Source: Nitrosopumilus sp.
GTDB taxonomy: Archaea; Thermoproteota; Nitrososphaeria; Nitrososphaerales; Nitrosopumilaceae
Reading direction: 5' to 3'
NCBI GenBank assembly: GCA_965249555.1
Contig: OZ252243.1
Coordinates: 1,184,001 to 1,248,000 of the forward strand
DNA length: 64,000 bases
Part shown: piece after piece, positions 1 to 64,000 of the stretch
Position numbering within the stretch: position 1 is the stretch's first letter
Layout of the letters: every line of letters begins with the position of its first letter
Made by a program: the position numbers and the translations under genes
The notes under the pieces: model-generated
What the model was told of the DNA's origin: nothing
What the model saw: the letters and a program-made list of their open reading frames with translations, nothing else
The model's database searches: none

Positions 1-353
1 ATTTTCAATGTTACTATATCGTTAACTAGTGCCACGTTTCTTATTCTGATATTTCGTGTTCCACATATGCATTCCACTTTTGATGTAGTAGGTTTTCCAT
101 TAATGTAATCCATTGATACAGCAATCATAGATGACATTACTGCTGCAACTGTTCCAATAACAATGTCTCCATCTTTTGGAATTGATAGAAGTTTTGGATG
201 CTTAATGCTTGCAATACGTGTTGTTTTATCAATGTCTTTTTCTCCTACAGTCGCTGCTCTGACCATATTTCCATCATCAAAAGTGTTGTATCCAGCCTCA
301 TATTCTTCAATAGATGCTATTTTGTCACCTGGAAATGCTGTATTTTCTGACAT
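1..353 (-). CDS. csl4: Exosome RNA-binding subunit Csl4 (3' end runs off window)
   Basis: Manual translation from ATG at 353: MSENTAFPGDKIASIEEYEAGYNTF...IPKDGDIVIGTV, a Csl4/Rrp4 N-terminal domain followed by S1; absent from the ORF track because it is partial. Confidence 0.85.
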   Translation of the reverse strand, partial: MSENTAFPGDKIASIEEYEAGYNTFDDGNMVRAATVGEKDIDKTTRIASIKHPKLLSIPKDGDIVIGTVAAVMSSMIAVSMDYINGKPTTSKVECICGTRNIRIRNVALVNDIVTLK

Positions 354-441
354 GTTGTGATTTTTGCTGTTATGATTATAATTGTTTGTGGTGCGAAAGT
401 CCTGTTAACTTTGTGGGTGTATCTTCTTCGTGTTTACACTG

Positions 442-492
442 TAAATTCTTAGGGACATTTCATTTTCTCTCAAAATTCTGTAAACTTGGGGA
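442..492. repeat. 51-bp dispersed repeat, copy 1 (inverted copy at 16807-16857)
   Basis: TAAATTCTTAGGGACATTTCATTTTCTCTCAAAATTCTGTAAACTTGGGGA is the exact reverse complement of 16807-16857. Confidence 0.9.
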
Positions 493-569
493 CATGAAAA
501 TCTGATCAGTATGTGCATTTATCTAGATCGATATAGAATATTTCTTCACTGATTTCGGATTTTACTGAT

Positions 570-1067
570 TTAATTATTAAAAAAATGACAGATAAGAGTT
601 CCAGATAACGAAATCACAGAAATAATCATACAAATTAATGCTATTCGTAAATATCTAAATTTTTCACTTTGAATATCTGCTATACTGTAAATATTATCTA
701 AAAAATCTTGTAATATGTTTTCGACAGTCATCATTTGTACCCTTTTTCTATATTCTTCTTTTGTTTGTTGAGTTATAGATTTGTAAAAAATTATACTTTC
801 AAATTGAGTTTTTTGAGTAATTCTAGGAAAGATGACTAGGAATGAGAAAAAAATAGTGGCACTCAGGAACCCTATCGTGGTTATTAATCCAAATATAAGA
901 TATTTGTCCAAATTTATTTTCTCAGAAAACACTAAAAGACCCATGATGATTCCTGCTGAACCTAAAATCAATCCTGCCTTTGTGTCTGCAAAATTTATCA
1001 GATCTACATTATGTTGGAGGATTGATTTTACAAGTTCAATTTTTTCATCCATTGTATCTTTACTCAT
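570..1067 (-). CDS. pycTM: Pycsar-type transmembrane effector (PycTM/DUF5706-like)
   Basis: NFADTKAG motif, two TM helices, FPR...SIIFY..I, K.R.LR.A and a C-terminal TM; coupled to the upstream cyclase (TAATG overlap). Confidence 0.8.
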   Translation of the reverse strand: MSKDTMDEKIELVKSILQHNVDLINFADTKAGLILGSAGIIMGLLVFSEKINLDKYLIFGLITTIGFLSATIFFSFLVIFPRITQKTQFESIIFYKSITQQTKEEYRKRVQMMTVENILQDFLDNIYSIADIQSEKFRYLRIALICMIISVISLSGTLICHFFNN

Positions 1068-1798
1068 TAATTATATCCATTCCAATGTGCACTATAATGA
1101 TAAAATCTATACTTTTTGTTAGTTGCAATATCCACCCACTCAAAGTCATCTCTATTGTTTTGCATAGTGCAATACGATTGTTCCATTTGAGATAATTCCG
1201 AATATACAGAATCACCTAAAAATATTTGATGCTCTCCAGCAAATTCTTCTAATTGTTTTGCTATGCTTACTTCATTACCAACTAAAGTTAATTGATTCAT
1301 TCCTTGTACACCTACACGTGCAACCCATATGTTCCCATAATCTAATCCAATAGAACATGAAAAACGAGGTAACTTTATTGAGTCAAGATATGCATTTATT
1401 GCATAATTAATTTCAGTTAAAATTGTCAATCCACAATCTATTGCGTTTGAAATTGCTTTTTCTTTACTTATTCCCACTCCAAATAAGGCTGTAATTCCAT
1501 CTCCAACATATTTTTCTATGAATCCATCATAATCTCTGATTACATAAGTTAATTCTGAAAGATAAATGTTAAGAAATCGTAGTTTCTCATCATTAGATAA
1601 ATTCCCTGTTAGTTTTTTAAAATTATTCATATCGATATGCATTACTACAAGTCCAAATTCTTTGGCTTCCCCTAATCTCATGTCATCAATTTTTGGTATA
1701 GTTTTTCCTGATGTAATGTCATCAAATTCTCGATCACAATCAAACTGTTTTACTCTATTTTTGGCTTCAATTATTGTGTTATTATTATTCCATGGCAT
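1067..1798 (-). CDS. pycC: Class III nucleotide cyclase, PycC-like
   Basis: HIDMNNF (first metal Asp), EKYVGDG (second Asp), SIGLDYG, LVGNEV; operon with a PycTM-like gene. Confidence 0.8.
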   Translation of the reverse strand: MPWNNNNTIIEAKNRVKQFDCDREFDDITSGKTIPKIDDMRLGEAKEFGLVVMHIDMNNFKKLTGNLSNDEKLRFLNIYLSELTYVIRDYDGFIEKYVGDGITALFGVGISKEKAISNAIDCGLTILTEINYAINAYLDSIKLPRFSCSIGLDYGNIWVARVGVQGMNQLTLVGNEVSIAKQLEEFAGEHQIFLGDSVYSELSQMEQSYCTMQNNRDDFEWVDIATNKKYRFYHYSAHWNGYN

Positions 1799-2238
1799 AT
1801 GCGTAGAGTAAAACTATGTTCTTAATTAGTATGAGTCATTAGTATTCAATCTTTTAAAAAATTGAAATATGAACTTGTATACAAATTATCAGAAATTGTT
1901 TAATGTGTTTAGAGGCCACTCTTAACATGGATACTATTGAAAATAAGAAAGGTCCTAATGGAGAATCCAGCAAAAAGTCAGGTAAACCATCAGGCCGATA
2001 GAGCTGGAATTGAGATTAAAGGGGATAACAAATGGTTAACCATAATCCAAAACGCCTCACTCTATAATTAAAATTCTATTAGAATAGTAAAATAGTTATA
2101 TGATTATTCTGTGTATCAAAATTAACTTGAGTTTGGCTTGTCTTTGCCTGTGATTTGCTATCACAATTAAGACAAAAAATGAAGCCTTATACTCCTATCG
2201 GGCATAAGGTAGATTCTTTTTATTTTAAAAAAATTAAT

Positions 2239-2321
2239 GCTACGGTACGCAAGTCTGGTATGCGGGAAGACTTCTAATCTTCTGCCCGATAGGTTCGGGG
2301 ATTCGAATCCCTCTCGTAGCG
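2239..2321 (+). tRNA. Class II (long V-arm) tRNA-like gene, anticodon TCT (Arg) on a Ser-like body
   Basis: Acceptor GCTACGG/TCGTAGC, D-stem CGC/GCG, anticodon arm GAAGA-CTTCTAA-TCTTC, 14-nt variable region, TTCGAAT loop with an A53-C61 mismatch. Confidence 0.75.
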
Positions 2322-2625
2322 AGGGGTTCTGCATGGTTACGTAACGCAATGGTAGAGGCTGCAAATACTACAGTACGATTTGATGAAAGAATGGAATCAT
2401 TCTATTTCAGAATTACAAAGAGAAGAAAACAAAAGTGGCAGCTGCAAGACCGGATGCTTGCAATAATCCGGGCACATGCTAACTCTGAAAGTGTATCGTA
2501 CACAAAATCATGAACTGACACAACGAAAGTATAAGATGCAAGGCATATCTGAGATGTCCTGATTCAGCAAAGCACGCTAGGAAGTGTCCTCAGTAGGGTT
2601 GGAGACGATTTCGTATGGGAGAATC
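2321..2625 (+). mobile_element. IS110 (type B) 3'/right-end fragment
   Basis: Encodes RGSAWLRNAMVEAA; near-identical to the reverse complement of about 53876-54187 and to 6277-6497. Confidence 0.85.
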
Positions 2626-2922
2626 TTATAGACCACTATTTTTATTACCATTAGATGTTACAGTACAAGTTATTTTATCATCATCACCAGTATCTAGATT
2701 ATTTTTCCAATGCAGTGGAATTAAATTTGAGATATTATTTGACCCACCTTTTGATTCAGCTTTTATATGATGGATTTCCCAACCAAAATCTGATTGCCTA
2801 TCTCCATGTGCAGAAAGTTTTATCCATGCTCCACACACATCTTTTCTAAAATCGTTTTTATCATTATTTTTATCTATCTCTCCGTTACACCAGACATCTG
2901 TTTTGATATCGTTATTGGACAA
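2626..2922 (-). CDS. Small HNH endonuclease
   Basis: GWEIHHIKAESKGGSNNISNLIPLHWKNN HNH motif. Confidence 0.8.
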   Translation of the reverse strand: MSNNDIKTDVWCNGEIDKNNDKNDFRKDVCGAWIKLSAHGDRQSDFGWEIHHIKAESKGGSNNISNLIPLHWKNNLDTGDDDKITCTVTSNGNKNSGL

Positions 2923-3174
2923 TATGGTGAATAATGAATTATCATTATTAAGTGTAATACATTTACATCTTAAGATCGTCTTAACTAATTTTCCGTTCTC
3001 TTACAATTCTAACGCAATATGATATACCGTGAGATTTATTGGCAAATCTTCCGTTTTTTACTTCATGATCTACCCACTTTAGGAGTTCATAATCTATTGA
3101 TATGGCTGTCTTGATTTTCGTACACAAAGTTATACCAAATATAACTTAAATGCGGTAAAACTAGGTTATACTTT

Positions 3175-4947
3175 ATGATTAAATTTGTCTTTATTTTGTT
3201 AATTACCATTACATTTATTCCAGCATTTGCTGATAGTCATCCAGTTTCAAGGGATTATTTTTATGAATGGAAAGAATGGGCATATGATATATTTGATTGG
3301 TATAAAAATCAAATATCAACACTTGAATCTGAAAATGAAAAATTAAAGCTGCAGATTGCACATTATCAAAATGAACCAAATTATAACGATCCTGATTATG
3401 ATACCCATTCAAAATATCTAACACCAGAACTAATAACACAACAACAAGAACAGATAACACAAGATCAAAATAATGAAGATATGAGAGTTGTTTATTATGA
3501 TAATGGAAATATTAAACAGATTTTTGATAGTGATGGATTTTTAATTGTTGAGTATTATGAAAGTGGAAGTTTTAAGTCTTATTTTAATGAATTTTATAAT
3601 GATGAGATAATTAAAAAATATAGTAAAACTGGAATAGAAGAAACATTTGAGAATTATAAACAAGAAAAACAACAAGATGGTTTGTTAGATGGTCAAGCCT
3701 TAGATTCTAATGGAAATCTTGTATTACTTACTGCAGAATCTCAATATGCACATCATCTAAAAACATTAGAATTAAATGAAGAAAGAGGTATGGGACCTTT
3801 TCATGATGGTTTTAGGTTTGGACCAGATAGTTATTATGACAAATTATGTGAAGATTCAAACAGAAATTGGATAATACCAACCATTGAGTTAGAATTTCCT
3901 ACATCTCAGACTTTGGGAAATACAGAATACATCTATCATATGCCAAATGAGAATGAAATTGTAGTTGAGGGAAGTGTGATTAAATCAAATGATTATGATA
4001 AATATGTTTCAGTCTATTTCAATTTTTTTACTGATGACGAACTGCGTCAAACTGATTTAATTGGAATTACTGTTAGTTCTGGAATAGTTGGCACTGTTTG
4101 GAATAGTGATAATCCTAACAATTTTGGAAGAATATTAGATAAAGATGATGGAAGATTTTCTACAAGTTTCAATAAAAATACTATAGATGAGATATTAGGT
4201 TCTGATCCTGTTTATGACAAACATGTATCTAGTTTTTATAAAATAACAGTGAATTATGATGATCAATGTGGATTTAAAAAGTTTGATTATGTTAGATACA
4301 TTGAAGATATAACACCCACAATAAATGAAATACCAACACTAGAACCAAAGGTAACACCAGAAACAACCAAAGACCTAACACGAATAGAGTATGATGATAA
4401 TGGAAACAAAAAATATTATTATAAAAATAATATTTTGGTTGCAGAGTATTATGAAAATGGAAACTTTAAGGTTCTTTATGATGATAATGGTAATCTAATT
4501 AAAAAATATCCAGTATCTAAACAATCAATATATGAGTCAACTCCAACAATAAATGAAATATCAAAAGACCCATCCGAATCAATTGAAGTCAAATATTACA
4601 AAATACCATTACCATTTAGTAATGGGAATTTTGCTAATGCACATAGAAGCCATGCAGAAGTAATTACAATTGATGTAAATGTTGCTTGTATAGATGGGAA
4701 ATCTTCGTGTTTTACTCCAGATAGAACAGTAATACCAGTTGGTGGGGAGGTTATTTTTGTAGTAAATGATGGTTTTGGACATGTCATTGTTCAAGGAACT
4801 GATAGGGCTAAACCATATGATGGTGAATTTAGAGTAGATAATTTAGTTAGAGGTGGACAGTTTTCACATGTTTTTGATAATGCAGGAGAATATCCATACT
4901 TTTCTCATATACATCCTAATGCAGAAGGTATTGTAATAGTAGAATAA
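3175..4947 (+). CDS. Secreted protein with YwqK/MORN-like repeats and a C-terminal degenerate cupredoxin domain
   Basis: Signal peptide; YYDNGNIK, YYESGSFK, YDDNGNKK, YYENGNFK repeats; C-terminus GEYPYFSHIHPNAEG. Confidence 0.7.
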   Translation: MIKFVFILLITITFIPAFADSHPVSRDYFYEWKEWAYDIFDWYKNQISTLESENEKLKLQIAHYQNEPNYNDPDYDTHSKYLTPELITQQQEQITQDQNNEDMRVVYYDNGNIKQIFDSDGFLIVEYYESGSFKSYFNEFYNDEIIKKYSKTGIEETFENYKQEKQQDGLLDGQALDSNGNLVLLTAESQYAHHLKTLELNEERGMGPFHDGFRFGPDSYYDKLCEDSNRNWIIPTIELEFPTSQTLGNTEYIYHMPNENEIVVEGSVIKSNDYDKYVSVYFNFFTDDELRQTDLIGITVSSGIVGTVWNSDNPNNFGRILDKDDGRFSTSFNKNTIDEILGSDPVYDKHVSSFYKITVNYDDQCGFKKFDYVRYIEDITPTINEIPTLEPKVTPETTKDLTRIEYDDNGNKKYYYKNNILVAEYYENGNFKVLYDDNGNLIKKYPVSKQSIYESTPTINEISKDPSESIEVKYYKIPLPFSNGNFANAHRSHAEVITIDVNVACIDGKSSCFTPDRTVIPVGGEVIFVVNDGFGHVIVQGTDRAKPYDGEFRVDNLVRGGQFSHVFDNAGEYPYFSHIHPNAEGIVIVE

Positions 4948-4980
4948 CACTACTAACAACATAATTCTTTCAATATCTTT

Positions 4981-6214
4981 TGGTCTGGTCCCCTCTAGAA
5001 TGAGAACGTCTACATACACTTTTCAGGGGATCTAGGAGATTCACACTCATGGTAAAGAGCAAATTCACACCTGCAGAAAAATCAAGAATAATTCTTGAAT
5101 CATTAAACACCAACATTGGAACTGCAGAATTGTGCAGAAAGCACAACATTCATCCGCAGACATTCTACTCTTGGAAAGAAAAGTTTGTGGATGGAGGCAA
5201 ATCCGCATTAAACAGCAGGATCTGATGACAATACATGCAAGACATTACAAAAAGAAAATGAGACTCTAAAAAGAATTGTAGGTGAGTTGACCATCGTCAA
5301 TGACACTTTTAAAAAAATGTTGGAGGGACACAAAAGATGATCATTGCAAAGCAACTCACTGCAAAATTGAGTCTGAGAAAATCATTATCATACGTTGGGA
5401 TATCACACAACAAATGGTACCATACAAAATCCCCCCGAAACATTCCACTAAACAAGACCGTATCCCAAATGGTCCAAAAGATTGGAAATGCCAGGCCAAC
5501 ATATGGAACCCGTAGGATGGCTGCAGCCACAGCAAGGGAGCTTGGATTGCCTGTAAACAGAAAGCAGATTCGCAGAATATTCCACAAGCTAGGCTGGATT
5601 GCACCTGCAAAGACCAAAAAAGACATCATGGCATCCAAAAAGAAACTTTTCAAACCGACTGCGCCAAACCAGTTGTGGCAGACAGATATGACATATGTCT
5701 GGTGTGGAGTTGATGGTTGGTGTTACTGCTTTAATGTCATAGATACATTTAGCAGAAAATGGATTTCATACATATTTGATGTAACTGCAAGCAAAGATGC
5801 TGCAACAGAATCAATCATTCATGCAATTGCAACTTCCAATCCGGATTGTGCCAAACTGATTATACGAACTGACAATGGTTCGCAATATGTAAGCCGAAAG
5901 TTCAGAGAAGCAATCCTGCTTTTGGGTGCAAGACAGGAATTCATCTGGCACCATACACCACAACAAAATGGTCATGTCGAATCGTTTCATAAAACGTTAA
6001 AGAAGGAATATCTCTGGCCACACGAGTTTGAAAATTTCCAATCAGCACAAGAATTGCCAAGGCATTTGAGGATTACAACGATTCCAGGATTCACTCTGCA
6101 CTTGGATACATCACGCCAGATGAATTTCTGGAAAAATGGGAGATGAGACATGAATGAGGGTAATTGTATGTAAAATTATGCAAAAAGTGCTCTCATTTAG
6201 TGGGGTCCACTCCA
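4981..6214 (+). mobile_element. IS3-family element, frameshifted OrfA/OrfB
   Basis: TG...CA imperfect IRs (TGGTCTGGTCCCCTCTAGAATGAGA / TCTCATTTAGTGGGGTCCACTCCA); OrfB WQTDMTY, TDNGSQY, NGHVESFHKTLKKE. Confidence 0.9.
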
Positions 6215-6218
6215 CCAA

Positions 6219-6284
6219 TTGCTAGTAATTTTTGATGTTGAAGGTGTTTTATATGATGAAGAATATCTCACTATTCTTTCAGAA
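6219..6284 (+). pseudogene. 5' fragment of a HAD phosphatase (SerB-like)
   Basis: TTG start, LLVIFDVEGVLYDEEYLTILSE (HAD motif I DxEG), then fused to an IS110 fragment. Confidence 0.6.
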
Positions 6285-6497
6285 TTGCAAAGAGAAGAAA
6301 ACAAAGGTGGTAGCTGCAAGACCGGATGCTTGCAATAATCCGGGCACATGCTAACTCTGAAAGTGTATCGTACACAAAATCATGAACTGACACAACGAAA
6401 GTATAAGATGCAAGGCATATCTGAGATGTCCTGATTCAGCAAAGCACGCTAGGAAGTGTCCTCAGTAGGGTTGGAGACGATTTCGTATGGGAGAACC
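6277..6497 (+). mobile_element. IS110 (type B) right-end fragment, second copy
   Basis: Direct repeat of about 2405-2625. Confidence 0.85.
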
Positions 6498-6548
6498 GGT
6501 GTGAAAGATCTTGGCAAATCATATATCTCCAAAAATTTGAAAAAAATC

Positions 6549-7625
6549 ATGAAAGCCCTTGTATATGATCAATATACTACTGATGATGATTTTTCTAAAA
6601 TCTTAAAAATCAAAGATATTCCTTCCCCTAAACCAAAACCTGATGAAGTTATTTTCAAAGTAAAAACAGCATCACTCAACTATGATGATATTTGGGGAAT
6701 GAGAGGTAAACCACTGGCAATTCCATTACCACACATATCTGGAACTGATGCTGCAGGGGAAGTTACTGCAGTTGGTAGTGATGTAAAAACTATCAAAGTT
6801 GGTGACAGAGTAGTTTCCCATGGAAATATGTCATGTAGAGTTTGCAAAGCATGTACTGATGGACGAGAATATGATTGTAGAAAACGAACTATTTGGGGTT
6901 TTGAAACAGGTCCGCTTTGGGGTGGATATTGTGAAGAAACTCATCTTCCTGAAGTCAATGTTGTGAAAATTCCTGAAAATGTGTCATATGATGCTGCTGC
7001 AGCTGCATCAATGACTTTACTGACAGCATGGCACATGCTAATTGGAAGAGCAAAAATTCAACCTGGACAATTAGTTTTGATTATGGGTGGAAGTTCAGGT
7101 GTTGGAAATTATGGAATTCAAATCGCAAAACTTTTTGGATGTACTGTAATTGCCACTGCTAGTCCTGATAAGTTGGAAAAATTACTGGACTTGGGAGCTG
7201 ATTATGCAGTAGATCATAGAAATGATGATTGGCACAAAGAAGTTAGAGCAATTACAAAAAAAATCTCGAAACCTTCTGGTGATATATCTGGAGTTGATGT
7301 AATTTTTGAACATATTGGAGGTTCTCACTGGAACAAAGAGCTAACTTTGCTAAATTATGGTGGAACAATTGTTACTACTGGGGCAACAACAGGTTATGAT
7401 GCAAAGACTGACCTACGTCACATTTTCTTCAAAGGAATCAACATTTTAGGTTCAACTCAAGGAACTAGAGCTGAATTAGAACTTGGTCTCTATTGGATGT
7501 CCCAAGGAAAAATAAAATCTGTAATTGATTCAGTGTATTCACTTGAACAGGCAGCAGAGGCTCACACAAAAATGCTGAAAGGCAAAGGACTTTTTGGAAA
7601 AATCTTAATGAAACCAGGATCATGA
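6549..7625 (+). CDS. Zinc-dependent MDR alcohol dehydrogenase/quinone reductase
   Basis: PHISGTDAAG, CRVCKAC..C structural Zn site, GGSSGVG; real start is probably ATG 6549 because the longer track ORF begins in IS DNA. Confidence 0.9.
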   Translation: MKALVYDQYTTDDDFSKILKIKDIPSPKPKPDEVIFKVKTASLNYDDIWGMRGKPLAIPLPHISGTDAAGEVTAVGSDVKTIKVGDRVVSHGNMSCRVCKACTDGREYDCRKRTIWGFETGPLWGGYCEETHLPEVNVVKIPENVSYDAAAAASMTLLTAWHMLIGRAKIQPGQLVLIMGGSSGVGNYGIQIAKLFGCTVIATASPDKLEKLLDLGADYAVDHRNDDWHKEVRAITKKISKPSGDISGVDVIFEHIGGSHWNKELTLLNYGGTIVTTGATTGYDAKTDLRHIFFKGINILGSTQGTRAELELGLYWMSQGKIKSVIDSVYSLEQAAEAHTKMLKGKGLFGKILMKPGS

Positions 7626-7631
7626 TTGATA

Positions 7632-8231
7632 ATGGTAGATCCTAAAATAAATTCAATTTTAGATGAAGGAAATAGATTATTTCTCCAAGGAAAACTAAAA
7701 GAAGCAATTGCATATTATGATAAAATTCTAAATGATAATCCGGAACATCTCAGTTCATTAAACAATAAGGGATATGCACTAAGTAAACTCAAAGATTTTG
7801 ATAATGCCATAAAGTGCTATGATGTGGCTCTTCAGATATGTCCAAACGATCTTTCTGTGTTAGTAAATAAAATCTCAACTATTCGTAAACAAGGAAATTT
7901 TGTTAAAGCATTGTCATTATGTGATAAAATTTTAAAGGATTATCCAAAATACAATATTGCCTTATATCACAAAGAACGAATTTTATTTTCTATGAAAAAA
8001 TTTGATGAATCTATTTTATGCTGTAATAGTATATTGGAAGTTTATCCAAATAATGGTGATGTTTTATTTGATAAATCATGTAACTTCATCATGCTCTCAC
8101 AAGTTGATGAAGCACTTGTTCTTCTAGAACGTGCAATTATTCAAGGAATTCAATATAAAATCAAAGCAAAAAAATCTAAATCATTTGAAAAATTATTAGA
8201 TAACTCCAAGTTCAAAAAATTAGTATCGTGA
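7632..8231 (+). CDS. TPR-repeat protein
   Basis: Repeated EAI..YDKIL..NP / LNNKG.AL motifs. Confidence 0.85.
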   Translation: MVDPKINSILDEGNRLFLQGKLKEAIAYYDKILNDNPEHLSSLNNKGYALSKLKDFDNAIKCYDVALQICPNDLSVLVNKISTIRKQGNFVKALSLCDKILKDYPKYNIALYHKERILFSMKKFDESILCCNSILEVYPNNGDVLFDKSCNFIMLSQVDEALVLLERAIIQGIQYKIKAKKSKSFEKLLDNSKFKKLVS

Positions 8232-9227
8232 TTATAACCAGTGAGGAATTTCTAAATATTCCTCAATACTTTCATTTCGTAAAATTTTGAGAAGTGCATT
8301 TGCCTGAGGTGTTGATAATACTGGTTTGTCAAACTGATTGTCTGTAGATATTCTTGGGCATGCTACTTGAATAAAAGCATCAATTCCTTTAAGATTTCTT
8401 AATCTTTCATTTGTAATGTCAGTTAGTGCAAATAACTGAACCTCTTTTCCTTCTTTTTCTAATTCTTTTTTAATTTTCAAAGCAAACACTTTGGATAGTT
8501 GTCCCTCTTTTAGTCCTATAATTACTCCAAATGATTTTGCTTCAGCTGCTTTGTATATTGCAAGAGTAGCTTTCTTTTTTAATTTCTGAGCAAATTCTGT
8601 AATTTCTCTTACTTCATTAAAGTAAGGATCTAAAACATAAGTTGGTAAATTTGTTGATAGAGCAATTCCCGCTGCATGAAAATTACTTTGACCTAAAAAT
8701 ACATAGGCATCAACCTCTTTTTTTAGACTTGATGCAGGATAAAACTCACAACCAAACACTTGACCATCATTCAATTGCCCTTTTCCTTTTCCAATTTTAA
8801 CTTTAATTCCATTCCCTGTTAAAATTTTTTCAACTTTGTCTATTTGATGTAAATGCTGACTATCTGTAACCAATGAAATTATTTTTCCTTTTAAAATACT
8901 TCCACATTTTTTTGCAACACTATCAAATCCTACATCATCAAATGCATCAATTAAAACTAAATTTTTTTCTAGTGATTCAGTATTTATTGTATGTCCAATG
9001 TTAAATTGAATTTCTGCTCCAAGAACTTTTGAACCATTTGAATTCAGATCACAAGTTCCCCATGTTGTATCTGCTAAAACATATGCTGGAATCCCAAATT
9101 TTTTTGTAATATTTATAGCAGTTTCTTGAACTTTAGGTAAAATCCCATCAGGACCGTTTAATGAAACTGATGCTGGATTTTTATCTTCAATTTCTTTGAA
9201 AATTCTCTCTTCATCTATTATTATCAA
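8232..9227 (-). CDS. dph2: Diphthamide biosynthesis enzyme Dph2
   Basis: WGTCD, GQVFGC, VACPRI [4Fe-4S] cysteines. Confidence 0.92.
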   Translation of the reverse strand: MIIIDEERIFKEIEDKNPASVSLNGPDGILPKVQETAINITKKFGIPAYVLADTTWGTCDLNSNGSKVLGAEIQFNIGHTINTESLEKNLVLIDAFDDVGFDSVAKKCGSILKGKIISLVTDSQHLHQIDKVEKILTGNGIKVKIGKGKGQLNDGQVFGCEFYPASSLKKEVDAYVFLGQSNFHAAGIALSTNLPTYVLDPYFNEVREITEFAQKLKKKATLAIYKAAEAKSFGVIIGLKEGQLSKVFALKIKKELEKEGKEVQLFALTDITNERLRNLKGIDAFIQVACPRISTDNQFDKPVLSTPQANALLKILRNESIEEYLEIPHWL

Positions 9228-9309
9228 TTTAGCTTGGAATCTAACTTTATTAATTTAAACCAACTGTACTCTCCAACAACTAAAAATGCCTGAGTTGTTC
9301 AATTGATTT

Positions 9310-10635
9310 ATGGATGAAACTGTTCTCAATATTGGATTTGATGATACTGATTCTCCTAAAGGAATGTGTACCACATTTCTAGCATACAAAATTGTTGATT
9401 TACTTCAAAAACAGGACGCTGAATTTCTTGATTTTCCAAGATTAATTCGATTTAATCCTAATATTCCATGGAAAACTCGTGGTAATGGAGCAGTTTCAAT
9501 CAGAATAAAGACTAAAAATCCTTCTAAGATAAAAAATCAAATTAAAAATCTTGTTTCAAGATACTCTGATGTTAAAAATGGGGCAAATCCTGGTTTAGTA
9601 TTTTTTGAAAGTGATGCAATTCCTACTGAGTTTACTAATTTTAGTAACTTAGCTTTGTGGCAATTAATTAATAGAAACAATGCAAAAAAATTTGCCAAAA
9701 AAAATGATCTTGAATTTTTCTATCAAGGAAATGGTCAAGGACTTGTTGGTGCAATTGGTGCAATAGGGTATGATTTTCAAGATCATACCTTAGAACTTTT
9801 AAGTTATCGTAAAAGAAAAAAATTTGGAAAAGAAAGAAAACTTTCTGCTTCAAGTGTAAAAATTATGCAGGAAAAAACTTTGCCAAATACGTTTAATAGT
9901 TTTGATACAAAAAAAGGACGAATTTTAATTACTCCGCATGGCCCTGATCCTGTATTTTATGGTGTTAGAGGTGAAAATGTAAATTCATTATTGTATGCTA
10001 CAAAAATTCTGAAAAGTGATGAAAAATTAGATGGTTACATGATCTTCAAATCTAATCAAGGAACTGGAGATCATTTGAAAAATGAATTAAATTTTGAAAA
10101 TATGAAACCTTATGCTTCTGGAAAAATCACCGGAATTGTATCAGATACACCAAAAATTGTCAAAGGCGGACATGTCTTTTTTAAAATTTTCTCTCAAAGT
10201 CATGAATTTTGGTGTGCAGTTTACAAACCGACAGGAATCTCATCTGTTGCTCTGAATTTGATTAAAGGAGACAAAATATGTGTCGGTGGAGGAGTTCGAA
10301 AGGCATCTAAAAAATTTCCTCGAATCATTAATCTCGAATTTATTGATATCATTCACCTTGAAAAGAATCTTTCAAAATCTAATCCAATTTGCAAAAAATG
10401 TAACAAAAACATGAAATCCAAAGGTCAGAATCAAGGATTTCAGTGTATTCGATGTGGAAAAAAAGCTTCTAAAAAAATAACTATTGAAATTTCAAGAAAG
10501 ATCAGAAAACAACTGTATATTCCAAAAATGTCTGCACATAGACACCTAACAAGACCTTTGCAACGAATTGGAATTTCTAACAAAATCTCAAAATTTGATA
10601 AATCTCTTTCATGGTTTTGCGTTTATAGAAACTAA
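9310..10635 (+). CDS. tiaS: tRNA(Ile2) agmatidine synthetase TiaS
   Basis: GFDDTDS..GMCTT, NPNIPWKTRGNGA, PHGPDPVFYGVRG, C-terminal Zn ribbon, RHLTRP. Confidence 0.95.
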   Translation: MDETVLNIGFDDTDSPKGMCTTFLAYKIVDLLQKQDAEFLDFPRLIRFNPNIPWKTRGNGAVSIRIKTKNPSKIKNQIKNLVSRYSDVKNGANPGLVFFESDAIPTEFTNFSNLALWQLINRNNAKKFAKKNDLEFFYQGNGQGLVGAIGAIGYDFQDHTLELLSYRKRKKFGKERKLSASSVKIMQEKTLPNTFNSFDTKKGRILITPHGPDPVFYGVRGENVNSLLYATKILKSDEKLDGYMIFKSNQGTGDHLKNELNFENMKPYASGKITGIVSDTPKIVKGGHVFFKIFSQSHEFWCAVYKPTGISSVALNLIKGDKICVGGGVRKASKKFPRIINLEFIDIIHLEKNLSKSNPICKKCNKNMKSKGQNQGFQCIRCGKKASKKITIEISRKIRKQLYIPKMSAHRHLTRPLQRIGISNKISKFDKSLSWFCVYRN

Positions 10636-10636
10636 G

Positions 10637-10711
10637 TAGCGGGGAGTAGATTTGAACTACTGATTTGCGGGTTATGAGCCCGCCGGGATGACCTGACTTC
10701 CCCACCCCGCT
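10637..10711 (-). tRNA. Initiator tRNA-Met (CAT)
   Basis: AGCGGGG...CCCCGCT-A with A1-U72; anticodon arm GCGGG-CTCATAA-CCCGC with three G-C pairs. Confidence 0.95.
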
Positions 10712-10762
10712 GATCGATAAAAGATGATCTGCCGTATATACGCTTATCAAATTCTTACTCTG

Positions 10763-12063
10763 TTAACTATATGTGAATACAAAAAGAAGGAATTCAGATA
10801 GCATAGGAAATGAATCTAATTCCAGGGCTCGTAATCCATCGTCCTCAAAGAAACAGATTAGGGTAAAAAAAGACAAGGGCATGTATATTGGCATTGACTT
10901 GCACAAGAAATTTCTTCAAGTAGCAACAATGGATAATGACGGAAAGATATTACAAAACATAAAAATTGAGAACACTCATGAATCAATCAAGAAACATTTT
11001 ACAGACATACCAATTCATGCCAATATTGTCATGGAGTCATCATCAGTTTGGTATGGCACGTATGGATTTCTTACAGATGAATTGGGATACAAAAACGTAA
11101 ACACTGTCAAACCCATATCTTACAAAAGCAATAGCTGCATCAAAAAAAACAGACAAGATTGATGCCAAGATACTAGCCAGATCTTTTGCGTGGAGGATAC
11201 ATGCTATGTTCCAAACAAAAAAATAGTAAAACATCGTCAACTGGTAAGATACAGAAAAAAACTCATTCAGTGGAGAACCTCTCTCAAAAATTCTGTTCAT
11301 GGAATTTTGTTACAGGAGGGAATCAAGATATCAGGAGTCACGTTCACTGTAACATACAACAGAAAACTCATGTCACTAGGTGACTGTCGCATAGATGGAT
11401 TTGTACGACAGATAGACTATCTTAATCTGCAAATTGCAGAGATTGATTCAAGAGTGTATGCTGCTGTAAAGACCAGTCCTGATGCCATGATAATAAAATC
11501 AATACCCGGAATTGGTGATTACGCATCACTAGTTATCGCATCAGAAATTACAGATATTAACAGATTCAATGACTCTCACAAGTTATGTGCATATGCCGGA
11601 GTCGTACCATCAGTTAGAAACTCTGCAGATTACATCATGGCTGTATAACCAAAAGGGAAAGCATGACACTACGATGGGTTCTTACTCAATGTGTCCATAC
11701 TCATACAATACATGCCAAGAACAGTGACATTACAAAATTTTACAATCGCATTAAAAAGAAGAGAGGCTCATCAAAAGATGTAGTTGCCGCATCATCCCAG
11801 ATCCTGCGAGTGATTTACTGGATGCTAAAAGAGAGAATTTGTACAGAATTACAGTTAGGACTGCAAGTCGCGTTATGATTAGTGAGGGACAAGCCTCGGT
11901 CAATAACTGCGAATAATCCTAACAAAGGGATGAAGATAGCATTGAGGGACAAGCCTAGTATGGATACATGTCCGTCATCTTTTGATTGAAAACCTTCTCT
12001 AGCGAAAGATATGCCTTGGGATGCCAAAAAGTAGGAAATGTATAAAAACAATTCACATGGATA
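10763..12063 (+). mobile_element. IS110/IS1111-like element (type A), copy 1, frameshifted
   Basis: YIGIDLHKK, KTDKIDA, SIPGIG, AYAGVVPS; sub-terminal IR ATGTGAAT/ATTCACAT; about 200-bp downstream non-coding end. Confidence 0.9.
11860..12050 (+). ncRNA. Putative bridge/seek RNA region of IS110 type A
   Basis: Non-coding end with the motif TGAGGGACAAGCCT twice, each followed by a segment matching target or donor DNA. Confidence 0.55.
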
Positions 12064-12282
12064 ATCTTAGGAACACTTCATCAAAGTGTTCAAAGACCGG
12101 AAGGTGATTTGAATAGAAGGCAAAGATTCCAAGATTTGGCATAAAACAAGAGTTTCAAGAGATATTGTGATGAGAATGAAAAGAAAAAATTTACAAGGAG
12201 GTAATCATAAAAATGTGGTATTGTGTCTAATGTAGAAGTATATTAGTCCAAAAAGATAAATAGTTTTTTTAGTTAAAATTGT

Positions 12283-12576
12283 ATGGATAAAGATTCTGTA
12301 TTTAATTTTATTGATAAAATATTAAAAAAAGACAGCATCCAGCCACTTGATTTGTTTTGGGGTAAATATGAGGGAGATGAAGAGGATCTTCTTTGTACTT
12401 TTTTTACCTATTTAATGTCAAATTGTGTTATAAGATATGACTCAAAATCCATGGAATATGGAATGTATAAATTTTCAAAACCAGGTAAAGAAATACTTGA
12501 AAATAAACAAAAACGGGATATTTTTGTTCTGAACTTTTTAAGACTTTATTATTGTGACGAAAATGTCGAATTATAG
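12283..12576 (+). CDS. Hypothetical protein (possible winged helix)
   Basis: 97-aa ATG ORF; YKFSKPGKEIL resembles a wing-helix ending. Confidence 0.5.
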   Translation: MDKDSVFNFIDKILKKDSIQPLDLFWGKYEGDEEDLLCTFFTYLMSNCVIRYDSKSMEYGMYKFSKPGKEILENKQKRDIFVLNFLRLYYCDENVEL

Positions 12577-12609
12577 GTAGCCAGGAACAGATAAAATATA
12601 TCTAAAATC

Positions 12610-12702
12610 ATGTTATCACAAAATGAAATTAAGCTAAGATCAGCAAAGTTTTCTGAGGATTGGAAAAGTGCATCTTATGAAAAAGGTGAGACACAGACGT
12701 TC
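12610..12702 (+). pseudogene. N-terminal remnant of an MmeI/YeeA-like type IIL restriction-modification enzyme
   Basis: MLSQNEIKLRSAKFSEDWKSASYEKGETQTF matches the LS.NEI..RA..FS..W N-terminus of the MmeI family; similarity ends abruptly. Confidence 0.65.
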
Positions 12703-12786
12703 AATTATGATAATACCAAAAAAAAACAGAATAGCCAAATCAGTTAAAGTGTCATATACCGTAGCACTTCATCAAACACTAAAAAA

Positions 12787-13104
12787 TCAAGTGTTCTGAG
12801 GGAGCATCTTAATCCAGCAACTGTCCTTGTCATTTGATAACCAACAAAACTTGTGAAGACTCAAAATATCATTAATCTCTCTCCAAATCGGTTTATCAAT
12901 CCAGCATCTAGGGGCAATCTTGATGGAATCGCCCTCATTGACTATGGTTACTTTATCGATTCTCTTTCCAAGATTATTTACAAAGTTAACTTTAGTTCCT
13001 GACAGTTTGATCAAATCCTGATACTTGTCTTTACCAAGACTCAAATCAATTCCAGCCACTTCAGCAGGAGTATTACCACCAAGCCCCTGATGTGGTTTTA
13101 CAAA
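12787..13104 (-). pseudogene. C-terminal remnant of an IS6-like/rve DDE transposase
   Basis: FVKPHQGLGGNTPAEVAGIDL matches the (YN)F.RPH..L.G.TPAE motif. Confidence 0.65.
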
Positions 13105-13178
13105 TCAAATCTATATTCCTATAATAATAACAATTTCTCAAGTAATGGTTTATTATACTAAGTTTTTAAAATTTATGA

Positions 13179-13622
13179 ATGGAACCATGGAATTTAGGAA
13201 TTTTTACAATCATGGCTGTGATGGTTACAGTAATAGGAATCCTATTAGCTTCACGTTTTGTATATCTAGATAATAGATACAGCAACATAATTCGAACCAA
13301 TGAAATGAAAATACAGGAATTAAATGATGAACGAGATAAGCCCGATTCTGATAATGAAAAAATTATTACAGAACAATTAAGGGTTAGCTTTTCAGTAGGA
13401 GAATACATATCTAAACGTGCAGATAATAGAGGAATTGGAATATGGGTTGATATATTTAGTTTGCTCGGAATCATAATATTGGGAATTATAACAACTTTTG
13501 GTGTTTTTGATGATTCAATAAGATTTACATTACTTGTTACCTTTTCAATGCTGTTATTTTTAGTGCCATTAGTAAATTTCCTTCGACATGTAAGGTATGT
13601 AAATAAATTCAAATCAGATTAG
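13179..13622 (+). CDS. Hypothetical membrane protein (3 TM)
   Basis: Three hydrophobic segments. Confidence 0.65.
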   Translation: MEPWNLGIFTIMAVMVTVIGILLASRFVYLDNRYSNIIRTNEMKIQELNDERDKPDSDNEKIITEQLRVSFSVGEYISKRADNRGIGIWVDIFSLLGIIILGIITTFGVFDDSIRFTLLVTFSMLLFLVPLVNFLRHVRYVNKFKSD

Positions 13623-14099
13623 AGAATCTTTTATTCTGCTTTTTGTAGTGTATTTTGGGTATGCATCATAAACCTGCCTTAACAATTCAACGAGTTTCAT
13701 AGTTTGTAAATATCTAATCTTATTATTAATTTTAATTACTTCATCTGTTGTATTGAAGAATATCTTACGCCATTTGATACGTCCTTTAAGTGTGAGAAAA
13801 TACTGTTTGAAGCCTCGATCCTTGTCAATCATCTTTTCATCTAATATTCCATTTGTAACACAATTCTTAATATCCTGAGTTAACTGTTCACTATATGGAC
13901 CAAAACGATGTGGTTTCCAATCCTCATAAAAATTAAAAGATCGATTATAACTTAGGTTTAATTCTGCTAATTCTTTTTGATATTGTTTGAATATTACAAA
14001 ACCATACTTTTGAAATCTTGTAGCACCTTGTATGACATTATCATTAATTATGAACAATACTCGATCTTCTGGATTTAATGTCAATTCATTATCAGTCAT
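13614..14099 (-). CDS. YwgA/DUF4065(SocA)-like winged-helix protein
   Basis: G.TRFQKY.F, W.P..FGPYS..L, Y.LT.KG, VY..YP.YT motifs. Confidence 0.65.
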   Translation of the reverse strand: MTDNELTLNPEDRVLFIINDNVIQGATRFQKYGFVIFKQYQKELAELNLSYNRSFNFYEDWKPHRFGPYSEQLTQDIKNCVTNGILDEKMIDKDRGFKQYFLTLKGRIKWRKIFFNTTDEVIKINNKIRYLQTMKLVELLRQVYDAYPKYTTKSRIKDSLI

Positions 14100-14260
14100 A
14101 GATTTCCCATTGGTTGTGTATTAATACCTCATAATAAGGGGTGCTCTCTCATGTCATTGTATTGCCTGTCTCTTTGTTGAAATCAAGGAAATGACACTAA
14201 AATGGAATAGAGTACAAATTCTTGAAAGTAATTAATAGGATTTGAAAAGCTTATCTCTTT

Positions 14261-15352
14261 GTGGATAAAAAAACTCGAATCATTGCAGTTATTGCTGTTG
14301 TGATATTTTCTGTTTTTGTTTTAACTTCTCCATCAGATCCTATTCCATTACCATTACCCACTTCAAATTCTGAAAGTGCTTCTGTAAGTATTTTAGCTGA
14401 AAACCTTGACAAACCTCGCGCAATTGCTATTTCTGAGGACAGAATTTTTGTTACTGAAAAAGATGGATTCATTAGAGTAATTCAAGACAATAATCTGTTA
14501 GAATCACCATTAGCTGTATTTCGTTCTGCCAATGTGTTTGATGGGGGATTGTTAGGTATTGCGCTTCATCCGGATTTTTCAAACAATCATTACATCTATG
14601 TATTTTTGACATATGAAGAAAATGGAAATTTGTGGAATAAGATTTTGCAAATAACTGAATCTGAAAATAAATTGCAAGATGCTGAAACTATACTTGATAA
14701 AATTCCTGGTTCCACATTTACAAATGGTGGTTTTATAAAATTTGGACCTGATGGAAAACTGTATGTAGGTACTGGAACTGTTTCTGATTCGTCTCATCTT
14801 CCGCAAGACCTTGATTCTTTATCTGGAAAAATTTTAAGACTAAATGATGATGGTACCATTCCAGATGATAATCCATTTTCTGATTCCCCAGTATACTCTT
14901 TAGGACATAGAAATCCTCAAGGAATGACTTGGGATCATAATGGCAACATGTTTGTAGCCGAATTTGGGCCTGAAAAAAATGATGAAATAAATCTAATTCA
15001 AGCAGGAAAAAACTATGGTTGGCCTGAACAACAATGTTCTGGTATTGATAAATATGAAAATGCCATTCTCTGTTATGATCCAAGCATAGAACCAGGCGGT
15101 ATCTTGTTTTATTCTGGAGATAAACTTGATTTTGAATCTTCATTCATAATGGCTTCTATGAGGGCAACTAATCTTTATCAGCTAGATTTTGAAGAGGGAC
15201 TAAGCTCTCAGAAATCTATTCTAAGTGGGATTGGCCGTGTTCGTGATGTAGTACAAGGTCCTGATGGAAGTCTTTATGTAATTACTTCAAATACTGATGG
15301 AAAAGGTTTTCCAGATAGAATGGATGATAAATTATTGAGGATATTAAAATAA
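14261..15352 (+). CDS. PQQ-dependent sugar (glucose/sorbosone) dehydrogenase
   Basis: GGLLGIALHPDF, FGPDGKLY, SLGHRNPQG, GKNYGWP, RVRDVVQGPDG. Confidence 0.9.
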   Translation: MDKKTRIIAVIAVVIFSVFVLTSPSDPIPLPLPTSNSESASVSILAENLDKPRAIAISEDRIFVTEKDGFIRVIQDNNLLESPLAVFRSANVFDGGLLGIALHPDFSNNHYIYVFLTYEENGNLWNKILQITESENKLQDAETILDKIPGSTFTNGGFIKFGPDGKLYVGTGTVSDSSHLPQDLDSLSGKILRLNDDGTIPDDNPFSDSPVYSLGHRNPQGMTWDHNGNMFVAEFGPEKNDEINLIQAGKNYGWPEQQCSGIDKYENAILCYDPSIEPGGILFYSGDKLDFESSFIMASMRATNLYQLDFEEGLSSQKSILSGIGRVRDVVQGPDGSLYVITSNTDGKGFPDRMDDKLLRILK

Positions 15353-15353
15353 A

Positions 15354-16616
15354 ATGCCAGACTCGTCAATTTCAAAGTTTTTTGAAAAATCAAGAAAAGA
15401 AAGATTGGGTATTGTTGCAAATTTTTCAAACCTTTCTGATGAAGAATTAGATATTTTGCAAAGCAACAATGGAGGAATTTCATATGATAAAGCAGATAAA
15501 ATGGTGGAAAATGCCATTGGTACATTTTCTCTTCCCTTAGGAATTGCAACAAACTTCAAGATTAACGGTAAAGACTACATAATTCCAATGGTAATTGAGG
15601 AGCCATCTGTAATTGCAGCAGCATCCAAAGGAGCCAAAATTGCACGAATTAAAGGTGGATTTGAAGTTACAGCAGATGAATCTTATAGCATTGGTCAAAT
15701 ACAAGTGTTAGATGTTGATATTCCCTCTGCAATTCAGCAAATCACTAATTCTTCCAATGAAATTCTTCAACTAGCAAATTCCAAAAGCAATACATTATCT
15801 AAAATGAATAAAGGTGCAAAAGAAATCTCTTGTAAAGAAATTGATACGCCCTCCTGCAAAATGCTTATTGTTGAACTCTTAATTGATGTTGGAGATGCGA
15901 TGGGTGCAAATATTACTAATACAATGTGCGAAGCTGTTTCACCATTAATTCAAAAGATTACAGGTGGACGAACATTACTTCGAATATTATCAAACTATTC
16001 GACTAGAAGAATTGCTAAAGCAAAAGCAGTATTTGAAAAAGAAGCTGTTGGAGGAGAAACTGTTGTTGATAATATTATTTTAGCATTTGAATTTGCTGAT
16101 AATGATGTCTACCGAGCAGTGACTCACAACAAAGGTATCATGAATGGAACCATATCTGTGGCAAATGCAACTGGTCAAGATAGTAGAGCCATTGAAGCTG
16201 CAGCAAATGCTTATGCTGCAAAATCTGGCAGATATCGATCTCTTAGTAAATGGAGTAAAGATGGTGATGGTAATTTAGTTGGAACCTTGGAAATTCCATT
16301 ATCCGTTGGAATTGTAGGTGGAATTGCAAATGTTCATCCAGTTGCCAAAGTTTGCACAAAGATTCTTGGAGTTTTATCAGCACAAGAGCTTGCATGTGTA
16401 ATGACTGCTACTGGTTTAGCTCAAAATTACAGTGCCATCCGAGCTCTTGCTACTGAAGGAATTCAAAAAGGACACATGCGTCTGCATGCAAGAAATCTTG
16501 CTGCAGCAGCAGGAGCTACATCTGAGCAGATAGATGAAATTGTTCAAAAAATGATTGAAGAAAAGAAAATTTCACTTGATAGAGCTAAAGAGTTATTGTC
16601 AAAGATGAATAATTAA
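15354..16616 (+). CDS. mvaA: HMG-CoA reductase, class II
   Basis: ENAIG, EEPSVIAA, DAMGAN, THNKG, IQKGHMRLH. Confidence 0.93.
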   Translation: MPDSSISKFFEKSRKERLGIVANFSNLSDEELDILQSNNGGISYDKADKMVENAIGTFSLPLGIATNFKINGKDYIIPMVIEEPSVIAAASKGAKIARIKGGFEVTADESYSIGQIQVLDVDIPSAIQQITNSSNEILQLANSKSNTLSKMNKGAKEISCKEIDTPSCKMLIVELLIDVGDAMGANITNTMCEAVSPLIQKITGGRTLLRILSNYSTRRIAKAKAVFEKEAVGGETVVDNIILAFEFADNDVYRAVTHNKGIMNGTISVANATGQDSRAIEAAANAYAAKSGRYRSLSKWSKDGDGNLVGTLEIPLSVGIVGGIANVHPVAKVCTKILGVLSAQELACVMTATGLAQNYSAIRALATEGIQKGHMRLHARNLAAAAGATSEQIDEIVQKMIEEKKISLDRAKELLSKMNN

Positions 16617-16806
16617 AATTCTTTAATTGTTTTTAATAATAACTTATCTTTCCAAATTACATGTTCCGGATAACAATTTAACATAAAACCATTTGAAATG
16701 AGATAAAATTCCCAATTTTCACATTTATCATCAAATTCATATGGATGTGTATTTTCATTTTCCCAATTAAATCCATTTATAATATCTGAATTGGGGTAAC
16801 CATGGT
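16613..16806 (-). pseudogene. 3' remnant of an unknown gene, cut at the 51-bp repeat
   Basis: Short AT-rich reading frame whose start falls inside the repeat. Confidence 0.4.
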
Positions 16807-16857
16807 TCCCCAAGTTTACAGAATTTTGAGAGAAAATGAAATGTCCCTAAGAATTTA
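16807..16857. repeat. 51-bp dispersed repeat, copy 2
   Basis: Reverse complement of 442-492. Confidence 0.9.
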
Positions 16858-17014
16858 GTGTAATCTTTTATTAAATTTGGCTCAGATGTAAAATAGGATA
16901 TAGAGATTACAGCTCCAATCATTGTCACACTTATTGTTAGGATTTTTGTAAACTTTACGCTAGAAATTTTAAAGTTAAATTGAGGCTTTTATACAGTACT
17001 CTTGGTATCCATAA

Positions 17015-17992
17015 ATGTCTCAAGTACGATTTGCAATTCCTAAAGGAAGTCTAGAGGATGCTACTTTCAAATTATTAGAAAAATCTTGGACCAAAGTTAC
17101 CCGAAAAAGTAGAACCTATCGAGTTTACCTTGATGATCCAAATATTATTGTCAAGATGCTTCGTCCTCAAGAGATTCCAACTTTAGTTGCAGAAGGATTG
17201 TATGATGTAGGTATCACTGGTAAAGATTGGGTAGGTGAAACAAATTCTGATGTTGAACCCATTTTAGATTTAGAGTATGGTAAAATTAGACTAGTGATAG
17301 CTTTTCCAGATAAATATAGTTACAAAAATCTTGATGAAATGATTGCAGATTATGGAAAAAAGAAAAAAACACTTCGTATATCTTCAGAATATCTTACTAC
17401 TGCCTCCAAATTTCTAAAACAATCAAAGTCTTACAAAAAATATTATGGTTCCAAAGATCCTCTAATTGTAACTCCGTGGGTTCGACTAGGAACTAACAAA
17501 AATGTCCAAATTCACTTATCATTTGGCGCAACTGAGGCAAAACCTCCTGAGGATGTAGATGCAATAATGGATGTTACTGAAACTGGCACAACTCTAAAAC
17601 AAAATAAATTAAAAATTGTTGATGAGGTGCTTACATCTACTGCACACTTGATTGTAAACAAGAAATCACTAAAGGATCCAAAAAAACGTGAAAAGATATT
17701 TGATATTGTAACTCTTATGAGAGGAGCTGTTTATGGTAAGAAATACCTACACATTTACCTAAATGTCGAAGAGAAAAATCTAAAAAAACTTCTAACACAG
17801 ATGCCATCTCTCAAAAAACCAACTATTAGTCCACTTAGTGAGAAAGGATGGTATGGAATAAACACAGTCATCAAAAAAGATGAATTTTACAAACTTATTC
17901 CAAAACTAAGGAAGATTGCTCAAGGTCTTGTAGTTCATGAACCGCGACAAATACTAGATCTTGAGGAGATTAAACGTGACGAAGAAAATTGA
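17015..17992 (+). CDS. hisG: ATP phosphoribosyltransferase
   Basis: AIPKGSL, DVGITGKD, GATE, TGTTLKQN. Confidence 0.95.
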   Translation: MSQVRFAIPKGSLEDATFKLLEKSWTKVTRKSRTYRVYLDDPNIIVKMLRPQEIPTLVAEGLYDVGITGKDWVGETNSDVEPILDLEYGKIRLVIAFPDKYSYKNLDEMIADYGKKKKTLRISSEYLTTASKFLKQSKSYKKYYGSKDPLIVTPWVRLGTNKNVQIHLSFGATEAKPPEDVDAIMDVTETGTTLKQNKLKIVDEVLTSTAHLIVNKKSLKDPKKREKIFDIVTLMRGAVYGKKYLHIYLNVEEKNLKKLLTQMPSLKKPTISPLSEKGWYGINTVIKKDEFYKLIPKLRKIAQGLVVHEPRQILDLEEIKRDEEN

Positions 17993-19263
17993 TAAAAATA
18001 ATCAAAGTAACTAATGTTGAAAAATTTGCAGCAAAAATTCTCCCAAAACAGCCTCAAAAAAACAAAAACATAGTTGAATCAATTCTCAAAAATGTCAAAA
18101 AAAATGGTGATGAGGCAATTCGAAAATATGAAAAAAAATTCAGTGGTGCAAATATCTCTTCATTACGTTTATCTCAAACAGAAATAAAAAATGCATACTC
18201 TAAAGTTTCTAAAACTGAAATTGCTGCATTACGTTTAGCGAAAGCTAGACTTGAAAAAACAGAATCCATAATTAAATCCCTTTTAAAAAATAAGACCATT
18301 AACAGTAACGGAATTAAAATTTCCAAAAAATTTGTTCCAATTGAAAGTGTTGGATGTTACATACCAGGTGGATTGGCAAGATATCCAAGCTCTGCAATAA
18401 TGTCTGTAGTTCCAGCTAAAGTTGCAGGTGTTAAAAGAATTGTGGTTGTGTCCCCTCCAAATTCAAATGGAACAATTTATCCATTAACAATTGTTGCTGC
18501 AAATATCTGTGGTGCTAATGAAATTTACAAAACAGGTGGTGCACAGTCAATTGCGGCGTTATCATATGGCACTAAAACCATTACCAAAGTTGACAAAATT
18601 GTTGGCCCTGGAGGTACATTTGTTACTACTGCAAAATCTTTGATAAGTGATCAGACTGGAATTGATATGCTTGCAGGTCCTACTGAATTAGGAATTGTTG
18701 CAGATAATTCAGCCAACCCAAAATTTGTTGCGTTAGATCTTGTTTCTCAAGCAGAGCACAGCAGTGACACTTTCTGTTATTTGATTACAACTTCTGTAAA
18801 ACTTGCAAAATCTGTTAACAGTATTATCTCTGCATTAATACCTAAAATTCAAAGAAACAATTTAGTAAAGTCTAGTCTAAAAAATAATGGATTTATTGCA
18901 ATTTGTAAAACTAAATCTGACATGATAAAACTTGCAAATATCTTGGCACCTGAACACCTGCAAATAATGACAAAAAATCCTGAATCTCTCTCCTCAAAAA
19001 TTACTACCCCCGGATTGATTTTGCTTGGAAACTATACCCCATCATCTGCTAGTGATTATGTTTTAGGCTCAAATCACATTCTTCCTACTAGCGGATTTGG
19101 AAAAATTCGAGGCTCACTTTCAATTTTGGACTTTATCAAGGTAAATACACAAGTTATTTCATCCAAATCTTCATTGTCCAAAATTTCAAAATACCTTGAC
19201 GTTTTAACAAAAGCTGAAGGGCTTCCTAACCACTATGAAGCAGTTAGAGGTAGATTAAAATGA
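17989..19263 (+). CDS. hisD: Histidinol dehydrogenase
   Basis: GCYIPGG, DKIVGPG, AGPTE, QAEH, APEHL, GSNHILPT. Confidence 0.95.
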   Translation: MIKIIKVTNVEKFAAKILPKQPQKNKNIVESILKNVKKNGDEAIRKYEKKFSGANISSLRLSQTEIKNAYSKVSKTEIAALRLAKARLEKTESIIKSLLKNKTINSNGIKISKKFVPIESVGCYIPGGLARYPSSAIMSVVPAKVAGVKRIVVVSPPNSNGTIYPLTIVAANICGANEIYKTGGAQSIAALSYGTKTITKVDKIVGPGGTFVTTAKSLISDQTGIDMLAGPTELGIVADNSANPKFVALDLVSQAEHSSDTFCYLITTSVKLAKSVNSIISALIPKIQRNNLVKSSLKNNGFIAICKTKSDMIKLANILAPEHLQIMTKNPESLSSKITTPGLILLGNYTPSSASDYVLGSNHILPTSGFGKIRGSLSILDFIKVNTQVISSKSSLSKISKYLDVLTKAEGLPNHYEAVRGRLK

Positions 19264-20330
19264 AAAAAAATTGGTTTGAAGAACAAACAAAGAAACTCTC
19301 TTCCATTGGAGGCTATCAGAAACCTGAGCTTAATCAGAATGCACTAAAGCTTGATTCCAATGAAAACTATGTAATCTCAAAACAATTTCAAAATGACATT
19401 ATATCCTCGGCAAGAAAAAATTCTGACGTAAGAGAATACCCACTTGGTAGTGTAGAACATTTAATCCAGAGAATATCTAAATTTGTTAAAATGCCTTCAT
19501 CAATGATTGGTGTTGGTAATGGCTCTGATCAAATTTTGGATTTAATACTATCTAATTTTGCATCAAAACAAACCAAAGTTCTTACCTCTAATCCCACTTT
19601 TGGTTTTTTTGAAGAACGATGTAAATTATATTCGATTCCTTTGGTTGCAATCCCATTTTCAAATAATATGAAACTAGATATCAAAGATTTCGTCAAACAA
19701 TCTAAAAATGCAGATATATTGTATCTTGATTCTCCAAACAATCCTACAGGATTTCAATTTTCAAAAAATGAATTACAAAAACTCATCAAATCTTTTGGTG
19801 GCCTTGTGATAATTGATGAGGCTTATGGTGAATTTGGTGACTATTCTTTATCAAGTATGGTAAAAACTCAAAAAAATCTAATTATTGTGCAAACTCTTTC
19901 AAAATCATTTGGCTTGGCTGGACTTAGACTAGGATATTTTATTGCAAATAAAAAATTCACTAGTACCTTTATGAACATCCTTCAGTATCCATACCCTCTA
20001 AGCACCATTACTATTGAATCGGGAATTTTAGCTTTGGACAAATCAAATCTTATGAAAGATGCAGTGACTAACATCAAAATTGAAAGAAAGAGAATTGTTG
20101 AGACTTTGCAGAAATATGATGCCTTTGAAGTCTTTGATTCCAAGGCTAATTTTGTGCTATTTGATGCCAAGGGAATCCACAAACGAGTTTATTCAGCACT
20201 TGCTGAGCAAGGGATTTCAATCCGAAAATTAGGAAAAATAGGAGATCATGAAGGATGTCTTAGAGTGACAATTGGAACGAAAGAAATGAATTCAAAATTT
20301 TTACTAGCTATTCGAGATCTATTGGGATGA
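19260..20330 (+). CDS. hisC: Histidinol-phosphate aminotransferase
   Basis: GNGSDQ, SPNNPTG, DEAYGEF, TLSKSFGLAGLRLG. Confidence 0.95.
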   Translation: MKKNWFEEQTKKLSSIGGYQKPELNQNALKLDSNENYVISKQFQNDIISSARKNSDVREYPLGSVEHLIQRISKFVKMPSSMIGVGNGSDQILDLILSNFASKQTKVLTSNPTFGFFEERCKLYSIPLVAIPFSNNMKLDIKDFVKQSKNADILYLDSPNNPTGFQFSKNELQKLIKSFGGLVIIDEAYGEFGDYSLSSMVKTQKNLIIVQTLSKSFGLAGLRLGYFIANKKFTSTFMNILQYPYPLSTITIESGILALDKSNLMKDAVTNIKIERKRIVETLQKYDAFEVFDSKANFVLFDAKGIHKRVYSALAEQGISIRKLGKIGDHEGCLRVTIGTKEMNSKFLLAIRDLLG

Positions 20331-21301
20331 CTTTAACCAAAAAATCTGAAGGAATCTATATTGATGATTCTGGTATTGATGTTCTAAATAAAATTGATAC
20401 AATAATTTTTGATTGTGATGGTGTTTTAATTGACATTACAAAATCATATGATCAAGCAATAATTAAAACAACTCAATATGTGTTAGAAAATTTTGCAAAA
20501 ATCAATGATACAATAACTGTGGATTATAAAATAATTGATGGATTCAAATCAACAGGTGGATTCAATGACGAAGTTGATCTTACATATGCTGCAATAATCT
20601 CTCTAGTTGCTGCCAAAAAATTAGAAAAAGATCAAACAAGTTTTATCTTTGATGTGATAAAAAACTCTGATTCGAGTGGTATTTCCTCTGTGGAAAAATA
20701 TCTAGCAAATCAAGTTGATATTTCTGATATTAAAAAACAATTATCTTATCCTGGTATGCATCATGATAATTCCCTGTATCAGATATTTGATCAACTTTTT
20801 TATGGACCTGAATTATATCAAAAGTTATTTAACAACACTTCAAAATTTTCTGAATCAGGTTTAATTGAACAAGATGATGTAATTTTAAATAATTCATTAA
20901 TTGAAAGACTATCAAAAAAATTTGATTCAAAAATTGCAATAGTAACTGGAAGAGGAAAAGAATCTGCAAGTCATTCATTAAAGACATTATTGGAGAAATT
21001 TGACTTGAAAAATTCTACATTTCTTGAAGATGAATCAAGAGAACTTGCAAAACCTAACCCTCAATCACTTTTAGATGCAATTAAAGGAATGAATAGCGTC
21101 TCAACTCTGTTTGTTGGAGATTCTATGGAGGATTTTATCATGGCAAAAAAGGCCACTAACTTGGGAAGTAAAACTACTTTTTGCGGAATTATTGGCACAA
21201 GTAAGAATCCTCAAGAAAAACTTGAATTATTTCAGCGTAATGACGCTATTCTAGTATTAAATTCTATCAATCAACTTCCAAAGGTATTAAATTTAGAATA
21301 A
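20327..21301 (+). CDS. HAD hydrolase, probable histidinol-phosphate phosphatase
   Basis: FDCDGVL, VTGR, KPNP, VGDSMED; lies within the his operon. Confidence 0.8.
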   Translation: MTLTKKSEGIYIDDSGIDVLNKIDTIIFDCDGVLIDITKSYDQAIIKTTQYVLENFAKINDTITVDYKIIDGFKSTGGFNDEVDLTYAAIISLVAAKKLEKDQTSFIFDVIKNSDSSGISSVEKYLANQVDISDIKKQLSYPGMHHDNSLYQIFDQLFYGPELYQKLFNNTSKFSESGLIEQDDVILNNSLIERLSKKFDSKIAIVTGRGKESASHSLKTLLEKFDLKNSTFLEDESRELAKPNPQSLLDAIKGMNSVSTLFVGDSMEDFIMAKKATNLGSKTTFCGIIGTSKNPQEKLELFQRNDAILVLNSINQLPKVLNLE

Positions 21302-21327
21302 AGCATATTCCATAACCTGTGATAAAT

Positions 21328-21915
21328 ATGAAACCACGAAAGGCATCAATCAAGCGAAGTACCAAAGAAACTAGCATTCAAGTATCTGTCAACATGGATG
21401 GATCTGGAAAAACAAGCATCAAAACTGGCATCAATTTTCTTGATCACTTGATTGTATCTTTTGGTAAACATGGTATGATGGATCTAAAAGTTGATGCAAA
21501 ATCAAATGATGGAATTGAACACCATCTTATTGAAGATACTGCAATTACCATAGGACAAGCAATAGATAAAGCATTAAGCTCTAGAAATGGAATTACCCGA
21601 TTTAGCTATGCATCTGTTCCAATGGATGAGTCTCTTGCTGAAGCTTCAATTGACTTGGTGAAACGTCCATTTTGGAAGTTAACTTTATCAATTAAACAAA
21701 GTAAAATTGAAGACATCTCCAAAGAAGATCTTGAACACTTTTTCCAATCGCTACTACAAAATCTGAATTGTTGTGTACACCTTACTGTAAAGTATGGAGA
21801 CAATGATCACCACAAAGTAGAATCTGCAATAAAGTCACTTGCTGTTGCATTTAGAAATGCATCTATGATAGATAAAAAACAAAAAGGAATTCCAAGTACA
21901 AAAGGTTCAATGTAA
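21328..21915 (+). CDS. hisB: Imidazoleglycerol-phosphate dehydratase
   Basis: [18 protein letters not shown]. Confidence 0.95.
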
Positions 21916-22520
21916 TGGTTAGTGTTGCAATTTTTGATTATGGTGCTGGAAATATTTTCAGCCTCAAGAATTCTCTTGAAAAGGCAGGAGCTTCAGTTGA
22001 TGTAATAACTGATTTTGATGAACCTAATGAATATTCTGGTTTGTTGCTTCCTGGTGTAGGAAACTTTGATCCTGCCATCAAAAGCATAACCAAATACTCC
22101 AACACTGGATTTATGGATTTTGTTAATACTACTCCTGTTCTTGGAATCTGTCTTGGAATGGAGATGTTTTTTGACAAAAGTGAAGAGGGAAAAGAAAAAG
22201 GCTTGGGAATAATTGATGGTGACGTGATTGTTCTTCCATCCTCCATGAAAGTACCCCACATGGGATGGAATGATTTAGAAATAAAAAAACCAAGTAAACT
22301 TTTAGAAGGAGTTGAAAACGGTTCTTGGGTTTATTTTGTCCACTCGTACAGAGTTAAACCAAATTCTAATGACGTAATTACTGCAGAATCAGATTATGGT
22401 CTTAAGGTTCCAGCAGTAGTTGAGAAAGATAACTTTTTTGGAACTCAATTTCACCCAGAAAAATCCGGATCTGTGGGACAAATCATGATAAAGAATTTTC
22501 TTGATGTGTGTAAAAAATGA
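21915..22520 (+). CDS. hisH: IGP synthase amidotransferase subunit
   Basis: PGVG, GICLG, PHMGWN, QFHPEKS. Confidence 0.95.
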   Translation: MVSVAIFDYGAGNIFSLKNSLEKAGASVDVITDFDEPNEYSGLLLPGVGNFDPAIKSITKYSNTGFMDFVNTTPVLGICLGMEMFFDKSEEGKEKGLGIIDGDVIVLPSSMKVPHMGWNDLEIKKPSKLLEGVENGSWVYFVHSYRVKPNSNDVITAESDYGLKVPAVVEKDNFFGTQFHPEKSGSVGQIMIKNFLDVCKK

Positions 22521-23224
22521 AAATTATTCCTGCAATTGATCTAATGAATGGACAAGTGGTTCGACTTTACAAAGGTGATCCAAAACAGAAAACAGTGTAT
22601 AGTGATAACCCTGTTGAAACTGCAAAAAAATGGGAAGCAAACGGTGCTGATATGTTGCATATTGTGGATTTGGATGCAACTTTAGGAATAGGTACAAACA
22701 TTTCAATTATCAAAAAGATACTCGAAAAAGTATCTATCCCTGTTGAAGTTGCTGGAGGTCTACGAGATGAATCATTAATTTTAGATGTTGCTAAAATTTC
22801 AAATAGAGTAGTAATTGGAACTTTGGCCTTTAAAGACAAAGAACTTCTTAAAAAACTGCTTTTGTCCTTAGGATCTGAAAAAATTGTAATTTCAGTTGAT
22901 CATATTGATGGTGAAATAGTAATCAATGGCTGGCAAGATAGAACTGGAATTAAATTAATTGATGCTATCAAAGAATTTCTTGAGATGGGATTTACTGAAT
23001 TTTTACTGACAAATGTAAGTCGTGATGGTACTATGGACGGTCCTGACTTGGAATTTTTAGAGCAATCTTGTAACTTGGACAAAACTAATGTTATTGCTAG
23101 TGGTGGCATTTCAAATATTGTTGATATTAAAGATGTGAAAGAAAAGAATGCGTTTGGAGTAATTCTTGGAAAAGCACTATATGAGAACAAAATTTCAATT
23201 GAGGAAGCAAAAAAATTATCATGA
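22517..23224 (+). CDS. hisA: ProFAR isomerase
   Basis: [28 protein letters not shown]. Confidence 0.95.
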
Positions 23225-24024
23225 CTTTAACTAAAAGAATTATCCCATGTCTGGATGTCAAAAATGGTAGAGTTGTTAAAGGATTACATTTTGAATCAAT
23301 TAAAGATGCAGGTGATCCTGTTGAACTGGCTAAAAAATACAGTAATGAAGGAGCCGATGAGCTTGTATTTTTAGATATTACTGCATCTGATGAACAAAGA
23401 GAAACAATCAAAGATTTAGTACGAAAAGTTGCATCAGTAATTGATATTCCATTCACTGTAGGTGGCGGTGTAAAATCAATAGACGATGCAAGAAATATTC
23501 TTCTTAATGGAGCTGACAAAGTTGGAATCAATACAGGAGCTATAAAAAACCCAAAAGTGATCACTGAGTTGATGGAATTATTTGGACGTCAATGTATTGT
23601 AGTTGCAATTGATGCCAAAAGAAACTATGACATTAAAGACGATGTGACTATTTTTTCAGAAAACAACAAAAAATTTTGGTTTGAAATTTTCATTTATGGT
23701 GGCAAACAAGAAACTGGAATTGATGTTATTGAATGGGCAAAAAAAGCAGAACGTCTTGGGGCTGGAGAAATTCTTCTAACCAGTATTGATAAAGATGGTA
23801 CTAAAGATGGATATGATATTTTACTCACAAAGTCAATTGTTGACTCTGTATCTATTCCTGTAATTGCTTCTGGTGGTTGTGGAAAACCAAGTGATATGGT
23901 TGATGTGTTTAAAGAATCTAATGTTGATGCTGCTTTGGCTGCTTCAATTTTTCACTATGAAACTCATGGTGTAAAAGGAGTCAAAACATACCTTAAAGAA
24001 AAAGAAATTCCTGTAAGGTTATAA
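23221..24024 (+). CDS. hisF: IGP synthase cyclase subunit
   Basis: [31 protein letters not shown]. Confidence 0.95.
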
Positions 24025-24046
24025 GACCTGTTTTTAATTTTAAAAT

Positions 24047-24376
24047 ATGCAAAAAACAATTGATGATATAGATTTTGAGAAAAGTGGCGGCCTAGTTCCA
24101 GTGATAGTTCAAGATGCAAACACAAAGGATGTTCTAACTCTAGCTTATACAAACAAAGAATCTTTAGAGCTTGCAAAAAAAACTGGGAACTCTTGGTTTT
24201 GGAGTCGTTCAAGAAACAAGCTTTGGATGAAAGGTGAAGAGTCAGGAAACACTCAAAAAATTAAAGAAATTTTAGTTGACTGTGATTCTGATGCAATTAT
24301 TTATCTTGTTGAACCGTCTGGACCTGCTTGTCATCTAGGTGAGAATGTTTGCTTTCATAACAATTTAGAAAAATAA
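24047..24376 (+). CDS. hisI: Phosphoribosyl-AMP cyclohydrolase
   Basis: SRSR..LW.KGEESG, DCDSD, ACH.G...CF. Confidence 0.95.
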   Translation: MQKTIDDIDFEKSGGLVPVIVQDANTKDVLTLAYTNKESLELAKKTGNSWFWSRSRNKLWMKGEESGNTQKIKEILVDCDSDAIIYLVEPSGPACHLGENVCFHNNLEK

Positions 24377-24377
24377 G

Positions 24378-24956
24378 TTAACATACGGGTTCAAACTTGT
24401 CTTCAGTTCCTGGAAGAAAGTCTTTAGTTATTTTAAATTCTAAATTTGGATAATCTGTTCCTCTAAATACAACTTTCCAATCTCCAACTAAATCACCTAC
24501 AGTACAAAGTCCTTTAACTCTTGAAAGTGATGGTGGAAAATAATAATTGAATGATGATTTAATGCTGCCATCAAACGGGATAGTAAGATAAACTGAATAA
24601 TGTGTACTATTTAATGGTCTAAGAAAAGCAATCTGTCCTTTTTCTTCAGGACCTAATGCTCCAATTCTTACAAAAACTTTTTCTCCTAAAATGTATTCAC
24701 TACGATCAATTTGGAATGGTCCTGAAGTTATCCATTCGGCTGGTTTTGGTGAATATTTATTTTCTAAATTTGCTTTTTCAATCTCATCCAACTTTTTTTG
24801 AATTTCTGATGTAATCTCCTCACTTGGTGTTAATTTCCCATCTAGAGCATTTTCTACTTCCATTTTATTATCTTCTTGATTACTTGTTGCAATTATCCCT
24901 ACAATTACAATTATTATTCCAACTACAATTGGAATTGCAACTTTACTATTTCTCAC
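24378..24956 (-). CDS. Thaumarchaeal-type membrane-anchored hypothetical protein
   Basis: N-terminal TM; WITSGPFQIDRSEY motif. Confidence 0.7.
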   Translation of the reverse strand: MRNSKVAIPIVVGIIIVIVGIIATSNQEDNKMEVENALDGKLTPSEEITSEIQKKLDEIEKANLENKYSPKPAEWITSGPFQIDRSEYILGEKVFVRIGALGPEEKGQIAFLRPLNSTHYSVYLTIPFDGSIKSSFNYYFPPSLSRVKGLCTVGDLVGDWKVVFRGTDYPNLEFKITKDFLPGTEDKFEPVC

Positions 24957-25091
24957 AACAATATTTTTTCAAAAATCACTAAAAACCTTACTGATGAATA
25001 TAGAAATATCTGACAAATGGGCACAACAATAAATCTGAACGAAGTCATACTATCCTATTAATGAATAATAGTAAACAGCGATCATCTTTTA

Positions 25092-25119
25092 TGGATCATG
25101 CGATCTATACTATGATCCA
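25092..25119. promoter_or_regulatory. Inverted repeat, candidate operator
   Basis: TGGATCAT-N12-ATGATCCA upstream of the HicB-like gene. Confidence 0.35.
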
Positions 25120-25176
25120 GATGAACTATAGTCCTGAGATTCATATAGGTGTGGATTCCCTGTGAGTGTGAAGAAA

Positions 25177-25356
25177 ATGAGTACCACTAAAAGTCTATTA
25201 CCATCAAACGCAACTTACATGATTTCTCCATTATCTAAAGGATATATGGCAAAATGTGAAATAAGACCCGAAATTTCTGTTTATGGTGATACTAGAACTG
25301 AAGCACTTGAAAAAATCGAGTCGGCTATTACAGAATATGAAAAGATATTCAAATAG
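25177..25356 (+). CDS. HicB-like antitoxin domain protein
   Basis: GY.A.C...P.ISVYGDT..EAL..I..AI pattern. Confidence 0.65.
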   Translation: MSTTKSLLPSNATYMISPLSKGYMAKCEIRPEISVYGDTRTEALEKIESAITEYEKIFK

Positions 25357-25726
25357 TGCAAAATAATATACCTTACAATACTTGATTCTATAACCTTGAC
25401 ACAATATGTTCGTGATAGAATACTTTTGGTTCTAGAACATGTAGGGATATACTGTGTTAAGCGGCAACACTGATGCTCCTGTATATTATTTACAACATAA
25501 ACACTCAGGCAATATATTGTTGCTAGACAAAGAACCTGATAAATTTCCTGCTGATTACGTGCAAAGTAAAATTAAAACAACAGGTATGAATTTTTCTGTA
25601 TTCCAATATCTTTATGAAGAATCTAAAGAAAAACATTACAAATTAATTTTAACACAAAGTGATAAAGATACTTTAATTAATTTATTAAAAGGAAGAGACA
25701 TTCCAGAAAAACATTCAAAAATAAAA

Positions 25727-26209
25727 TTAATTATTTAACACATCTAAAAATCTAATATAACTTTTACAATTCTTTAATTTTTTACAATCAAGCTTTCTTA
25801 CATATCTTGGTAAATTTCTCTTTTCATATCTTTCTTTATGTTTTAACACTTTAGCTGGTTTATCGTTATATTTTAAATCTAATACATGACAAATCCATTC
25901 TTCTATTTCATGATCAAACAAATGAATTTTTAATTTATTATGATATTCTTGTTTTATTTTTCTATACAACTCACCATTAACTTTGGTGACATCTTGCCCA
26001 TGTGCATCTAATATCAACAATACAAAATCATCATTGCTCTTAATGAAATTTCCAATTAATTTATTTAGTTTGGGTATATTTCTAGTACACGATATAAATT
26101 TACGAGGAGTTGGTATATTGTGTAATGCTCTCTCTTCTTTCTTTTTGATAAAAAACTCAGGCCAAAAATATTCACCATATGCATCTTCAACAAGACAGGA
26201 AAACGTCAT
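25727..26209 (-). CDS. TOPRIM-like partner of an ABC ATPase (DUF4276/RloB-like)
   Basis: LVED, ILDAH, HEIEEW motifs; overlaps the ATPase stop (ATGA). Confidence 0.6.
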   Translation of the reverse strand: MTFSCLVEDAYGEYFWPEFFIKKKEERALHNIPTPRKFISCTRNIPKLNKLIGNFIKSNDDFVLLILDAHGQDVTKVNGELYRKIKQEYHNKLKIHLFDHEIEEWICHVLDLKYNDKPAKVLKHKERYEKRNLPRYVRKLDCKKLKNCKSYIRFLDVLNN

Positions 26210-27501
26210 AGATTTCCATCAAAATATGTGTCGCTAAAAGTCATATTGATATCAACTAATTGTTTTGTTAATTCTTCAATATTTTCAACATGCCTAAAAC
26301 TACTAGATGAACCAACACGTTCAGCAAGTATAATGTCACCAAGATCACATGCATTCATTACTTGTGGTGAATGTGTGGTCATAAACACAATAGTATCTTC
26401 ACAATTATTGCATTCATCTATAATATAGCGGATTATATCATAATGCAGTGAGTTTTCAATCTCATCAATTAGTAATATTTTGGGCTTGGTATGTAGTGCT
26501 GCTAAAATAAAAATTAGTTTCAATAATCCATCTGGAAGATTTTTTGGTACATATGTTCTCCCATCATGTGTTACAATTAATGTGATTATGCCTTCTTGAT
26601 TAAGATTAAAACCTAATTCCCATCCTGGAAATAATGTTTGTATTGCATTTTCAATAATACTTGGAAATCTATTATTGTTTTGTTTAAACCAATTATATAA
26701 CAAATTAATCAAACCATTGCCATCTTCTTCTAATAATTGATGACCATGAAGTGTTGAAGTACGTACATCACAAATAGATTTTACATAAACCCCGTTGAAA
26801 AAATTTAATGAATTCAAAATGTGACTAAATAATATCTCCGGGAAATTATTCTTAGATGGAATCATATCAGAAACTATTGCCATGTTATTATTTAACGAAC
26901 CATATGCAAAATCATTATCATGAGTAAATCCAGAACTATGTATAAAATTCAAAATTGATACTGAATCTCCAATTGTTGATTCTTGAAAGCTGTTATTTAA
27001 TAATGATTTAAGAAGTTTACTTTCTAGCCCATCTAAATTTGGTATCTGAGGTTTTTCTAATTTGTCTATTAATCTTTGAGGATACTGTATAATGAGTTTA
27101 TGATGTTGTCTATCCATGATAAATACATCTGGTACATTCAAACGTTCAAAAAGAAAATTTACTGATTCATTTATGCCATTTATTTTTGCATGATAGTGAA
27201 ATGAATATTTGTCAACTTTGCCAATAATTTCAAACTCTATAATTTGTTCAGGATCAAGTCTATGACTGATGTTTTGATATCCTCCCCATCTACTAAATGG
27301 ATATGATGGTGACATATTAGGCGAAATAATTTTTTGTAGTAACACAAAAAATTCAAGATAATTTGTTTTACCTGAACCATTAGGACCAATTAGTACATTT
27401 AATTTGTTTAATGATACGTCTGTCTCCCTTAGGCTTTTAAAACCATTAACTTTAACCTGTTCTATTTTTAGCATATTGAATTTAGAAAAATCATCAATCA
27501 T
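26206..27501 (-). CDS. AAA_21/ABC-type ATPase
   Basis: GFKSL, GPNGSGKT, LPDG signature, LLIDEIENSLH, TTHSP. Confidence 0.85.
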   Translation of the reverse strand: MIDDFSKFNMLKIEQVKVNGFKSLRETDVSLNKLNVLIGPNGSGKTNYLEFFVLLQKIISPNMSPSYPFSRWGGYQNISHRLDPEQIIEFEIIGKVDKYSFHYHAKINGINESVNFLFERLNVPDVFIMDRQHHKLIIQYPQRLIDKLEKPQIPNLDGLESKLLKSLLNNSFQESTIGDSVSILNFIHSSGFTHDNDFAYGSLNNNMAIVSDMIPSKNNFPEILFSHILNSLNFFNGVYVKSICDVRTSTLHGHQLLEEDGNGLINLLYNWFKQNNNRFPSIIENAIQTLFPGWELGFNLNQEGIITLIVTHDGRTYVPKNLPDGLLKLIFILAALHTKPKILLIDEIENSLHYDIIRYIIDECNNCEDTIVFMTTHSPQVMNACDLGDIILAERVGSSSSFRHVENIEELTKQLVDINMTFSDTYFDGNL

Positions 27502-27619
27502 TTATATATAGATCGTTTGTTTGACTTTAAATTCAATCATGACTTGAATTTTTCTTTCAAGCTTGGCATATTATCATACAATTTTTTTGTAAATTCTACA
27601 AACTCTTTAGATTCTTGTA

Positions 27620-28646
27620 TAGCGAAGAGTCAAAGTTCGTGAACTAAAAATCATCAAAACAAAACACTTTTTGATCACCACACACAATGAAACACATGAA
27701 CAAGTTAGAACAGCTTGAAGCAGCATACAAAGAGGGTAAGGAATTAGAGTACACCGCACAAACACCATACCGCTGTACAAACTGGGTACGCAAATGGGTT
27801 GATCGTTTTAAAGTAGATGGCCTCTACGATCACCCAAGGAGTGGAGGATCATGCGTAATCCCAAAGAAGCAAATGAATTCTATCATGCTCAAAATTATGT
27901 TGACACTATTTACACCTGTAATGCTGCAGCAGACAATATTTGATTCTACTGGAATAAAATTTCACATAACACATGTCAGAAGAATAATGCGCCGGTATGG
28001 AATGTCTGCTAAAACTGCACAAAAATATCACATCAATCATGCAAGTGCAACAGCCGTGCGCAGCTGGGCAGCAACGCATGAAAAAGAGAATTCCACGCCT
28101 AAAAAAGAGTGGATTCACCATTGCAATGCTTGATGAGGCATTCTTTGTTAGGGATGTAAAAGCAGGACGAAAATATTGGTCACCAGTTGCCAAAAGAATA
28201 TTTCTCCTATATGTGGGAAACCATGAAAGTTTGGCAGTGTATGGAACAGTTACAATCAATGGGGCCAACTGTTTAGAATTTATAAAAAATTCAACGGCAT
28301 AACATTTGTAGAATATCTAAAAGAGTTACACTACAAATATGGTAAAATTGCGTTGATACTTGACAGGGCATCAGTGCACAAATCAAAGAAGGTCAAGGAC
28401 TTTTTGACAGATAATCCAGATGTTAGACTGATTTGGCTACCAAAAGGATCACCATATCTAAACATGATAGAGCAGTGTTGGAAAATAGGCAAGCATGTGT
28501 TGTTGGTATCAGAATATTATGCAATGTTTACAATAATGAATAATGTAGTGTCACAATACTTTGGAACAGAAAAATTCAAACTTGATGTTGTTAATTATAT
28601 TTTTAGAAATCCTGCAAAGATGTTCACGAACTTTTGATCGTCGCTA
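27620..28646 (+). mobile_element. IS630-family element, frameshifted
   Basis: IRs TAGCGAAGAGTCAAAGTTCGTGAAC / GTTCACGAACTTTTGATCGTCGCTA flanked by TA; LDEA, LDRASVH, SPYLNMIE..W. Confidence 0.9.
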
Positions 28647-28742
28647 TAACAATGCTTATTCGTTAAAAATTTATCAGCATATAGATATTCAGAACCCAGG
28701 GATATCACAATATCTAGTTGGTTTAAGCAAATGTTTTGATTA

Positions 28743-29228
28743 TTATATTGTTATGTTATAATGAACTAGTGTAATTAATAAAATAAATATAAATAAAAAA
28801 AACAATCCTAACATCAAAGACATGCTAGCATAAACCAAAACATCAGTTCGTTTATTATTTTTATTAGTTACTTCATCAATTGTTATTTTATAAATTCTAA
28901 TTAAACCAAAAATTATTTTCTTTTCATTATTTTCTAGATCAGCATCTCTATCTATTTCTATGTTAGTTTCTTTTATGGATGTTTTAAAAATACTAAATAT
29001 AGAAATGATTAAAGATAGTATAATTGAAATTGTGGACACAGTTAATATTATTAAATACTGTGAAGCTAATTCCATTATAAAACTAATTCCGATAAAAACA
29101 ACAGATAATAATATACCATTAATTTGCAAAAAATTTTGAGATTTGCGATTTAATTCAGTCCAGTTAGATAATTGTCGGTTATACTGATCCTTGACTTCTT
29201 CTAGAAGAATCTCCTCACTTGTCTTCAT
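28743..29228 (-). CDS. 3-TM membrane protein
   Basis: LNRKSQNFLQINGILL followed by three TM helices; topology resembles PycTM/SLATT-type effectors. Confidence 0.65.
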   Translation of the reverse strand: MKTSEEILLEEVKDQYNRQLSNWTELNRKSQNFLQINGILLSVVFIGISFIMELASQYLIILTVSTISIILSLIISIFSIFKTSIKETNIEIDRDADLENNEKKIIFGLIRIYKITIDEVTNKNNKRTDVLVYASMSLMLGLFFLFIFILLITLVHYNITI

Positions 29229-29322
29229 CTTTGGATTTTTTTTCTGTGTGGTATATTTCTTTAAATATTCGTTTTGTACCCATAGTTACACCCTTTACAG
29301 GTTCTTCGGTATCTTCACTCAT
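29215..29322 (-). CDS. 35-aa small protein
   Basis: MSEDTEEPVKGVTMGTKRIFKEIYHTEKKSKDEDK; paralog at 33593. Confidence 0.6.
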   Translation of the reverse strand: MSEDTEEPVKGVTMGTKRIFKEIYHTEKKSKDEDK

Positions 29323-29430
29323 TATAATTACATATTATGTGATGATATTTATATGATTTAATTTTTTTAGTAGTGATTCTATTTTACACCATCCATTTAT
29401 TATAAAATGATAGTTGGAATATCAGTCCTA

Positions 29431-29503
29431 TAGCGAAGAGTCAAAGTTCGTGAACTAAAGATCATCAAAACAAAAGACTTTTTGATCACCACACACAATG
29501 AAA
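29431..29503 (+). mobile_element. IS630 left-end fragment
   Basis: Copy of about 27620-27692, ending at GTATGTATC (IS66 IR start). Confidence 0.85.
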
Positions 29504-29508
29504 GTATG

Positions 29509-30839
29509 TATCCATGTGAATTGTTTTTATACATTTCCCACTTTTTTGCATCCCAAGGCATAGCTTTCGCTAGGGAATGCTTTCAATCAAAAGATGACGG
29601 ACATGTATCCATACGAGGCTTCTTCCTCAATGCTATCTTCATCCCTTCGTTAGGACCTATCCGCAGTTATCAACCGAGGCTTGTCCCTCAACATCTAAAA
29701 CGCGACTTGCAGTCCTAACTGTAATTCTGTACAAATTCTCTCCTCTCTTTTAGCATCCAGTAAATCACTCGCAGGATCTTTGATGATGCGGCAATTGCGG
29801 CCTTTGATGAGCCTCTCTTTTTCTTAATGCGATTGTAAAATTTTGTAATGTCACTGTTCTTGTCATGTATTGCATGAGTATGGACGCATTGGACAAGGAT
29901 CCATCGTAGTGTCATGCTTCCTCTTTTGGTTATGCTGCCATGGTGTATCGTGTCTGCAGAGTTTCTAACTGATGGCACGACTCCTGCATATGCGCATAAC
30001 TTGTGAGAGTCATTGAATCGGTCAATATCTGCAATTTCTGATGCGATAACTAGTGACGAGTAGTCACCAATTCCTGGCATTGATTTTATTATCATGGCAT
30101 CAGGACTGGTCTTTACAGCAGCATACACTTTTGAATTAATATCTGCAATTTGCAGATTAAGATAGTCTATCTGTCGTACAAATCCATCTATGCGATAGTC
30201 ACCCAGGGAGGTGAGTCTTCTGTTGTATGTTACAGTGAACGTGACTCCTGGTATCTTGATTCCCTCCTCAACAAAATTCCATGGACAGAATTTTTGAGAG
30301 ATGTTCTAAACTGAACGAGTTTTTTTCTGTATCTTACCAGCTGGCGATGTTTTACTATCTTTTTGTTTGGAACATGGCATGTTGCAATGTATCCCCCGCG
30401 CAAAAGATCTGCCAGTATCCTGGCATCAATCTTGTCTGTCTTCTTTTTTGATGCAGCTATTGCCTTTGTAAGATACGGGTTTGACAGTATTACGTTTTTG
30501 TATCCCAATTCATCTGTAAGAAATCTATACGTGTTATACCAAACTGATGATGATTCCATGACAATGTTTGCATGAATCGGTATGTCTGTAAAATGTTTCC
30601 TGATTGATTCATGAGTGTTCTCAACTTTTATGTTTTGTAATATCTTTCCGTCATTATCCATTGTTGCCACTTGAAGAAATTTCTTGTGCAAGTCAATGCC
30701 AACATACATGCCCTTGTCTTTTTTTCCCCTAATCTGTTTCTTTGGACTTTTCTTTGAGGACGATGGATTACGACTCCTGGACTTGGGTTCATTTCCTATG
30801 CTATCTGAATTCCTTCTTTTTGTATTCACATATAGTTAT
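29509..30839 (-). mobile_element. IS110/IS1111-like element (type A), copy 2, frameshifted
   Basis: Homologous to 10763-12063 with both ends present. Confidence 0.9.
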
Positions 30840-31302
30840 GACGGATTCAAAAGGATTTTAGGCACAAAATTGCATGTCGCAGTGGAGAAGACAGGACTGC
30901 CGGTTTCAATTGTGTGCAGTCCTGCAAATGTCCATGACAGTACCAAGTTCATCGATGTGCTAGAAAACATCTCAGATTTTCTTGATGATGATGCACTCGC
31001 AAAGACCGTATCGGTATATGCAGACAAGGGCTATGATGCTGCATACATCAGGGATTATCTCAAGTGCCATGGAATTGGCTACAGCATTCCCTACAAAAAA
31101 AATTCTAAATCCATCACCCCGAAAAATCGTAAAAACAATTACAACAAGACAAGGTATGTCGTGGAGAGGTTCTTTGCATGGCTCAAATGCGGGTTTAGAA
31201 GAACTGCAATCAGATACGAAAGGAATTGCGAGAACTATCTCGGACTCGTGTATCTGGCATCAATTATTATGTATTGGAGGGTTATAGGATGAGTTGTATA
31301 AC
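30840..31302 (+). mobile_element. IS5-family transposase, 3' half (5' part lost at the IS110 junction)
   Basis: GTKLHVAV...GLP, ANVHD, ADKGYD, RYVVERFFAWL..FRR...RYE. Confidence 0.85.
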
Positions 31303-31390
31303 ACTTTGAATCATACAGACTCGGTTGGGAGAATGGCGATCAATATTAACCAAGATCAAACATAAATATAATTATATTGTTAATTTTTTA

Positions 31391-32440
31391 ATGTTGTCTA
31401 AGTTAATATCTACCGAAATCCCAAAATGGGCCTTACCAAAAGAATCAATTTCTCTTTATGTAAAAATCCACAGAATAGAAGATATAAAACAAATCAATAT
31501 CAAACTACCTGAAAATTTTATAATAAAAGATTTGATTAATATTTCTGAACACACTTCTAGTACCAATCAAATAACCGTTACAAAAATAGGTAAACTTAAA
31601 AACGGACAAAATTATTTTGGTATAATATTATCATCAACAAAATATTTTTCTAAATTGGCAACAAGTAATCGTATAGTGATAACTGTAATGACAAACTCTG
31701 ATGTCGAAGAAATTTTTTATGAATATGTACGTATTTTTAGACCTAGGTTGGAAGTGGATATAGACGAGCAACTAAGTTTAACTAATAAACAGACCAAAAT
31801 TCCTATTCATATTAAGTTCATTGGTTTTGGTGACGTATCGCTTCGTATAGAAGCAGAAATTGGTGGAAAGATAGTAACTAAGGGTGGTTACTCCCTTTTT
31901 GATATGTTTTTTAATGAAATATTGGCAAATGGGGTTTTGGATAAAAGTTTTGGACTTGATTCTATTTCTGATAAAAAATCAATGATAGAATACTTTAATA
32001 TATTTAAAAGTAAACTCAGAGATCCTAAATACGTTGATGATATACTTAATTCTACAAATTTTTCCAAAAATGATATTGAGAGTCTTAAGAATATTAGTGA
32101 TGAAAATAAAACTACTTTTATGGATACATTATATGGCACGCTAGAATTTTATATAATTAAGAAACTAACTGACATTCTTGTTAAAAGTATTAAATCTAAT
32201 ATCCGAGTAGATTCTGGTACTGAAATTGAGACAAAATTATATGAATATTTTACAGATTTGAAATTTACTATCTACTATCAAGATCTTTTGGGAAATACGT
32301 ATGAACCAATTATAAAATTAATACAACTTCGAGATTGTAGAAAAAAATCACAAAAACTTTCTATTATGACTCCAATATTAATTGATGTAGATAATGATAA
32401 TTTCTATCAAAATGTAGAGGATATGAAAATAAATGATTAA
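31391..32440 (+). CDS. Hypothetical protein (first of a two-gene unit)
   Basis: About 350-aa very AT-rich ORF with likely ATG at 31391; no recognisable motif. Confidence 0.75.
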   Translation: MLSKLISTEIPKWALPKESISLYVKIHRIEDIKQINIKLPENFIIKDLINISEHTSSTNQITVTKIGKLKNGQNYFGIILSSTKYFSKLATSNRIVITVMTNSDVEEIFYEYVRIFRPRLEVDIDEQLSLTNKQTKIPIHIKFIGFGDVSLRIEAEIGGKIVTKGGYSLFDMFFNEILANGVLDKSFGLDSISDKKSMIEYFNIFKSKLRDPKYVDDILNSTNFSKNDIESLKNISDENKTTFMDTLYGTLEFYIIKKLTDILVKSIKSNIRVDSGTEIETKLYEYFTDLKFTIYYQDLLGNTYEPIIKLIQLRDCRKKSQKLSIMTPILIDVDNDNFYQNVEDMKIND

Positions 32441-33353
32441 CATCAATCTTAATGATGAATTAGATAAATGGTTTAATGGTATAAAAAAATATTTTGAAGA
32501 TTTTAAACCTGAAGCCAAATCTATGAGTATTGACTATCAAAGAAAAAAAGGAATAATTAGTTTTGTTTTAAATGTGCCTTCTGGCTTTCGTAAAAATCAT
32601 AATAAAATTAAACTTCCTATTTATGCAGGATACCAAATTATGAGAATGTATGACGAATCATTTAACGATATACACACTAGTTGGGTAATTACTGATGATT
32701 ATCTTGTATTTGATGCATCAAAGTTATCTAGTAGTGAATCTTTTTTCATTGAATTAGAAGGAAACTTGAATGATGATATACTTGAGAATTTGGTTTACAT
32801 AAAACCATCCATTAATAGAGATAGTGATAATTTATTAGATAAATATTGGTTAGATGCTTCTTTAAGAAATCCAGATATCTTAGAAAAGATTTGGTCCAAT
32901 TTTGAGATTAGTGATGTAGATGCTGGAGTTCTGATTGATATTGAAAAATTAATTGGATTACGTATACCTTCCTCTATTAGATCTGGTATGGAATCTTTAA
33001 AAGATTATTTAGCCGCTGCACAACAATTTGATCGAAATAAAATTTTTGTAACTGCACGTAGATATAGTGCATCAAGAAATAAAGTGAAATCTACTGCAAC
33101 TGATTATTATAATCTAATTACTACTTTAATTTCTAAACAAACATTAGGCGATTATCTATATACAGCAAAAAATAATTTTACGTTAGGTAATGTTGAATCA
33201 CCAAAAGATTATAAGGGAATAATACCACAAGATGTTAAAATTCATACATTAACAAGGTTAACATTAAATAAACCACAATCTATTGATACGTTGATATTTA
33301 AAAGAAAAGATTATTTGGATTTTATTGCTAAAGAATTTTCTGAATTTGTATAA
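32433..33353 (+). CDS. Hypothetical protein (second of a two-gene unit)
   Basis: 306-aa ORF overlapping the upstream stop by 8 nt. Confidence 0.75.
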   Translation: MININLNDELDKWFNGIKKYFEDFKPEAKSMSIDYQRKKGIISFVLNVPSGFRKNHNKIKLPIYAGYQIMRMYDESFNDIHTSWVITDDYLVFDASKLSSSESFFIELEGNLNDDILENLVYIKPSINRDSDNLLDKYWLDASLRNPDILEKIWSNFEISDVDAGVLIDIEKLIGLRIPSSIRSGMESLKDYLAAAQQFDRNKIFVTARRYSASRNKVKSTATDYYNLITTLISKQTLGDYLYTAKNNFTLGNVESPKDYKGIIPQDVKIHTLTRLTLNKPQSIDTLIFKRKDYLDFIAKEFSEFV

Positions 33354-33592
33354 TTTGATTTGTACTCTTTAATGTAAATCATGGTCAATTGGATTAACCT
33401 TAAAAAGTCGTGATCACTCATACTAATTATAGCATATAAAAGTATATATTTCCTTTGTTAATTTTTTTGATAAAATAATTAATTATATTGGGTCCAAATT
33501 CACGAATAAAACTATACTGACCCAAATGGCTTAGATCCATTCAAATCATGGAATTGGTCCATTTTATATTATACTTCGTAATAACATACTAT

Positions 33593-33666
33593 ATGTCTGA
33601 AGATGACGAAAAACCTGCAAAAGGTGTAACAATCGGTACAAAACCAGTGTTTAAAGAAGAATACAC
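33593..33666 (+). pseudogene. Small-protein paralog truncated by IS66
   Basis: MSEDDEKPAKGVTIGTKPVFKEEY, then the IS66 IR. Confidence 0.6.
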
Positions 33667-35086
33667 GTATGTATCAAGCACTTAGATGTATTTTATCATC
33701 TCAGGAAACATGTTCAATCCCCTTATTCTCCATGTCTCAAAGCATGTGAGAAAGACTGAGATCATCCTCATGCCCTGATCACTCTTCATCTGCCCGCGAA
33801 CATTCCTCTGCATCACGCACTTTCGAATGGAATTCTCTGCATCATTGTTAGTTGATGGAACATCGCCATCCATGACAAACGTAAACATGTTGTTTCTTGC
33901 AGTCTTTAGCTTCTTGCCAAACTGAACCATCTCTGTATCACCTTTCAAATATCGTGCAATGATACGGTCCAGCTGTTTTAGTAAATCATTCCTGTACGTT
34001 TCCCGCCGTTTTGTATAACGATTACTCACACTCCAAACCCTGGCATGACCTAGCATATCTGAGAATTTCTCATATAGAATCCTGGCCTTTTTGTCTTTTG
34101 ACTTTCTTGCCAGATATTTGGCATCGCGCTGCAGGTGTGCGGTGCATCTCTGCTTTGTGTTATCACAAAATACGGTCCTGTACGGAGCATATCCATCAGA
34201 CACTAGGGTTCCTTTGAATTTTTTCCAGCGCTTTTTTAGAACATTGGCACCTCTGCTGTACTCTAAGGTATACTGTGCCCTAGTCTTGCTTCTTGCAACC
34301 CACATCCATCCATTCTTTCCATCAATTGAAAATCCTGTCTCATCGATTCCAAGAATCTTCTCATTCACGATTTCACTGTGGATGTCATTGTAAAATGGCT
34401 CTAACATCACACTACCGAGGCGAAGAATGGCTTGTATTGTCGTATTGCTGATTTCTAATCCATATCTTTCATAGAGTGTGATTCTGATAGCATCGTATGG
34501 CAATCTCTTTGAGTACAGTGAGATGATCTCGCGTATCACTGAACCACCAAAACATCCATGTGGTGGAAGGTTTCCAGTGGTTTGAAAATTATCAAAACAG
34601 TTCTTGCATATGTATTGATACATGACATGCTCAGTCACATCGTAAGATGTTGGTGGGGGAATCTTGACCATTGACCTTTTGCAGATTTTGGTCTGATGAA
34701 TGTTATCACTGCCGCATTTGGGACATGCATCTGATTTGTGGTATATGGTATTATTTGGTATGAATTTCTGTGTCTTGCCAACGTGTCCTGCTATTCCACC
34801 ACGTCTTGATTTGCCTGACTGTCTGTGTTGTCTTTTTTGCTTTTTTATTCAATGGAATTTTTTGATGGCGGAGAGTGCGCATTCTCATAATATGACAATC
34901 TTTTTTGTAGTTCCTTGTTTGATTCTATGAGATTTTCTATGATTAATTTTAGTTGTTTTATCTTTGCTTGTAGCTGTATGATGATTTTCTCATGACCACA
35001 ACCTGACATGTTTTATATGATGATTTAGTTTATCTTAGATCTTTTTGTGTAATGATATTGATTTGTACGTGAAGGTTGATACATAC
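33667..35086 (-). mobile_element. IS66-family element, copy 1, frameshifted
   Basis: GTATGTATCAA terminal IRs; IDETG, SDGY, QRCTAHL, TNNDAENSIR; no matching target duplication. Confidence 0.9.
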
Positions 35087-35094
35087 TAACTACG

Positions 35095-36023
35095 TGAGAC
35101 TTGGGCATAATGATTTACAAAAAAACCAAAACTTTTCTCTAACAACAAAGCATTCTTTTCACAATCCTTGGATTCTCACTTCCAATTACACAGTTACAAT
35201 ACACTGCCAACTGATACGCCAACACGCAAATCAGCACGAATGATTATATATTCTCAAATCCTTTCACTGGAACTGTTCTAATGCTAAACGTATCCTTGAT
35301 TATCTCAAAGGAACAAGATATGGAAAAATTCGTGAGCGGTTATACGTTCTAATGCTAAACGTATCCTTGATTATCTCAAAGAGTGCTTCAATTGATATTT
35401 TTCTCTGAGAATATAATTTCTGACCAACTGCTGAATTGTAAAACCCTATCAACTTTGTTCTGTCTGGTGTGCGTAGAATGATATTTTTTGACTGGACAGA
35501 TCAATCTCATGGCATTATTCTTAGTTGACTTGTATGGTTTGGAATCATCATATGCAGGATCTCACCATATACTATTCATCAATCCAGAAAGTGACTCTCA
35601 ATTTTTCATATGGCTTGCTATCATGAACATTTGCAGTAGTTACACATGGCAGATAATGGAACCAGTCTTCCTGCACTGCAACTCATGTGTAGTTTGTATC
35701 CATACGCCCAACCCTTTGATTTGGAGAATCCCCACCAGTGTGTTGTCACTTGGAATTCTTATCCATGACTTTACGATGTATAATTACATCATTAGAACAG
35801 CTGAATAGACATATGGCCGTCCCCGTCTCACTGCATTTTCATACAGATATAGTGTTCCAACCAGATACAAAACACCAACAAGAAATGACTCACATAGAAT
35901 ATTGCCAGGGATTTTTATTTGTAATCATTCCAATGAACAAAACATGATGAGATTCTTTGCTTTTTCTATTTGAATAATTTGAGAAATCGGTTAAAAATGA
36001 GAATTGATTATGCCCATGTCTCA
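35095..36023 (-). mobile_element. Decayed DDE_Tnp_1 (IS5/IS982-like) element
   Basis: IRs TGAGACTTGGGCATAAT / ATTATGCCCATGTCTCA; fragments WGFSKSKGWAYGYKLH, TANVHD, DPAYD, SIEALF. Confidence 0.75.
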
Positions 36024-36195
36024 GATATCTATCAAAATTTGATTTTCAGCCAATTTTTCTCAAAATCCCCTTTTATTGATTCATTTTTTTCATATCTGAG
36101 ATGATTTCTTACTATATTTTCTACACATTAAAATTAAGTATTACTTAACTTGATATTAGGATTTTTTATGTATATTATCAAAGGAAGAATTAGTC

Positions 36196-37410
36196 TTGGC
36201 TAGAACATCGCTGCAATGTAGGGAATGTAAAAAAGAATACGAGTCTGCTTTCAAGTATATCTGTGATGACTGCTTTGGCCCCCTTGATGTAAAGTATGAT
36301 TTTCCAACAATTACCAAAGATACATTTTCCAACCGTGAGCAGACATATTGGCGATATTTTGAACTATTACCAATAGAGAACAAATCAAGCATTGTAAGTA
36401 TTGGTGCTGGAATGACTCCATTAACAAAAGCAAACAAGCTAGGAGAAAAACTAGGCTTGAAAAATCTTTACATCAAAAATGATTCTGTAAATCCTACGTT
36501 CTCATTCAAAGACAGACCTGCAGGTGTTGCAGTATCAAAAGCAAAAGAATTTGGATTGTCAGCCGTTGGTTGTGCATCTACTGGTAATCTGGCATCAGCT
36601 ACTGCAGCACATGCAGCAAAAGGTGGATTTCCATGCCATGTCTTTGCTCCAAGTGATATTGAAATGGCAAAGATTGCACAGGCATTATCATATGGTGCAA
36701 ATTACATTGCAGTAGATGGAACATATGATGATGCAAACAGAATTGCTGCACAAATTGGCGATTCCAAAGGAATTGGAATTGTAAATATTAACATGCGTTC
36801 TCATTATGTAGAAGGTTCAAAAACTTTAGCGTTTGAAGTTGCAGAACAACTTGATTGGAAAGTACCTGATCAACTAATCATCCCTGTAGGAAGTGGTGCA
36901 ATGCTTAATGCAATCTGTAAAGGATTTGAAGAATTACAAAGTGTTTCGTTACTTGGTGACGTTTCTAACATGCATATGATTGCAGCACAACCACATGGTT
37001 GTGCTCCCATTGTTGATGCATTTAAGAAAAATAGTAATGAAGTAATTCCAGTTGAGCATCCTGATACTGTTGCAAAAAGTTTAGCAATTGGTGATCCTGG
37101 TGATGGTAGATATGTATTGAAACGTTTACAACAGTACAATGGATTTGCAGAAGAAACAAATAACAAAGAAATTCTTGATGCAATTTTACTTCTTGCAAGG
37201 ACAGAGGGAATATTTACAGAACCTGCAGGCGGGGTCTCAATTGCTGTTCTTCAAAAAATGGTAGAACAAGGAAGGATTGATGCAAATGATAAAGTGGTAT
37301 GCTATGTAACTGGAAATGGTCTAAAAGCAACAGAATCAATTATGGAAGTTTTAGAAAAGCCCACAGTAATGAAAGCAGATGTAAAGGAAATATCGGCGGT
37401 AGTAAATTAA
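36196..37410 (+). CDS. thrC: Threonine synthase
   Basis: NPTFSFKDR, ASTGN, PVGSG, EPAG, TGNGLK. Confidence 0.9.
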   Translation: MARTSLQCRECKKEYESAFKYICDDCFGPLDVKYDFPTITKDTFSNREQTYWRYFELLPIENKSSIVSIGAGMTPLTKANKLGEKLGLKNLYIKNDSVNPTFSFKDRPAGVAVSKAKEFGLSAVGCASTGNLASATAAHAAKGGFPCHVFAPSDIEMAKIAQALSYGANYIAVDGTYDDANRIAAQIGDSKGIGIVNINMRSHYVEGSKTLAFEVAEQLDWKVPDQLIIPVGSGAMLNAICKGFEELQSVSLLGDVSNMHMIAAQPHGCAPIVDAFKKNSNEVIPVEHPDTVAKSLAIGDPGDGRYVLKRLQQYNGFAEETNNKEILDAILLLARTEGIFTEPAGGVSIAVLQKMVEQGRIDANDKVVCYVTGNGLKATESIMEVLEKPTVMKADVKEISAVVN

Positions 37411-38741
37411 TGGCAAATATTACATTCACAATACCTTCTGTTCTAAATCAGGGCGGAGGAGAAAAAAAGACTGAGATTTCAGCTGATTCACTAACCAATG
37501 CATTCGCAAAAATCTCTGAATCAATGGGTGATGACTTTAAGAGAAGAGTTTTAGAAAACGATGGAAAACCGCGCTCATTAATTAATATCTACATTAATGG
37601 AAAAAATGCAAAATTTTCAGATGGTATGGAGACTGTTCTCAAAGATGGAGATGAGATCTACATCCTACCTGCAGTAGCCGGTGGTTCCAAAGAACTATCT
37701 TCTAAGGAACTTGATAGATTTTCACGACAAGTAATGCTTGAAGAGATCGGCTATCAAGGACAATTAAAATTAAAAAATTCTAGAGTTTGTGTTGTTGGAA
37801 CTGGAGGTTTAGGAAATCCAATAACATCAAGACTTGCAGCGATGGGTGTTGGAACTTTACGTATTGTTGATAGAGATGTAATTGAACTATCTAATTTACA
37901 TAGACAGACAATGTTTGATGAAGATGATGTTGGTCAAGTAAAAGTAGAAGTTGCTGCAAAAAAATTACAGAAACTAAATCCTGATTGTAAAATAGAGGCA
38001 CTAGCAGTTTCTGTAAATGACTATACTGCACTTGAAGTTATTGAAGGATGTGATGTTGTAATTGATGCACTTGATAGTGTCAATGCTAGGTATGCGTTAA
38101 ACAAAGCATGTGTTCAATCTAATATTCCATTTGTAACAGGAGCTGCAGTTGGAGTTTCAGGACAGGCATTCACAGTTTTACCGAAACAAAGTGCATGTTA
38201 TTTTTGCATGTTTCCTGAATTAAATGAAGACGCAATGCCAACATGTAGTGTTGAAGGAGTACATCCATCAATACTTTCAATTGTTGGAGGAATTGAAGTT
38301 GCAGAAGCTGTAAAAATTATTATTGGAAAAAAACCCAGTCTGTCTGAAAGAATTTTACATATTGATTTAGAAAATCTTGACTTTAACAGTACAAGAACAT
38401 TCAGAGCTGATGAATGTCCAATCTGTGGAACAGGTAACCTTGAAGTTGTACCAAAAGAAGAATTAATTCTAGAGGAATTGTGTGGACGAAATCGTGGCAA
38501 GCGAACTTATTCGATTACTCCAACTGAAACATTTGATCTTGATGTAAACGGTGTCACTGCAATTGCAAAAGAAAAGGGATTCATAATTGAGAATCAAGGT
38601 ACTCTGGGATTATCCATGAGAACAAATGATCTCTCTGTTAGTTTTATGAAAAAGGGATCTGCTGTTGTGGTAGGCTCAAAAGATGAGGCTGATGCAATAG
38701 CATTGTACAAAAGTCTCCTTGGTAAAGAGATCAGGGCGTAA
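37410..38741 (+). CDS. MoaD/ThiS (SAMP-like) sulfur carrier fused to a ThiF/MoeB E1
   Basis: ILPAVAGG, then RFSRQ, GTGGLG, SNLHRQ, CYFC, PTC, CPIC; start at ATG 37410. Confidence 0.9.
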   Translation: MANITFTIPSVLNQGGGEKKTEISADSLTNAFAKISESMGDDFKRRVLENDGKPRSLINIYINGKNAKFSDGMETVLKDGDEIYILPAVAGGSKELSSKELDRFSRQVMLEEIGYQGQLKLKNSRVCVVGTGGLGNPITSRLAAMGVGTLRIVDRDVIELSNLHRQTMFDEDDVGQVKVEVAAKKLQKLNPDCKIEALAVSVNDYTALEVIEGCDVVIDALDSVNARYALNKACVQSNIPFVTGAAVGVSGQAFTVLPKQSACYFCMFPELNEDAMPTCSVEGVHPSILSIVGGIEVAEAVKIIIGKKPSLSERILHIDLENLDFNSTRTFRADECPICGTGNLEVVPKEELILEELCGRNRGKRTYSITPTETFDLDVNGVTAIAKEKGFIIENQGTLGLSMRTNDLSVSFMKKGSAVVVGSKDEADAIALYKSLLGKEIRA

Positions 38742-38955
38742 AATAGGCTGTAAAAATTTCATAAATTATATGAAAAATATGAAAAATTTAAAGATCAAAC
38801 AGTAGATAAAGAGGTAAAATATGATTTTTATAACCAAGTTTTATAATATTTTTATAAAAATCTGGAATTTCTTACAAAATCGCAAGATTTTCCCAAATTG
38901 TGGACAAATCGTCCATTAGGCTTAAATACAAATTCTAAAGAAAATTATCAATAAC

Positions 38956-41900
38956 ATGAATAACGAATTAGGACGAAAAATAACTAGTCTTACATTAATG
39001 ACAATTATGGTCGCCGGTGGTATGACATTTGCATTCCCTGGCTTTATGCCAGTTGCACATGCAGCCAACCCCGACCTATTTGTCTCCGCAGAAAGCTCAG
39101 TCTTTGAAAATTACATGTCAGGACCTCAAGTCATTGAGGTTATAGTCAGTGACCCAGGTCTTACTGATACAGATGAAGCAAAAGGTGAACCAACCGTTAC
39201 CGTTGGAGGCGATGAACTTAGAATGGTTCAAGGCACTGATGGTAAATGGTATGCTTACTTTGCAGACAGAACTCAAGCATTTATTGCAGACTCTACCACA
39301 GAAGACGTTGTAAACGAAGGATTAAACTTCGGTAACTTTTGTGGAGCAAATTCTGACATATTTTCAAGTGTTCCTAACGCCATACTATTCAGTGAAACTT
39401 CAGGTGTCGCTATTCCAGTCAATCAATTGGTTGGAGCAACAAATGGTACCGATGCACAAACTGCATTAACAGATTGTACTGCATTCGGTCCAAACCTTGC
39501 ACTTCATGGCACAGCTGCAGAAAACGTGATTAGAGAAGCAGAAGATGTAAACACATCCATCTCAGGTAACATAGGACAAATTGGTCTTGTAAATACAGAC
39601 ATTTGGCCTTTCATTCAACTTTATGACATCAACCCAACTGGTAACATTGATGTATTTTATGACAAAGGTGGTGATCCTCAAACGGTTAGACTAACTTTTG
39701 ACACAGTAGATCAATTAGCAGCAACTGGATTAGACAAAGATAGAACAATCTATCCTCAAGGTGCTGAAGTACACGTTACTATTACTGATACTTGGCTAAA
39801 CATTGATCCAACTGACGAAGATTCTTGGACATTTGGTACACTTGCAGGTTCTGCATCTACCAATTATCAAGTCTTTGACGAAAGTGGTGGTCTAGCAGGT
39901 GCAAACGTTGTAAATGGTGTAATCGATATCTCAGGTGAATTATCAACTATGATGATCGGAGATAACGGTATCTTACTTGTTGATCTTGACGCACAATCAG
40001 TAGAGCAAGATGTCTTAATACTTCAAGACAATGATGACTCTAGAATTACTTGTGAAATGCCCCAAGATGCATCTACTTGTAAAATTGATGGTGACAGTAC
40101 GGCTGTAATCAGTCAACCAGTTACCATCACTGAAAGTGCACCAAACTCTGGTGTATTTGAAACATTTGACAACGGCGATACTTCTATATTCGCAATTTCA
40201 GACAAGGCTAAACAAGGCACAACTGGAACCATCGATTATAACGCAAGTCCCGTCTCTATCGAAACAGATTTCTCATATGGGTCGGTTGACATTAAAGCAG
40301 TCGATGATGAATGGAATTCTGGTGAAGAGATTCCCGTTGAAGTAGTTGATGCAGATCAAAACAGAAACAGTAGAGTAGATGAGGATCTAATAGTATCTGA
40401 TCCAAATATAACAATCATTCCAGCATTAACTACTGGTGATCCATTTACACTTGGTGAAGCAGGAACAGGTGGCATTAATGACATTGATCAGCAAGCACTA
40501 TACGTTGCATGGCCTGGTCTCACAAGTTTTGGTAACTTTACTATGCTCGGTACTAATAACCTCAATGCTACTGCAACAATATCTGTTGATAGCTTTAGTG
40601 AAAGAGCACTCATCACAAACATGACCGCTGTAGATAATGGTGATACTAATTATACTACTGCATTGATCATTGACTTAGCTACTAAATTCTCTGACTTGAC
40701 AAGTACGATCACTGATGAAACTTCATTTACTGGATTTAACCTCTTAAACGTAGATTTGAGAAGTTTATCCGCCACACGCACCTATGATGTTTACTTATTG
40801 AATACAACTGACACCACTGATGGTATTATTCTAAATGTTGTTGGTTTAATCAATGGTGCAAAAGAAATAGGTGCTACTCTACTCGTTGACAGTGTTGATG
40901 CACAAAGCCTCACACTCTTAAGCAGCAATGCTAATGATGCAATATTCAATGGTAACACCCCTGGTACCAATTCAATTGGTCTTGCTATTGTTACAAATAA
41001 TAACAAAACAATATCTGGCAACACCCTTGTTGATGTTAATCCAATCGTAGTAGACTTCTTCTCATTCGGCTTTAGTGATGATGGTGTGCAAGCATCCGAA
41101 AGGATTGCAAACCAAATCATCAGAATTGAAGTTGAAGAATCAGGTGACAACACAGGTGTCTTTGTAGGATCCCTTGAGTATGTCATGGTTAACCAACTAA
41201 ACATCATGGATAAGAATACCTACTTAGGTATCGCTCCAATCGCTGATGATCCATCATTCATTGTAATTGAGGATCTCACTGATGAAGATGCACCACAAGT
41301 TTCATATCTTGATATAGATCAAGAAGGTGAAGCTACAACCGTATCTGATAGAGAAGCAGCTCCAAGTCATTCAGGTGTTGTATCATTGAATCAAGATTCA
41401 TACAAGATTGCTGACACTGTAATTATTACTCTCGAAGACGTAGATCTTAACGTAGACTCTAGTCTTACCGATGTTTACACTGTTGTCGCCACAAACGACG
41501 CTGATGTAGATAACGACCAAGTAGGAAAAGATGTCGATAGTGACCTAGAGACTTTCTCATTTGGTTCTCAAGGCAGATTACTTGATGTTACATTTGACGA
41601 CGCTAAATGGACAGATGAAGATGCTTGTAATCCTGGAGGCTTTGATGGCCTTGCAGATACCGGATTCACACTAAAAGAAACCGGTCCAGCAACAGGTGTA
41701 TTTGAAGGCAGCTTCTTAATCCAAGCAGATTGGTGTAGACCAGATGGAAAATCAGATACAACAGGAATTCCAGAAACCACAACCGGACTTGATATCGAAG
41801 TCAACTATGTTGACTATAGAGATGCATCTGGTGAAATTATAGAAGTTGGTGACTCTGCAGGCGTACGCGCAAACACAGGCTCAGTAAGTCTTGACAGAAC

Positions 41901-44070
41901 AGTTTACCCAGTACCATTTGGTGTATTTGGTGACTTTACTGACAATAATGCTGAATCTCCAGACGGTAGATCATTATTCCCAGTACATCAAACCGGTGTA
42001 AGTGGTGATAATGAATTACAAACAGGAGAAGCCCTTGTTAGCGGAGATCTAACTATTCACGTAAGAGTAAATGATCCAGACTTTGACATTAACCCAGCTG
42101 GTGTAGATTTCATAGCCGCAAATACCGCAACAACTAACGTAGGTCCTGTCAAAATCTCTGTTATCAGAAGTTCTGATGAGGTCGTACTCGGTTACGCAGG
42201 TGGTCCTGCAGCATTAGACGGCTTAATTGACGTCGGTGATGATGCAGCAACCTCAGCACGACAATTTGGTCCAATTGATGAAATTGCACCAAATTCAGGT
42301 ATTTACGAACTTGATCTCACTATCCGATACACTGACGGTCCAGCATCAGCAACATGCCCAAGTGGTTCAGAATATACGCCACTAGATGGCACTGCTGTTG
42401 CAGCAGATAACGAATCAGCAAGATTTGACGCTCCCTCAGACCCAGGTGAGAATTACTGTATCCTACAAGGAGATATTCTCCAAGTAGAATACACTGATCC
42501 TGCCGATGCATCAGGTGACGAAAATACTGTTACTGACTCTGCTACATTTGATCTAAGAAACGGTGTATTGCAATCCGACAAATCAGTTTACATTATCGGT
42601 TCCGACATGATCTTAACACTCATTGAGCCAGACTTTGATCTTGACAATGATGGTGCTGAGACCTATGACTTGGACTTGATCGAATGGGACTCTTCTGCAA
42701 AGACTACTACCATGGGAAACTCTGGTACTGACGCAGTAGCATTCGATCCAGAACCAACAGACTTCAGAGAAACAGGTGACAGTACTGGCATCTTCCAGAT
42801 TGTTATCGAGATTCCTGAAATTCTTAGTGGTAATAACCTTGAAAGAGGTGAAGAAATCATTCTAGAATATACTGATTGGGGTCCATCCGGATCTGACTAT
42901 GTAGGTGATGAAGATGAAGATGTAAACATTACATTATTCACTTCAAACTTCGGTGCAACTGTAAAGCTTGACCAAAAAGTTTACACATGGACTGATAAAG
43001 TCTACATTACCATTGTCGCTCCAGATCACAACTTTGACGGTGATCTAATTGACGAAATTGGAGACGGACGTGCAGACCCAATAAAGGTCTCTACTCGAGG
43101 ATTCGATCTTGACAATTATAAACTCGTTGAAACTGGAACCGACACAGGCATCTTCACCGGTGAAGTAATCCTTACTGGATTTACCTCACATGATGCAGAT
43201 GGCGATGGTGATGATAATGATGCCATAGGTATTACCTATCCATCCACTAACGGCGGTCCAACAGATGGACTATTAGCCACAGATGATGATGACGGACTTA
43301 CAGTATCCTTTGAATTCTCAGAGGATGAAACTGTAGTTGGTTCATCACTTATCAGATGGAATATAGGTGAAACTCAATGGTTAGAGGCAAGCTACCCAGC
43401 TAGCGGAACAGGTGTTGTAAGAATAATTGACCCAGATATGAACTTAAATCCAGAAGCAGTCGACAACTTCGATGTCGATGTGTTCTCTGACTCTGATGGT
43501 GGAGGTATTGACCTTACTGTAACTGAGACTAATGAGGAAACCGGAATATTCGAAGGTACTGTGTTCTTCACAACTACCGATGGATCATCTGGTCACAGAC
43601 TCAGAGTCGCAGAAGGTGATACTGTCACCGCAGAATATGAGGACAATACACTACCAGAACCGTACTCAACTGCAGATGAATTTAAAATCACTGCCACTAC
43701 GCTAATCGGCACTGTAGTACCACCTCTCGAGAGAGCACCAGTTGCTAACTTGAGAACCGTTGATGCATTCGGCAACAGCTTAGATTCTGTTTCCGTTGAC
43801 CAACAGGTACAAATCAGCGCTGACTTGGCAAATGGTCAGGATAGAGAGCAAGCATTTGCATACTTGGTACAGATTCAAGATGGTAACGGTGTTACAGTCT
43901 CACTGGCATGGATTAAAGGTGCACTTACAAGCGGTCAATCATTAAGCCCATCGGTATCATGGCTTCCAACTGAAGTAGGAACATATACTGTTACTGCATT
44001 CGTTTGGGAGTCTGTTGATAATCCAACGGCATTATCACCACCAGTTAGTACAACTGTCAACGTAAGATAA
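38956..44070 (+). CDS. slaA: S-layer protein SlaA
   Basis: 1704 aa, very acidic, signal peptide, repeated ETG.DTG.F.G Ig-like motifs, highly expressed codon usage. Confidence 0.88.
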   Translation: MNNELGRKITSLTLMTIMVAGGMTFAFPGFMPVAHAANPDLFVSAESSVFENYMSGPQVIEVIVSDPGLTDTDEAKGEPTVTVGGDELRMVQGTDGKWYAYFADRTQAFIADSTTEDVVNEGLNFGNFCGANSDIFSSVPNAILFSETSGVAIPVNQLVGATNGTDAQTALTDCTAFGPNLALHGTAAENVIREAEDVNTSISGNIGQIGLVNTDIWPFIQLYDINPTGNIDVFYDKGGDPQTVRLTFDTVDQLAATGLDKDRTIYPQGAEVHVTITDTWLNIDPTDEDSWTFGTLAGSASTNYQVFDESGGLAGANVVNGVIDISGELSTMMIGDNGILLVDLDAQSVEQDVLILQDNDDSRITCEMPQDASTCKIDGDSTAVISQPVTITESAPNSGVFETFDNGDTSIFAISDKAKQGTTGTIDYNASPVSIETDFSYGSVDIKAVDDEWNSGEEIPVEVVDADQNRNSRVDEDLIVSDPNITIIPALTTGDPFTLGEAGTGGINDIDQQALYVAWPGLTSFGNFTMLGTNNLNATATISVDSFSERALITNMTAVDNGDTNYTTALIIDLATKFSDLTSTITDETSFTGFNLLNVDLRSLSATRTYDVYLLNTTDTTDGIILNVVGLINGAKEIGATLLVDSVDAQSLTLLSSNANDAIFNGNTPGTNSIGLAIVTNNNKTISGNTLVDVNPIVVDFFSFGFSDDGVQASERIANQIIRIEVEESGDNTGVFVGSLEYVMVNQLNIMDKNTYLGIAPIADDPSFIVIEDLTDEDAPQVSYLDIDQEGEATTVSDREAAPSHSGVVSLNQDSYKIADTVIITLEDVDLNVDSSLTDVYTVVATNDADVDNDQVGKDVDSDLETFSFGSQGRLLDVTFDDAKWTDEDACNPGGFDGLADTGFTLKETGPATGVFEGSFLIQADWCRPDGKSDTTGIPETTTGLDIEVNYVDYRDASGEIIEVGDSAGVRANTGSVSLDRTVYPVPFGVFGDFTDNNAESPDGRSLFPVHQTGVSGDNELQTGEALVSGDLTIHVRVNDPDFDINPAGVDFIAANTATTNVGPVKISVIRSSDEVVLGYAGGPAALDGLIDVGDDAATSARQFGPIDEIAPNSGIYELDLTIRYTDGPASATCPSGSEYTPLDGTAVAADNESARFDAPSDPGENYCILQGDILQVEYTDPADASGDENTVTDSATFDLRNGVLQSDKSVYIIGSDMILTLIEPDFDLDNDGAETYDLDLIEWDSSAKTTTMGNSGTDAVAFDPEPTDFRETGDSTGIFQIVIEIPEILSGNNLERGEEIILEYTDWGPSGSDYVGDEDEDVNITLFTSNFGATVKLDQKVYTWTDKVYITIVAPDHNFDGDLIDEIGDGRADPIKVSTRGFDLDNYKLVETGTDTGIFTGEVILTGFTSHDADGDGDDNDAIGITYPSTNGGPTDGLLATDDDDGLTVSFEFSEDETVVGSSLIRWNIGETQWLEASYPASGTGVVRIIDPDMNLNPEAVDNFDVDVFSDSDGGGIDLTVTETNEETGIFEGTVFFTTTDGSSGHRLRVAEGDTVTAEYEDNTLPEPYSTADEFKITATTLIGTVVPPLERAPVANLRTVDAFGNSLDSVSVDQQVQISADLANGQDREQAFAYLVQIQDGNGVTVSLAWIKGALTSGQSLSPSVSWLPTEVGTYTVTAFVWESVDNPTALSPPVSTTVNVR

Positions 44071-44080
44071 AACTAGTTCA

Positions 44081-44104
44081 AACTTTCCCTTTTTTCTTTT
44101 TTTG
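44081..44104 (+). terminator. Oligo-T archaeal terminator after slaA
   Basis: CTTTCCCTTTTTTCTTTTTTTG. Confidence 0.55.
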
Positions 44105-44177
44105 AATCCCACTTAACGATAGTTATGGACAATTTTTCCAGAAGTAATATCTAGTAGACCATTAACAATTAATTAAA

Positions 44178-45152
44178 ATGAAATTGCAAATTTTATTTTC
44201 TGCATTGATGGTTCTTCTACTTGTAAATACTCCTAATTCATTTTCAGAACTTGAGTTATCTACCAACAGTAAGGTTTACTCTCCTGCACATAATTTACAA
44301 ATTTATGGGACTGGATTGCCTGAAGAAAACCTGATTATACGACTTTTTGCTCCTGATGAAACAATTGCAAAATTTGATCAAATTACTACCAAACCCGACG
44401 GTTCTTTTAATTATGGGCTGTTTATCTGGCCAGAACCTTCAACAAGCTTTCCATACGGAACATACACAGTTGAGGTAATTAGTACTGAACAGAATGGAGT
44501 TTCTAAAAAAATTGATGTAAAGTTCTCATCTACAACTGAACTGCTTGATGTAACTGTGGAAAGATTTGTGAATACTTTGGTCTTTGCACCTGAAACTGCA
44601 GCAAAGAATCAATCATTTCGAGTCTTTGTGCAAACAACTAGTGATGGTCTTTTAATTGGAAATGATCCCACTGAACTGCTGAGAACAACTCATGTCCATT
44701 TACCGTCCGGTCTTTCTGTTTCTTTGGCCAAGTCATTTAATGCATTACACCAAGGATTGTACTTTGTTGACTATACTGCAAGAGAAGAAGGAACACATGT
44801 CTTTCATGTTGTTGCTTTTAGTCAGGGAACGACATCTCATGGTTCTGCTGCAACAAACGTTCTAAGTCAAGATCTTGGCGGAATTTCTAATCAAATAATT
44901 AAGCTAAATTCTATTCTGGATGATACCTCAAGTGAGCTTGATAATCTGAAATCTGAAATTCAAGGATTTGATACTACTTTGGAGCATGCAAGTAGTCAAA
45001 TTGATGAAAATATTGGAACCATATCTGGTTCTGTCAAATCCATTAGTGAAGCTTCCTCTCAACTCAATGCATTGATGTTACCAATTATTGCATCTATTGG
45101 ACTTATTGTAGCCTTGCAGGTTACAATTCTTGCACGAAGAAGACAGTTATAA
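44178..45152 (+). CDS. SlaB-like S-layer anchor
   Basis: Signal peptide, beta domains, coiled coil, C-terminal TM plus RRR; directly after slaA. Confidence 0.65.
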   Translation: MKLQILFSALMVLLLVNTPNSFSELELSTNSKVYSPAHNLQIYGTGLPEENLIIRLFAPDETIAKFDQITTKPDGSFNYGLFIWPEPSTSFPYGTYTVEVISTEQNGVSKKIDVKFSSTTELLDVTVERFVNTLVFAPETAAKNQSFRVFVQTTSDGLLIGNDPTELLRTTHVHLPSGLSVSLAKSFNALHQGLYFVDYTAREEGTHVFHVVAFSQGTTSHGSAATNVLSQDLGGISNQIIKLNSILDDTSSELDNLKSEIQGFDTTLEHASSQIDENIGTISGSVKSISEASSQLNALMLPIIASIGLIVALQVTILARRRQL

Positions 45153-45180
45153 TAATGCTACAACAAAAGAAAATTTACTG

Positions 45181-48100
45181 ATGTCCAAAGTGGCGATCTT
45201 CTTTTCGATAATACTGCTTTCCACTGTGGCGACAAATTCCTACGCATTTGTTCCTGGTGATATGGTCTTTGAAGAAAGTATGCCAAAACAAATTGAATTT
45301 GATTCAGGTATTGTTCAAATTGATTCTGACTTTTTTGCCGAAAGTAATTTCAAGCGGTATCTAGTTTTTGGAACAAACTCACAAGATTCTGATCTCTTAA
45401 AAAACAGTTCTTTGCATGGAATTCATTCTGATAGCGGATTTTTTTATGTAACTGTACTTTCAGAGAAGAATGCATCAAGTCTAGTCTCTCAAGGATATGA
45501 TGTAATTGAAGATTTTCAATTGGATTTTCATTCCACTGATGACCTAGATGACGCATCTAGAATTGCTCAGATATCTCGCTCTGATATTGCACAAAAAAAC
45601 TATGGTGTTACAGGAAATGGGACAACAATTGCAATTATAGATACTGGCGTTGATTTTTCCAATCCGGACATTCAACATTCTCTTGCCAGAGATGAGAAAA
45701 ATCATCCTATAATGCTTGATCCTGACGGTCAAGGAATTGTTTTAACAAATGCAACTTTTTTTGCATATATTGATGAAAATGAAATTATCAGAAATTATAG
45801 TAAACCTATTCCATCTCACATGACATCCTCAGCATATGTAACAAAACAAGGAGTTTTTCTAGATGTGTCCCAAGGTGGAAAGGGAAGTCAAATCTCAATT
45901 TACAATTCATTTTTTCCACAACTAGGTTCTTCAATAATTTTTAATGGAACTTTGGCTGATGATATGAAAATTGGTGATGATAACAGAAATTATATCAAAT
46001 CAAAAAGTGGTGTGTATCATCTTGGTATAATTTATCAAGGTGCTACACAAGGACCTTTGGCACAAATACAAGTTGTACCTGTATTGGTAGTTGATTCATT
46101 CATTTCTGGAGTTTATGATACTATAATTCCTGATATGAGTACTTCGTGGGAAGATTATACCCGGTTTGATCTGGAAGCAGATCAAGAACCAGAGTATGAT
46201 TTTGATTTTACTGATGAGAAACCAATTGTGCTAGGTAGTGGAAAAGAATTTCTTGTGTATGATTCAAACAATGACGGAAAAAATGATTATAGCGCGGGAA
46301 CATTTGGCGCACAAGTTTTGGATGTTTATGGGGTAATGCAAAATAAGACTGCAGACATTGATGATACGTTAAATGCAATTAATGGAACATTACTTCCTAC
46401 GCTAGATCCTGATGGCGAATTTTTTGGTTTGATGACTGATTTTGTGGGACATGGCACGTCCAGTGCCGCATCTATTACTTCAAGAGGACATGAAGTTTAT
46501 GACATCTATAACAGTACTGAGAGATTTACCATAACTGGTGTAGCTCCTGGTGCAAAGATTCTTCCTGTAAAGGCATTGTGGTTTGGCGATACAGTTTATG
46601 GATGGTTGTGGTCTGCTGGATTTGATAATGCAAAACATGATTGGAAATTTTCAGGAAAGACCAGAGTTGATATAATTTCAAACAGCTGGGGCGTATCTGC
46701 ATTTCCTTCCTTTAGGACATCTCCTGGAATGGATGCCCTCTCATTGATTCTTAGCGTACTTGTAACACCTCATTCCTTGGATGATGATTATCCCGGAGTA
46801 ACAATAGTTTCTAGTGCTGGAAACACTGGACATGGGTATGGAACAATAGGATTGCCAAGTGCATCACCCTTTGGAATTTCAGTTGGAGCAACCACTAATA
46901 ATGTATTTGTGGGTTATGGCCCATTCAAAGATCAACCCAGATTTGGAAACACGATATCTCATTACAATGATGTAGTTGATTTCTCTAGTAGGGGCCCCAG
47001 CTCTATTGGTGATCCAAAACCTGATTTGATGAGCATAGGTGCGTATGGATTTGCTCCGTCAAGTGTCTTAAAAATTAAAAAAGATTCAAAGGATGAATCC
47101 TTTTCTCTGTTTGGCGGGACCAGCATGGCAGCACCTATCGTATCTGGCAGTGCGGCAATTTTGATGGAAGGTATGAAAAACCAATCCCAAAACATTGATC
47201 CATTCACAATCAAAAATATTCTAATGTCTACTGCAACTGATCTGAAAAACGATCCATTTACTCAAGGATCCGGATTAGTTGATGTCTCTTCAGCTTTGGA
47301 TTATGTGAATGGAAGAGACGGATTGTTTATGGTATATAATGATGCATCATACCAGAACATCAAAAAAATTCTAGATTCCGCAATAGATAACGTGAATTCA
47401 ACTGCAATCGGATTTGAAAAATTCCAATTGCCTTCTAATTCTATACCCATGACTAGTTGGTTTGCAGGGCAATTACTTCCAGGTGAGAGAAGCTCTGCTA
47501 CTTTTACTATAGTTAATCCCTCTGAAAATGAAATCAAAATTAATGTGGTGCCAAAAAAATTATCGTTAATTGCTAAAAATGAGTTTAACGGAGTAACTGC
47601 TGTACATCAACAAGATTCAATACTTAACAAATCTGGAACCTATATTCCAAATTATGTTAAACTTTCAGATGTAAAACCCCATTTTTCCCTGGATGAATTT
47701 TTTGATGAGACAGATCCCATTCCTGATGATTCCTCATTGATGATACTTGATGTAAATTTTCCATTTGATTCATTCATGAATGATACTTTGGGCGTCTATG
47801 CCAGTGATATCAAAATCTCTTCTTTGTATATTTACGACTGGCTTGACAATAATAATGATACAAAAATTTCAAGTGATGAATTGTCCTTAGTGAATAGAGC
47901 CGGCTCTTGGGGGACTGTTCAAGAACTTAGAGTCACTGATCCGAATGAAAAATTTGAAGGAACCCCCCTAGTTGGGGTATATCCCGTCCCGACAAGATTT
48001 TCTTACTGGTTGGGCGATACAAATATGAATTCTACCTCGATGGATTACACATTATCTGCAAGTTATTACCAAAAAGAAAAATGGTCTGTAATCTGGCCTC

Positions 48101-48966
48101 AATCTCAAACAGTTACTGTACCCCCAAAAGATGCTGCTACAATTGATGTAACATTGATTGCACCAACTGATCTGCAAACTGGAGTCTATCAGGGATTTCT
48201 TACTTTTGAAGGAGAGAAACATTTGGTAAATGCTCCGGTATCTTTTGTAATAAAACAATTAGTTGATCAAAATGATTCTTTTGTAATTGTCAAAGGCAAA
48301 CAAAGCAATGATGTTCTTTATGGTAATGGATACATCAAAGGCGCATTTGATATGGCTAGCCGCTATATGGCAGGAGATTGGAGACAATATTATTTTGACA
48401 TCCAAGATGAATCAATTAATTCAGCAGCGGTTGAACTTTCATGGATTGCCGATGATACTAATCTGGCTGTCTTTGTAATGGATCCATCCGGGCAAATCGT
48501 CCAAACAAATGTTCCATCTGGAGTATTTGGTCATTTTCTAGGATGGCCCTCTCTTGACTGGTTGGGTAATTCTATCTTTAGTCAAGGTGGTGGATTTTTT
48601 CCTGTAAAAAATAAGGATGATACATCCACTGTTCTCTATGTTCCAATCAACCAAACCGGCACTTACACTCTTTTGACACACTCTACGTTGTTTGGAGGAA
48701 ATTCCACAACAGAACCCATTACACTTGCAGTAAAATTTACAAACATCTCCCCCCAAACTGAACAAGCAGAGACAGAGTTTGAATCAGATGATTCTATTTT
48801 AGAGAATGACTATGACACAATTTCTAAAACAAAAACTACTTTTGATGATTCTTTTCCAATAAATAACTCTGATTCATCTTTCAGTCTTGGAATTGTTATT
48901 GGACTAGTTGTTGGTGCTGCGATCGGAGTTGTTATCATATTCATCATTAGAATAAAACCTAACTAA
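45181..48966 (+). CDS. Membrane-anchored S8 subtilisin-like protease
   Basis: IIDTGVD, GHGT, GGTSMAAP triad; C-terminal TM. Confidence 0.9.
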   Translation: MSKVAIFFSIILLSTVATNSYAFVPGDMVFEESMPKQIEFDSGIVQIDSDFFAESNFKRYLVFGTNSQDSDLLKNSSLHGIHSDSGFFYVTVLSEKNASSLVSQGYDVIEDFQLDFHSTDDLDDASRIAQISRSDIAQKNYGVTGNGTTIAIIDTGVDFSNPDIQHSLARDEKNHPIMLDPDGQGIVLTNATFFAYIDENEIIRNYSKPIPSHMTSSAYVTKQGVFLDVSQGGKGSQISIYNSFFPQLGSSIIFNGTLADDMKIGDDNRNYIKSKSGVYHLGIIYQGATQGPLAQIQVVPVLVVDSFISGVYDTIIPDMSTSWEDYTRFDLEADQEPEYDFDFTDEKPIVLGSGKEFLVYDSNNDGKNDYSAGTFGAQVLDVYGVMQNKTADIDDTLNAINGTLLPTLDPDGEFFGLMTDFVGHGTSSAASITSRGHEVYDIYNSTERFTITGVAPGAKILPVKALWFGDTVYGWLWSAGFDNAKHDWKFSGKTRVDIISNSWGVSAFPSFRTSPGMDALSLILSVLVTPHSLDDDYPGVTIVSSAGNTGHGYGTIGLPSASPFGISVGATTNNVFVGYGPFKDQPRFGNTISHYNDVVDFSSRGPSSIGDPKPDLMSIGAYGFAPSSVLKIKKDSKDESFSLFGGTSMAAPIVSGSAAILMEGMKNQSQNIDPFTIKNILMSTATDLKNDPFTQGSGLVDVSSALDYVNGRDGLFMVYNDASYQNIKKILDSAIDNVNSTAIGFEKFQLPSNSIPMTSWFAGQLLPGERSSATFTIVNPSENEIKINVVPKKLSLIAKNEFNGVTAVHQQDSILNKSGTYIPNYVKLSDVKPHFSLDEFFDETDPIPDDSSLMILDVNFPFDSFMNDTLGVYASDIKISSLYIYDWLDNNNDTKISSDELSLVNRAGSWGTVQELRVTDPNEKFEGTPLVGVYPVPTRFSYWLGDTNMNSTSMDYTLSASYYQKEKWSVIWPQSQTVTVPPKDAATIDVTLIAPTDLQTGVYQGFLTFEGEKHLVNAPVSFVIKQLVDQNDSFVIVKGKQSNDVLYGNGYIKGAFDMASRYMAGDWRQYYFDIQDESINSAAVELSWIADDTNLAVFVMDPSGQIVQTNVPSGVFGHFLGWPSLDWLGNSIFSQGGGFFPVKNKDDTSTVLYVPINQTGTYTLLTHSTLFGGNSTTEPITLAVKFTNISPQTEQAETEFESDDSILENDYDTISKTKTTFDDSFPINNSDSSFSLGIVIGLVVGAAIGVVIIFIIRIKPN

Positions 48967-49011
48967 TAGTTGAACAAGGTTTATAAGCAATTTGGCGAGT
49001 TAGTCAGCTGA

Positions 49012-49617
49012 ATGTCAGAGCTTGGGACAAAAAAGTCTGGCGGATTATCCAGAAGAGACTTTCTAAAGTTAATCGGCGCCGCAGGCACAGGTTTAGCGTT
49101 TGCTCCATTTATTCCGTTTGGTAATTTTATGCCAAACCCCAATCAGGCGTCCCTTGAAAAAGTACCAGTAATTTTACCTGATGGCACACATGCAAATATC
49201 AATACTTATCCGGTTAATTTTTCTGAAGTTATTACATATCCAGCTACTGGTGATCCTGCACTTGATGCAGAAGCATTTCGTAAATGGCAATTCATAAGAT
49301 TACCTGAAGAATTAGGTGGTGCAAAAAATGACCTATCTGCCCTCAGAATATACAGCATGATATGTCTTCATCTTTGGTGTTTGTGGAAATATTGGCCAGA
49401 TGAGGGAAGAAAGAGAGGTGAGTGTCCCTGTCATGGCAGTATGTATGATCCAACTACTGGAACAGCTTTTGTAGGCCCTGCATCAGTGCAAGCCCCGCCA
49501 TCTAACACTCTAGCTGAATTATATTTTGAATTTGACTCGGATGGATTTGTATATATCTTGCCGCCAAAGTTTGATGTAAATGCTAATGGAGTAATTGGAT
49601 ATGGCCGTTTCGCTTGA
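49012..49617 (+). CDS. petC: Rieske Fe-S protein of complex III
   Basis: Tat signal SRRDFLK; CLHL.C and CPCHGS. Confidence 0.9.
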   Translation: MSELGTKKSGGLSRRDFLKLIGAAGTGLAFAPFIPFGNFMPNPNQASLEKVPVILPDGTHANINTYPVNFSEVITYPATGDPALDAEAFRKWQFIRLPEELGGAKNDLSALRIYSMICLHLWCLWKYWPDEGRKRGECPCHGSMYDPTTGTAFVGPASVQAPPSNTLAELYFEFDSDGFVYILPPKFDVNANGVIGYGRFA

Positions 49618-51172
49618 AAGAAGAACCGGCCTAGTCGCCCTCATTTACTGGGTATGGGATGGGATAGATAGAACAATCTTTACTGCAATAAAGTTTTCAT
49701 TCCCTGCTAGATTTGTTAGTCCGTTTGGATTCTTGGGCATGCTTACCTTTGTTGTATTTATCATTCTTGGGGTTTCAGGAGCTCTGCTCATGTTTTATTA
49801 CCAACCCATTTTGGATAGGGCCTGGGATAGCGTCCAATTCATCAATGATGATGTTCCATTTGGTTTCCACATAAGAAACATTCACTATCATGGCTCCAAT
49901 GCAATGGTACTCTTGGCTGTTCTTCACATGTATTACCAATACTTTAGTGGACGATACAAGATCAGAAATGAGGTTTTATGGATGACTGGTGTCATTCTCG
50001 GCGTTGTTACTATTCTTGAAGCATTTACTGGATATGATGTTATATTTAGTGAAAGAGCAGAACTTGCAATTAGTATTGCGGCGTCTCTGACTACGTCAAT
50101 TCCTGTTGTCGGACCGACGATTCGCGATGCGGCACTTGGTAGTGGGTTCTCGGACTTTGTATTGAGATTCTATGCGCAACATGTGTTCTTGCTACCAATT
50201 GTAATGCTAGGATTGATGGCAGTTCATTTCCCAAGATTCTTGGTATTTGATGTTCCTATGGTTATGGCAATTTCTGGCGCTATTCTCATCACAGGTGGCG
50301 TGTTTCCAATTGATCTGGGATTCAAGTTTGAGCCGACAGTCCCGCCGGGTGTAACGGTTCCTGAATGGTATCTTACAGGAATTTATGCATTCATGAGGAC
50401 TCAATATGACAAGTTTGTAACAGGACTGCTGTGGCCGTTGGTATTTCTTGCCGCATTTATTGTTGTTCCGTTCATTGATAGATACAAAAAATTCTCATGG
50501 AGGGAAAGACCGATAGTTACAGCATTTGGAATTACCAGTATCGCTCAGATTATGGTTACCACATATTGGGGATTCTATATTTCACCTGATGTCTCAATTC
50601 CATTAGTAGAGCGTTTGGTAATTGATCCAATATTCTTCTATGCTACAATGATATTGCTGCTTCCACTGGGATTTGGATTCACATATATGATGATTAAACT
50701 TGCAAATGAGGCTGAAAGAAAATCAAAACTTGCAAAAAGTAAAGGTCCACAGAAAGTTGCCACAATCAACCTATCTGAAAAATGGATTAACTGGCTACTA
50801 ATTGCACTGTTGGCATTCCAAGTATTCCTAAACATTGCAGCATATAATGCAGCTTTGACAGGAATGAAGAACATGTCATTGTTCTTTGTTGGAATAATCT
50901 TGTTGGTATTTGCAGCATTCTTCCATGTTTACAGATATGCTTTGAGTGAGGAAAAGAATGCACCGCCACCTCCGCCAGTTCCAGTACAGGAAGAAAAACC
51001 AAGACTAGATGCACCCAAATCTGAACCAAGTAAGCTTCCAGATGACACTGCACAAGAAAAACCAAAAGAATTAACTCAAAAAGTTCCTACACAGACTCGG
51101 GCAGATTTGGGAGTTGGTGCAGAAAACAATCCTAATCTTGGTTCTGATGATCTTGAGGGATTGAAGAAATGA
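49601..51172 (+). CDS. petB: Cytochrome b
   Basis: RNIHYHG...LH, TGY, PEWY. Confidence 0.9.
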   Translation: MAVSLERRTGLVALIYWVWDGIDRTIFTAIKFSFPARFVSPFGFLGMLTFVVFIILGVSGALLMFYYQPILDRAWDSVQFINDDVPFGFHIRNIHYHGSNAMVLLAVLHMYYQYFSGRYKIRNEVLWMTGVILGVVTILEAFTGYDVIFSERAELAISIAASLTTSIPVVGPTIRDAALGSGFSDFVLRFYAQHVFLLPIVMLGLMAVHFPRFLVFDVPMVMAISGAILITGGVFPIDLGFKFEPTVPPGVTVPEWYLTGIYAFMRTQYDKFVTGLLWPLVFLAAFIVVPFIDRYKKFSWRERPIVTAFGITSIAQIMVTTYWGFYISPDVSIPLVERLVIDPIFFYATMILLLPLGFGFTYMMIKLANEAERKSKLAKSKGPQKVATINLSEKWINWLLIALLAFQVFLNIAAYNAALTGMKNMSLFFVGIILLVFAAFFHVYRYALSEEKNAPPPPPVPVQEEKPRLDAPKSEPSKLPDDTAQEKPKELTQKVPTQTRADLGVGAENNPNLGSDDLEGLKK

Positions 51173-51630
51173 GTGCACCTACATCAAGCCACGCGTATGG
51201 TATAGGAGTAATTGCACTAATCATCGGCATGTCAGTCTCCATAGTGTTTTACACTTCATTTTATATTCCTGAATCTCTGGCAAAGCCATCTGTATCTGAA
51301 CATATCCTAAATCCTGAAAAAGATCTTATCATTGAAATTGTTCCAGGTGCAGTAATTGAAGGAAACGAGAATTATGTTCCAAATAAAGCAAATGCGTTAT
51401 TGAATATTAATAACAAAGTAATTTGGAAAAATTTGGATGATACTCCCCACACTGTAACTCCTGATCATAGAGCATCTGATAGCTATAGTGGTGACTTTGG
51501 TTCTTCTGGTGTCCTAAAACCTGGTGAAGACTATGAATTCCTATTTACAGAGCCTCAAGAGATCCATTATCACTGTGAACCACATCCGTGGATGACTGGT
51601 TCTATCAATGTAGAAAAGAGTAGGTTCTAG
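51169..51630 (+). CDS. Membrane-anchored plastocyanin-like blue copper protein
   Basis: PHTVT...YHCEPHPWM type-1 Cu ligands intact. Confidence 0.9.
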   Translation: MSAPTSSHAYGIGVIALIIGMSVSIVFYTSFYIPESLAKPSVSEHILNPEKDLIIEIVPGAVIEGNENYVPNKANALLNINNKVIWKNLDDTPHTVTPDHRASDSYSGDFGSSGVLKPGEDYEFLFTEPQEIHYHCEPHPWMTGSINVEKSRF

Positions 51631-51977
51631 ATAGAATATTTTGCAAAAATTATTTGACTTTCAATTTCTTTGTGTTGCTCAATAATTGACACTCTAAATT
51701 TTATTTCATGTTCTTGTTTTGGTTCAAATTTTATTAATGCAATAAATTCTGCCTTGTTTTCAGGCATCACATCTTTGTTAATAAATAATCTTGAGACATT
51801 TTGTGAAATATTTTTTCCATTATATGATTTGTATGTTATGTGTTCATTTGAATCCAAAATTTGAGTATTTATCACAACTCCATCATATCTTCCAGGATAT
51901 GAAACAGAAATTGCCCCCTTAATTTCGGAATTTGGGTGAATGTCAGTTGAATTTAGTTTGAATTCTATATCTTTCAC
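51627..51977 (-). CDS. Hypothetical protein
   Basis: 116-aa ORF convergent with the cupredoxin gene. Confidence 0.65.
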   Translation of the reverse strand: MKDIEFKLNSTDIHPNSEIKGAISVSYPGRYDGVVINTQILDSNEHITYKSYNGKNISQNVSRLFINKDVMPENKAEFIALIKFEPKQEHEIKFRVSIIEQHKEIESQIIFAKYSI

Positions 51978-52018
51978 GAAAACATCATCTCCAAGTCAGA
52001 ATAAATAATTTTGTTAAG

Positions 52019-52034
52019 CGAGCCCGAAGGGCTT
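52019..52034 (-). repeat. Candidate att site: isolated tRNA 3' end
   Basis: Reverse complement AAG-CCCTT-CGGGCTC-G fits T-loop end, T-stem, acceptor strand and discriminator; lies at the core/island boundary. Confidence 0.5.
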
Positions 52035-52200
52035 TTGAGCATTTTTATGAAAAGTCCCGGATTTCATTAATTTCAAACAATTACGATATTGGTATATTTC
52101 AAATATTAAAGAATATCTGCATCCGGTTCTGTTAACTTGACGGAGCTTGGATCATAATCTTTACACTGTTCAATCTTAGGATGTTTTCAACCAATCTCAA

Positions 52201-52242
52201 AGAGTGTTCATTTAGGGTGCTAGAGTGTTAAGTTAGGGTGCT
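52201..52242. repeat. 21-bp tandem direct repeat (candidate integrase arm sites)
   Basis: AGAGTGTTCATTTAGGGTGCT / AGAGTGTTAAGTTAGGGTGCT. Confidence 0.75.
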
Positions 52243-52260
52243 GTAAATGGTAGTTTATGT

Positions 52261-52890
52261 TTATGAATCCCTTTTCTTAATTGCCTCTTTTTTTCCATCT
52301 GGCAAACTGTCAAAAATATCATCTATAATTTTTCCTCTGGTATGAGCCCAATCAGAAATATAATTTACAATCTCAAACAACTTGGTTGCTGTGTTTACAT
52401 CATCTCTCAAATCCATTTCTAAAGGGTGTACTGCTTGTCCACCAATCACTCTGACAGAATCTAACGCTTTTATCATTCTATCCTCTAGTCCTTGCTCTGC
52501 CAATTTTTTTATTTTTTCATTCAAATCTTTACCTGTCGCTTTTTTCTCATTACATATCTTTTCAATACACAATCTCAATAATACACACGCTGACCTTGGA
52601 GAACGTGAAATTATGTCTCGCGCTTCATTGTAATCAATTTTTATTTCATCAGTCATATCTGGGTTAGGCATTGGTGCATTACCTGTTGATGGATAAATCA
52701 TATTTTCTTCTTTCCAAATTGTAATGTCTCTACATCGTCTACAATGTCCAACCATGAAGTTATTAGCATTAACAGAATTTACATACTGACCTGTTCTTAT
52801 TACATTCGTCCAAGATTGATCAGAATATGATCCACAGTTTGGACAATGAAATGCATCTAGATTTACAGCAGGTTGAGTGAATTCAGTCAT
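52261..52890 (-). CDS. DUF4145 (HEPN-like) protein with N-terminal Zn ribbon
   Basis: CPNC/CRRC; DY.EA..I...SPR.A..LLR..IE; R.IG..AVH. Confidence 0.8.
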   Translation of the reverse strand: MTEFTQPAVNLDAFHCPNCGSYSDQSWTNVIRTGQYVNSVNANNFMVGHCRRCRDITIWKEENMIYPSTGNAPMPNPDMTDEIKIDYNEARDIISRSPRSACVLLRLCIEKICNEKKATGKDLNEKIKKLAEQGLEDRMIKALDSVRVIGGQAVHPLEMDLRDDVNTATKLFEIVNYISDWAHTRGKIIDDIFDSLPDGKKEAIKKRDS

Positions 52891-52907
52891 AGTTTTATGA
52901 GAAAATT

Positions 52908-53501
52908 TTAATTCATTTTGTAATTATCATTCCAATAGTATATCCAATACTTCATTACTAATTGCATGATTCCAGCAGTTTGTATGATGTTCTTTGATCT
53001 TCGTTCTATTTTATTTTCTATTTCTTTTAATGAATTAAATATGGGATTTCCTTCTACTAATATTTCTTTTTGAAATTTCTTGATTTCATCTTCTGAGGCA
53101 AAATTAGAAGAGTAACTAATAAGATTAAAATTATGAAATTTTAGTTTAAACGGTTCCCATATTTTTAGAAAATTTTCTAAATCTTTTTTCTCATCAGTAA
53201 CATCATGATTTAACGATCTAAAATATTCTGTAAATATTTGAATCTTGTTAATTTTTAAATCCACATATTTTTCAAATCCCTCTTTTATTTTTTTAATAAT
53301 GTTGTCAAACTCTGGGATTATATTTGGTAATTGTTGTTTATTATGATTAGACATTATGACTTTGCTAATTAGTTGTAGTATTTCCAATGAACCATTTGTA
53401 ATCATTATCAATGCTTCACTATCTGGTTGATTGATACTATTGTTCATTTTTGATAATCTCATTATCACTGCTGCTGTATTAAATTGATTTGGCTCACTCA
53501 T
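52908..53501 (-). CDS. Hypothetical helical protein
   Basis: 197-aa ORF in the same unit as the DUF4145 gene. Confidence 0.65.
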   Translation of the reverse strand: MSEPNQFNTAAVIMRLSKMNNSINQPDSEALIMITNGSLEILQLISKVIMSNHNKQQLPNIIPEFDNIIKKIKEGFEKYVDLKINKIQIFTEYFRSLNHDVTDEKKDLENFLKIWEPFKLKFHNFNLISYSSNFASEDEIKKFQKEILVEGNPIFNSLKEIENKIERRSKNIIQTAGIMQLVMKYWIYYWNDNYKMN

Positions 53502-53502
53502 T

Positions 53503-53649
53503 TTAGATCCTAACTCTTGGTTTATTCCAATATGGAGATTTACATTTTACATTGGCACAGTTCTTAGGAGATTCATTAACACTATACCAAATTTTCTCAC
53601 AACGATTACACTCATGCTTCCAGTAATCACCTTCTACTTTCATACTCAT
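53503..53649 (-). CDS. 48-aa Zn-ribbon protein
   Basis: MSMKVEGDYWKHECNRCEKIWYSVNESPKNCANVKCKSPYWNKPRVRI; below the ORF-track length cutoff. Confidence 0.7.
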   Translation of the reverse strand: MSMKVEGDYWKHECNRCEKIWYSVNESPKNCANVKCKSPYWNKPRVRI

Positions 53650-53755
53650 AACTACCTTAAGATAATTCTATTATATAATTTCTTTTCATATATCCATTTA
53701 AGGTATAGTATTATATATGGGTTGAACACATAGGTTGAACACATAGATATGATAT

Positions 53756-53841
53756 GGTGAGTTTATCTAGAATGGTAAGATGTCGGGCTTATGACCCGAT
53801 TGTTGTAAGAGACATCGTGGGTTCAAATCCCACACTCACCG
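53756..53841 (+). tRNA. Class II (long V-arm) tRNA gene, anticodon TAT (Ile) on a Ser/Leu-like body
   Basis: Acceptor GGTGAGT/ACTCACC plus G73; D-stem ATCT/AGAT; TCGGG-CTTATGA-CCCGA; 17-nt variable region; GTGGG-TTCAAAT-CCCAC. Confidence 0.88.
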
Positions 53842-53875
53842 CATCTTTTCATTCTATATTAATTGAGAGGTCTTA

Positions 53876-55120
53876 GGTTTTCCCATACGAAATCATCTCC
53901 AACCCTACTGAGGACACTTCCTAGTGTGCTTTGCTGAATCAGGACATCTCAGATATGCCTTGCATCTTATACTTTCGTTGTGTCAGTTCATGATTTTGTG
54001 TACGATATACTTTCAGAGTTAGCATGTACCCGGATTATTGCAAGCATCCGGTCTTGCAGCTGCCACCTTTGCCTTTTGTTTTCCTCTTCTCTTTGCAATT
54101 CTGAAATAGAATGATCCCATTCTTTCATCAAATCGTACTGTAGTTGCAGCCTCTACCATTGCGTTACGTAACCATGCAGAACCCCTCTTTGTTATTCCGC
54201 CTCCTCGGTGCACATCTGCACTGTCCCTGTGCGACGGTGCAAGTCCTGCATATGAGACTAGTTTTTCTGCTGTTGCAAATCTGCTGATGTCAACTATCTC
54301 TGAAATTATTGTCAATGCCGTGACATAGTTTATTCCAGGAATGGTCATCAGTAGTCTGGTTTTCCCATCCTCATTGCTGCAATCTTTATCTCAATTGTGT
54401 TGATCTGTTTTTGCATCATATCTATGGTATCAAGATATGCATCCATTGCCATTCTATCAGATTAATTTCATGCAACCATCGTACTCCTTTCTGCGAGAAT
54501 GTCTTTGTGGGTATAATCATATTTTGCAAGTATTGCATAAATCATGTTTTTGTGTTTTGATACATTTCGCACGCGATTCAGTCTGGTTCTTACCAGACTG
54601 TATAGATCTCTATAGTATTTTTCTGGTACGAATGAGCTGTACACCATGTCTGCTCTTAGCAAGTCTGCCAATACGTCTGAATCAAGTTTGTCGTTTTTTA
54701 GCTTTGCCTGTGCAATTATCTTGGTCTTTGCAGGATGTGTAAGAATTGTATCAATTCCATGGTCTTCTAGTGTGTCATGTAGTCTGATCCAATAGTTTGC
54801 AGTTGATTCGCATACTGCCTGTATGTCATTACCATATGTCTTTTTGATATGTTTGATAAAACCCATTATTCCATTTGTGGTATTATCAAAGCTTGTCTGC
54901 TCTAGCTTCTTTCTGGATTCCCGTTTTATTGTTGCAACACATTTCTTCTTGTGAACATCAATTCCTATGCTGATCATATTATCACCTCCTTTTTGATCAA
55001 ATTGCCTGATCTAGCGGAATGCTCCCATTCACCATCTATGTGGTATTTTGTTTTCCGCTCACTTTGAGTTAGTCTGTCAAACGCCCTTGTACATGGCAAT
55101 ATTCATTCAACTCTCAGGCC
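53876..55120 (-). mobile_element. IS110-family element (type B), frameshifted, with upstream non-coding end
   Basis: IGIDVHKK, KNDKLDS, TIPGI, SYAGLAPS; SD AGGAGGTGA before ATG 54977. Confidence 0.9.
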
Positions 55121-55165
55121 TAACAGTAGGTATACATCACAAGATATGAAAAAGATTTCGTATAA

Positions 55166-55984
55166 CGTCTGTCAATATCTGCAATTTCTGCTGCAATAAC
55201 TAGTGACGAGTAATCACCAATTCCTGGTATTGATTTTATTATCATGGCATCAGGACTGGTCTTTACAGCAGCATACACTCTTGAATTAATATCTTCAATT
55301 TGCAGATTAAGATGGCTTATCTGTCGTACAAATCCATCTATGCGATAGTCACCCAGGGAGGTAAGTCTTTTGTTGTATGTTACAGTGAACGTGACTCCTG
55401 GTATCTTGATTCCCTCCTGTAACAAAATTCCATGAACAGAATTTTTGAGAGATGTTCTCCACTGAACGAGTTTTTTTCTGTATCTTACCAGCTGGCGATG
55501 TTTTACTATCTTTTTGTTTGGAATATGGCATGTTGCAATGTATCCCCCGCGCAAAAGATCTGCCAGTATCCTGGCATCAATCTTGTCTGTTTTTTTTGAT
55601 GCAGCTATTGCCTTTGTAAGATACGGGTTTGAGAGTGTTACGTTTTTGTATCCTAATTCATCTGTAAGAAACCTATACGTGCCATACCAGACTGATGATG
55701 ATTCCATGACAATATTGGCATGAATTGGTATGTCTGTAAAATGTTTCCTGATTGATTCATGAGTGTTCTCAACTTTTATGTTTTGTAATATTTTTCCGTC
55801 ATTATCCATTGTTGCTACTTGAAGAAATTTCTTGTGCAAGTCAATGCCAACATACATGCTCTTGTCTTTCCCCCTAATCTGTTTCTTTGGACTTTTCTTG
55901 GAATACGATGGATTACGACTCCTGGACCTGAGTTCATTCCCTATGCTATCTGATTTCCTTCTTTTTGTATTCACATATAGCTAT
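55166..55984 (-). mobile_element. IS110 type A, copy 3, 3'-truncated
   Basis: Homologous to copies 1 and 2; similarity ends after AEIADIDR. Confidence 0.9.
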
Positions 55985-56012
55985 TGATTTGTGCGTGAAG
56001 GTTGATACATAC
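55982..56012 (-). mobile_element. IS66 left-end stub
   Basis: GTATGTATCAACCTTCACGCACAAATCAATA, identical to the left end of the IS66 at 62726. Confidence 0.9.
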
Positions 56013-56091
56013 AATCTTTGTGCAAATTGTGGCTATCGAATTACAAGGATTGCAAACTCATAGGCACGAACAACAATGATTTTTTGATATT

Positions 56092-56670
56092 TTACTTTGA
56101 ACCTTTTTTACTGGTTTTCTTTTTTGTGGTTAGTTTATTCTTGTTAGATGAATTTTTTTTAATGCTTGTAGTTACACGTTTAGTAATAGGCTTTAATTCA
56201 TCCCAACGTTTTTTAATAAATGATTCAGATCCTTCTAATTCAATATATCCATGATGCTTGTGTTTCATTTTAATTTTGGTAGTTGGTAGTGTAGAAATCT
56301 TCTGAGTATCACTTAATTTTTTGTTGGATGTATTAGTTGTAATGTCTTCAATTTCTAGAGATTTTTGGTTTATGTTACTTTGATATGTAAAATCTCCTTT
56401 TTCTGCTTTGATCATGATAATAAATTCTTTAACAGTTGTATCCCAGAATCTTCTGACACCATCTTTTGTTTTAATTCTCTTCAGCTTTACTAATCCTTGT
56501 ATCTCTAAAGACTGAAGATGTTCATATACTTCTTCCATTGACATGTGAGTTCCTCTAGATATAGAATAAGTATCTAGGGGCTTGCCATTAGACCACAAAA
56601 ATTTTAGTATGTCAATATTTGGTGCTGAACATATGGTATAAAGTTCATTTAGCCAATTAATATCGCCCAT
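56092..56670 (-). CDS. ArsR/TrmB-like winged-helix protein
   Basis: ILKFL....P....IS......EVYEHL..LE..GLV HTH; basic C-terminal tail. Confidence 0.75.
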   Translation of the reverse strand: MGDINWLNELYTICSAPNIDILKFLWSNGKPLDTYSISRGTHMSMEEVYEHLQSLEIQGLVKLKRIKTKDGVRRFWDTTVKEFIIMIKAEKGDFTYQSNINQKSLEIEDITTNTSNKKLSDTQKISTLPTTKIKMKHKHHGYIELEGSESFIKKRWDELKPITKRVTTSIKKNSSNKNKLTTKKKTSKKGSK

Positions 56671-57804
56671 CTAAATTCCCCTCCTAAGATATCTTTCCAA
56701 ATCTGGTGGCAACTTAAACTCATAATTTCTTTTTGATCCACTTCGTAGAATAGCTCCTTTATCAATTAATTCTTTTAATTGATTAAGAATGGAACCAATT
56801 GGGTAGCCTAACAATTCTGCAATAACTTTAGAGGATGATGGTCCACTTTTCAGCATATTAATTATCTTTTTTTGCATTTCGGTTAAATTTTCATAAAGTG
56901 ATTTAGATCCAGATATTACTGTGGATATTACATTATCTAAATCTATTATATCTATTTCATTAATCATTGCATTGTTAACAGCTTTGTTAGTTATTTCTAA
57001 TAATTTCCTTGGTGCTCCTCCACTAAATGAATAAAGTTCATCTATTGCATCTGGAGTAAAAGGGCTTAAACATCCATTACAATTAGTTTTTTTTGTATTT
57101 GAACATGCTCCTTGGCTTCCATTGTTTAAATCACTTTCAATACACGCAAATCGTATTCTTTTATTTATAAAATCATAAACATCTTCTTTGTTGAAACCAT
57201 CTAAGTAAATTTGATTTGAAATTCTATCTGCAAGTGGAAAGTGTTTAGCTTCCAAAAGTCTGAGAGTTTCTGGAGGTCCAGATGCAATAAGACTTACTCC
57301 ACCTATATCATGGAAAGATCTTATCCAATACAAGACATCTGTATGTCCCTCACCTAATTCATCTATCACTACTATGAATTTCATCCCTTGACCAACAAAC
57401 TTGGTAATTTCATCAGATACCATTTTGAAAATAGTTGTTACATCTAAATTTCTTGGTCTTTTTTCTGTTAAATGTTCAAGAACGTCTGCAAAGAATACCT
57501 TAATACTACTTGGAGCTTTTCTAATAAAGATAGACTTGAATTCATCTGTAGGTAATCCATTTAATACATATTCTAGGAATGTAGTTTTACCAATACCAAC
57601 GTTACCTGTTAACAAGGCACTTTGTCCTTTATCTACACATACCAGAAACTGTTTAATTTGCTCAGTATATCCTGTAAAAAGTTTCCTATTGCTCTTGATG
57701 TCCACAATATCAAAAGGATTAATTTTCCAAGCCGGATCTCTATTTTTTAGCCAATTGTTTTTTCCTTCTCTTACATCTTTTAGAAGATCCCTTACTTCAG
57801 CCAT
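56671..57804 (-). CDS. AAA+ ATPase (ExeA/Cdc6-like) with Cys-rich insert and C-terminal wHTH
   Basis: GNVGIGKT, VVIDE, LADRI, SGGAPRKL; C...C...CNGC insert; LTEMQKKII.ML..GP wHTH. Confidence 0.8.
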   Translation of the reverse strand: MAEVRDLLKDVREGKNNWLKNRDPAWKINPFDIVDIKSNRKLFTGYTEQIKQFLVCVDKGQSALLTGNVGIGKTTFLEYVLNGLPTDEFKSIFIRKAPSSIKVFFADVLEHLTEKRPRNLDVTTIFKMVSDEITKFVGQGMKFIVVIDELGEGHTDVLYWIRSFHDIGGVSLIASGPPETLRLLEAKHFPLADRISNQIYLDGFNKEDVYDFINKRIRFACIESDLNNGSQGACSNTKKTNCNGCLSPFTPDAIDELYSFSGGAPRKLLEITNKAVNNAMINEIDIIDLDNVISTVISGSKSLYENLTEMQKKIINMLKSGPSSSKVIAELLGYPIGSILNQLKELIDKGAILRSGSKRNYEFKLPPDLERYLRRGI

Positions 57805-57970
57805 ACTTGTAGAACGATCTATTGGTTAATAAGAATTATTCATTTTTATTCATTACATTTATATTCTAGGTGAATATAGATTAATAAGATATGGTCACTG
57901 AAATAAAACAAAGCAAAAACATCATACAGCCTCATCACCAACTGAACAATCACATAGGAGTAATAAAGGC

Positions 57971-58570
57971 ATGAACAAAACCGTAGTTTTTGTAAACGGT
58001 AAAAAACATGAGCTGACTTCTAATCAAGTTTTAGTTGGAGAACTGATTACATTAGGAGGCGGTAAACCTGGTGAGTACGAACTTCAAAAACGTAAAGGAC
58101 AGGGAGGACCAGTAACAAAAACTTTCCAAGATCCTAATCAAGTGATTGAAGTAAAAAACGGAGATCACTTTACAACCAGATTTACTGGATCCATCAATCC
58201 AGCTGCGGAGGTAACTCCCTCCTCAGCTATTTTTGGGAAATTTCTCACAAAAAATGGAATCAAGTATGAAGTTAGAAAAATTGCAGATAAGTCAATTTAC
58301 ATTTTTGAATATAAAATTCCTAATGGAGAATATACAAATATTTCAATTACTTTAGGTCTTCCAATTTCAGAAGATTTTCCAATTACTGCACCATATGGAT
58401 TTCATATCAAAAAAGATCATAATTTTAAGGAGAACATAACAAATGTGAATTCTAGTCCATTAGGTGGAGATTGGGAGTTTTGGAGTAGAGAAGTTACAAA
58501 TTGGGATGTAAATCATCGTGGTTCTCAATACTACCTAGATAATGTAAACCGATGTTTGGAGTTGAAGTAA
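57971..58570 (+). CDS. Multi-ubiquitin-type Ubl fused to a prokaryotic E2-like domain
   Basis: Ubl: VFVNGKKH...V.V.EL..L...Y.L...VKNGDHFTT; E2 (Prok-E2_E-like): Y.IP.G, DFP.TAPYGFH, W.FWSR...W. Confidence 0.75.
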   Translation: MNKTVVFVNGKKHELTSNQVLVGELITLGGGKPGEYELQKRKGQGGPVTKTFQDPNQVIEVKNGDHFTTRFTGSINPAAEVTPSSAIFGKFLTKNGIKYEVRKIADKSIYIFEYKIPNGEYTNISITLGLPISEDFPITAPYGFHIKKDHNFKENITNVNSSPLGGDWEFWSREVTNWDVNHRGSQYYLDNVNRCLELK

Positions 58571-59959
58571 ATGGAATATAATGTAGCTATGACTGAATCT
58601 GCCAACAAAGAACTTTCTGATTTCTTATTAGATGATCTGAATGATGAAGAAATTTGTTTTGCAACTTGGTCACCATCAAACGGAAAAGATAGAATCACTA
58701 TACTACTAAATGACATTATCTATCCTGAAACTGGAGATAGAGTTCGTCATGGAAATGTTTCTGCCATGCCACAATATGTTGATCGAGTAAAAGAATTTGC
58801 TCGAAAAGAAAAGAAAGGATTAATCATGATTCATACACATCCAAGTGCTACTGGTTCTCAAGGAGTTTCAATTCCTGATTTACATTATGAACAAGATGTT
58901 TTGTCACGTGAAGTTTTTGGAATAACTAGATTGCCATTTGTTGGAATGACACTCTCAGGTGATGATGTGTGGAGTGCTAGGTGTTATCCACAACCATACA
59001 AAATCATTTGGTGTTCTGCAGTTCGAATAGTTGGCAAAAGACTAATCATCCATTATAAGTCCCAGAGTTATTCACATTCAAATGAAAAACTAGTCAGGAC
59101 AACCAGTATCTGGGGAGAGCAAAAACAAGAAGAAATTATGAGGTTAAAAGTTGGCATTATTGGGGTTGGAAGCATAGGTGCTGCGGTGGGTGAAATATTA
59201 GCCCGAATGGGAATTGGCAAAATTTTATTGATGGACTATGACCTAGTTAAGAAACATAATTTTGACAGGATGCTGTATGTCACTGATCATGATGTAAATG
59301 AAAAAAAGGCAGATATTGTTGCAAAAAACCTTAGAATATCTGCTACTAATCCTAACTTTGAATGTGTTACATACTATAGTAGTATTGTAGAAGAAGATGG
59401 TTTCAGAGAAGCATTGAACTGTGATGTATTGTTTAGTTGTGTTGATAGACCCTGGCCAAGACAAGTATTGAATCATTTATCCTATTCCTCATTGATTCCA
59501 GTAATTGATGGAGGTGTAAGTTTCTACATTCCAAATGGAAAATTTGTTCATGGAATGTTTAGAGCACAAACAGTAGGACCAGAACGTGCATGTATGGAAT
59601 GCCTTAATGCCTTTGATGCAGGTCAGGTACAACAGGATCGAGACGGTATTTTTGATGATCCTGAGTATGTAAAAAAACAGGAAACAAACACAAAAACAAG
59701 ACAAAACATCATGCCATTTGTGTTTGGACTTTCCAGTCTTGAAACTATACAGTTTGTTGAACTAACAACAAACATTGGTAACATGGGAGATCTTGGTCAG
59801 CAACCATACAACTATCATCCTGGAGATCTATCACCAATTCACAAAAAATGCATAGATGGTTGCTATTATGTAAAAAATATTGGATTAGGAGAATCATCTA
59901 GACCTTATTTGTCAAATGATTTGTCAAAACAAAGAGAATCTGGGGTTCAAAATGAATAA
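58571..59959 (+). CDS. JAB/MPN+ peptidase fused to a ThiF/E1 adenylation domain
   Basis: E...HTHP...S..D JAMM motif; GVGSIG, D.D.V...NFDR, CVD, DGG, CMEC, C...C. Confidence 0.85.
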   Translation: MEYNVAMTESANKELSDFLLDDLNDEEICFATWSPSNGKDRITILLNDIIYPETGDRVRHGNVSAMPQYVDRVKEFARKEKKGLIMIHTHPSATGSQGVSIPDLHYEQDVLSREVFGITRLPFVGMTLSGDDVWSARCYPQPYKIIWCSAVRIVGKRLIIHYKSQSYSHSNEKLVRTTSIWGEQKQEEIMRLKVGIIGVGSIGAAVGEILARMGIGKILLMDYDLVKKHNFDRMLYVTDHDVNEKKADIVAKNLRISATNPNFECVTYYSSIVEEDGFREALNCDVLFSCVDRPWPRQVLNHLSYSSLIPVIDGGVSFYIPNGKFVHGMFRAQTVGPERACMECLNAFDAGQVQQDRDGIFDDPEYVKKQETNTKTRQNIMPFVFGLSSLETIQFVELTTNIGNMGDLGQQPYNYHPGDLSPIHKKCIDGCYYVKNIGLGESSRPYLSNDLSKQRESGVQNE

Positions 59960-60360
59960 AAAACCAACAAAATTAGATGCACTATTTATTTTTACAATGA
60001 CATCTGGTTTGTTTTTAGCATGATCAATTATTAATATTTCACATAAACTTAGCAATTTCAAAATCTATCTTTGATTGGGCAAGAATTAGTTTTGTTGGAA
60101 CCGTTCTAGTTTCATTTTTCATCTTAGGTCTTACTATGTATTTTAAAGAAATACCGTATTTTTCCTTGGAAATTTTATCTGGAATGATTCTATTTTTGGT
60201 CGGTCAAAAAGCCATTATTTCTAAAGATGCCAAACTCATGAAACAATGGGATTACTCACATTTAGCCATGATCATAGGTATATCCATATTCATTCTAGCA
60301 TTGATAACATTCTCATCGTTTGGTCTAATCACGCAACCTGAGATTATTTATCATAGATAA
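59952..60360 (+). pseudogene. Interrupted multi-TM membrane protein
   Basis: ATG overlapping the E1 stop; hydrophobic frame broken by a stop at about 60021, resuming as ORF 60136-60360. Confidence 0.45.
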
Positions 60361-60373
60361 TGTATAGTATAGT

Positions 60374-60985
60374 ATGACTGATGACATGAAAGCTAAGATT
60401 GATAAGATCTTAAAAGAATCATTGCCTGACGAATCACTTTTCGTGACTGTTAACAATGACTACGAATGCAAAAAATGCAACTAATAACGTTCAGTTTTAT
60501 TCTAAATCAATTGTAAATTAACTTCAAAACTGAAGAGCTTGAACGAATTTGACAAGTCATCTCGAGAGAATTAATGTTCAAACCTTGGCAGATTTGTTAT
60601 TTGGAAATCCAAAAATGGTCTGAGCCTCTAAGAATTAAAATTGCAGTAAAGATCTAAATAGATCGCGATCTAACCCAAAAAGATCCTGCAACACACAGAA
60701 GGGCCATCTATTGGAAATACCTTTGATAATAGGTATGTTGATTGGCAAGAAGAAGGAAGCCATATCCAAAAAATCATACGTCAATACAATTGGGAATATA
60801 GGAAAAAAATTTGTTTTAAATGTCCAATTGAAAAACAACAAAAATTAAACTGTATCAAAATTAACAATTTTAAAAATGGCATTCAAGAAACATATTGTTC
60901 CAAAATGACCAAATCTAGAAGTAAAAAATTTAAAAAAATAATTTTAAAATATATGGATTTTCATCCATCAAATTCTAGAGTTTAA
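60374..60985 (+). pseudogene. Decayed hypothetical gene
   Basis: Protein-like fragments (MTDDMKAKIDKILKESL...; CFKCP...YMDFHPSNSRV) separated by stops and frameshifts. Confidence 0.35.
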
Positions 60986-63428
60986 TATTTTGTTTAGTGC
61001 AGGTTGTGTTGGAACAAATTTTGAATAATATTCCTCTGACGAAGTTTTTTGATGTATAATTAATGAATATTCCACAAGAAGATTGATAGATTTTGCTCTT
61101 GCTTCATCATCTGTTAGAGTATCTGTTTCTTCAAAATATCCAGTTGCTGGATTAAATACATAAGTTATTCTTACTTTCGGTTTTTTAATAATTTTATTTT
61201 TATTTGTTCCTGAAAATCTTGGATATTGTAAAGAGGCAGTATGTACTCCATAAAAAAATACAGAGGATATTAAAGAAAATTTATGTATGAATCAAGCACT
61301 TAGATGTATTTTGCCATCTCAGAAAACATGTTCAATTCCCTTATTCTCCATGTCTCAAAGCATGTGAGAAAGACTGAGATCATCCTCATGCCCTGATCAC
61401 TCTTCATCTGCCCGCGAACATTCCTCTGCATCACGCACTTTCGAATGGAATTCTCTGCATCATTGTTAGTTGACGGGACATCGCCATCCATGACAAACGT
61501 AAACATGCTGTTCCTTGCAGTCTTTAGCTTCTTGCCAAACTGAACCATCTCCATATCACCTTTCAAATATCGTGCAATGATACGGTCTAGCTGTTTTAGT
61601 AAATCATCCCTGTACGTTTCCCGCCGTTTTGTATGACGATTACCTACACTCCAAACCCTGGCATGACCTAGCATATCTGAGAGTTTCTCGTATAGAATCC
61701 TTGCCTTTTTGTCCTGTGATTTTATTGCCAGATATTTGGCATCGCGCTGCAGGTGTGCAGTGCATCTCTGCTTTGTGTTATCACAAAATACTGTCCTGTA
61801 CGGAGCATATCCGTCAGACACTAGGGTTCCTTTGAATTTCTTCCAGTACTTTTTTAGAACATTGGCACCTCTGCTGTACTCCAAGGCATACTGTGCACTA
61901 GTCTTGCTTCTTGCAACCCACATCCATCCAGTATTTCCATCAATTGAAAATCCTGTCTCATCGATTCCGAGAATATTTTCAGTCACGATTTCGCTGTGGA
62001 TTGTATTGTAAAATGACTCTAACATCACACTACCGTTGCGAAGAATGGATTGTACGGTTGTATTGCTGATTTCTAATCCATATCTTTCATAGAGTGTGGT
62101 TCTGATAGCATCGTATGTCAATCTCTTTGAGAACAGTGAGACGACCTCACGTATCACTGAACCATCAAAACATCCATGTAGTGGAAGGTTTCCCGTGGTT
62201 TGAAAATTATCAGAACAGTCCATGCAGATGTATTGATTCAAAACATGCTCAGTTATACCGTAGGGTGTTGGTGGAGGAATCTCAACCATTATCCTTTTGC
62301 AGGTTTTGGTTTGATGAATATTTTCACTACCGCATTTGGGACATGCATCTGATCTGTGGTGTTTGGTGCTAGTTGGTCTGAATTTCTGTGTCTTGCCAAC
62401 GTGTCCTGCTATTCCACCACGTCTTGATTTGCCTGGCTGTCTGTGTTGTCTTTTTTGCTTTCTCCATTCAAGGGAATTCTTTGATGGCGGAGAGTGTGCA
62501 TTCTCATAATATGACAGCTTTTTTTGCAGTTCCTTGTTTGATTCTATGAGATTTTCTATGATTAGCGGTAGTTGTTTTAACTTTTCTTGCAGTTGTTTTA
62601 TCTCTGCTTGTAGCTGTATGATGATTTTCTCATGACCACAACCTGACATGTTTTGTATGATGATTTAGTTGATCTTAGATCTTTTTGTGTAATGATATTG
62701 ATTTGTGCGTGAAGGTTGATACATACAAATTTATCTGAGTTTGTGAAATATTGTTGTGGAATACCTACTACATTACACCAAATATCTTTACCATAGATCT
62801 TTTTTGAAAGAGCAATCCAGTTATCTTGTTCATTAATAATATGTCTATAGATGACATTAAATTTTTTAATTCCATGATCAGGTAATATTTGAATTTTTTC
62901 CTCAAATAATTCAACAGGTTTCATGCCCATATCTAGCGTAGGACAAATAATGTTTTTGGGGTATTTTTTTAATACTTCTTTTAGTTGTTTTTCAAATTTT
63001 TCTATTGATTGATTTGGATTTGATTCATAATCTGCAATCATAAGTAAACCTGCTTCAAATTGTATTTCTAGAATATTTTTACGCTCAGTTTCTGTAGGTG
63101 CAATATCTTTCCAGAATTGGAAAAATACATCTACTGTCAAATCAGGATTGTCTTCAAGTATAATTTTGATCTTCTCAATAATCTTATCTTTTGTGGCTTT
63201 AGTGTTAATTCGTTCATCTGTTTCAACTCTGTGAATGAACTGGAGCATTGAAGATTTTAATTTAATTTTTGCATCGTTTGCTTTTTTTAACTCGCTTTGA
63301 TGTGGTACAGGCATCGGAAATGTTAATTGTTCTTCTGCAAGTTCCACACTAATTACATTGGATCCAATTTCGTCATCATCGTTATTGAAACGATCTGCTG
63401 CAACATTTTCAATGTTGAATTCTTCCAT
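60968..63428 (-). pseudogene. About 340-aa gene (possible TGT-like TIM barrel) split by IS66
   Basis: Removing 61285-62726 and one target copy restores the frame ...YFTNSDKF-SLISSVFFYGVHTASLQYP...NSRI*. Confidence 0.75.
61285..62726 (-). mobile_element. IS66-family element, copy 2, intact 449-aa transposase
   Basis: Terminal IRs, 8-bp target duplication AAATTTAT on both sides, ORF 61300-62649. Confidence 0.95.
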
Positions 63429-63645
63429 TAAAAATTTGACGGTGTTCTATGTAATAACATGTTCGAATGAATTATTACATCAATCTAATTAAAATTCATT
63501 TCATTTTTTTAACTAGAAATTGATCTTCATCCTTCTTGAAAATTATTTTGTAAACCTATGTTATTGATCGGTTAGATTTTGCGATCAGTAATTTAATTAG
63601 AATTTTTTTAACTATTGAGATTTCTGTATCTAAATAGGTTCAAAA

Positions 63646-63803
63646 GTATGTATCAACCTTCACGCACAAATCAATAGCTATATGTGAATACAAAAAGAAG
63701 GAAATCAGATAGCATAGGGAATGAACTCAGGTCCAGGAGTCGTAATCCATCGTATTCCAAGAAAAGTCCAAAGAAACAGATTAGGGGGAAAGACAAGAGC
63801 ATG
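63646..63803 (+). mobile_element. IS66 left-end stub plus IS110 type A left end (copy 4)
   Basis: Inverted copy of about 55855-56012. Confidence 0.9.
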
Positions 63804-63805
63804 TA

Positions 63806-64000
63806 TAGCGACGATCAAAAGTTCGTGAACATCCTTGCAGGATTTCTAAAAATATAATTAACAACATCAAGTTTGAATTTTTTTGTTCCAAAGTATTGTG
63901 ACACTGCATTATTCATTATTGTAAACATTGCATAATATTCTGATACCAACAACACATGCTTGCTTATTTTCCAACACTGCTCTATCATGTTTAGATATGG
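63806..64000 (-). mobile_element. IS630 right end inserted at TA in IS110 copy 4 (partial)
   Basis: Reverse complement of about 28450-28646. Confidence 0.9.

What the first reader, a model, noticed from the sequence alone, without database searches (positions are those of the whole stretch)
2239..2321. Long-V-arm tRNA with an Arg (UCU) anticodon inside a defence island
Seen: a cloverleaf with a 14-nt variable arm, anticodon loop CUUCUAA (one base from Ser-GCU CUGCUAA), U rather than A after the D-loop GG, and G at position 73 (this base could belong to the abutting IS110). Established: long V-arms are Ser/Leu features in archaea, SerRS recognises the V-arm rather than the anticodon, and A20 is an Arg identity element. 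Inference: it could insert Ser at AGA codons, like bacterial allo-tRNAs. It sits between Pycsar and an HNH gene. The A53-C61 mismatch may indicate decay.
Basis: partly seen in the sequence, partly recalled or inferred. Interest (0 to 1): 0.72.

Follow-up and report, generated by a model that had tools for sequence, protein, structure and literature searches.

The report
Island-borne long-arm tRNA with matching hairpin
A real but unusual transfer RNA gene with an arginine anticodon on a serine/leucine-shaped body belongs to a rare family carried on small mobile defence islands of Nitrosopumilus archaea, and a hairpin just upstream always matches its extra arm base for base, which suggests an unrecognised control or pairing mechanism.

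Summary
Window 2239-2321(+) is a cloverleaf tRNA gene (Rfam tRNA 44.5 bits; ARAGORN Arg-UCU). It has a 14-nt variable arm, U20, G73 and an A53·C61 mismatch, and its 3' end abuts a 5'-truncated IS110 copy. It sits between Pycsar and an HNH gene.

It is not a lone oddity. I found 7 related loci: 5 in 4 of 151 Nitrosopumilus genomes and 2 on metagenome contigs. All lie in unrelated small insertions, several with defence genes or insertion sequences. Compensatory changes support every stem.

The anticodons are UCU, UCU, CCU, CCU, UCG, GCG and CAU, so 6 of 7 are Arg and none is GCU. The body is class II, not Arg-like: a Ser model gives 65 bits and an Arg model 26 bits. A canonical tRNA-Arg(UCU) exists elsewhere in the genome.

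The new point is an upstream hairpin (2184-2210). Its loop is the exact reverse complement of the variable arm, and the two covary: 53 of 53 cells pair and 5 of 11 pairs changed on both sides.

The amino acid carried cannot be decided in silico. I lean to an accessory Arg decoder whose variable arm is a pairing handle. No RNA data were available.

The parts
2239..2321 (+). Class II tRNA gene with anticodon UCU (2273-2275), variable arm at 2283-2296, A53·C61 at 2301/2309 and G73 at 2321. No CCA is encoded.
   Evidence: ARAGORN; Rfam tRNA 44.5 bits; family model R1 99.7 bits; stem covariation with 6 of 24 pairs changed on both sides and 0 of 500 shuffles reaching the covariation score.
2184..2210 (+). 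Upstream hairpin 'hp2' (stem GCCTTAT/ATAAGGT). Its loop stretch CCTATCGGGCA (2194-2204) is the exact reverse complement of the variable arm TGCCCGATAGG (2283-2293). It is flanked by an A-run (2174-2179) and a T-rich run.
   Evidence: 53 of 53 cells pair, 5 of 11 pairs changed on both sides, and 0 of 500 shuffles reach the score. The complement occurs nowhere else in the genome with 0 mismatches. The hp2 stem has a compensatory A-T to G-C change in G155. Cognate duplex energy is -25.8 kcal/mol.
2140..2173 (+). Upstream hairpin 'hp1' (GTCTT..TGTGAT..ATCACA..AAGAC). It is conserved in G154, G144, L075 and G155, partly kept in G017, and absent in L074 and G000b.
   Evidence: Alignments.
2211..2238 (+). 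A/T-rich spacer between hp2 and the tRNA, presumed to hold the TATA/BRE promoter. It is about 5 nt shorter here than in G154.
   Evidence: Comparison with the upstream regions of 18 canonical tRNA genes and the alignment. The transcription start is inferred, not shown.
2322..2625 (+). 5'-truncated, frameshifted 3' fragment of an IS110-family transposase gene and element end. It abuts the tRNA 3' end.
   Evidence: Translations; at least 15 near-identical copies in the genome; junction alignment. Contigs from four DNA runs of two studies reach 2347 (X3) to 2350 with no differences.
2021..2055 (+). Remnant of the end of a DDE (IS240/rve-type) insertion sequence. The same end lies at the same distance upstream of the module in G154. 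A complete copy abuts the tRNA 3' end in G144.
570..1798 (-). Pycsar system: PycC cyclase (1067-1798) and PycTM effector (570-1067).
   Evidence: PADLOC and Pfam.
2626..2922 (-). Small HNH endonuclease ORF (98 aa).
   Evidence: Pfam HNH, E 6.5e-7; weak PHROG HNH hits.
393..6506 (.). An insertion of about 6.1 kb relative to G154 and G021, where csl4 and the ADH gene are adjacent. It holds Pycsar, the tRNA module, IS fragments, HNH, a 590-aa protein with no family match and an IS3-type transposase.
   Evidence: (G154: 769272 next to 769278; G021: 1973524 next to 1973505).

Best explanation
Window 2239-2321 is a genuine tRNA gene of a rare accessory family. The family travels as a roughly 200-bp module (hairpin hp1, hairpin hp2, A/T-rich promoter spacer, tRNA) inside small, otherwise unrelated insertions in a few Nitrosopumilus genomes. 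Several of these insertions hold defence genes or IS copies. The tRNA has a class II (Ser/Leu-shaped) body but reads Arg codons; here it reads AGA, the commonest Arg codon of this genome. My preferred reading is that it takes its amino-acid identity from the anticodon, meaning ArgRS acting through C35 and U36/G36, and so serves as a supernumerary Arg decoder. On this reading the variable arm is not a SerRS handle. It is one half of a specific pairing with the loop of hp2 about 90 nt upstream, either a kissing-loop contact or an 11-bp duplex, and this pairing gates the folding, maturation, charging or synthesis of the tRNA. Shown: the gene, the family, stem covariation, accessory and mobile distribution, a body that is not Arg-like, and the covarying complementarity. 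Inferred: transcription of either partner, pairing at the RNA level, the amino acid carried, and any link to defence. This particular copy may be impaired (A53·C61, 3' flank replaced by an IS110 fragment, shortened promoter spacer).
For: It is a real tRNA. Family: with a 152-nt query, 5 of 151 genus genomes give a true match. Four of them carry the tRNA (G000 at two loci, G154, G144, G017) and G155 keeps only the leader. Two metagenome contigs, L074 and L075, add two more loci. No members appeared at E<=1e-17 in 150 other genomes of the order, or at E<=3e-17 in 150 of the family. Cloverleaf: 90.6% of cells pair and 6 of 24 pairs changed on both sides. Anticodons: UCU, CCU in G154 and G144, GCG and CAU, and UCG and a second UCU read from alignments. 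That makes 6 of 7 Arg with four different Arg anticodons. U33, A37 and A38 are invariant. ArgRS determinants C35, U/G36 and A/G73 come from the identity review. Mobility: G154 carries the module in a 2.84-kb insertion between genes that are adjacent in G000. G144 carries it in an insertion of about 4.2 kb. G000a lies in one of about 6.1 kb. The insertions share only the module. The same DDE-IS end flanks it in G000a, G154 and G144. hp2 and V-arm: 53 of 53 cells pair, 5 of 11 pairs are compensatory, 0 of 500 shuffles reach the score, and slid controls give 24-44% pairing. The partner is unique in the genome and in the local loci. The spacing is constant at 89-96 nt. Cognate duplexes are -25 to -27 kcal/mol against -9 to -13 for hp2 alone. 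AGA is 20.5 per thousand codons and the top Arg codon.
Against: There are no expression data: no RNA run was listed. The tRNA lacks A20, which all four canonical Arg tRNAs here have. The Arg model gives only 25.6 bits, and the known Ser determinants are all present, so SerRS could charge it. One member has CAU, not an Arg anticodon. The bias towards Arg anticodons is only suggestive: at least 4 anticodon changes are needed and 3 stay within Arg, which by my rough estimate is p of about 0.05-0.1. hp2 lies upstream of the presumed TATA box, so it may not be in the tRNA transcript, and no conserved promoter was seen upstream of hp1. The complementarity could act, or be maintained, at the DNA level. 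Archaeal ArgRS determinants are not known; Table 1 of the review is blank for Archaea.
Confidence: 0.45

Rival explanations
1. Ser-inserting (or ambiguous Ser/Arg) decoder. SerRS recognises the long V-arm, G73 and G30-C40 regardless of the anticodon, so the tRNA puts Ser at AGA. In the boldest form the tRNA is a toxic mistranslator and hp2 RNA masks the V-arm, which is the SerRS handle, until released.
For: Class II body: the Ser model gives 65.1 bits and the Arg model 25.6. The three Ser tRNAs that ARAGORN finds without an intron are its nearest canonical tRNAs. The family model's best canonical hits are Ser(GCU) and Ser(UGA). G73, G30-C40, G1-C72 and a V-arm with the same 1-nt/2-nt unpaired flanks as the host Ser tRNAs are present. 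There is no A20. The anticodon changes among close homologs, including to CAU, as in allo-tRNAs, whose common anticodons include UAU and GCG and which have been linked to transposons or toxin-antitoxin systems (review passages). The tRNA lies next to defence genes.
Against: The Ser model scores Leu tRNAs equally (55.5-63.4 bits). The V-stem is 3 bp against 4 bp plus GCAA in the host Ser tRNAs. Six of 7 anticodons stay within Arg, which charging blind to the anticodon does not explain. Nothing shows expression or toxicity.
Confidence: 0.2
2. Not a translation component. The module is a structural or recombination element in which the hp2/V-arm inverted repeat works at the DNA or ssDNA level. 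It could be a recombination or inversion site with a matched variable core, a landing pad for mobile elements, or a quasi-palindrome kept matched by template switching. The tRNA shape would then be incidental or a relic.
For: The matched pair consists of constant flanks with a variable 4-5-nt core at constant spacing, as in recombination sites that need identical cores. G017 has a 33-nt direct duplication running from the anticodon arm to the V-arm, like an integration scar. IS elements lie next to the module in 4 loci. The module is the only thing shared between the islands. hp1 and hp2 persist without a tRNA in G155, with a compensatory stem change.
Against: All four tRNA stems show compensatory changes, and the tertiary-contact bases (U8, A14, G18G19, U33, T54-C56, A58) are kept. 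This points to selection on a folded tRNA. No locus is seen in the inverted state among 7 loci, and no joints appear in the contigs of four DNA runs. No recombinase gene is consistently linked. G·U pairs occur in the V-stem, and one occurs in the hp2-V match, which fits sense-strand RNA.
Confidence: 0.2
3. This particular copy is a dead relic of the family: a pseudogene left after IS-mediated rearrangement, with no present function in this genome.
For: It has A53·C61 where G154, L074 and L075 have G53-C61. Its 3' trailer is replaced by a truncated IS110 fragment with no nearby T-run. Its promoter spacer is about 5 nt shorter than in G154. The second copy in the same genome (G000b) is clearly degenerate: ARAGORN finds no tRNA there and its stems are broken.
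Against: All other stems are intact. The hp2-V match is perfect over 11 of 11 pairs. It scores highest of all on the family model (99.7 bits). An A·C pair at 53:61 need not abolish function.
Confidence: 0.15

Closest known systems
allo-tRNAs (bacterial SerRS-charged tRNAs with long V-arms and non-Ser anticodons; Mukai et al. 2017, as described in review PMC7609411, of which I read passages)
   Same: Both have a long variable arm and an anticodon that does not fit the body. The anticodons are diverse, and Arg (GCG) and Ile (UAU) are prominent. Both have a patchy, accessory distribution. Some allo-tRNAs are linked to transposons or suspected toxin-antitoxin systems.
   Different: Allo-tRNAs have a 12-bp acceptor domain in 8/4 or 9/3 form and are bacterial. 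This family has the standard 7/5 form and is archaeal. The anticodons here are mostly confined to Arg. The passages I read describe no covarying upstream hairpin.
nev-tRNAs (nematode class II tRNAs with Gly-CCC or Ile-UAU anticodons; PMC3333845, of which I saw only the search listing and abstract)
   Same: Both are class II tRNAs whose anticodon matches neither Ser nor Leu, and both are restricted to one lineage.
   Different: nev-tRNAs are eukaryotic nuclear genes. From recall, not from a call, they are charged with Leu. They use different anticodons, have no island context and no matching hairpin.
Canonical archaeal tRNA-Ser (this genome's GCU, UGA and CGA isoacceptors)
   Same: Shared features are G1-C72, C2-G71, G73, a D-loop reading GGTA (U20), a T-arm of GGGGG-TTCGAAT-type, and a V-arm with 1 unpaired nt on the 5' side and 2 on the 3' side.
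   Different: The anticodon differs. The V-stem is 3 bp with a variable loop, against 4 bp plus a GCAA loop. Identity outside the anticodon and V region is only 0.60-0.63. The Ser-model score equals that of Leu tRNAs.
Canonical tRNA-Arg(UCU) of the same genome (c1250739-1250815)
   Same: The 7-nt anticodon loop CTTCTAA is identical, and both have G73.
   Different: The canonical tRNA has no long V-arm. It has A20 (GGATA), a T-loop of ATCGAAG and different stems. Identity is 0.47.
Antisense kissing-loop pairs (for example plasmid RNA I/RNA II or CopA/CopT). This comparison is recalled, not tested.
   Same: Two hairpins with complementary loops and stems. The loop sequences differ between related elements while staying matched.
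   Different: Here the partners are a tRNA variable arm and a separate upstream hairpin on the same strand, not two strands of one locus. No transcript has been shown.

Membership tests
tRNA (Rfam RF00005) | Covariance-model score at or above the gathering score (29 bits) | tested here: met
   44.5 bits, E 1.7e-8, on 2100-2450. The whole-window gathering scan missed it.
tRNA (Rfam RF00005) | Cloverleaf kept by compensatory changes among homologs | tested here: met
   90.6% of cells pair, 6 of 24 pairs changed on both sides, and 0 of 500 shuffles reach the covariation score.
tRNA (Rfam RF00005) | G53-C61 pair closing the T-loop | tested here: not met
   A53·C61 in this copy. G-C is present in G154, L074, L075 and G144.
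Class II tRNA | Long variable region with its own stem | tested here: met
   14 nt with a GCC/GGT stem. The stem is kept in 5 of 5 intact homologs.
tRNA-Ser (archaeal) | Long V-arm, G73, G30-C40 and G1-C72 (determinants listed in PMC9976931; passages read) | tested here: met
   All four can be read in the sequence. G73 is present in 7 of 7 family members.
tRNA-Ser (archaeal) | Ser anticodon (NGA or GCU) | tested here: not met
   UCU here. None of the 7 homologs has a Ser anticodon.
tRNA-Ser (archaeal) | Scores as Ser rather than as another class II isotype | tested here: inconclusive
   A Ser model built from the genome's three Ser tRNAs that ARAGORN finds without an intron gives 65.1 bits. 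The Leu tRNAs score 55.5-63.4 on the same model. tRNAscan-SE isotype models were not available.
tRNA-Ser (archaeal) | Aminoacylation by SerRS | not testable with these tools
   This needs a biochemical assay.
tRNA-Arg | C35 and U36/G36, with A/G73 | tested here: met
   Anticodon UCU and G73. The determinants are taken from PMC9976931. The archaeal set is not known.
tRNA-Arg | A20 in the D-loop | tested here: not met
   GGTA here, against GGATA in all 4 canonical Arg tRNAs.
tRNA-Arg | Body resembles the host's Arg tRNAs | tested here: not met
   The Arg model gives 25.6 bits, within the range of the Ser and Leu controls (11.6-30.2). Identity to Arg-UCU is 0.47.
allo-tRNA | 12-bp acceptor domain in 8/4 or 9/3 form | tested here: not met
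   Standard 7-bp acceptor stem and 5-bp T-stem. The definition is from PMC7609411.
tRNA with a non-canonical intron in the V region (bulge-helix-bulge) | Two 3-nt bulges separated by a 4-bp helix at the insert | tested here: not met
   None can be drawn by inspection around 2283-2296 or in the hp2:V duplex. The insert forms a conserved 3-bp stem-loop instead. This was inspection only; no motif program was run.
Pycsar (context) | PycC cyclase next to a PycTM effector | tested here: met
   PADLOC PycC E 3.1e-31 and PycTM E 7.7e-30.

The most novel reading that the evidence does not exclude
The variable arm and the upstream hairpin form a private, rapidly diversifying RNA-RNA address code. At least three specificity groups are seen among the five intact members. 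The code gates a mobile, class II tRNA that can be mischarged. In the boldest form, hp2 RNA masks the V-arm, which is the SerRS handle. Loss of hp2 RNA, for instance when a virus shuts off host transcription, would free the tRNA to be serylated and to put Ser at the commonest Arg codon. That would make it an RNA-only toxin-antitoxin or abortive-infection device riding in defence islands.
Probability: 0.1. Interest if true: 0.9.

Novelty: new variant of a known kind. Interest (0 to 1): 0.68.

Why it matters
Class II tRNAs whose anticodon does not fit their body have been described in bacteria (allo-tRNAs) and in nematodes (nev-tRNAs). My literature searches turned up no archaeal case and none with a standard 7/5 cloverleaf. 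These searches cover open-access text only, so they do not show that none is in print.

If the family is charged with Ser, it would be natural codon-level mistranslation in an ammonia-oxidising archaeon, carried on mobile DNA. If it is charged with Arg, it shows that a long variable arm can be kept for a purpose other than synthetase recognition.

The covarying match between a tRNA's variable arm and a hairpin in front of its own gene is a testable feature that no known mechanism I am aware of accounts for. It offers a compact system, about 200 bp, for studying how a tRNA can be gated by base pairing.

Tried and rejected
- **Viral origin.** Two pattern scans of IMG/VR gave 9 chance matches, none with a tRNA (ARAGORN found 0 in 9 loci), and 0 matches. 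PHROG scans of 14 neighbouring ORFs gave only weak HNH hits. One weak Pfam head-tail-connector hit next to L074 (22.9 bits) was not backed by PHROGs.
- **More members.** Model R1 found none at E<=1e-17 in 150 other genomes of the order, or at E<=3e-17 in 150 of the family. The genome-contig scan added only a Planctomycetota chance match with no tRNA at the site. In one search, 19 of the 24 matching genomes had only 18-34-nt matches, nearly all in the A/T-rich spacer. I dropped these as not homologous.
- **Same architecture in other odd tRNAs.** The other long-V tRNA-like genes of this genome (four 'Phe-GAA' copies and Ile-UAU) have no reverse-complement match of 8 nt or more in their 160-nt upstream flank. 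Among the 56 ARAGORN tRNAs, 7 have a match of 9 nt or more in the ±200-nt flanks. Only this tRNA and one odd 'Gly-ACC' reach 11 nt.
- **IS110 targeting of tRNA-like genes.** Three of 35 IS110 3' ends lie within 600 nt of a tRNA, against a random mean of 1.1 and a maximum of 5. This is not significant.
- **Intron or bulge-helix-bulge reading of the V insert, and a C/D-box guide reading of hp2.** By inspection there is no BHB and there are no C/D boxes.
- **Expression.** No RNA holder was listed.
- **Laying DNA contigs.** The contigs of four runs were identical over 1800-2347/2350 and showed no joints or inversions.
- **Other tools.** tRNAscan-SE was not available.
- **First parser run.** The first position-identity parse was mis-registered by one base and was replaced.

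Full report
**1. The observation**

The stretch 2239-2321 folds into a standard 7/5 cloverleaf.
- Acceptor stem GCTACGG/TCGTAGC.
- D arm CGCA-AGTCTGGTA-TGCG.
- Anticodon arm GAAGA-CTTCTAA-TCTTC.
- A 14-nt variable region TGCCCGATAGGTTC with a GCC/GGT stem.
- T arm GGGGA-TTCGAAT-CCCTC, which has an A53·C61 mismatch.
- G73 at 2321.

ARAGORN calls it tRNA-Arg(tct). Rfam's tRNA model gives 44.5 bits when 2100-2450 is scanned. The whole-window scan with gathering filters did not list it.

- U follows the D-loop GG, whereas the four canonical Arg tRNAs read GGATA.
- Sixteen other copies of the abutting IS110 read ...acaaag|AGGGGTTCTGC, so base 2321 could belong to either partner.
- PycC and PycTM lie upstream and an HNH ORF lies downstream.

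**2. Genome setting**

The window lies in a 2.23-Mb, 34.4% G+C, single-contig genome. Record titles of three homolog-bearing genomes name the genus as Nitrosopumilus.

ARAGORN lists 56 tRNA genes, or 62 when introns are allowed. Among them is a canonical tRNA-Arg(UCU) at c1250739-1250815, just outside the window, plus Arg-UCG and Arg-GCG. AGA is the commonest Arg codon, at 20.5 per thousand in long ORFs. The finding is therefore a supernumerary gene.

**3. A family**

A 152-nt query (leader plus tRNA) against all 151 genomes of the genus matched 24 genomes at E<=0.01.
- Four carry a real tRNA homolog: G000 (two loci), G154, G144 and G017. G155 keeps only the leader.
- The other 19 had only 18-34-nt matches, nearly all in the A/T-rich spacer, and I dropped them.

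A specific pattern scan added two metagenome contigs, L074 and L075.

A covariance model of four members (R1) scores the members 87-100 bits. The next hits in the genus, at 74-75 bits, were tRNA-Ser(GCU) in 5 of 5 loci inspected. No further member appeared in 150 other genomes of the order at E<=1e-17, or in 150 of the family at E<=3e-17. Viral contig scans were negative.

Across four members, 90.6% of stem cells pair and 6 of 24 pairs changed on both sides; 0 of 500 shuffles reach the covariation score. The cloverleaf is therefore under selection.

Two loci are degenerate.
- G000b has broken stems and ARAGORN finds no tRNA there.
- G017 has a 33-nt internal direct duplication running from the anticodon arm to the V-arm.

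**4. Anticodons**

| Locus | Anticodon | Source |
|---|---|---|
| G000a | UCU | |
| G000b | UCU | read from sequence, |
| G154 | CCU | |
| G144 | CCU | |
| G017 | UCG | read from sequence, |
| L074 | GCG | |
| L075 | CAU | |

None is GCU. Six of 7 are Arg, with four different Arg anticodons, while U33, A37 and A38 never change. At least four anticodon changes are needed and three stay within the Arg set. By my rough count of single-step neighbours this has a chance of about 0.05-0.1, which is suggestive only.

**5. What the body looks like**

I built models from the genome's own tRNAs: three Ser tRNAs (R2) and four Arg tRNAs (R3).

| Model | This tRNA | Controls |
|---|---|---|
| Ser (R2) | 65.1 bits | Other family members 42-66; Leu 55.5-63.4; canonical Arg 31-38 |
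| Arg (R3) | 25.6 bits | Ser and Leu 11.6-30.2 |

With the anticodon and V region excluded, the nearest canonical tRNAs are the three Ser tRNAs that ARAGORN finds without an intron (0.60-0.63 identity). Arg-UCU gives 0.47 (the mis-registered one search is discarded). The body is therefore class II and not Arg-like, but it is no closer to Ser than Leu tRNAs are by model score.

Identity elements, from passages I read in PMC9976931, point both ways.
- G73, G30-C40, G1-C72 and the long arm, listed for archaeal and bacterial-type SerRS, are all present.
- C35, U36 and A/G73, listed for ArgRS, are present, but A20 is not.
- Archaeal Arg determinants are blank in that review's table.
- The V-arm has the same unpaired flanks (1 nt on the 5' side, 2 nt on the 3' side) as the host Ser tRNAs, but a 3-bp stem and a variable loop instead of 4 bp plus GCAA.

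**6. Mobility and context**

- In G154 the module lies in a 2.84-kb insertion between two genes that are adjacent in G000. The insertion also holds a methylase-HNH fusion.
- In G144 it lies in an insertion of about 4.2 kb with a MunI-type restriction enzyme, an MT-A70 methylase and a DDE insertion sequence.
- In G000 the stretch of about 393-6506 is an insertion relative to G154 and G021.
- In G017 it lies between an IS3-type transposase and the ATP synthase operon.

The insertions share nothing but the module. The end of one DDE IS family lies at the same distance upstream of the module in G000a and G154, and a complete copy abuts the tRNA 3' end in G144. The module is thus cargo of small IS-associated islands, several with defence genes. 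I found no integrase.

An apparent link between IS110 ends and tRNA-like genes was not significant: 3 of 35 against a random mean of 1.1.

**7. The unexpected feature**

About 90 nt upstream of the V-arm lies a conserved hairpin, hp2 (2184-2210), with an A-run before it and a T-rich run after it. Its loop stretch (2194-2204, CCTATCGGGCA) is the exact reverse complement of the V-arm (2283-2293).

The V-loop differs in every intact homolog: CGATA, ATGC, CTGCG, GTGC and CGACA. Each time hp2 carries the matching complement.
- On the five intact members, 53 of 53 cells pair and 5 of 11 pairs changed on both sides.
- 0 of 500 shuffles reach the covariation score, and slid controls pair 24-44%.
- The complement occurs nowhere else in this genome or in the local loci.
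- Spacing is 89-96 nt.
- Cognate duplexes are predicted at -25 to -27 kcal/mol. Close relatives cross-react, giving three specificity groups.
- The two degenerate genes have lost part of the match.
- hp2 keeps its own stem by a compensatory change in G155, where no tRNA remains.

The other long-arm tRNA-like genes of this genome lack such a partner, and no canonical tRNA shows a comparable feature.

I could not find a bulge-helix-bulge, C/D boxes or a known Rfam family here. Whether hp2 is transcribed, and on which transcript, is unknown. It lies just upstream of the presumed TATA region. No RNA run was available. DNA contigs from four runs show no inversion.

**8. Reading**

Firm conclusions:
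- This is a real tRNA gene family, accessory and mobile.
- It has a class II body with mostly Arg anticodons.
- It has a covarying partner hairpin.

Open questions are the amino acid carried and the role of the pairing. I prefer anticodon-driven Arg charging, with the V-arm serving as a pairing handle (0.45). Alternatives:
- Ser or ambiguous charging (0.2).
- A DNA-level or non-translational role (0.2).
- A dead copy in this genome (0.15).

The closest known kinds are bacterial allo-tRNAs (passages read) and nematode nev-tRNAs (abstract only). This family fails the structural definition of allo-tRNAs because it is 7/5. Searches of the open literature for a thaumarchaeal counterpart found none. 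That covers open-access text only. Of the thaumarchaeal mobile-element paper (PMC6563490) I saw only the search listing and abstract, not its text or supplements, which might list tRNA-like genes.

Noticed in passing
window 53756-53842 (+): A second odd class II tRNA lies in the same window: anticodon UAU (Ile), a 17-nt variable region and G73 (Rfam tRNA 56.5 bits). It is 82% similar over 74 nt to one of several 89-93-nt 'Phe-GAA' long-arm tRNA-like genes elsewhere in the genome (181323, 1539985, 1917746 and 2195354). UAU is also a leading anticodon among bacterial allo-tRNAs.
   Followed up: partly
genome C1, for example 92747-92818, 506756-506827, 1841925-1841996, 1886429-1886500, 2185020-2185091, 2194432-2194503 and 2214900-2214971: A family of 72-nt tRNA-like sequences (GGGC...GTCCAC) that ARAGORN types with assorted anticodons (Leu-AAG, Phe-GAA, Ser-CGA). 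It has many copies and looks like a repeat derived from a tRNA.
   Followed up: no
window 2322-2625 and at least 35 places in the genome: The IS110-family element is very abundant. At least six partial copies start at the same internal point (query position 83-84, window about 2405), which suggests a recurrent break or a derived short element.
   Followed up: partly
L007 1565-1721 (G017): The homolog in G017 carries a 33-nt direct duplication running from the anticodon arm to the V-arm, separated by 41 nt that look like a decayed T arm and acceptor strand. This is the pattern left by integration into, or recombination within, a tRNA gene.
   Followed up: partly
L031 7338-7400 (G154): The left end of the 2.84-kb insertion begins with two tandem copies of a motif of about 25 nt (GGTGTCAAGT..GGTGACCTGG). 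It may be an element terminus or a protein-binding site.
   Followed up: no
window 9310-10711: The gene for TiaS (tRNA-Ile2 agmatidine synthetase; three Pfam domains) ends one base before a tRNA-Met(CAT) gene on the opposite strand. That tRNA has an A1-U72 first pair, typical of an archaeal initiator (recalled). A second IS110-type transposase gene, split into two ORFs, starts 60 nt beyond.
   Followed up: no
window 1-64000 against 2100-2450: The Rfam scan of the whole window at gathering threshold did not report this tRNA, although it scores 15 bits above the threshold when a short stretch is scanned. The speed filters can hide unusual tRNAs.
   Followed up: yes
genome C1 229375-229465: ARAGORN predicts tRNA-Arg(tcg) on both strands of overlapping coordinates (229375-229449 + and 229392-229465 -).
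   Followed up: no

Follow-up and report, generated by a model that had tools for sequence, protein, structure and literature searches.

Natural tRNAs whose identity and anticodon disagree are rare, and they bear on the drift of the genetic code and on deliberate mistranslation by cells or selfish elements. In CTG-clade yeasts, tRNA-Ser(CAG) is a fixed chromosomal gene that decodes a reassigned codon, and in archaea that do not have TiaS an ordinary class I tRNA-Ile(UAU) reads AUA. The bacterial allo-tRNAs, as passages of Mukai et al. (NAR 2017; PMC5389517) describe them, combine a serine or an alanine identity (G3:U70) with a non-cognate anticodon, of which UAU is the commonest and AGA/AGG-reading and Leu anticodons are further examples. 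Transposon-related genes and toxin-antitoxin systems lie in their vicinity, and the paper leaves their function unresolved. When six allo-tRNA-UAU variants were turned into amber suppressors, they were inactive in E. coli (same paper). Nematodes have a class II nev-tRNA-Ile(UAU), which is conserved beside normal AUA decoding and whose use is unclear in the relevant passages of PMC3333845 and PMC4300185. The nev-tRNAs are derived from tRNA-Leu, are charged with Leu and are nuclear genes of animals that do not reside on mobile elements; according to PMC4300185, in the part concerned, no mistranslation was detectable in worms. Finally, integrated elements of thaumarchaea use host tRNA genes as targets and leave duplicates of the 3' part at the element borders. 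The main-text passages of this survey (PMC6563490) make no mention of a class II tRNA with a non-Leu/Ser anticodon, and in the literature we found no report of mismatched tRNAs of such a kind in archaea. The gene described here lies in the window, which is the whole 64,000-nucleotide stretch of Nitrosopumilus sp. DNA that was analysed, and it joins a V-arm, a G73 and a UAU anticodon in a canonical cloverleaf.

The UAU tRNA gene and its surroundings

Our analysis confirmed that the UAU gene is a real, intact, functional-looking class II tRNA gene of a mobile family. ARAGORN, which reported 3 tRNAs in total in the window, called it at 53756-53842(+) with the anticodon TAT, and Rfam RF00005 matched 53756-53841(+) with 56.5 bits (gathering score 29) and an E-value of 1.6e-9. 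In the sequence, the acceptor stem comprises 7 bp (GGTGAGT/ACTCACC), the D stem ATCT/AGAT encloses a D-loop of 9 nt, and the anticodon stem TCGGG/CCCGA carries the loop CTTATGA with the anticodon at 53790-53792. The V region (53800-53816) is 17 nt long and has a 4-bp stem, TGTT/GACA, as is typical of class II. The T arm reads GTGGG-TTCAAAT-CCCAC. The discriminator base is G73 at 53841, CCA is absent from the gene and a TTTT follows at 53846-53849. All four main stems are completely paired, and the initial annotation had described this anatomy correctly, including the 17-nt V-arm, G73 and the CUUAUGA loop. The region 53650-53909 had no differences from the contigs of 3 DNA runs, which belong to one study and are perhaps the source of the assembly. 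A private mutation or a sequencing error behind the UAU was rejected, since these contigs agree and relatives with non-Ser anticodons exist.

When the bare sequence was folded, the structure of minimum free energy was not the cloverleaf (-34.3 versus -27.3 kcal/mol) and had the anticodon loop paired with the V-arm. Gaps of 2.5-12 kcal/mol between the two folds were seen in all 16 sequences folded, including one genuine Ser tRNA. As a family feature the alternative fold was rejected, as it is not conserved among members. The V-stem position G50-A58 (alignment A2) is unpaired in the window tRNA, which leaves 4 bp compared with at least 5 in the other five close members. We also considered the V-arm as a misread intron and rejected this, because the stem-loop covaries and has the Ser-type layout and the true introns of the family sit in the anticodon loop.

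The features of the window are collected in Table 1. The region upstream of the tRNA is unrelated to that of its relatives. It contains a TATA-like box, a putative promoter, which a tandem duplication has moved 13 bp further off; in the relatives a similar box is found at about -24 to -33. On the other side, 8 of the 11 related loci compared have, in front of the SWIM-DDE transposase gene, a spacer that shares homology with the first 23-30 nt of the 3' flank, and in L074 and both L070 copies the flank match stops at the 3' end of the tRNA. The IS110-family insertion starts at 53875-53881, 33-39 nt after the tRNA. Its end repeat occurs 33 times in the genome, its transposase ORFs are broken (54019-54348, 54468-54977 and 55120-55974) and the contigs of the DNA runs break at this point. 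An AAA/wHTH protein and an IS66 element are also encoded nearby. Both the small ORF upstream and the DDE gene downstream, which accompany relatives of the tRNA, are absent here. The window copy is a module orphan among defence genes, cut off downstream by the IS110 element. No partial duplicate of the window tRNA that would mark an element end was found in the genome, where the only other match was a GAU-type fragment at 2195 kb.

Table 1. Positions of the features of the window
Feature	Position	Strand	Evidence and remarks
Pycsar system (PycTM 570-1067, PycC 1067-1798)	570..1798	-	Pfam, PADLOC; beside the UCU tRNA
SWIM-DDE transposase gene, C-terminal fragment	1994..2080	+	tblastn; 158 nt upstream of the UCU tRNA
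Class II tRNA, G73, anticodon UCU	2239..2321	+	ARAGORN, R1 45 bits; separate scaffold GCTACGG...
TiaS	9310..10635	+	Pfam TiaS_FLD, TiaS_TCKD, Zn_ribbon_TiaS; context only, outside the element
PD-T7-4 defence protein (DUF4145)	52261..52890	-	PADLOC E 1.1e-72, Pfam DUF4145; 866 nt upstream of the UAU tRNA
TATA-like box TATTATATAT (putative promoter)	53709..53718	+	Sequence; 37-46 nt before the tRNA
Tandem duplication 2 x GGTTGAACACATA	53720..53745	+	Sequence; between TATA-like box and tRNA
Class II tRNA gene, anticodon UAU	53756..53841	+	ARAGORN, Rfam, family model R1, sequence
3' flank with TTTT	53842..53874	+	Pairwise BLAST of flanks, sequence
IS110-family elements	53875..55974	-	End-repeat BLAST, Pfam DEDD_Tnp_IS110 and Transposase_20
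Prok-E2_E and ThiF/E1 proteins (E1-E2 defence-type pair)	57971..59959	+	Pfam, PADLOC E1-E2

The second, dissimilar V-arm tRNA that had been pointed out at 2239 was recovered by ARAGORN as a class II tRNA with G73, a UCU anticodon and a different scaffold. Rfam did not list it in the window at the gathering threshold, and it scored 44.5 bits in the whole-genome scan. A relative with the same scaffold, L127 (G154), has a DDE remnant whose end is about 180 nt upstream of the tRNA. Beside the UCU tRNA of the window there are also an HNH gene and IS fragments. All 3 members of this scaffold carry Arg anticodons (UCU, CCU and UCG).

Identity elements and decoding in the host

The host genome (2.23 Mb in one contig, 34.4% GC) was analysed by aligning its class II tRNAs to one model. 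In the four Ser tRNAs the discriminator is G73, the D-loop measures 9 nt (7 in Ser-CGA) and the V region 14 nt, and the four Leu tRNAs aligned have A73, a D-loop of 11 nt and a V region of 13 nt. In the same comparison, the UAU tRNA showed G73, a 9-nt D-loop that matches Ser-GCU, Ser-UGA and Ser-GGA, and a V region of 16-17 nt. Its V-arm has 1 unpaired nucleotide before the stem and 2 after it, as in Ser, and a G30-C40 pair is also present. The A73 and the Leu-type D-loop with 20a/20b of archaeal tRNA-Leu are missing, and the anticodon is not the NGA or GCU of a tRNA-Ser isoacceptor. Nor does the gene resemble a canonical tRNA-Ile, which is class I with A73, A37 and a GAU or modified CAU anticodon: the host tRNA-Ile(GAU) at genome position 1294708 is class I with A73 and A37, whereas the UAU tRNA is class II with G73, G37 and UAU. 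The G37 instead of A37 occurs in the UAU copy and in most GAU copies of the family. According to passages of PMC9976931, G73 and G30-C40 count strongly in recognition by archaeal SerRS, the LeuRS of Haloferax volcanii has G73 as an antideterminant, and A73 is the listed identity base for bacterial Ile and archaeal Phe (Table 1 of that paper). Judged by these marks, the body of the UAU tRNA is Ser-like and not Leu-like. The Ser identity that the initial annotation had read from the V-arm and G73 is thus matched by the D-loop and V-arm layout of the host tRNAs, and the tRNA would probably be serylated.

Ser and Ala are the two identities for which the synthetase takes no account of the anticodon. 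The host genome contains a single SerRS gene (1280741-1281934). A dedicated extra synthetase was looked for in the genome and none was found; matches of IleRS, ValRS, LeuRS and MetRS size were single as well.

Ordinary AUA decoding in the host looks provided for. The TiaS gene reported earlier at 9310 was identified by its three TiaS Pfam domains, and the genome has three CAU tRNA genes in addition to the class I tRNA-Ile(GAU). The UAU tRNA as a stand-in for a missing Leu-UAA was rejected, because the host Leu-UAA, which has introns, is located at ~1290750-1290869. Codon usage in the host was 4.78% for AUU, 3.28% for UUU, 2.24% for AUA and 2.09% for AGA. A comparison of AUA and AGA usage between host and viruses had been suggested, and on the host side both are common codons and not rare ones.

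Relatives of the tRNA and their mobile module

A pattern of the 3' half of the window tRNA gave matches in Nitrosopumilus sp. contigs, where it picked up tRNAs of 87-91 nt with GAU or GAA. The covariance model R1 was built from six close members and run over the 151 genomes of the genus. Scores at the family level (78-104 bits) were obtained in 9 of these genomes, and ordinary Ser tRNAs reached about 70 bits in all 151. The window tRNA scored 103.6 bits, with the top members spanning 101-104. In the six close members, 98.7% of the cells are paired and 6 pairs, located in the D, anticodon and V stems, show a change of both partners; among the relatives, 2 of the 5 V-stem pairs have changed on both sides. 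The covariation score of the six was reached by none of 500 shuffles. We conclude that the structure of the family tRNAs is intact and selected. Also canonical are U33, the 7-nt loops, the T-loop and the GG of the D-loop.

Relatives were sampled non-randomly by score and odd length, taking the top loci and 20 further matches out of 1,695. Before counting, 10 genuine Ser or Leu tRNAs were excluded together with 12 others, namely degenerate copies, fragments, one chimera, class I tRNAs, one weak match and one bacterial-type tRNA on a viral contig. The count set consists of 40 intact class II tRNAs, contributed by 17 of the 151 genomes, which is a lower bound. Their acceptors are of 16 types and 38 of the 40 have G73. 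The anticodons are GAA (18), GAU (9), CAG (5), UAU (4) and one each of UAA, UAG, CAU and UCU, and a Ser anticodon was found in none of the 40 class II tRNAs of the sampled family. The case in which all homologues have Leu or Ser anticodons, raised at the outset as one that would undo the proposal, was not encountered: relatives carry GAU, GAA, UAU, CAU and others. The three further UAU members are L071 and L072 from one genome and L081. L071 and L072 are intact module copies of another genome whose CUUAUGA loop is identical to that of the window tRNA, and L081 has a body almost identical to a genuine Ser tRNA. CAG is combined with G73 in L068, L079, L083, L084 and L091. The GGTGAGT acceptor was found with GAU, GAA and UAU; such sharing of one body is what charging blind to the anticodon would predict. 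In the GTCAGGG scaffold, all 9 members have GAA, across 4 different stems. Thus the anticodon triplet is conserved and biased while adjoining loop positions and stems vary. An intron of 14 nt in the anticodon loop is kept in three members: L077, L115 (another genus) and L316.

Beyond the genus, tRNAs of this kind turned up in other genera of the Nitrosopumilaceae, and among the 12 top loci from the scan of the order the matches from other families were ordinary Ser tRNAs. The initial annotation had asked for a survey of genomes and viruses for V-arm UAU/UCU tRNAs. The genomes yielded a family with several scaffolds, and pattern scans of IMG/VR yielded no virus-borne member of the Nitrosopumilus type. 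A metagenome scan gave one match (L114), at a site where ARAGORN reports no tRNA. Taken together, the mismatched class II tRNAs are a multi-scaffold family in Nitrosopumilus-like genomes and not a one-off.

The surroundings were compared for 12 close loci, which are the window, the truncated copy that the host genome has at 2195 kb, two L070 copies and L071 to L078. A small conserved ORF (53-61 aa, MTRWKKDE...IPKPI...) is present in 8 of the 12, facing away and 80-95 nt upstream of the tRNA. Downstream, at 40-70 nt and co-oriented, 7 of the 12 have a SWIM-zinc-finger/HTH/DDE_Tnp_IS240 transposase gene (~370 aa) or its remnant; L071, L072, L076 and L077 have the intact gene, and in L075, L078 and the 2195-kb copy a remnant is left. 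The chromosomal neighbours of the tRNAs vary by genome and include RNA polymerase, nuo, purEK, restriction enzymes and TruD. The whole unit of small ORF, tRNA and DDE gene (1.5 kb) occurs twice in one genome, at different places and 84% identical. The small ORF is found in 57 of 251 genomes of the family, or in 54 of 248 without the unpublished G352, G466 and G484 (one match each); 17 of 27 genera have it, and a single genome can contain as many as 22 copies. Through it 28 loci were reached, two loci of unpublished genomes being left out. In about 17 of the 28, the small ORF lies directly beside the DDE gene and there is no tRNA, so the tRNA is not needed for the module. Another 5 of the 28 carry a class II tRNA with G73: one with GAU, two with GAG, one with GAA and an intron (L316) and one GAA-like. 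Their anticodon is of the form N-A-N in 4, and that of L311 is ambiguous in ARAGORN. At its simplest, the element is a two-gene IS-like unit, and some of these units hold a tRNA in the divergent intergenic region.

The same intergenic region of the module contains a ACGTACGT-type palindrome. In L071 and L072, no convincing pair of terminal inverted repeats was found; L302 has one weak candidate of 17 nt (82%). The product of the small ORF had no Pfam match and no PDB sequence match below E 0.37. Its AlphaFold model is weak (pLDDT 68.3), and Foldseek returned nothing at E <= 0.001. We tentatively take it to be an AbrB/MazE/SpoVT protein, from the name that one source gives to one homologue and from its motif.

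In one genome, a 38-kb stretch contains nine or ten such tRNAs in alternation with genes for restriction-modification (HaeIII, MmeI, Eco57I-like, BglII and several methylases). In two genomes, shortened tRNA copies have their starts in the D-loop, at positions that differ by about 1 nt at most. A 1.1-kb ParB_N cassette (97% identical) follows both one Ala-type and one Ser-type tRNA, and two IS families are inserted just after mismatched tRNAs. Of 15 mismatched tRNAs in the host genome, 12 have an IS110 end or a DDE fragment no more than 3 kb away, compared with 5 of 44 ordinary tRNAs and 12.5% of random positions, a comparison that is no formal test since the mismatched tRNAs are linked copies. 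We conclude that the mismatched class II tRNA family is mobile. The mobility had been proposed from the window, and the IS-like module, the arrays and the differing chromosomal neighbours bear it out.

A parallel set of the alanine type was found in the host genome. Nine tRNA genes have a near-tRNA-Ala acceptor (GGGC...GTCC-A) with G3·U70 and A73; their anticodons are GAA in 5, AAG in 3 and UAG in 1, and several have C33. A model of this type gave family-level matches in 12 of the 151 genus genomes. Among 17 loci of other genomes, 13 hold 14 Ala-type tRNAs (GAA 6, AAG 4, GAG 2 and GUC 2), and the remaining ones are three with an ordinary Ala-CGC and one GAA tRNA with a different acceptor end. 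To our knowledge, A34 anticodons are otherwise avoided in archaea. Going by these identity elements, the Ala-type set supports the mismatch as the point, as both anticodon-blind identities seem to be fitted with Phe and Leu anticodons. The host genome has at least 15 identity/anticodon-mismatched tRNAs of the two identity types among 62 ARAGORN calls, of which a few are spurious. The earlier picture of two tRNAs in two defence islands therefore holds for the defence context (PD-T7-4 and E1/E2 at one, Pycsar at the other) and falls short in size.

Possible roles and comparison with known systems

Our preferred reading, which we hold tentatively, is that the window tRNA is an IS-borne, probably serylated tRNA able to read AUA, and an archaeal counterpart of the bacterial allo-tRNAs. 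Its gene would be transcribed from its own putative TATA-type promoter, and the transcript would be matured and CCA-tailed. The single host SerRS, which ignores the anticodon, would serylate it, and the seryl-tRNA would be delivered to the ribosome and read AUA as Ser. Expression, serylation and ribosomal use are what we infer from the gene, its body and its relatives. The family of mismatched tRNAs might in this way make cells mistranslate proteins, and the pay-off could be a conditional proteome poison or an addiction device of the element, low-level ambiguity, or nothing. With AUA at its share of the host codons, efficient insertion of Ser would be very harmful, which suggests weak, conditional or no use. 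The known precedents, allo-tRNA-UAU and the nev-tRNAs, also count against use of the window tRNA. A bolder proposal, which we think unlikely, is a mobile toolkit of purposely mismatched tRNAs, in which Ser and Ala bodies would bear Phe, Leu, Ile, Met or Arg anticodons. These tRNAs would reside in an IS-like module controlled by a small DNA-binding regulator and be dispersed over defence islands. Induced recoding of hydrophobic and Arg codons to small residues would then collapse protein synthesis in abortive infection or addiction; the trigger might be infection or element loss, for example, and the window UAU tRNA would be one warhead.

The restriction of the anticodons to Phe, Leu, Ile, Met and Arg, together with the Arg-only UCU scaffold, keeps cognate charging a rival. 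The anticodon would then drive charging by IleRS (UAU/GAU), PheRS (GAA), MetRS (CAU), ArgRS (UCU/CCU/UCG) and LeuRS (Leu anticodons), and the genes would be extra decoding capacity on mobile DNA, with UAU as a TiaS-independent AUA reader. The invariant GAA of the GTCAGGG scaffold fits this, as does the heavy use of the codons served (AUU, UUU, AUA and AGA). Four of the five synthetases are class I enzymes, which bind the tRNA with its variable region toward the solvent, and such enzymes might tolerate the V-arm. However, G73 is found and not the A73 of bacterial Ile and archaeal Phe identity (PMC9976931, in the part cited above), G37 replaces A37 in the UAU and most GAU copies, and a single body serves Ile, Phe and Leu anticodons. 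The V-arm, which no Ile or Phe system needs, is maintained by compensatory change, the Ala-type set with its G3·U70 should draw AlaRS whatever the anticodon, and the equally common Lys, Asn and Glu codons are unserved. Charging by the anticodon is improbable in our view. Somewhat less improbable, and still unlikely, is a role off the ribosomes, either as a recombination or integration site or as a promoter with an RNase P/Z signal for release of the transposase mRNA. This role stays a rival in view of the close linkage with the IS-like unit, the arrays and the shortened copies. The tRNA precedes a co-oriented SWIM-DDE gene closely in 4 of the 12 loci and remnants in 3 more, the shortened copies of two genomes share their start in the D-loop, tRNAs alternate with restriction-modification cassettes, the same ParB_N cassette follows tRNAs of both types, and two IS families have inserted just behind such genes. 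A similar view of allo-tRNA-UAU is taken by the authors in a passage of PMC5389517. What such a role leaves unexplained is a conserved and biased anticodon triplet amid varying loop positions and stems, the canonical U33, loops and D-loop GG, and introns kept at the canonical anticodon-loop site. Moreover, about 17 of the 28 modules work without any tRNA and no partial duplicate of the window tRNA stands at an element end. Decoding as a serylated tRNA, cognate charging and a non-translational role are not mutually exclusive.

Two other accounts are very improbable. A decoy or spare target, absorbing or replacing the targets of anticodon-loop nucleases or tRNA-directed toxins, would suit the defence islands, the mobile DNA and the conserved anticodon loops. 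However, the simplest decoy would duplicate the genuine tRNA-Ile, Phe or Leu, the bodies here are Ser-type and Ala-type, and in the loci scanned no tRNA nuclease gene is consistently beside the tRNAs. The window copy might also be a decayed, dead remnant of a module, whatever the family does. Its small ORF and DDE gene are lost, the 13-bp duplication has changed the promoter spacing, one V-stem position is unpaired and an alternative fold competes with the cloverleaf. Yet its four main stems are wholly paired, it scores level with the best relatives, and it shares its anticodon loop with the intact module copies L071 and L072.

In these genomes, Ser and Ala identities have been repeatedly fitted with hydrophobic anticodons, in canonical cloverleaves and in a definable mobile module of abundant ammonia-oxidising archaea of sea and soil. 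With cultured relatives, one SerRS and short genes, they offer a tractable system for mistranslating tRNAs as weapons, regulators or passengers. Annotation will wrongly list such genes as tRNA-Ile, Phe, Leu or Arg, which raises tRNA counts.

Among the known systems, the class I tRNA-Ile(UAU) of TiaS-less archaea has the UAU in common with the window tRNA, which differs in being class II with G73 in a genome that encodes TiaS. The tRNA-Ser(CAG) of CTG-clade yeasts resembles the five CAG members in joining a Ser-type body to a Leu anticodon; the archaeal genes, in contrast to that decoder, are accessory, patchy and mobile. Compared with the thaumarchaeal integration sites described in parts of PMC6563490, where the target is a host gene, the mismatched tRNA is itself accessory and travels with the element. 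The nev-tRNA-Ile(UAU) is like the window tRNA in its class, its anticodon and the presence of normal AUA decoding (passages of PMC3333845 and PMC4300185), whereas the window tRNA is archaeal and its G73 and D-loop suggest Ser in place of the Leu of nev-tRNAs. The closest likeness is to the allo-tRNAs, with their Ser or Ala identities, their anticodons and their transposon-related neighbours. Their acceptor/T-stem geometry is 8/4 or 9/3 with a tRNA-Sec-like D-arm (PMC5389517, in part), whereas the window tRNA is a 7/5 cloverleaf with an ordinary D-arm, in which T8 cannot pair with the C before the 3' acceptor strand. Unlike the allo-tRNAs, the window tRNA is archaeal, and its family is housed in a defined IS-like module.

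The alternative fold and the neighbouring IS110 element

In the UAU tRNA of the window, the anticodon-loop region CUUAUGAC is able to pair with the V-arm GUUGUAAG of the same molecule. The resulting alternative fold lies 7 kcal/mol below the cloverleaf, and it is not conserved among the relatives of this tRNA. The Nitrosopumilus sp. genome contains 33 end copies of an IS110-family element, which is found 3' of the UAU tRNA and of the second class II G73 tRNA, with the anticodon UCU. The UAU tRNA is separated by 33-39 nt from the start of one copy, and the UCU tRNA by 2 nt from the start of a fragment.

Location of the features described (own genome, the Nitrosopumilus sp. genome; G135, another genome in the scan)
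Feature	Locus	Position
Anticodon-loop region, UAU tRNA		window 53788-53795
V-arm segment, UAU tRNA		window 53802-53809
IS110-family element		window 53875-55974
IS110-family element		window 2324-2620 (fragment)
Chimeric tRNA gene	L111	own genome 2195290-2195442 (minus strand)
Host tRNA-Leu(UAA)	L107	own genome about 1290750-1290869
tRNA with anticodon CAC	L112	own genome 331776-331870
Ala-type tRNA genes	L129-L136	own genome 58883, 87428, 92747, 506756, 1841925, 1886429, 2194432, 2214900
Ala-type tRNA gene, ninth of the set		own genome 2185020
Class II tRNA array	L068, L069	G135:C2:186001-226000
ParB_N cassette	L172	4930-6046
ParB_N cassette	L179	6175-7291
IS-like unit	L302	own genome 665842-667203
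IS-like unit	L071	6782-8288

Composite, intron-containing and Ala-type tRNA genes

A chimeric tRNA gene consists of a GTCAGGG-type GAA tRNA as far as the T-loop, joined to a GAU member of the mobile class II family from the D-loop onward, and is followed by an N-terminal fragment of the DDE transposase gene. Because the host tRNA-Leu(UAA) has two introns, ARAGORN caught it only as part of a false 2.5-kb call labelled 'tRNA-Asp'. About 550 nt 3' of this tRNA lies a SWIM-DDE gene copy with a frameshift. In the 95-nt tRNA with the anticodon CAC, the discriminator is A73 and the variable region is lengthened by a 21-nt insert. This gene probably encodes a normal tRNA-Val interrupted by a non-canonical intron, rather than a member of the mismatched family.

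Alanine identity marks (G3·U70, A73 and an acceptor close to tRNA-Ala) were found in nine tRNA genes of the same genome with the anticodons GAA, AAG or UAG. C33 is present in several of these genes, and three of the nine have an A34 anticodon. Relatives from other genomes within the genus additionally have GAG and GUC. Further mismatched tRNAs occur on viral contigs: an Ala-type body (G3·U70, A73) bears the Trp anticodon CCA (L222, IMGVR_UViG_3300014208_000079), and a bacterial-type class II G73 tRNA has a GAA anticodon and an encoded CCA (L013, IMGVR_UViG_2920785022_000002).

Arrays, shared cassettes and the IS-like unit

Nine or ten class II G73 tRNAs with the anticodons GAA, GAU and CAG, two of them degenerate, form an array in which they alternate with restriction-modification genes and DUF3800. 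A 1.1-kb cassette encoding a ParB_N-domain protein is common to two loci (97% identity), 103 nt 3' of an Ala-type GAA tRNA in one and 337 nt 3' of a Ser-type GAA tRNA in the other.

In the IS-like unit, a small conserved ORF and a SWIM-HTH-DDE transposase gene point away from each other, and a ACGTACGT-type palindrome lies between them. In the archaeal family it reaches up to 22 copies per genome, a subset of which contain a class II tRNA. A homolog of the small ORF is labelled AbrB/MazE/SpoVT by one source.
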